A DNA stretch of 64,000 bases from Pecten maximus (lineage: Eukaryota), in NCBI RefSeq assembly GCF_902652985.1, contig NC_047017.1, positions 50,096,001 to 50,160,000 of the forward strand, in the 5' to 3' direction. Position numbers and translations under genes: made by a program. Of this stretch, positions 1 to 64,000 are shown one piece after another; within the stretch, counting starts at the first letter, position 1, and each line of letters starts with the position of its first letter. Below the pieces are notes generated by a model. It did no database searches. It saw nothing but the letters and a program-made list of their open reading frames with translations, and was not told the origin of the DNA.

Positions 1-3000
1 CAGAAAATCGTTACATGATAACTTTTAACACCAGATACCTACGTTTATAGGGAAATGTGTGTACATATATGTGGACATAATATTATCTTACCGTCGATTT
101 TTGAGACGAAATGTCGACATTTCTGTTAACTCTTTCCTTGTATGATTTTGAAAATTGTGCAATGATTGAAATGTTTTAATAACTAACATATGAAAAGAAA
201 AATGGTGGCATGGGGATGATATCAAGATGTCCTCCTTATCTGAGTCATTTCGAATATTGGTCATTTTCAATCTCGTAATAAATGTATCATTGGAAACCTA
301 TTCAATTAAACCTTAAGAAGTTATGCTCCTCAACCTAAAGATATGTATAAAGACATAGATAATGCCTCTTCATCGTCAGACACAGATCTATGCAAATGCA
401 AATGAAATGTGAGTGTTTATTAGCAACGAAGTGCTGGACAGATATAGTTACGGATGTAGATGGCATCATGCATTTAGTAGGCTAAAATGTTTACGTAATC
501 ATAATTGCATATAGCCATTAACGTGATAAATTGCTAAACAACATTTTTGATTATCTGTGTATTGTGTTACTCCATCAATACACGTATCTTGCTTATTTTT
601 AGGGATAAAGATACCTTATGAGCATTTATGCAGGGTAACTGAAAAAATGGGAAAAAAAGAAATGTAATCAATTGACCCCGAAATTAAACATATTTACATG
701 TCAAAACATGACAATTATCATCATAACATACATTATACACAACGCTTTAAATTCTTTGGCATGTACATGTATTTAGTTATATTTTGATTTGAATCCATTA
801 ATGCATTTTATACAAACATCACGCAAGTAAATATATACATGATAATTCTCTTTGCGGTTTGAACATGGCGCTCCATAGGTAACATATACAATTACATGTA
901 TATAAAGGATGCATCGGTACTCAAAAAGTCTGAAAGATAAATTCTTTATTATCATGTGTGAAATTCCCTGAAATGCAAACAAGCAATCCTGATCCAATTT
1001 AGTTTGCAGTCTCGAGGGATATTACTCCTGATACCAAACTAACTAGCAACACTCTTTCAAAACTGACCAATCCCGATCTGTCACAGTCGGATAACTCAAT
1101 GTCACATGATTAAGAATCGTATAACAGATACAAAGTTTATTATTCAAAGACAAACCTATTCCGAATAAAATGACATGTGACATAATAAAAATGTTTAGTT
1201 ATTACAAGTAAAACACGTTAAGGTTTATCTAGAGGATACTTTAAAATATGTAGTATTATTTTATGTTGTGTTCAATGACAAATTGCATTTTAAAGATAAT
1301 AACAAAATATGTCATATTTTACTTAATACAATCACTATTCACTGAATAAGATTTTTTTCATATCCATGTTACTTCAATCAAGTGTGTTGTCCACTGATGT
1401 TTGGTTTCAGCTACAAGGTATTTTAGAAACTGTTTTTCAAACAATTTTCAGATTTTCCTTGGACAATGATTGAACTACTGTATTGCATTTTATGTAATAC
1501 AAAATGGTTCACATGTATCATGAATTACAAAGTATGACAGTTAATACAACCGCGTAATGAATTGAAAACCAAGAAATACTTCAATCAAGATATATCAGTA
1601 TATTTTATAAAATATGTCCATGCTGAAAATTGGCATCGTCAAATAATGTTAGTCACTCAATAACAAGATTGGATATAGTCAAAAAATATACCATAGGATA
1701 ACAGAGAAAACTGTTAGGAAGCCAAATAAGATAAAGTTTTGCTTACGTGATTATGTTTCATTTCTCTTATGATAGGCCTGGTCTTATGTTTGATTACAGC
1801 TTCTTCCCTTAAATTCTTACTGAATTATGTACGTTGATGTTTACCCATGCATGTTAGCAATAACATCCTGTTCCACTTGTTCAGTTTTACATAAACTCCA
1901 CTGATTATTTCACAAAGTATACTGTATTGGGAAATACAAAACCATTTCAATTTCATTGTAATTTAGTCTTTTATATTTACTTATTTTCTTGGATGAAAGT
2001 GAAAGGAAAATGTCATGTTTGACACATTTGAACTTGACATTAAAAAGTATATGTCATTAAACATTATATATGGTTCTTTTGAACCCGACACGTTTGGTAA
2101 CTGATTTTTTTTGTCAATATTCAAATGTATGTCGTGGTTATGTCGGCATTATGTCAGTATTCTAACTCTTGTTCTTGATTTGTCGGTTATTAGCTGTTAA
2201 ATTTGAATATGCAGCAGGGCAAAGTACAAAATACAGCTAGCGGGCATGCTGTGTCGTACAGCTGGCCTACCTTTCGGCTGGAGTAAAGTGTTACTACAGT
2301 GCAGTCATGCGCTTCCCGCTGTGCCTGATCAGATTCAAATTGTACACATACATTTATAGTGAAAGACAAAATCAGGTTTTAGTTGTGTTAATTATGTATG
2401 GACCCGGACCTACCTCAAAATCTTCACTTCGTGAAAATAAGAATACTTAATTCATAACGTTATCACGAACACAAAACTGTAAACATTTTTTTTTTACAAC
2501 AATTGCGAAACAAGATATATCATCTTATATTAATCACCCCTTTTGGCCCGGATGGAAGCGCGCGAGAGATCTTTATAGGACGATTTCAAAACACAATTAA
2601 AAGATATAAAAACAACCTTTTTAGATATCAACACCATTATGTAAATTGGTAAATAATTTGATCGCTTCTGTTGTTGCAAATAGTTTCACTGTCTGCTGTT
2701 GTGATCAACAATTAAATATAAGAACATCAATAACTCAATGTTGTCCTCAATTTCTTATTAATTAATGAATCTATTGGACCTATACATATTAGATATGCAT
2801 GTTGAAATGTTTAAGTCATCTATCAAAATAATCAGTAAATCAGAATAACCTTACATGTGCTTTCATATTTCTTTTATATACATCTTCGTGGTCAGTAACG
2901 TCAACAGATATTTAATTAAAACAGATTCCCCATGCATCAAATATACAGCATAGCTTAAGTAATTCGTGTGTTGGATACGTTCCTAGTGACCGAGAATATC

Positions 3001-4339
3001 AAATGTTTATCGATATTAATTCTCATGTATACCTGCTACACATGGAATCTATAACTCAGTGAACACGTATTCTTATCATAATTATCATATCATATTATCA
3101 ATTAATATTAACACATATACAATGATGATTGCTTTACGACGTCATGCCTTCTTTTACTACCGTCTGTAAATGACCTTAGCTGTTGAAAGGACCAACCTAA
3201 CTTTAATACCAGGTATCTGAAATGGTTATATTTCTAAACAATTTTGAAATACAGATGTATATGCTCAAGAGAATGCATAGGAGAGTAAACCTGTGTTGGG
3301 GATTATGACATATAAATAAAAAAAAAATAAAGCATTTCTATCAATATCAGGCCCGTTTCAGACAAAAGTAATTTGCAATTCAATGTGAGTATGAAGTTAT
3401 AAAATTTCGTGCAATAGCTATAGGCTTGTGTAACGGAAGGAATGTGACTAAATATAATGATATAACTATTATCTACTAATTATAGTTTGGATAGATATAG
3501 AATATAAAAGCATGCATGAACACGTGGACATTAGTACTCCTAGCAGACAACAACAGTGAGAAATAAGATTTTACACATTCGATATTGTGACCCGGTTTTG
3601 TCCCAGATTTGTGTGACATGTGTAGTCAATGAAACATGGGACGCTTACTCTACCGGAACACCTGGTCTTATTATCACAGTACTTTTTATAGAATATCCAT
3701 ACCAATCTGGTTTTGTTTACATTTTCCATCATTTAATCGATTCTGAAGTTAGAATTATGGTTTCGTTTTTATGTCGATATTCTTTGTTGTTTTTTCATGG
3801 TATGGTAAAATAATCAAATATAATGAAATAAATCACTATGATATACATGAAATCTTATGAAATTCAACGTCATAACCTGTACAAAGATAATCAGGAAATT
3901 GTGATTAACAAGACAGTCCAAAGACAAAGACAGGATATAGTGAAGGATGTGTATTCGTACAGTAGCAATGACAGACAAGACAGCACTTTCTTTGATGTTA
4001 TCTATAATATGTAAAATAATATCTAAATCTACCAGTGAAATTTTACCTTAATATGAGCGTAACTAGCCTCGGGATTCAGAGAATTAAGTTTGGCCTGATC
4101 AAAAGAAATTGTGTAGATAACATGTATTAATATTCAAAAGTACAAGGAACTCGACATGTGTCATAACTGGAAATACTGTGTATACAAATACTACCTTATT
4201 AACAGAAACTGATATGAAAACTGATCAACCTTATTTTGACAAGAAACTATGATATAAATGAAATGCATATCATACAATAAATGTTAGGAGAAGGGGTCCG
4301 AGGGAAAAGGTGAATGTAATGATGATTATAAAGTCTTAC

Positions 4340-7300
4340 TTTTGTTCGAATTTCTTTTGCAACGACATCTAGATCTTTGGCCACTTCTTTCGGACTCAGT
4401 TTGCTCATGTTTATAGTTAGGGCCTACAAAACAATATTGATGGACATGTATCAATTAATGTTTACTTATTGTGAGTATGGCCTCCCATACCTTCATTAAG
4501 TAATGTAATATGAATGCGATACGACATTCTGTCTACATATTGTTTTGCTGTTTAAGATGAACATTATGCTTTTATAGCAAACAGTTTGTACAACGTACAC
4601 CTACATGAATACTTGACCTCAAACAACGTACACCGTGAATACGTGACCTCAAACAACGTACATACGTGAATACGTGACCTCAAATAACGAACATACGTGA
4701 ATACGCGACCTTAAACAACGTACACATACGTGAATACGTGACCTCAAATAACGAACATACGTGAAAACGCGACCTTAAACAACGTACATACGTGAATACG
4801 TGACCTCAAACAACGTACACACATGTGAATACGTGACCTTAAACAACGTACACACATGTGAATACGTGACCTTAAACAACGTACACACATGTGAATACGT
4901 GACCTTAAACAACGTACACACATGTGAATACGTAACCTCAAACAACGTACACACATGTGAATACGTAACCTCAAACAACGTACACACATGTGAATACGTG
5001 ACCTTAAACAACGTACACACATGTGAATACGTGACCTTAAACAACGTACACACATGTGAATACGTGACCTTAAACAACGTACACATACGTGAACACGTAA
5101 CCTCAAACAACGTACACATACGTGAATACGTGACCTCAAACATACACACACGTGAATACTTGACCTCAAACAACGTACACATACGTGAACACGTGACCTC
5201 AAACAACGTACACACATGTGAATACGTGACTTCAAACAACGTATACACACATGAATGCATGGCCTTAAACAACGTACACACACATGAATACGTGACCTTA
5301 AACAACGTACACATACGTGAATACGTGACCTCAAACAACGTACACATACGTGAATACGTGACCTCGAACAACGTTCACCTACTAAATAACATCGAACATC
5401 GTTTTTTAAACTTTGTTGTGAAATAGGACATAAACTTACCAATTGCTTTTCATCTATCAACTTTTCATCGACTCTTTCGTTTCAGGAAAATGTGTATTAA
5501 CGAAATGGTCTAAGGTTTATAAAATCTCAAGAAAACAAAATCATGATAATTAAAGTTAATGAAAATATCTCATGTTTATTATGTACTATGTGAGGGGAAT
5601 ATACTTTATTTCATATCGTCAGATACATAGATAATGCTGTCAATATGTAACGCATAATTACAAAAAGTAAACCAAACAAAACTGTACCTTCCAATTAATG
5701 AACTCGTAGCTGTGAGGATCATGCGGCACTGGAAGTCCTATTTTTACCTTCTTTACTTCATGCTTAACTGAAAAGACGGAAATCATGAGCAATTAATACA
5801 GTACACCGTAACCGTTAATTAACTTTTTTTTTTTAAGTTATCAATGAATGGCACACTGATTCCTGATGAGGTCTGAACCTCATAGGTCCAAATACAAAAC
5901 ATGCGTTATCTCCAAAGCAACAGTACTGTTATATATACAGTACCATATTTCTATACATTTTTTATATATGTTACCACATTATTGTTTACATTCATCATGC
6001 AAATATTTCAAACAAACTATGACGTTTCTCGATTAAATATCTATTGGATATCGCCGAACAATACAAATAGACATTCGGAATAGCTTTCAAGATTGTGTAA
6101 AGTAGTTTATCAGGGATGATCCCAAATATGTTTGCAAGTAAAATGAAAATAACTTACACATATTGTAAGATCTTTCAAATTCGAAAACCAGTTCTGAGAG
6201 AGACTGTAAATGAAATGAAAGCTAATTAAGTAGTAATTCATGTGATGGATACATTGAGTTAAGATGCATTGTATGAACTGAATTAATTTATAACATTATA
6301 AAGTATTTACAAATCTGAAGTGTTACTTGTAGATATTCAATCAGAAAAAAAATTAATATAAAATATCATATGAAAGTAAATCAGATTTATCCAGAAAAAA
6401 ATATTTAAACATTATATTTGCTTAATTTATAAAATTACGTAATTTCAATTACCTTATATACAACGGGTTTATACATGAGTTCGTCCCGCCTACTCATTCC
6501 TATGGAACCATATTTCCCAGCATAATATATCCCTAGTACCACATGTCTATGTACATTTCCACCAAACACACTTTTAAAACTTAGAGGAAAGCGTTCAACA
6601 CCTAGAAAACCATTGGTCAAAAATCTGCTCTGTGTAAAGGATTATAAAACAGCTGCTAAATTGTGGCTTTTCAAATACATGTATATACATGTACAATACG
6701 AAAGATAAACTTCAGATTATGACAAAATAGTAGGGAGTTAAACTAAAACCCCATGCTTCATGGTTTTGTATTTGTTTGTTGTGTCCATAATGCTGTTATT
6801 TTACAATAGTACAGTTAATTTAAAATCAAAATGTAGGTTCTGCGTGAAGGATACAACCCAAGAATGACTGCCTCTAAACACTTGATGGGAAGAGCTTCTT
6901 TTATCATCTCTCTGGCAGAATCCATCAGTCTAAATCATTGATAAAACAAAATAGCTTAGAATTAGTTGTCACACAGATAATGAGTTAAAAGGGTCTAATG
7001 ATTCTTTTTATTGTTTTTTTTTTTTTTTTTTTTTGTGAAATCCATACTAACAAAAATATGCAATCATTTGATGGGATAGAATATAACATGCATATCGTTA
7101 TCAATGTCGTGAGAGTGACTTTAGTATATATTTATATAAAAAATATATGGTACATGGACAGTGTTGTCACATGAAACATGTATGCGCAATAGCCCAAAAT
7201 TACTTACCCAGACAATGGCCTCTGCTTCCTGATTTCGAAAAATTGAGTTCCAGTATGGTTGTATCTTTGTTAAATTAAGGATTGTTTTCATTTTAAAGTA

Positions 7301-9207
7301 AAAAGAATCCATCAACATTAATACGGAATATGTATATATTGACATTAACTAATAATTTGATGCATTAAAACCCATTTAAATTCTTCCGTGTAATGTTCAA
7401 ATGAAGTCCATCATTTCAAAGAAAGAATAAGTTTGTAGTTCTGTAATTATTCACTCTGTATTTAGCCATTACGACAGATTAACTAAATACTATACAGATG
7501 TCATTTTACCGGTGCTAGACTACGGAAGGTAATACTATGTAAAACTACAATTTTGATAATCCTTGAACTCTTCCGGGGACTTGATACCCTTGACATTACA
7601 TATATCGACTGTGAGTTGGGAGCTAATTCCTATGGTTGTAGAGAACTTCTACCGAAGAGTTTGTAGTACTGGTACGTTATACCAAAAAATTAATGCAATG
7701 GTTCTATGTGTTCAGGATCCGGTTCTTAAAATGTCGTCATGATATCGCAAAACCTGTTAGATTTCCACTCTCGCTACAACTCTAGGATGATTTACACCAC
7801 AAATATCACCACAAACCGTCATACACGTCCGCCACCAAAGAGGTCCCGTTCTGTAACGCAGAAGTCTGCCTTTGTTGTTTTCTAAAGGATACTGAAGTGA
7901 TTTCATATAGTTCTGAACTTTGTCCAAACGATCTTGTACCGGCATAGAAGATGGGAAATTTAACGGTGCTTGTTGTATTGGCATCTGAAAAAAAGTAATG
8001 TTTGAAATGTGTGGAAATGTGACTGATTCTATAAGATAAGTGTAATACAAGCACAGCGATTGATCCGATCAACTCATGTTTAGTAATAATCACAATCATG
8101 TTCATTTCAGCTCAGAAAAATGATGTTTTTATTGCCAAACATGCGCTTACTGTAGGACAGCTCTATACAAGTGTATATGGTAGTGTACAGATTTATCAGT
8201 TTATACGCAAATATTACAAACACAAAAAAGCAAATGATATCAGAGGCTTTCTGTTCCATTATTGTGCTATATTTGAAGACTGTCAAGTTAAAAAATATTA
8301 TTACTGTAATGTTTAAATGACATCAATATGTATTTGTTGTAATTTGTTGCTGGTGAACAGTCTCGAAATGTAATGATAGACTGGTACATGTATGATGATA
8401 AAGATGATGACGACGATGACATGTAGTATTCTACTAAGGTCCACATGAACAATGCCGAGTACTTTTCAGTAGTACTGGTACATGTATGTACATGTATAAC
8501 ATACCATGGGGTACTGTCTCCCCCCCCCCCCCCCCCCCCCCCCCCTTCCATCAACCTCCATTTTGGGCTACAGTAGTAGATCATCAGAATCATTCAGGCT
8601 AATATGCAATTAACGTAAATTATATATATATCTATATATATATATCCGTACCTACTTAAAGATCGTCCACTACATGTAGGTGTACAGGTTGGTCTATATT
8701 GACACACAATTGTTTAGTAAGCACACACATAATCTCTCATATGCTCTGAAACAAACTACCCAGGACAACATTAAAAAATTGCAGATCTATAAATATATAC
8801 AAATGTAGAAAGCACGAAGAATTATATATATATTGCAGATCTAAAATAAAATTATCGGAATGAAATGGACATGACTATATTATATGAGCTTTATATTTTC
8901 GTGTTTGTCTTACCTGAGGAAGATCGGATTTATTTCTTATTTTATTGACCATGCTGTAACCATCTGGATGAATTCTCGATACGTGATCCCACATTCGATC
9001 CCAGGTCCTATTGTCAATTGGAAATCCACTTTTGTTGACCCAAAATAGGACTCCATTTTCTTCATGTGTGTCATCATCGTTTCCACTTTTAGCACCTTTC
9101 ACTGTCTTCACTCTTACACAACCCCTTTCTTCCTCTTCTGGGGTTTCAGAAACACGAACGAGTGTTCCAAATGGTGGCAATTGTTCCCGTTGTTTGGATT
9201 TCGACAT
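4340..9207 (-). CDS. VASH: Vasohibin family tubulinyl-Tyr carboxypeptidase (VASH1/2-like); 8 coding exons mapped, 3' end unresolved
   Basis: Exons 9207-8914, 7984-7893, 7264-7208, 6929-6855, 6624-6453, 6203-6158, 5767-5688, 4423-4340 join in frame with GT-AG ends. Product has [57 protein letters not shown] (catalytic Cys), HRHVVLG (His), [12 protein letters not shown] (Ser) and [14 protein letters not shown] further candidate exon at 4094-4047 (AKLNSLNPEASYAHIK); stop codon not located. Confidence 0.95.
4585..5385. repeat. 33-bp minisatellite (about 24 copies) in VASH intron 7
   Basis: Tandem unit GTGAATACGTGACCT(C/T)AAACAACGTACACA(C/T)AT; period divisible by 3, which explains the repetitive ORFs on both strands. 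Confidence 0.95.
6625..6854 (-). other. U12-type (minor spliceosome) GT-AG intron, VASH intron 4
   Basis: Donor GTATCCTTC (6854-6846); branch-point-like TCCTTTAC (6641-6634) a few nt before the AG, with no polypyrimidine tract. Confidence 0.85.
7265..7892 (-). other. U12-type (minor spliceosome) GT-AG intron, VASH intron 2
   Basis: Donor GTATCCTTT (7892-7884); branch point TCCTTAAT (7281-7274) a few nt before the AG, with no polypyrimidine tract. Confidence 0.9.
8520..8545. repeat. Poly-C/poly-G tract (similar tracts near 12818-12838, 39288-39325, 45387-45402, 56840-56877)
   Basis: Long C or G homopolymers seen directly. Confidence 0.9.
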
Positions 9208-9661
9208 GACAAAATAAATAAGTATCCACGAAAATAGAAATCAATATTCTTAAACTTCTATATAAGTGACATGGATAGAACGTATTTCGTCAGTCACATA
9301 TATATAACATGTATGATTGCTCGAATGATGTATTCATGTCATAAACGTCACGTCAGCTGGTCCATACTTGCTCACTGATAGACTTATTCGCGTTGTTTAA
9401 ACATACAAACATGCCTATTGACCTAGTGATCCAGTCACTACTTCCATCTCATAAAGTGTCTTTAAAATATGAACTAACCTTAAAAACGTCTACCAAACTA
9501 CATTTTCTCTTCAACGAACAGAGAGATTGTTTATGGTGTTGTCAATGTCTGAATCAGTTAAACGCTTACCGGAAGTTGAGTAATATTTGAATGAAAACCA
9601 AACATCTTTATGATCCCGAATACGGGCCGCGAATACGGAATGCTCGCAGAGAGGAAACGTG
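9208..9661. promoter_or_regulatory. Putative bidirectional promoter shared by VASH and ERG28
   Basis: 454 bp between divergent ATGs; ETS/GABP motif ACCGGAAGT at 9568-9576, tandem CRE half-sites CGTCACGTCA at 9346-9355, locally raised CpG. Confidence 0.7.
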
Positions 9662-12087
9662 ATGAACAGAAGTTTGCAGTTTATTTCTGTTTTAAGGACA
9701 TGCATTGCAGTGGTTGCTCTCATGACATTTGGAAATGCACTGCAGTGTTTTGTTGATCCAAGCTTTTTGAAAAATAGATTGTACACGAACGTCAATGATG
9801 GTAAGACAAAATCTATATTCGATGTCGTTAATAATAATAATGCATGGTAAAACGAAAGTTTACATGTGTGCATATACATACATGTACATGTGTGGACACT
9901 GGACGGACATAATTTCCTGTGTTGTGATCTTTTTTCCTAGATGAAAGTTGAATTGCGAATTTGCAAAATATTATTATCAGGTCGTTATGAAAACACGAAG
10001 TACATGAACTGATTTTAAATTAAAAATATAGATGTGTTTTAAAAAAATATTTCATGCACGTTATATAAGTCTGTGATCAAATTGAATGACTTTTTTTTTT
10101 ATCAAAATTTAACCAGTTCACATATCACTCTTGTTGATTTCACTGTTGTTGATATGTGCAATATTACATATAGAGATATATAGTTACCTTGTAATTAAAG
10201 TATGAAAAAATATATAGCTGGATCTGAACATTTGCAGATCGTGGACTTACTAGTCGAATTGTTGGTATATGGACTTTAACGACAGCGATACTCCGCTTCA
10301 GTTGTGCTATAGACATATATAACAAGCCGTAAGTATTATTTGTACTCATTGAAGCAGTACCCAAATGTTGATCAAGTGCTAAATTTCATTCATGTAATTT
10401 TCATATTCACATCTGTTTTTTCTTCATCCTGTACTGTATATGTACAAGTTTAATAGATTCAAATTGGAAGGCAAAGTTTGATTATCACTAAATGTAATGT
10501 TAATTGCTATTCGCCATGTCACAATAAGCATGCTACCAATAACAAGGATTTTATATAATCATGTAAGTATGTTATTCAATCATATTTTTAACACCAAGTG
10601 TAAAAGGTGAAGGTATGAGATCACATTTCCTACTGTAGCTCAGAACGATGTGTATTTCCTTTAGCCTAGAGGTAAGATATCTAACTAGAGAATGAAAGGT
10701 CAGTAGTTCAGAAAAATCTCTCTTTTATACCTATCTGCCTATAGTCAATGTAATAAAACAATGTTGATACAAGTAAACACAATTCTTTGATTACAGGATA
10801 TTTGGATTAACAATTCTCTCATTTTTTGCTGGATTTGTACACTACATAGCTGAAATATTTCACTACAGGACAACAAATCTGATCCCATCATCGTTGATAC
10901 AGATTATTGTTTCAGGTAAGTTTGTTGGAATTTGTCAAACATACAGTATCCCTTTTTGATTTTTGTTCAACACATCCTAGATTAAAAAAAGGAGGGATAC
11001 AACTGTTTGTATACAAGTTATTCCCCTTCCCTTATGTTCAGCTCAACTACATTTTAGTGATCTTTTAAATACCTCTAAAGGGGCTGCAATATTTACTAGG
11101 ACCATGAGATTTACAGGCATGAATAGCAGATGTGTAACCTTCCAAATAAGAGATACTGATACATTGATGTATAGATAGATGTACATGTACGTGTAATGGT
11201 ATATTTAGGAAGGATATCATCATATATCATTATAATTGTAGCAGAACTGGACTGGACTGAGTGCAGTGGCCATGTAGCTCAAATGGTTAGAGTGTCCGTC
11301 TTGAGTTTGTAGGTTCCAGATTCGAGTCCCAGTCTAGGTCATTGCATTCCTCCTCTCTTGTTACTTTTTGCCCCCAACTAAATAAATACCCTAGAGGTGG
11401 AATACCTAGGGTCTTATTTGTATCTTTGAGTTCGAAGACTTTGTTTGAGGAGGGAGGTATGTAGCAGCACTGAACTGGGCTGAACTTGGTGGCCAGGTAG
11501 CTCAAATGGTTAGAGTATCAGTCTAGAGTTCGGATCGAGATCCCAGATTTGAGTCCCAGTCTGGTCTTTGCATTTTTCCTCTCCTGTTACACAATTAACA
11601 TCAATGTTAATATCCTTGAAATAATACAATCACCTCACACTACAAAAGTCCTTTTATTACCTAGGGATTTTATTTTAATACACACAGACTGTAGATGTCA
11701 GAAATCAATATTCTTTGATAATATAAACAAAACAACGCACACAACATAAAGGCTATACATGTGAAATCAAGCTGTGAAATGTGTGGAGGAACTGATCTTA
11801 TATATTAGAACAAACTCTGACAGCCATATTGAAAAAGAATGTAGTTTCTGAATCAGTTATTTCATGATTTATTGAAACATGGGTATAATGCTTCTTTCAC
11901 ATAAACAATGTACACAATTGATCTATGTTTTTAATTTTGAATCATTTTATTTACAGGAATATCAGTCATCGGATTGTGCTGTGGCTACCTATTCCTGGAT
12001 AAATCTAAAACAATTCAGACTATTGAAGATATAGAGGATTCTAAAAGGACTACATTTTCAAAGTATATGAAACGTAAAAGTAGCTGA
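9662..12087 (+). CDS. ERG28: Ergosterol biosynthesis protein 28 homolog (C14orf1), 4 exons, about 159 aa
   Basis: Exons 9662-9800, 10238-10328, 10797-10915, 11957-12087 join in frame: MNRSLQFISVLRTCIAVVALMTFGNALQCF...LTSRIVGIWTLTTAILRFSCAIDIYNKPIFGLTILSFFAGFVHYIAEIFHYRT...; matches the ERG28 pattern (GN.LQ.F, R..GIWTL....R..CAIDI.NK, H...E.F.Y). C-terminal KRKSS fits a KxKxx ER-retrieval signal. Confidence 0.93.
11237..11591 (+). mobile_element. Terminal-repeat retrotransposon in miniature (TRIM) with tRNA-derived LTRs
   Basis: Direct repeats 11237-11365 and 11460-11591 start TGTAGCAG and end TGTTAC(T/A); degenerate PBS-like TTGCCCCCAAC after LTR1; polypurine tract GAGGAGGGAGGTA before LTR2; flanks TAAT/CAAT; each repeat has A-box TAGCTCAAATGG and B-box-like GATT(C/T)GAGTCC. 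Confidence 0.8.
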
Positions 12088-12172
12088 TGTTAAATTTTCC
12101 TTTTATATTTAGATACATTCGCTGGTTTCTCAATTTTCAACTTTTTTTTACACTTTGGCCAGTAATTCATTA

Positions 12173-12178
12173 AATAAA
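12173..12178 (+). terminator. Candidate polyadenylation signal of ERG28
   Basis: First AATAAA, 85 nt after the stop codon. Confidence 0.4.
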
Positions 12179-12537
12179 GAGTGGAAAAGATTGAAAAATA
12201 TATACATTGAAGCTATGGCAGATAAGAGATTTTAAGTTTATCAAGGATAATTAATTGACACTTATCCATGAAATATAAAAGGGTATCTTCCTGATTCTCT
12301 TGTAAAAGTCTTATATTCATTTGAAGATCATTAAAACTCTTTTCTGTACATGTATATGTAATTTATATGTTGTAAACTTTGAATGGTGAAAAACACCAAG
12401 TGATTATGAGATTTAAGTCGGTTTTTACACCCTATAAGTATTCATTCTTCTTAATTTATATCCTCTAACCTAACACCACCATGGAAGTAGTGAAGATATG
12501 AATATTGGATTAAATTTACCTTAATTGGTATATAGGT

Positions 12538-12609
12538 TAGCCCGAGTTTCCTCTGGCCCTGACACCATATACACCAGATATGGTGTCAGGTCAGAGGAAA
12601 CTGGGGCTA
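12538..12609. repeat. 72-bp inverted repeat, MITE-like hairpin
   Basis: TAGCCCGAGTTTCCTCTGGCCCTGACACCATAT, 7-nt loop, ATATGGTGTCAGGTCAGAGGAAACTGGGGCTA; TA at both ends. Confidence 0.8.
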
Positions 12610-13537
12610 GGTAAGGTGTGATGACCAGTTTCCATCTAACAATTAAGGTTGTCTTTATCTAGTTAGATGACCATGTGTACACCTGTCCAGATCTTCACAC
12701 CTTACGAGGTAAACTGGGAGGAAGGGGTCATTATTGGGGTCAGTGTAAGTCTGTCTTTCTCCACACCCCTGTAATCACGCTTGATATACAGGTAAATATT
12801 GACCTGGAAGTTGGGTTGGGGGGGGGGGGGGGGGGGGGAATATCTTATATAACTGTTAAAAGAACTCCATGTATGACCAGGATTTAATGAGCCAGGTATA
12901 ACAAAAAAAAAGGTGGTTTACCAAATGGAAATTTAAGACTGATGTTAATCTGTAAATCTGTCAAAATTAGACATTTGATCTGGAATATGCTATCAAGGTG
13001 ATAAAACATTTTTTTGTAATGTATGTTAAGATAAATATAAACTGTTGGAAGAAAAGAATTTGAAACATTAAAACCAGTAGTACTTCGAGTACAAGATATT
13101 TCCAGTACACAATCAAACTTTACATTTTGAGAGACCACAAACAACTTGCCAAATACATTTTTGTTTATTACCAGTTTCTATTCATTTACGTGGCTTGTTA
13201 AAACTCTTCGAATCAAAGGAATGCTATCATACATTTTTCAACGAAGTGCCAGATCTATTCATTTTATATAGGGTTTACTGATAGAAAAAATCAATTATAT
13301 TAGATGCTGTTAGTTAACCAACTAAAAATGAACCAACAAAATAATAAGATGATATAAAGAAAGATAAAACAGTAACACATATCTTATTGTTTAAGGAGTC
13401 TAAATGTATAGGAGTATACATCTATCTATAAACATTATGTATACATCCGGTATACATCTATCTATAAACATTATGTATACATGCAGGTTACAGGTACATG
13501 TAATACATGTGGAACCAGGTAGGATTGGAGCCTGATA

Positions 13538-13594
13538 GGACTCCAGGTAAACTTGGAGTGCACTCCGAGTGCACTCCAAGTTTACCTGGAGTCC
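13538..13594. repeat. Perfect inverted repeat, 28-bp arms with 1-nt spacer
   Basis: GGACTCCAGGTAAACTTGGAGTGCACTC-C-GAGTGCACTCCAAGTTTACCTGGAGTCC; the core recurs at about 13600-13619. Confidence 0.9.
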
Positions 13595-16500
13595 AAACAG
13601 AGTGCACTCGGAGTGCACTTTGTGTAACCTTTAGTCTACACTCAACTGTATGTAGACTCAATTTACAAAAAATGCACATAGACTTTTCTCTTTAGTATGG
13701 ATCTTTGTACAGTGCGAGTAAACCAATCTTATCTCTATTGGTCCTCAGGGGTTCAGGGAAACACAATACATATACAGTACATGCACTCACACCCACATAC
13801 ACACTCACACAGGCATATCATACTTACTAATAGTGTCTTTCCATGGAAACGGTTGAGGATTGAAATACTGAAAAAGGGCAATAACTCTTTCAAAATATGG
13901 TCGGATCGGATATTATTCCTAAGGTAATTTTTACCTGATAGAGTAGGTGATACATTTAAGCATTTTATATAAAGTGATATATGTATGGATGTATATAAGT
14001 ACATGAACATGTAATTTAAAATGATTGGAAATGTGTGTTTTTAATCAGTTTTCTTTGGCCACATTATACAGCTTTCCTAGTTAATGTCCCTGTAGCGATT
14101 GCAATAAAACAACAATGGACGAACAAAAAATGTCTATGATCGTCTATCATTGATATATTGGTTAGTATCAGCAATAGTTGATATGACAATCGCTTATAAT
14201 TAAATTACCGCGAAATAAAAGCTGTTAATTTAATTCATCACGATAACTATTCATACAAAGAGTATAATTTTTCTCGGAAGGATTGGAAGGGTCAACAATT
14301 AAACCGCTACACTTGATATACTGTCGCAAGTAATTTGACACTAAGCAAATAATATAAGCTAATATACACTGTAATCTGAGAAGTGTTGATGATCACAACA
14401 GAAGAGCTTAATTCTTTCAAAATTCATATTCATAATTCATTTGTATATTGTTTATTGTCTATTGTAATGTCAAATCAACCGATTTTTTAAGAATAACAGT
14501 ACATGTATTGCACGAAATGTAAAGCTGCTGTCTGCATCTGTAAAATAATTAAGAAATAACATTGTAATTGCCTTTTTCGAAATAGTTTAGAAGGCAAATG
14601 TTTGATTTTGATGTTTCAGTTTTGCTCCCTTTTAAGTACACAACTGATATGCTTTTCTTCCTCATTGTATTATTACACTATGGTAGATATCAAATTCGTT
14701 ATTTTGCTCGCACGGGTATGGCGAATACAAAATATTAGTTAATACTCACGAAATCACGTTGTGTTAATACATTGTGTAGCACTTTAAGGTAGTGAGATCA
14801 ATGTACAATATTCATGTCTTGTTAACGTATGGAATATCTTGATTATACAAAGAGCAGATGAATCTCTTAACGTTCTATACATACTTCTCTGGCCGTCGGG
14901 AATCGCATGGTGAATTCAGAGTAAAAAATCGAATTGCATTGAGTGAGAAGTCATTGAAGGATTTAACTACGATAGACAGGTACTCTCACGTCATATGCTT
15001 TGAGCAATGTCTCAACCTCGCCATCAAACTATCAACGTTATGTCGAAGACAACAACAATTTGAACTTTAATGGGATCAATCATAAAATGCGATCTCCGGA
15101 GAGTTAAAGATCTCCAATCAAACGTCAAACCTACATTTCAGTAAACCTTATCATATATAATCATGATGAAATATATAAGGAAGATAACTCCCCTTTATGT
15201 GATAAAAATGCACAATAATGTGTGGTATTATTTTTACTTCCTTGGTAAGATCGTGTTTAGTTTCCTATAATCTAATATTTATCATAAAATATAACTACAA
15301 AATTATTATATGATTCAATTCATGACAAACTTTTCTTCAGAAATGTTCAAATTTCAATACTTTGATGTAAAAAATGCCACCCAAAGAAGATTCTTTCTTG
15401 TAATTAAAGTTTAAAAAAAAAATAAACTAGGATTCTTTCAATAACCATTAATTATATACAGATAGCTGTGATTGGTTTACATTCTTCTTTTGAAATTATT
15501 TTAGTAAATATACATCTTTTATCCCTGACTGAGCGGTTGAGCATTATTCATACATTTTTGCCATGTTTACAATTCTTGATAGCGTCAAGAACATTGTTGA
15601 TGTTTGAAATACCCACTTATATGCCATATTTGTGTGATATTATTCACAGCTGCCATTTGCATTTCAACGTTAAAATAGAATCAGTTTTTAAACATAGTAT
15701 CAAGTCAAATCTTGTAAAACCAATGCTCTTATTGTGTGCTTTAGACACTTGTGTGATACTTGTGAGCAAAACGGCATGACTATTTTGTGCAATATATCTG
15801 TGATACAAATGACCTAACGTGCATTTTTTGCATGTTTTTTTTTTTTTTAATTTAAAAACAACTTATATGATGTCAACAAAAGGCCCATAGTTTGCCACGA
15901 TACATACTAAAACTAACTAAGCTACTTTTTCCAATTGTACCATAGTAGGAATTTTTAGGCTTGTGAAATATCACTTTTACTGGATTTGCTATTTAGATGC
16001 CCCTTAACCCTTTCCCGATTATCGTAAATCACGCCTTTCAAATACATTGCATAGCCAAGAAATAGTTTTCAAATTAAGCTTTTCCCTCAATTTTAGATCT
16101 GCCGTGGTATGCTTGCGTTACTCTTTTTTAATCACTGAAAGTGGATGCTATTTTGTTTCCTACATGCAAATCTTGCAACAATTAGCATTTCTTTGATTTT
16201 CTAGGAATGAAAGCGATGTAAAAATAGGCTTGTTGCTTTATTTCTCCCTTTTAGTTTTGTTTTCTTACGTTTATTCTTTACATACTTTAGTTATTTTTCA
16301 TATCATCGTGATTAGTCTTTACTAACAATCCAGGAAAGTAAACTCTAAAATGAGTCAATCGTAGCCGTGCCTAACTTATCGTGACATAAACATACATAAT
16401 ACTGACCGATACCGGCTAACAACGAATCGTAGGTGGATCATACTTCGGAACACTTGTCACATGTCGATATTTGCATCTTTGTTGTTTTCTATGTTACAAT

Positions 16501-17332
16501 GTACAATTGAATATTTGTGTCTTCAGGAACGTATATATCCAATAGACATTTTGCTACTTTGCTTTGTCAGTACGCACACAATTGAGTAACGTCATTAGAC
16601 GGTAAATTTAATCATCTCTAAAACAAGCACTATTAGAACAAAGAGTAAATAATAGATGTCACTGTTTAGGTTTTGTTACTTTGAATCCTGGTACATTGAT
16701 TTGTTGTTTTTCAGTTCCACACATTGGTCTGGTGTTAAATGCATTGATCCCAAGCTTTTACAGTGTAATATATCTGACGGGAAAGCAGATTAAACTTGCG
16801 CTCGAGCCTTGCTTTTCATTTTAAGAATAAATTCGAATTCGAAATTCGTGTTTTGTTTTCTTAGTAGTACTCTTATCCTGTCTCTCTGATCAACTTATAA
16901 CAACACATTCTTTTAACAACGTAATTATTTATTTAACAAGGTTAATCAAGCACCATTAACAAAATAACAAATGTTTAAGCAGCTACCCGTGAAATTGATA
17001 ATACTCGTCATTACTGCACATATGTAAAAACACACAATAAAAAAATATATATGTCATATTCATACGAACACAAAGTTATTCATAAGCCCGAAAAAGTTCA
17101 TCATATCAGTATTTATATATTTTGCATACAATTGGATGTTCAATTTGATGTTTAAATGTATCAATATATTACTAATACTGTAGTTAATCCCTGATAATCC
17201 CTTTAATATAAACTTTCCTCGACATCAGCAATCTTAACATATATTGCTGTAATTTGAGTGTAACAATTACATACAAAATATATTCTGGTATTATCGTTAA
17301 AATTTTCCAAGATGTGAAACTACACATCTTTT

Positions 17333-24164
<6,832 letters not shown>

Positions 24165-24722
24165 ATCTGAAAATGTATTTAATCAAGTTATCAAGGAGAT
24201 TATATGCAATTTTTAGCGAAATATTTCTATTGTACCTTTTAAATTTTTGCTGTATATCATCTGTGTTACCTACGTTTTAACAATTAAATGGTAATAAGTT
24301 TGGTGTATAAAAAAAAGATTTCGTGCAATTCTTGACAATAAAAATAATAATTATGCAATTTTATGAAAATGACCTCCGTAAGATACAATGTTAATGTATG
24401 TTTATTTATTTTAAAGGAAAGATATAACATATTTTCCCCTAGAACAATTATTCATAGAATATATTAAATAGCAACCGCCATTGTACTCGCTGTTACATTT
24501 CATTCTATACCATTACAGTACACATATGAATGTTGCCAGTATTAGTAACGTATCAGCAGTATGTTTTCCCTTATTAAAAAATAATATGAGTAGTATTTGA
24601 TATATTAACCAGGTTTATCTGTGCCTGAACGTTTTCAACCGTGATTGGATGTAAAAGAAGTAAGCATGCGGCATTTTGCGAACAGCTTTAGGTATACCTG
24701 TAAGATATTATAACTTACTTAC

Positions 24723-24790
24723 CGGCTAGGTGTACCGATAATAGTTCCTTTCTCAAAATAATATTTCAAGTTGACGGCTATAAAGTTGAT
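24723..24790 (-). other. Probable non-coding first exon of copy A (equivalent donor in copy B at 37094)
   Basis: Strong donor CCG|GTAAGT at 24722; the ATG exon starts at acceptor TTTTCAG|AT-ATG (24166). Spliced together, an in-frame TGA precedes the ATG. Exon 5' end is approximate. Confidence 0.5.
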
Positions 24791-26314
24791 TCTAGGTCTG
24801 CTCCAAGCAAGCTGAATGACCCAACCAATGTGATACCTCATTATATATACCATTTTGGTCAAAATTCCGGAATTCAACATGCTTCTGATATCCCTGGGTA
24901 TGAAAAAAGGGGAATTTATTCTGACTAAATATAGACGGAGTATCGTTCCATTCAGTACGTAGTGGCATATTATCGAAGTCCCGTGACGTAGCTATTGTTA
25001 CCGTAAATAGATCATCTCTCTGTGAGCCCTGAGCGACCAAGTATATATCAATAGAGATTTAAATGCCGCGTGGGACACGGTTACTATTTACATGTTATGT
25101 TGTCAAGTGATAGTCATTGATCGACATTGCTGTTACAGCTTTCCTCTGTACTTTCCAGATAAATTTACCAGACAGACGGGTCATGTTAAAGAAAATAAAC
25201 AAGAGATGGAATATGCTGAATATGAGGTATAGATTCGTAAGGCTTGACTCCTTATTGTTAGTCATGCTCGACTTTACAGAACTATACAACACGTGTTATT
25301 TGCAAATGTGTTATGAGGAGTGCTTCAACACATTCTTATTATCATGGATGTTTAATGTTTTATCCCCATTTTGAAGTCGCATGCAGAAATGGAGACATAT
25401 TGAACTGTACTTAATATCTATATAAGATAAGAAATTAAAAAACAGTAGCCATCTGTCAATGCAATGTTGGTATTTTAGGTGTATGGTGTGTGAAGGAATT
25501 ATGTAATATCAATAAAGATACATCTGCATAGCAAACAAATTTCCAGTTTTTTTATGATTTCATAGTAAAAACTGTCTTTATTGATCATTGATACTCTTCT
25601 CTACTCTGACTTATTCCATAACTATGTATCACGACTCGTTTTCATTTGTGTTTACATATATGCTATCTTTTTCATTGTGTTTCTTTTTAAAAAGAATATA
25701 AGCTTGCCTTGTGTTATTTAATCCATTGTCCCTATCAACTGCCTTTATATCTATCTGTCATTCCTTTGATGTTCAATGCTATACCGTGTATCCTATCCGA
25801 TGGTAGTGTTGTGAGAAGTACGTTATATGACCCTTGATTTCTATATCTCTACCATAGACAAAAATACTTTGTATATACATGTAGATGTAATCTTATTAAA
25901 GTATTACACTACTACGTTCCAATATGCGTCCACCGCAATGTTATATCGTGAGTTATACATGTATATTCAAATACTTTTCGGGTAAAGCATATTGAAAACA
26001 TATGCAAACAACTTTGATAGCATCATAATAACTAACTACATAATACTACTTACCATATACCTAAATTGGAGCATGACACTTGTACTTCCTATAATACGCC
26101 AGCATAAGCTTTGATACTGCCGTTTCACAGAAATATTATCAAATCTAATAACGGAATACTAAATGAGTATATAGGTATTATATTTATGACAATCAGTTGA
26201 TATCAATAAATGACCGGTATGGATCAATAATTGGCAATCATTTTGTATGAGCTTGTACTTTTGGTATACTGTAGACGGCTTCAACTCAACTCTGATAATA
26301 ATGTGAAAACCCAT

Positions 26315-26535
26315 AGTAAAAGGATCATGTGGGCCATGTAAATGGATCACGGAGGCCTTGTAAATGGATCACGGAGGCCTTGTAAATGGATCATAGAGGG
26401 TTTGTAAATGGATCGTGGAGGCCTTGTAAATGGATCATGGAGGCCTTGTAAAAGGATCATGGAGGCCTTGTAAATGGATCACGGAGGCCTTGTAAATGGA
26501 TCATGGAGGCCTTGTAAATGGATCATGGAGGCCTT
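26315..26535. repeat. 22-bp minisatellite (about 10 copies)
   Basis: Unit GGAGGCCTTGTAAATGGATCA(C/T). Confidence 0.92.
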
Positions 26536-27484
26536 TTATAACTTCTGAAATATTGTGATTGATTATCTATATAATATTGCTATGGAACTTGTGTTATTTC
26601 TTAAACAAATTCATTTTAATAATTTGTAAATTTTGAATTTTCATTAAGTCATGATCAAGACTGGAAATTCTCACTACTCCATACTTCAAACACGGAATAA
26701 TCAATGAATTGATGAATTGAAAATTGAAGTCAAGGCAATGAGTTAATATTTTCCTAAATATTTTTTCAATATACAACAAATGTTCAGATGACTATTGGTG
26801 CCATGCTGTCACAAGATTTCAATTACAATTCTAAACTTGAATTAGTATGCAAATATATGCTAGCCTGTCAATATCCACAAAGCGAGTGCAGTTTACTGTA
26901 CTCAAAGTCATGCCAGTAGATAGCGGTACTTATACTTATTGCCTACATCTAGTGCTTATTTGTGTGAACAATAAAACAATAACAAAATGGTTCATATACT
27001 TCTATTTGATTTCACAAAATACGCCGAGTCTGAAGATCTGAATGAAGCGAATAAACGATGTATTAAGTTACTTTTATGAAATATTCAAGTCATAGATCAT
27101 TCTCTTTTAAAAATATCGATTTCGGGTCCATTTTGGTAATTCAACTATGACGGCAATCAGACGGCGAATTGCGAATGATTAAAAATTAATTTAAAATTCT
27201 TCTCGGTCAAATAAACCCCTAATATTTTACATGTGATACATTTGGACATTGGAGAACATATAATTGTGTCCATTCTCTGAAAATAATGCCAATTTAAGCA
27301 CTATTTTTCTCCGTTTTCGTAATTCCAAGTCAATATAAGCCTGTTCCCCCTGCCCATTTTTTAATTTGATTTTATTATCATGGTAGAAAGTACAGAATAG
27401 AGCTTCCATGACCGAAGGTGAAATAAAACTTGCAAATATCCTTTGTATCATTCCAATTTTGATCAAACGTGTGTGTATATATAC

Positions 27485-38723
<11,239 letters not shown>

Positions 38724-39283
38724 GATTGTGAGAAAGATCGGGAAAGATAAGTTCAAACTGTTGCTGTATTGACATTCCTACGTTGTGCTGAGAACTATAT
38801 ATATATGTTCGATGTAACTTCAAAGCCATTGTGTACTCGCTATCATCCGAATGCGTAATCGATGTATTTACCTTTAACGCTGAGAAGACCCGATAGATAG
38901 TATATACACGAATATGGAACACTCCCGAACTTAATCGATCCGACATTTCGTCAAACTCAACACCATCTCCTTCATTAGTAAGAAACATTAAACGGCCAAT
39001 ATCTACCGATATATCAAGCGAAAGTGACATCAACTCATCATACTCCACATTTGTTATACATACTATGTCGTCATATCTCATATCTGTTCCACCAACTTAT
39101 CGCTAGCCAAAACCAACTCCAACAGCAACTTCTGATGAATGCGTTATCATTAACACGGGGGTCTTTCCCCAGCAATTAATACAGCCGAGTACAGTGGGTA
39201 TAACAGACTCGGACGTTGATGGTATAACTAAAGATGTTAGGAACCTATTGTTCGATGACATCAACGTTGTAGTTTAGAACCAA

Positions 39284-39339
<56 letters not shown>

Positions 39340-39819
39340 CTCATTCTCTCTCTGCTCGTGTAAAATCCCTCAAGGAAAAAAAATGTAACTTTCAGACATC
39401 AAATCAATGACGTTGAACAGTTTGGTCGACGTTTACTTATAATATTGTTTGGTTTCCCAGTGAACGACCAGGAACATGCTAATGACATCGTGCTACAGGT
39501 CTCTATGTACAGCATGTGGCCCCAATTTGGCCCGAGCGTTACCCTATTGCTTCTGGACACACTATGGAAACTTGATACTTGTCTGTTACATGACATTGTA
39601 CGTTGGTCACAATACTTACCTATATATACATGTACATTATTATAACAATAGCTAAGTGTCAATAAATGTCTAACATCTGTAAAGAAAAGCATTAGTTCCT
39701 CTAGGTAACTACATTTACATTTTGTACTTTACGCAAATACAAAAGTAAGTTTCTCACTTATCCTGCGAATTGAAAATATATTGTTGTCTGTAAAGGTATA
39801 CAGAAATGTATAAGTAAAC

Positions 39820-39975
39820 AGAGACAGTATCGTGTGTCACGGAAAACAAAGATACAGTGTCGTTTGTCACGAAAATTTAAAATATAGTGTTGTTTGTAAA
39901 GGTTTATACTTCAAAAGATACAGTATCGTGTGTCACGGAATACAAAGTTACAGTGTCGTTTGTCACGGTAATTTA
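39820..39975. repeat. Short degenerate tandem repeat (about 30-bp units)
   Basis: Recurring ACAGT(A/G)TCGT(G/T)TGTCACG motif. Confidence 0.7.
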
Positions 39976-40717
39976 AAATAAGTCTATGTGAGTAACAAAA
40001 ACCTTATTGACAAATGCAGTGAAGGTGAGAGTTTCTAAGATCATTCCATTATAAATTTCAAGTATTCCGACTTTTCAAGGACATTGTTTCAATGACACAT
40101 ATGGTTATACAAACATGGAAATTACGACCTTTATAGACCAACACTTTCTCTCATTGACTTCGACTTCACGGATATTATCCTGAACTAAGTCTTGTAATCC
40201 TAACAATCTCATCACTGCCTGACCGAGTGACCCCCATGGATGACCAATGGAATAAGGACATTGATTCGTAATAGACGCCAGGTACACAAGAAGGCTAAAA
40301 TTACAAATACATCACGTTATTAGACAAAATTTCGGCACGTGCGTAACTTTTGTTTTAACGCTATGTGAACAACTTAAAATTTCCCACTATGCAGACTCCT
40401 AAAAATGGTAGAGATCCATAAAAATCTTAACTTTTGATCAAGACTATCGCCATTGAAAAATCTTCCCTGGTAAAATTTTTACGACAGATTGAATGAAATT
40501 GACCAATTTTTGCAGGACGGAGGAGTTCCAGACCTTTCTCTATATATATTAGTCTATAATCAGTCGTGGACTTATAAACGTGCTAAGTACCTATGGATGG
40601 TCGCAGTACAAGTAGGCCTATATGTACTGAGATGACCGATGTCCATGGTGTAAGTTTTGAACTGCACTGATAATATACATATAGGCCTATATCAATGTTT
40701 TGTTTACTCCGGATAGA

Positions 40718-41056
40718 TATAGAGGATATCTAACAGTGTCTTCAGTAATACCAAATATATTTGGTATTACTGAAGACACTGTTAGATATTCTGTTTATTA
40801 CATTTTTTATCAACGAAAAACCTACCCCGTATGCTAACTAGGCCTACAGCTATAATTTGTAAACCAAAAAAGTACTTTCCCCTGTGAAGGTGCTGACATA
40901 TATGTCGGGCTTTCTGATTGGTCAATTATTTTGGTATTTTCTAATCATTAATTTGATTGGTCAAATCAGCAAAAGTGATATTTTTCACTAGTGAAAAATA
41001 TCACTTTTATAGAATGAATAATTTTTGATATTTCACTGGTAAAAATGTAATAAATA
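40718..41056. mobile_element. Non-autonomous palindromic DNA element (family uncertain, possibly Crypton-like)
   Basis: 64-bp perfect palindrome at 40726-40789; second palindrome GTGATATTTTTCACTAGTGAAAAATATCAC near 40975-41004; terminal AAAAATGTAATAAA is the inverse of TTTATTACATTTTT at about 40794. Confidence 0.5.
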
Positions 41057-41064
41057 GGAATATT

Positions 41065-41430
41065 TTCAAATTTCAAATTCGTAGCCGCGACAGCCATCTT
41101 TGATTTCGGGAAAAAAATAATGTCTCAAAATAATCTTCACATGTTTATCTTTATTCCCACAGAGTTTCATTTCAGTTCAACCAACGGTTATAGAGTTATA
41201 GCCCATTACATTTTAGCCAATTATGGGCTCTGGTGGCCATATTGGATGTCAGATCGAAAAATAAATAGTGAGGTGCACAACTTAAGATTGCCATCTATTT
41301 TCACGCAAAGTTTCATTTCAATCCGACTTACAGGGTTCGAAAAACGCGTCGGACAAAACTTGGCGGAAGAATAATAATAAGAAACGGAGTAACAACAATA
41401 AGTCCCCAAATTTTGTTTGGGGGACTTAAT
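41065..41430 (+). mobile_element. 3' part of a Helentron-associated / DINE-1-like non-autonomous element
   Basis: Two related core subrepeats (GCCATCTTTGATT / GCCATATTGGAT; AGTTTCATTTCA twice), an (AAT)n stretch and a terminal stem-loop TAAGTCCCC-AAATTTTGTTTG-GGGGACTTA. Confidence 0.6.
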
Positions 41431-41439
41431 AAGTACATG

Positions 41440-41727
41440 TTCTCTGAGCAACTGTCATTCGAACGTGTACATTTAGAAGCCGCCAGAATAGTTACTGGTG
41501 CTAATAAATTAACTAATATTGAAAAACTGTATATTGAGGTAGGTTAGCCTTAATTGATCGACAGAAGACAAAACCACAGAATCATCCCATTTCATCAAAT
41601 GCATTATCATAATACACCTGTATACCATAGCAATCTTGTTCCTAACCCAATTTACATCAGGTCACAATTATAGGACTAGACAGTCTGAAAATATTACACA
41701 GATTCGTTGTAGAACTAGCATTATATG
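41440..41727 (+). mobile_element. CR1-group LINE ORF2 fragment, 5' portion (decayed)
   Basis: Translates to ERVHLEAARIVTGANKLTNIEKLYIEVG*..LIDRRQNHRII.FHQM...NTPVY.SNLVP, a typical post-RT region, with stops. Confidence 0.7.
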
Positions 41728-41744
41728 CATTTTTCCATTCCCAT

Positions 41745-44580
41745 AGTAAAACTTTACATAATAATGTTCAATCAGCTATAAATCAGGGCGGAAATATATC
41801 TTCTTTCATAGATATGATGGAGGGGCTGTCGACAGGGGGACCCGATCGCCCCATATCTGTTTATACTTTGTGCAGTGAAATTGAGAAATAATAAAAAAAA
41901 TAACAAGTATTAATGTTGAAAATATCTTTTTATCACATTATGCCGATGACACGTCACCTCCCTTATACTTGATGGGACAGAGAAATCATTAAAGGAAGCA
42001 ATTAAAGAATTAAATGAATTTGCAAAAAAATTCTTAGTTGAAATGAATATTTATAAAACTCAGGTAATATGGATTGGCAGCAAGAAGTATAGCGAAGATT
42101 CTCTTTTACCTGAACTTAATTTGTAGTGGGTCAAGACAAAAATTGCGTTGTTAGGGATTGAATTTAATGTGAATCTTCATGAAATACCTAAACTTAACTT
42201 TGACAAAAAACTCTTTGGACTAAAATCTTTAATTAAAATTTGGACCAGAAGATCATTAACACCTATTGGAAAAATTCATATAATTAAATCATTGCTCATT
42301 TCACAATTTAACCACCTGTTTATAGCATTACCTAATCCAGATAATAAATTTGTTGGCAAACTCAACTCATTATTATTATTTGAACATTTATGGAATGGGA
42401 AACCAGACATCGTTAAAAGAGAAATTATTACTAAAATTATGCAGATGGGGGATTGAAGATGGTAAATCACTTACTGCATTTATTAACTCTCTTAAACTTA
42501 CTTGGATCAGAAGATTCTATCAGACTAGTGAAAAATGGCAGGCTATACTTAGACTTTTATTAACACTGATCTTCTTTCAAATTTTAGTTCTGAATATATT
42601 AAAATATTTGAAAATAATTGTAAAGATAAATTCTGGTGTGATGTTCTTTAGGCGTTCTACTTACTAAGTTCAAAATACCATGATAACTTCCTCAGGAAAA
42701 CATATTAAAATCGCCCATCTGGTATAACAGCAAAATCAAGATAGGTTGGAAAGTTGTGTTTTATAAAAATATAGTACCAGAAAGGTATTTTATTATGAAG
42801 GAGGTTGACACAGATTTGTTTTTTTCACATATGAAGAATTTATTGAAAAATACCAAGTTAATACATTTTTTTTACAGTATCAAGGTCTTGTATCTGCTAC
42901 TAAATAATTTATTACTTCATCTAATGCACACAGAAAAAAAGTTGCCTATCCTTACATTCCTTTCAATTTACTTTTTTTTCTTCGAGACAGGAAAGGGTTA
43001 AACATTTTTTACAACTCTATAATCGAATCAGACATTATACCATCTGGCACTAGAAAATGGAAATACCATCTTCAACAACATAGATCACCAAATGTGGGGT
43101 AAAATATATAAAATGCCTTTATGTGTTACAACAAATACAAAATTACAGTGGTTTTATTTCAGAGTAGTTCACCATATCCTAACAACAAACTCACGTTTTT
43201 TTTAAATTGGACTAGTTGTCTCCCCTCTATGCATACTAAGGAACTCTGAGCCAGAAACAATAACTTATATATTATGGGAATGTGAGGAAGTTCAAAGTTT
43301 ACTTGAAAGTTATGACAAATTATTGGAAGCTCTTTTAATTCCTTTCTCAGTAAACAAAACATCTTTTCTATTTGGCCTTTAACATAAGAATTTCCTTCCT
43401 AGTTATAGAGTGGATAATGAAATCATAATTATCATAAAGCAGTATATTTATAGAAGGAGATGTTTACATAAATCATTAAATATTAATGTTCTTATCAATT
43501 TAATACCTTAAATTTGAAAATGAATGGAGAAAATGGGAAAAACTAATTAAGGTATAATTCTGAATTCATCTGATATATTTATTCTTTTTTATGCTTCTAT
43601 GTATTTATTCATTTATTGTGACTTGTACAAGTATCACTTGTGTTTTTCTCAGCCTAAGCCCTTCAAAAAGCCGAAATGTTATCTATGTAATATAGTTCTA
43701 TAATGTGAAATATACATGAACATCTATTTGTGTGAGTATTTGTTTAGTACGGTTCCTCCATCTCCATCTTGCCCCAACCTACCCTATCCTTTTTCTCCCG
43801 TTTCTCTATGCTTTCTTTCCACTTGTTCTCGTTATTTTTCCTTGGAAGTTATCAACTCCAGTTCCTTTTCTATTATAAATGCAATGCAATGCACTTTATG
43901 TTTTCCCTCTAAAATCTGCATTAATCTTCTAAAAATCTTTTTGCCACTTAATTGATTTCCTTGTTGTCATTCTTTACTGATATCTCATTACTTTTTTCTC
44001 TTTATCACGCTGTAGTATGTATATATTTATGGTATATACATGGAAATAAATATGCCCCTAGCAGAGATTTTCCTAGTGTGCTATGTATCTGTGTGCATAT
44101 AAATATGAAAATCTTGAGGTGTACTATATTAGAATGTTAAATCTGACATATGTTTGTTTATGTATGTGTGTTTGTGAGTATATTAATAAGATACGTTTAT
44201 ATATAAATATATTTCATAACGGATATGTGTACGTGTTTATGAGCATGCAAGTATTTAAATGTGATATATGAATATTTAATATTGTGTGAGTATACAGCTG
44301 TACAAATAAGATATTTATATTTCATACATGATGTGTGTACATGCTTGCCATTATGGTTATGAAATAAGAAATGTATATCATAGGATGTGTGTGGTATATA
44401 TATGCAAATAATATATGTGTGTGAATTTCATATAGTGTTTCTGTATATATGTGGGAGAAAGCAAACGAGATTTATAAATAGGGTTTGTGTATGTATGTAT
44501 GAGTATGTAAAGGAGTATTTGTATGTTATGTACTTTGCATTGACCAAAACAATGAATAAAAAGATAATTATGAAAAAAAG
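41745..44580 (+). mobile_element. 5'-truncated, decayed L1/Tx1-clade LINE
   Basis: RT motifs GCRQGDPIAPYLFILCA and HYADDT; WTRRSLTPIGKIHIIKSLLISQFNHLFIALPNP; FINSLKLTWIRR; many frameshifts; long AT-rich 3' UTR ending AATAAA plus A-rich tail at about 44556-44579. Confidence 0.85.
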
Positions 44581-44975
44581 TCCTTCCATCTGTTATTGAC
44601 AGTTGGAACAATTTGCCAATTAGTATACGTAACAATCCATCTCTTTCTTGTCTCAAAACTTATCTAAAAATATCATCTTCGCCGGAACCACAAATTTATT
44701 ACTACTGTGGGACACGTCTAAGTCAAATCTATCATGCAAGGTTGAGGATGGACAATAGTTCACTGAATGATAATTTATTTAAAAGAAACCTTATTCCCTC
44801 ACCTCTGTGTACATGTGGTCTAATTGAGGATACTTCTCATTTTCTCTTAACATGTAATAATGTTTTCCCGATCTACGACATAAGTATATTCTCACCTTAC
44901 CATATAACATAACTGCGAGTTTATTACTGTCCGGGGATGCTTCTCTTTCCATCGACGATAACACGAGGCTGTGCA
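44581..44975 (+). mobile_element. CR1-group LINE ORF2 fragment, 3' portion
   Basis: LPSVIDSWNNLPISIRNNPSLSCLKTYL...HARLRMDNSSLNDNLFKRNLIPSPLCTCGLIEDTSHFLLTC (C-terminal zinc-knuckle-like motif); continues the fragment ending near 41727. Confidence 0.75.
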
Positions 44976-46499
44976 TACTTTCCTTGTAAAATCACAGATT
45001 TTCCATGCTAACGTAGCATATACATATCATGTACGTCTATTATTATAGATTGATACCACACTAAATATATCAACAACCAGACGGAAGAAGCGAATCCCAC
45101 TTCACAGGAATCGTATACGTAGGGAATCGCGATGTGGTCTATCAACAAACATGACGTACATCACAAAATTAATCTTATCGATCTAAGATTTAAAGTTAAT
45201 CATAGTATGCCAATTCAAGCGAGCTTTCAAAAGTATTTCTGTATCTTTCAGCAAAACGCTAACGCAACCACAGCCTTTTTCTAGTAAATAAATTCCTTAA
45301 AATGACATTTGGTAACTATCAGTAAAACACACAGAAAAAATTTAAAGCTGTCTTCTTATTTTGCCATTTTATATTTATATTTGGAGGGGGGGGGGGGGGG
45401 GGTGAAAGGCTGTGTGGTATTGGTGGACACAGCAGACAGTTACAGACAATCCACCTGCCAGAGTGTTAGGCATATGACAGACGGACGCGTACTCTCTGAG
45501 GGTCGTATTAATTAAGTTTTATAATCCCGACATTCATCATCTCAACCAGGCATATCCCAGAACATTGGAATGACGCGTTCAAGAGAAGAGACGCAATTAT
45601 GACCAAAAAAAGCAGCGATGAAGACGACGAAAGACGGAAGAAAAAAAGGCAAATATCCTTATTTATCTCAAGAGGAAATCAACAAATTTATTCACACAAA
45701 ATTCTAAAATTGTTCAAGCGAAAGGTAATACAATTGTTGATTGTAAATCTGTCTTTTTGTAATCTGTATTATATTAAGAATGAGTAACATTTTAGCGTCA
45801 GTGGCTGTGTAAACAGACAACTTTATCGTAATCAAACAAGAACACTGGCGGTTTTAAGGGGAGGGTGTGGGGGCGCATGCATTAATTCAGCGATCTATAC
45901 CACAATAAATACTGTTATAAATAGGTGGCGCTGGCAATCACCATATAATTTCGAAGTAAAATATGCTGGGTTGAATTTACATCAAGTGGCTGTGCATGTT
46001 GCGGTGCAGAAATCGCAATAACGTGTCAGTGAATTGTTCTGGTTCGTAATCCATGTTGGTTTCCTAGATATTTGTGAAATTTCAGGAAACTCTCTACCCT
46101 AAAACGTGTTCTATGGTATACCAGAAGAGACTACACAATGAAATTGCAGCTCTATTGTTATTAAGTATATGTGTATATAATCCCTTTGACCACTTGAAAA
46201 TGGGGAAACTGAGACCAAACCGGTGTTAGTCCTCCGTGTCGGGCATAACGGGGGATGTTTATTTCAATGTCGAGAAAAATATACAATATGTACCTTTCTT
46301 TTGATAAGAGCCCCAGAAATCGCCAAGTCGTGTTGTTGTCCGCGAACGTACATTTGTATTATGCGTAATTCTATGACTGGAGATGTCGAATTTGATTACC
46401 ACAGACTTAATAACCACATATTTAATCAATCTTTCCCAGATTGCATTGCAGTTCTTTTCATAACACAGGGAACCGGAATGCACTCTGGGAGAAATTGAT

Positions 46500-47100
46500 A
46501 TCTGATTACCACGTACCTAATAATCACACACTAAATCGCACAAACCCTAACCCTTACCCTAGCCCTGACCACATACTAAATCACCTCTTACCCAATAACC
46601 ACATACTACAAAATGTATATTATCACATACCCAATAACCACATACTAAATCACCACATACCCAATAACCACATACTAAATCACCTCTTACCCAATAACCA
46701 CATACTATATTATCACATACCCAATAACCACATACTATATTACCACATACCCAATAACCACATACTATATTTCCACATACCTAATAACCACATACTGAAT
46801 TACCACTTACCTCATTACCATATACCTAATCACCACATACCTAATAACCACATACTAAATCACCACATACCTAATTACCACTTACCTCATTACCACATAC
46901 CTAATTACCACTTACCTCATTACCACATACCTAATCACCACATACCTAATAACCACATACTAAATCACCACATACCTTATAACCACATAGTTTGTTTACT
47001 ACCTACCTACTAAAAACATACTTGATTACCACATAACCAATAACCACATACTAATCACCACATATTTTGATTACCACATGCACAATAACCACATATTTAG
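46500..47100. repeat. Degenerate tandem repeat of 12-15-bp units
   Basis: Recurring ACCACATAC(C/T)(T/C)AAT motif. Confidence 0.9.
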
Positions 47101-47242
47101 TTCCCGTATAATTAACTACCACATACACATGTACCTAATAAACACGTCATTAATAACCATACATCAAAATACTTAATACACATACATTTAACATACCGAC
47201 TGTTGTGCCATGGCCAACGTATTCTTTTTTTTGCGATTGTCG

Positions 47243-47640
47243 AACCATTTTTGTACGATTAGCTAACCATTTTTGTACGATTATCTAACCATTTTTGTAT
47301 GATTATCTAACCATTTTTGTACGATTACTAACCATTTTTGTACGATTACTAACCATTTTTGTACGATTATCTAACCATTTTTGTACGATTACTAACCATT
47401 TTTGTACGATTACTAACCATTTTTGTATGATTATCTAACCATTTTTGTACGATTACTAACCATTTTTGTACGATTACTAACCATTTTTGTACGATTATCT
47501 AACCATTTTTTTTCGATTATCTAACCATTTTTGTACAATTACTAACCATTTTTGTACGATTATCTAACCATTTTTGTACGATTATCTAACCATTTTTGTA
47601 CGATTATCTAACCATTTTTGTACGATTGTCTAACCATTTT
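47243..47640. repeat. 21/22-bp minisatellite (about 18 copies)
   Basis: Unit AACCATTTTTGTACGATTA(T)CT. Confidence 0.95.
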
Positions 47641-47994
47641 TATGAACATCGTATGCTCTAATGAATATTTATTGGTATATCTTATGGAGCATAAATTCCA
47701 TATCTTTTGAAGCAGAGACATTGTACATGTCATGGATCTATAGTTGTTCCGTTCTAAATGTATGTAGCAATCATTGCACACATATAATATTATGTAAATG
47801 TACAATTCTAATAAATGAATACATATATTTATATAAATATTCCACTTGCATTTTAATATCTCAGTTACATCTTTACTATTTACATATTGTTACTGTGATA
47901 TGTAGATCTAGGAAATAAAAGAATCTGGATCATCTAGATATACCGTGTTATTGCTTTTCCACTATCCTCCAACCTTTTGGTCGGAGCTGAGGTT

Positions 47995-50203
47995 GTACCG
48001 TAATCGGCTGTCACACGAGGATGTACCGTAATCTGCTGTCACATGATGATGTACCGTAATCTGCTGTCACATGATGATGTACGGTAATCTGTTGTCACAT
48101 GATGATGTACGGTAATCTTTTGTCACATGATGATGTACGGTAATATGTTGTCACATGATGATGTACCGTAATATGCTGTCACATGATGTACGGTAATATG
48201 CTGTCACATGATGATGTACGGCAATCTGCTGTCACATGATGATGTACGGTAATCTTTTGTCACATGATGATGTACGGTAATATGTTGTCACATGATGATG
48301 TACGGTAATCTGTTGTCACATGATGATGTACGGTAATATGCTGTCACATGATGATGTACGGTAATATGCTGTCACATGATGATGTACGTTAAACTGCTGT
48401 CACATGATGATGTATTGTAATATGCTGTCAACTGATGATGTACGGTAATTTGTTGTCACATGATGATGTACGGTAATATGCTGTCACATGATGATGTACG
48501 GTAATCTGCTGTCACATGATGATGTACGGTAATCTGCTGTCACATGATTAACGGTAATATGCTGTCACATGATGATGTACGGTAATATGCTGCCACATGA
48601 TGATGTACGGTAATCTGTTGTCACATGATGATGTACGGTAATCTTTTGTCACATGATGATGTACGGTAATATGTTGTCACATGATGTTGTACCGTAATAT
48701 GATGTCACATGATGTACGGTAATATGCTGTCACATGATGATGTACGGTAATCTGTTGTCACATGATGATGTACGGTAATCTGTTGTCACATGATGATGTA
48801 CGGTAATATGCTGTCACATGATGATGTACGGTAATCTGTTGTCACATGATGATGTACGGTAATCTTTTGTCACATGATGATGTACGGTAATATGTTGTCA
48901 CATGATGTTGTACCGTAATATGATGTCACATGATGTACGGTAATATGCTGTCACATGATGATGTACGGTAATCTGTTGTCACATGATGATGTACGGTAAT
49001 CTGTTGTCACATGATGATGTACGGTAATATGCTGTCACATGATGATGTACGGTAATATGCTGTCACATGATGATGTACGGTAATATGCTGTCACATGATG
49101 ATGTACGGTAATATGCTGTCACATGATGTATTGTAATATGCTGTCACATGATGATGTACGGTAATCTGTTGTCACATGATGATGTACGGTAATCTGCTGT
49201 CACATGATGATGTACGGTAATATGCTGTCACATGATGATGTACGGTAATCTGTTGTCACATGATGATGTACGGTAATATGCTGTCACATGATGATGTACG
49301 GTAATATGCTGTCACATGATGATGTACGGTAAACTGCTGTCACATGATGATGTATTGTAATATGCTGTCAACTGATGATGTACGGTAATTTGTTGTCACA
49401 TGATGATGTACGGTAATATGCTGTCACATGATGATGTACGGTAATCTGCTGTCACATGGTGATGTACGGTAGTCTGCTGTCACATGGTTAACGGTAATAT
49501 GCTGTCACATGATGATGTACGGTAATATGCTGCCACATGATGATGTACGGTAATCTGTTGTCACATGATGATGTACGGTAATCTTTTGTCACATGATGAT
49601 GTACGGTAATATGTTGTCACATGATGATGTACGGTAATCTTTTGTCACATGATGATGTACGGTAATATGCTGTCACATGATGATGTACGGTAATCTGTTG
49701 TCACATGATGATGTACGGTAATCTGTTGTCACATGATGATGTACGGTAATATGCTGTCACATGATGATGTACGGTAATCTGTTGTCACATGATGATGTAC
49801 GGTAATATGCTGTCACATGATGATGTACGGTAATATGCTGTCACATGATGATGTACGGTAATCTGCTGTCACATGATGATGTACGGTAATCTGCTGTCAC
49901 ATGATGATGTACGGTAATCTGCTGTCACATGATTAACGGTAATATGCTGTCACATGATGATGTACGGTAATCTGCTGTCACATGAGGATGTACGGTAATC
50001 TGCTGTCACATGATGATGTACGGTAATATGCTGTCACATGATGATGTACGGTAATATGCTGTCACATGATGATGTACGGTAATATGCTGTCACATGATGT
50101 ATTGTAATATGCTGTCAAATGATGATGTACGGTAATCTGTTGTCACATGAGGATGTACGGTAATCTGCTGTCACATGGTGATGTACGGTAATATGCTGTC
50201 ACA
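47995..50203. repeat. 28-bp satellite array, about 2.2 kb (roughly 80 copies)
   Basis: Unit GTCACATGATGATGTACGGTAAT(A/C)TG(C/T)T with 25-bp deletion variants. Confidence 0.97.
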
Positions 50204-51200
50204 TTATTTATATTTTATTGATGGAATTATATTTCTGTTTCGTCATTGTTTAAAAAATGTGTGTCCTATATACTTAGAGCCCCTCTTAGTGTCGTAGGTG
50301 CCGGTGTAGATCTACTATTGTTAGCCTCATATCACATTAATCGTGTCTGTGTACATATATGTACGGGAAGCTAACTAACGTATCCAATGATATTGTTACT
50401 GCAAGCCTACAAATAACTTCTCTTGTGCAAATAAAGCTGTTTGTTAATTTTAGCCAACCAAGCGGAAAATACATGTTTCTAGGGTAAGTATTCATCTTGT
50501 GTCGGCCAGATATTTTTCAACTATTCCATTATTTGGAACAATTGTTTTGGAAACAATATTGTTACTTTATTCGGAAGTCTTCATAGTGTTCGGGAAATTT
50601 GGCCGGGAAATTTCATATCGGGTGCAAGTATTAACTTGACGGGACATCAAATCAAAAGTGAACTCGGTGTATCCGAATTGGTTAAACGTTTCCAATGAAA
50701 GTATAAGTACAGAAGAACCAAAACAGGGGATTTGAATTTACTTCGTTATAAGCCGAAATTCGTAGCAAACAGGTTCATCTTAAGAAAGTTTTACTGTAGA
50801 TCCAATCTCGATAATTAAAATACCTCCCTATTAGAAATATTTGTATAACACTTTTCCCAGAAGCCATTTGCATTTCCACAAACAAAATGCTTGTTAATGT
50901 CTTCGCTTTAACCGAGACATACATTGTGAAGCTGGTCATCCTTTGGGCACTAAAAAGCATAATAGCATAGTTGTTTTGGGAAAAATACGAGTCAACACAA
51001 GCTATAAAGGGTATATCCTTACATTTATTTCCCACACACAATTGCCAGGTTAATTAGTTACTGTTTTTAGTATTAAATTTCTTGACTGCAATAAGACATG
51101 ACGTATACAAAGAATTGATCATGATTCAGTTATTTATGTTTAATTTGTCCGAGTAGCAATATTTACGCCTTAAAGAGCTGTACATGCAGATATATGCAAA

Positions 51201-52229
51201 TATACAAAAAAAATAAAAATAAAAAAATAAAAATAAACGCAAGTTTAGCTTTCGATATCTTTAATTTTACATGATTCTTTGAGGTTGTGTTCATGGTGAA
51301 AGTTTCTCGATTATTTCATCTGTACTGAATATATTTTGATGATTTTTGGTTGTCCTATCACAGACGATATTTGCGTGAATACCGTTAAAACAAGGATACC
51401 TTACGCCGTTTCCTGATCCAAATCAGTCGCGTGTGTGTCCACCCATGGCACCATTCACTCCCCTTACGTTACTAAACATTGAGCCCATCTAGTTGTTTTT
51501 TGCCCTTTGTGGGATATCATTCCATTCCTGAGTAAGGGCCTGCGTGAGTTGAGCGACAATGTATTGGACGTTGACGCGCTTCCAAACCCTCCTGTCTAGC
51601 TCGCACCACAAATGCTCTATTTTGGACATATTTGGACTGTATGGTGGCCAATGAGGAACTGGAAAATTGTTTTGAGCCGGAGAGTCACGACAAACCCTAG
51701 TAACAGGGGGCCTCGCGTTGTCCTGCTGCAACGTAAGGTTACATTGATGGATAAGGAGAAAAACATGTGGTCTCAAGACCTGATCGTGATATCTTACTGC
51801 TGTAAAATTACCAAAGATAATCTCCCTGTGGCCCCGCGACGCCGAACTAAACGGGATATTGTTGTTCATATACACAATATTGCTGGGCTGCATGACGTTG
51901 CGAATGCCCCTGCATTATCAGAACAATGGTCCTACTTCTTTCGACTTCACTCAATCGCGGCATTTCGCTGTACAATCGCTTCGAAAAGAAATGTGTAATT
52001 GATCTGTAATGTTCCAATGTTTCATCTGTAATGCTTTGCAAGCACACATGGTGTACCCCTGGTGTACGCTTTCTTGAAAAATTTGCTAAAAGTAAGCAGC
52101 ATTGAGCGGGGTCACGGTCTTCACAGTGCACGGAGGTAGCTCAGTGTGAAATTAAATTGAATTAAGACAACGTGTCTAAAACTTATATTTAAAAAAAATG
52201 TAACTTTCGTTTATTTTTCGACTAGTATA
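51201..52229 (-). mobile_element. Internally deleted Tc1/mariner (DD34E) transposon
   Basis: N-terminal MPRLSEVERSRTIVLIMQGHSQRHAAQQ (ATG near 51964) fused to catalytic C-terminus QQDNARP...WPPYSPNMSKIEHLW with 34 residues between D and E; degenerate TIRs TATAC...AAAAATAAACGCAAGTT and AACTTTCGTTTATTTTT...GTATA. Confidence 0.88.
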
Positions 52230-53328
52230 GTTGTAACTCACTTTTAAACTGCATATCCGAATTTAACAAACATTAATGTTGCCTACATTGATTAACTAAT
52301 TATCAGATACTAGATATTTGTATAGTTCAAGAGATGCTAGATATAAATAGCTTCAACACTATAACAATATTATTACCTTTAGACTGTATTTTCTTCTTAT
52401 TATTTTACGCGTGATTATAGCTTACTGCTCAGCGGAACCATTTCGCAATTGAAGTAATTAGCTTATAAACTAAGCATCTTATTTGGAGAAAAAAAGTTAC
52501 GCGGAACAACGACTCCTGTGACCTATTATGATATATTAATGCAATGTCTTTAAAGAATATCCCCATTGACATTCATTCTTCATAAGGTCACGATATGGAT
52601 ATAAAACGGAACACGATATATGTTTTACAATTATTAATACCCGTAGAATAAGATGAGTACTGTACGTATGTGTAACATTGCATAAACTTCAATAGGTTAC
52701 TATTGGTCGGCGAAAATGAACACGGATAGAAACAGAGCAAGGGCACTCTCGAATGAGAATTACGTCATTGTAGCAGCACAATAGTAACCATACCTGCATT
52801 TTTACTATTTAAATGCAATAGACTGACGAGTATCGGATCACAATGAATCTGTCAAATACATAAGACCAGTTATATAAGTGGTATTCTGGATTGGATTTTC
52901 ACGCCACGTGTCACATTTGCTTTGTTTAATAGCTGAAGGGAAGAGTCCAAGTAGCTATAACATATGTTTACCAACAAATATAAATTAAGATTTTTTAAAA
53001 CTTTATTAGATCAATATTTAATAATATCAATTTTTTAACAGAACAAATCCGTTTAATATTAAGGAAGAGGGCCGACCTTTTATGCTGTTCACGGGTATTT
53101 GGAGTTTATTTACCTTCCATAATAACACCCATTAAACTTTCATAGTCTGACCTTTAACCTTTACTATAAACCACGTATGTGTATAGGAAAAGTAGTAGAT
53201 ATGATCAAGAATAGCACGATACCATCTGTGCAGTGTGTATATTACACAGATGGTACATTTGATCAATACAATAATATAAAGTTCCGCCTGTATACATTTT
53301 TCAGAGCCTGAAAGGATCGCAATGGAAG

Positions 53329-64000
<10,672 letters not shown>

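Follow-up and report, generated by a model that had tools for sequence, protein, structure and literature searches.

The host intron and the inserted element

The window, a stretch of 64,000 nucleotides from the scallop Pecten maximus (contig NC_047017.1), carries an RNA-supported model of ERG28 on the forward strand, the third intron of which occupies positions 10913–11953 (1,041 bp, GT..AG). Spliced contigs in four runs from four studies join position 10912 to 11954, and a Pfam Erg28 match spans three exons upstream. The RNA evidence consists of assembled contigs, the form of all 24 available runs; four of these runs were examined at the locus. Lying within this intron in the sense orientation, and removed from the transcript by splicing, is a 355-bp element at 11237–11591, made up of an LTR of ~130 bp, an interior of 93 bp, and a second LTR of 132 bp.

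The two direct repeats (11237–11365/6 and 11460–11591) emerged both from reading the sequence and from a repeat finder, which bears out the sequence-only reading of this DNA, where an apparent pair of tandem tRNA pseudogenes had been taken for one 355-bp element with two direct repeats of ~130 bp. They are 83–88% identical in ungapped blocks and 80.3% identical over the whole length, and both start with TGTAGCAG. The 5' LTR (11237–11365, forward strand) ends in TTGTTACT, its terminal CA having mutated to CT, and is collinear with the LTR of a young copy of the element at locus L023; the 3' LTR (11460–11591, forward strand) ends in CCTGTTACA and is likewise collinear with young copies. The non-coding interior (11366/7–11459, forward strand) opens with TTTT-GCCCCCAAC, closes with GAGGAGGGAGGTA, and is collinear with the 90-bp interior of young copies. 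It consists of a spacer, a PBS remnant TTGCCCCCAAC at 11368–11378 that keeps 9 of the 11 positions of TGGCGCCCAAC, a further ~60 nt, and a purine tract (PPT) at 11447–11459, which abuts the 3' LTR at the place where young copies have GGAGGGAGGTG. The flanks of this copy, TAAT at 11233–11236 and CAAT at 11592–11595, were read by hand; they agree at 3 of 4 positions and are the remnants of a target-site duplication (TSD).

Each LTR holds a tRNA-like unit on the forward strand, as had been proposed from the window and as other family copies confirm. The decayed unit of the 5' LTR (11268–11340) was placed by alignment to the homologous unit of young copies; its A box (11275–11286) is intact, its B-box-like motif (11318–11329) has one mismatch to GGTTCGA, and it gave no Rfam tRNA match. 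The unit of the 3' LTR (11491–11567) also has an intact A box (11498–11509), together with a B-box-like motif carrying two mismatches (11546–11557) and a 7-bp acceptor stem, two of whose pairs are G-U. It matches Rfam RF00005 over the full model length at 21.7 bits (E 0.2), below the gathering score of 29, and was picked up only by Rfam in E-value mode. ARAGORN made no tRNA call in the window because the units are too decayed. For young copies, ARAGORN reports tRNA-Thr(AGT) and Rfam a tRNA of 44.1 bits in each LTR.

Across the family, 47 of the 53 LTRs carry at least four consecutive Ts within the final 40 nt, just behind the tRNA-like unit; such a run lies elsewhere in only two LTRs. In the 3' LTR of the window copy it is a T5 run at 11573–11577 (forward strand), a few bases 3' of the unit, matching the Pol III terminator motif. 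The 5' LTR lacks the usual run inside the LTR; a T5 run at 11365–11369 (forward strand) lies at its junction with the interior and in this copy would act as a Pol III stop. RNA contigs over the element are limited to short pieces that fit only in part and whose ends hang loose at 11548, 11584, and 11591. Fragments of paralogous copies occur in RNA contigs joined to unrelated flanks, and we read the pieces at the locus as stemming from other copies, not from transcription of the window copy.

The family in the Pecten maximus genome

A check for other copies, as suggested in the sequence-only reading, returned at least 1,082 candidates in the first genome search, mostly full-length matches. The LTR-interior-LTR layout or LTR arrays were found at 29 other loci, and the collinear recurrence of the whole layout at dozens of loci in the genome puts it far beyond chance. 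In these other copies, the proposed unit of ~350 bp, with TG..CA ends and the order LTR-PBS-PPT-LTR, held. Exact junctions of LTR end, spacer, and PBS numbered 226, compared with 0 in the control, which settles the proposed check for an intact PBS. Exact 4-bp duplications, also predicted, flank 8 of 17 scorable copies, where ~0.07 would be expected by chance, and four more copies match at 3 of 4 positions. Copies are dispersed over all chromosomes, and most have exactly two LTRs with defined ends. The search for solo LTRs and tandem arrays yielded one candidate solo LTR and several arrays of three or more LTRs (L010/L014, L017, and L019).

With its two tRNA-like units 223 bp apart, the locus could also be read as a dimer of an ordinary tRNA-derived SINE or as two tandem tRNA pseudogenes, and the genome paper reports many SINEs. 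However, the element has no A-rich or LINE-like tail; TG..CA ends, a PBS, and a PPT lie at the LTR borders, and fixed 4-bp duplications surround the whole two-LTR unit. Furthermore, the LTR pairs of young copies are 97–100% identical and have private changes in common, such as a substitution found in both LTRs of L023, and the LTR tree contains no separate clades of left and right repeats, the pairs grouping by element where resolved. Given the missing tail and the presence of LTR, PBS, PPT, and fixed duplications, we reject the SINE2, dimeric-SINE, and two-pseudogene readings, whose probability we regard as negligible. The arrays, with junction triplets spaced 219–224 bp apart, might instead suggest that the element is a small fragment of a satellite whose 219–224-bp unit was built from a tRNA-like repeat, and that it never transposed. 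Against this stand the predominance of two-LTR copies with defined ends on all chromosomes and the exact duplication ACAT on either side of the three-LTR array L010/L014. TRIMs are known to generate such LTR arrays as a side effect (PMC7215508, PMC6934838, PMC10886601). The satellite reading is contradicted by the duplications and by the dispersed two-LTR copies, and we reject it as very improbable.

Young copies of the transposed element are 348 bp long (129 + 90 + 129). Five of them (L018, L023, L025, L028, and L030) match, by eye and almost base for base, the consensus of Helenus-2_PeMa, which was described from the Pecten maximus assembly xPecMax1.1 with lengths of 129/90/348 bp and a 4-bp TSD (Kojima 2024, Biology 13:119, PMC10886601, Table S1 and Data S1). 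Natural copies, not a built consensus, served as our references for old and young copies. The window copy is collinear with L023 at 73–74% identity. Its identity to natural copies that match the published consensus, collinear over the full length, is 72.6–74%, to be set beside the usual family level of ~80% over 80% of the length; to any other copy it is only ~73–77% identical. As the sequence-only reading stated, this copy is old; its CpGs are depleted, and its B boxes and PBS are mutated. In the LTR tree its two LTRs do not pair, and the old copies radiate as an unresolved star, separate from the young clade (support 100/96). Together with ~20 other old copies it differs consistently from the young ones, among other places in U3 nt 17–32, in an extra D-loop T, and in the 3' part of the acceptor region. 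These sequence comparisons place the window copy in an older wave, of which it is a relic. With ~73–77% identity and unpaired LTRs, it may belong to Helenus-2_PeMa itself or to a sister family of greater age, and the older wave may or may not fall under that name.

Primer, candidate partner, and proposed replication

The intact PBS of family copies, TGGCGCCCAAC, can pair with the 3' end of the genome's own tRNA-Lys(CTT), covering acceptor strand, discriminator base, and CCA, in line with the tRNA-Lys PBS recognized in the window from the copy that keeps 9 of its 11 positions. The genome contains 27 tRNA-Lys-type 3' ends complementary to the PBS, and ARAGORN called tRNA-Lys(CTT) at three of the four loci checked. 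At L032, the 37 nt that come after an LTR and spacer form a perfect complement of tRNA-Lys(CTT)+CCA. We identify this as a primer-copy fossil, its 37 nt copied from the tRNA, which indicates priming by tRNA-Lys(CTT). Three sites (C8:13.625 Mb, C19:15.344 Mb, and C40:40 kb) have a Helenus LTR end and a PBS that continues at position 12 with G, as tRNA-Lys does, and not with T.

An autonomous element with the same termini and PBS had been expected, and one Gypsy element agrees with Helenus over 8 nt at the 5' end of the LTR and over 9 nt at its 3' end, and likewise has the tRNA-Lys PBS. A blastn-short comparison of a young Helenus copy with this candidate found nothing beyond the PBS and LTR tips. 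The copy of the Gypsy candidate that we examined has no matching duplication. Among Gypsy-like families with a tRNA-Lys PBS, three others were rejected as partners because their LTR tips differ: L053/L062, with LTR ends GGTGACA, L055, with LTR ends TTGTCACA, and the families at L042 and L050.

We interpret the window element as a fossil TRIM of the Helenus type, non-coding and non-autonomous with a tRNA-like unit in each LTR, and give this reading a probability of about 0.93. The sense insertion into ERG28 intron 3 is ancient; it produced a 4-bp target duplication, and the copy has decayed since. In the living family, the tRNA-like unit would have supplied the A and B boxes for Pol III and the T-run behind it would have marked the 3' end of the RNA, which would divide the LTR into U3, R, and U5 of ~32, ~80, and ~16 nt. 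Most Pol III transcripts would end within the 5' LTR, at the T4–T5 run right behind the promoter, and a full-length template would require read-through of the first T-run. Reverse transcription would then have started from tRNA-Lys(CTT) paired with the 11-nt PBS and from the purine tract, with reverse transcriptase and integrase supplied in trans by a Ty3/Gypsy element. It is possible, though on balance doubtful, that the window copy belongs to an older, unnamed scallop Helenus family with relatives ~75% identical to it, that the Gypsy family with TGTAGCAG...CCTGTTACA termini and a tRNA-Lys PBS is the autonomous partner of the lineage, and that R, as defined by the T-run, essentially coincides with the tRNA-like unit. 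If all of this is true, replication would rely on incomplete Pol III termination within the 5' LTR, and an animal Helenus would for the first time have a concrete partner and a transcript model.

The template RNA might instead come from Pol II or from read-through of a host gene, with the tRNA-like unit serving packaging or stability, or being a SINE relic, and yielding a dead-end RNA of ~80 nt that ends at the T-run. The position of the T-run, in the 47 of 53 LTRs, is that of a normal Pol III stop, Kojima 2024 (PMC10886601) describes the function of the Pol III promoter as not validated for Helenus, and the contigs joining paralogous fragments to unrelated flanks fit read-through as well. Nevertheless, the A and B boxes were kept from the old wave to the young one while the neighboring U3 sequence changed, young copies are free of T4 runs in their interior, a U3 of 32 nt leaves little space for a Pol II promoter, and Cassandra provides a precedent (PMC10886601). 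We consider a Pol II or read-through template unlikely. The primer-copy fossil, the Gypsy family with matching LTR tips, and the conserved T-run could aid tests of the unproven model in which Pol III makes these elements.

Helenus and other known elements

The window element belongs to a published class and, as a dead copy in an intron, requires no new explanation. The name Helenus for tRNA-bearing TRIMs, given in the sequence-only reading, proved correct (Kojima 2024, PMC10886601), and its suggestion that the family might be new failed, with Helenus-2_PeMa already described from this assembly and the window copy a diverged older relative. Both the class and a young relative from the same assembly have been in print since 2024, which makes the finding correct but unremarkable. 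New are the match between tRNA-Lys(CTT) and the PBS, the primer-copy LTR fusion, the Gypsy element with like termini and PBS, and the T-run in 47 of 53 LTRs. In bivalve genomes, "tRNA pseudogenes" that come in pairs ~220 bp apart are Helenus LTRs; annotation should mask them as Helenus and not tally them as tRNA genes or SINEs.

Like the window element, tRNA-derived SINEs (SINE2) are short, non-coding, and high in copy number, with a tRNA-like head bearing A and B boxes, but they have a tail for the LINE machinery, duplications of variable length, and no LTR, PBS, or PPT, whereas the window element has the hallmarks of an LTR retrotransposon. Biv-TRIM (Sci Rep 2019, PMC6934838) is likewise a bivalve TRIM with solo repeats and tandem arrays; it differs in having no canonical PBS, a conserved inner motif TGATCCCAAAGGAC, and no described tRNA-like LTR. 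With up to two mismatches allowed, this motif is absent from the window, and as the PBS of the Helenus family is canonical, biv-TRIM was ruled out. Cassandra, described by Kalendar 2008 as summarized in PMC10886601 and PMC7215508, is a TRIM whose LTRs hold the gene of a small RNA, complete with Pol III promoter and terminator, and which forms tandem LTR-interior arrays. In contrast to the window element, with its tRNA-derived LTRs and 4-bp duplication, it is a plant element with LTRs derived from 5S rRNA and 5-bp TSDs; Cassandra and Ajax were ruled out because an Rfam scan at E<=1 gave no 5S match, the tRNA being its only match.

The window element has the traits of Helenus (TRIMp3): a short non-coding interior between two direct LTRs, an overall size far below ~1.3 kb, a tRNA-derived unit in the LTR, a PBS, a PPT, a TSD, and TG..CA ends. 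Helenus-1_ArIr, from another scallop genus (Argopecten irradians, PMC10886601), has LTRs of 130 bp, an interior of 93 bp, and a total of 353 bp, against 130/93/132 and 355 bp in the window; compared by eye only, its termini, PBS type, and T-run are alike. Helenus-2_PeMa differs in that its young copies are only ~73–74% identical to the window copy, but it is alike in LTRs of ~129–132 bp, an interior of 90–93 bp, 4-bp TSDs, and a tRNA-like unit at the same place, as well as in its termini TGTAGC...CCTGTTACA, tRNA-Lys PBS TGGCGCCCAAC, and PPT GGAGGGAGGT.

Structure and decay of the ERG28 intron copy

The element at 11237-11591 is a Helenus-type TRIM, a miniature LTR retrotransposon with a tRNA-like unit in its LTRs. 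By direct reading and repeat comparison, its 5' LTR (11237-11365/6, forward strand) begins TGTAGCAG and ends TTGTTACT, and its 3' LTR (11460-11591, forward strand) begins TGTAGCAG and ends CCTGTTACA; the two are 83-88% identical in ungapped blocks and 80.3% identical overall. The interior opens with a T-run and then GCCCCCAAC, carries at its start a remnant of the primer-binding site (PBS), TTGCCCCCAAC (11368-11378, forward strand), and ends with the polypurine tract (PPT) GAGGAGGGAGGTA (11447-11459, forward strand), which abuts the 3' LTR. The sequence-only reading had described these direct repeats and interior as well as the flanking bases, TAAT and CAAT, which on hand reading do agree at three of four positions. 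It had also placed a tRNA-like unit in each LTR, and Rfam finds one in the 3' LTR (11491-11567, forward strand) as a full-length but sub-threshold match, at 21.7 bits against 29. ARAGORN called no tRNA in either unit of this copy.

The age of an LTR pair is given by K/2r. Here the pair has diverged by K = 0.23 (Jukes-Cantor), from which we judge the copy to be old, with no absolute age attached. As had been supposed, its CpG dinucleotides have decayed: 5 remain, where a young copy has 21. The PBS is preserved at 9 of 11 positions, one of the terminal CA dinucleotides is gone, and the B-box-like motif has one change in LTR1 and two in LTR2; a T5 run is present where LTR1 meets the interior. This copy is a dead element.

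Pfam Erg28 matches three open frames (9692-9799, 10204-10347 and 10687-10917), and RNA contigs (four runs, each from a different study) connect 9799 to 10237, 10328 to 10797 and 10912 to 11954 with GT..AG ends. These joins place the copy inside the 1,041-bp third intron of the ERG28 model, in sense orientation and 324 bp 3' of the donor site, and it is removed cleanly by splicing. Short RNA-contig pieces over 11167-11757 end loosely or join non-canonically; they seem to derive from other copies and are uninformative on the transcription of this one. Within the ERG28 last-exon/3' region there is also a palindromic interspersed repeat of ~90 bp (12525-12614), with ~31-nt arms around a short loop (~12537-12600). 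It has at least 740 first-look candidate copies in the genome, those scored being 89-98% identical. RNA-contig depth on it is very high in all four runs (up to ~6,800), and many contigs end loosely at 12536-12538 and 12568. The repeat appears to be a young MITE-like hairpin element, widely transcribed within other RNAs.

Relatives in the scallop genome

The king scallop assembly xPecMax1.1 (PMC7191990), comprising 918,306,378 bases in 3,983 contigs (the largest of 60,076,705 bases), was searched with the window element and returned at least 1,082 first-look candidates, and most of the 40 that were scored span all 355 bp at 72-77% identity. Among 29 other loci that were fetched, the LTR-interior-LTR layout is nearly universal (313-368 bp), and three of the loci hold three-LTR arrays. 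An exact 4-bp target-site duplication (TSD) surrounds 8 of the 17 copies with both tips recognisable, where ~0.07 exact matches would be expected by chance, and a further 4 agree at three of four positions; one exact TSD, ACAT, surrounds an entire three-LTR array. The genome contains 226 exact junctions in which 2-5 nt separate the LTR end from the PBS, versus none in the control, and several are spaced 219-224 bp apart, which indicates arrays.

Five young copies (L018, L023, L025, L028 and L030) measure 347-348 bp, divided 129+90+129, with LTR pairs 97-100% identical, and L023 has a private substitution common to both of its LTRs. The near-identical pairs and this private change are what LTR retrotransposition leaves behind. 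A maximum-likelihood tree built from 53 LTRs, old and young, puts the young copies in a single clade (support 100/96); the old ones form an unresolved star. Repeats are not separated into a left and a right clade; where the tree is resolved, pairs cluster per element (e.g., L002, L023 and L027).

The two-LTR unit could be taken for tandem tRNA pseudogenes, for a dimeric SINE or for a satellite, but all three readings are contradicted by TSDs of a fixed 4 bp around this unit, by a PBS and a PPT located where the interior meets the LTRs, and by the pairing of LTRs in the young copies. Nor are the copies ordinary SINEs, the outcome that the sequence-only reading had set against itself, as those fetched are nearly always LTR-interior-LTR and exact TSDs flank 8 of the 17 scored. 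Both its observation and its structural interpretation are right.

One candidate solo LTR, also among the features it had proposed to look for, was found at L025 (1913-2027, forward strand). This old-type LTR lies 64 nt from the young, oppositely oriented Helenus-2 copy, is followed by neither PBS nor interior, and has flanks (CACC/CACT) agreeing at three of four positions.

Probable priming by tRNA-Lys and a candidate Gypsy helper

A tRNA T-arm followed by GTTGGGCG occurs at 27 genome sites versus 0-1 in the control, and of four such loci that were fetched and checked, ARAGORN called three as tRNA-Lys(CTT). All 11 nt of the PBS TGGCGCCCAAC are exactly complementary to the 3' acceptor strand, discriminator base and CCA of this tRNA, so the proposed tRNA-Lys PBS is matched by the genome's own tRNA-Lys(CTT). 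The fourth locus (L032 ~1374-1545, reverse strand; G000:C3 ~19,096,350-19,096,520) is not a tRNA gene but a Helenus-2-type LTR. After this single LTR and the usual AAAT spacer come 37 nt that are the exact complement of tRNA-Lys(CTT)+CCA, reaching back to tRNA position 40, with unrelated DNA beyond; there is no second LTR at the locus. It is probably a stray integrated by-product of reverse transcription with the copied primer tRNA, resembling plus-strand strong-stop DNA. If so, it would be direct evidence, from a single case, of tRNA-Lys(CTT) priming in this lineage. At three further Helenus LTR-end/PBS junctions (C8:13.625 Mb, C19:15.344 Mb and C40:40 kb), position 12 of the PBS is G, matching tRNA-Lys, instead of T.

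CA, 3 nt and at least 15 nt of tRNA-Lys PBS occur in succession at fifteen genome sites, and these searches yielded one Gypsy family as a candidate for the autonomous element, sharing termini and PBS, that the sequence-only reading had envisaged. Its LTR ends with CCTGTTACA, the last 9 nt of the Helenus-2 LTR, and begins TGTAGCAG, as the window LTRs do at 8/8 nt and the young LTRs at 7/8. Six junctions of this type exist genome-wide. One 7.6-kb copy (L060, C5:2.91-2.92 Mb) has 584-bp LTRs that are ~98% identical, the 3' LTR being broken by insertions, and encodes a PNMA-type gag, protease-RT-RNase H and a separate integrase, which is the Ty3/Gypsy order, spread across three frames; its flanks show no matching duplication. 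On comparison, Helenus-2 and this family share nothing beyond LTR tips and PBS; the link to this candidate helper lies in the tips recognised by integrase and in the primer. This agrees with the view that animal Helenus depend on Gypsy elements and need no long shared LTR stretches (Kojima 2024, PMC10886601).

A copy of the same Gypsy family (L037/L059, G000:C1 ~15,060,980-15,061,030) holds a head-to-head junction of LTR end, palindromic double PBS (TTTTGGCGCC..GGCGCCAAAA) and inverted LTR end, and at G000:C8:13,625,424-13,625,505 two Helenus LTR-end/PBS junctions are oriented towards each other across 57 bp; both are possible products of aberrant reverse transcription or recombination. Tandem-repeat arrays, with self-matches at many offsets (75-98% identity), directly adjoin four of the fetched Gypsy-type loci (L059 1-4486, L061 1-1121 and 7650-10000, L062 1-1002, and L060 1-1041), and satellite-rich regions may be places where LTR elements with a tRNA-Lys PBS accumulate. 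Two other such LTR families, one of 8.86 kb (L053 and L062, LTRs 99.8-100% identical) and one of 7.4 kb (L055, 99.5%), have exact 4-bp duplications at L053 (TATT) and L055 (ATAT), and their near-identical LTR pairs suggest recent LTR-element activity in the P. maximus genome.

Transcription model and published Helenus families

Each young-copy LTR contains a 73-nt tRNA-like unit at nt 33-105, identified as tRNA-Thr(AGT) by ARAGORN and scored at 44.1 bits by Rfam, with canonical A (TAGCTCAAATGG) and B (GGTTCGAACCC) boxes. A T4-T5 run lies a few bases 3' of the unit, within the last 40 nt in 47/53 LTRs; only 2/53 have a run of such length elsewhere, and young-copy interiors have no T4 run. If Pol III drives the element, U3 would be ~32 nt, R would span the tRNA-like unit up to the T-run (~80 nt) and U5 would be ~16 nt, and a full-length template would need read-through of the first T-run. 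Retroviruses, in parallel, disregard the poly(A) signal in their 5' LTR. A rival explanation that remains live is that Pol II or host read-through makes the template and the tRNA-like unit yields only a short RNA ending at the T-run. The Pol III model, with its U3/R/U5 boundaries, is our inference for Helenus-2, and promoter function in Helenus is not validated (Kojima 2024, PMC10886601).

Five families have been described from xPecMax1.1 (Kojima 2024, PMC10886601), among them Helenus-2_PeMa, with an LTR of 129 bp, an interior of 90 bp, a total of 348 bp, a 4-bp TSD and a PBS grouped under tRNA-Lys (PMC10886601). By eye, the young copies differ from its published LTR and interior at only one or two positions. 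The comparison with Helenus was apt. The suggestion of a possibly undescribed family falls at least for the young copies, as the class was published in 2024 together with its young member from this same assembly. The window copy, 72.6-74% identical to L023, is collinear with it through LTR, spacer, PBS, interior, PPT and second LTR. It shares with the other old copies a set of consistent differences from the young clade, located in part of U3, within the D-loop and past the acceptor stem, and so derives from an older wave of the same lineage, which may merit a family name of its own. To the published account we add, as leads and not as discoveries, the tRNA-Lys(CTT)/PBS match, the putative primer-copy fossil, the matching tips of the Gypsy family, the conserved T-run and the older wave.
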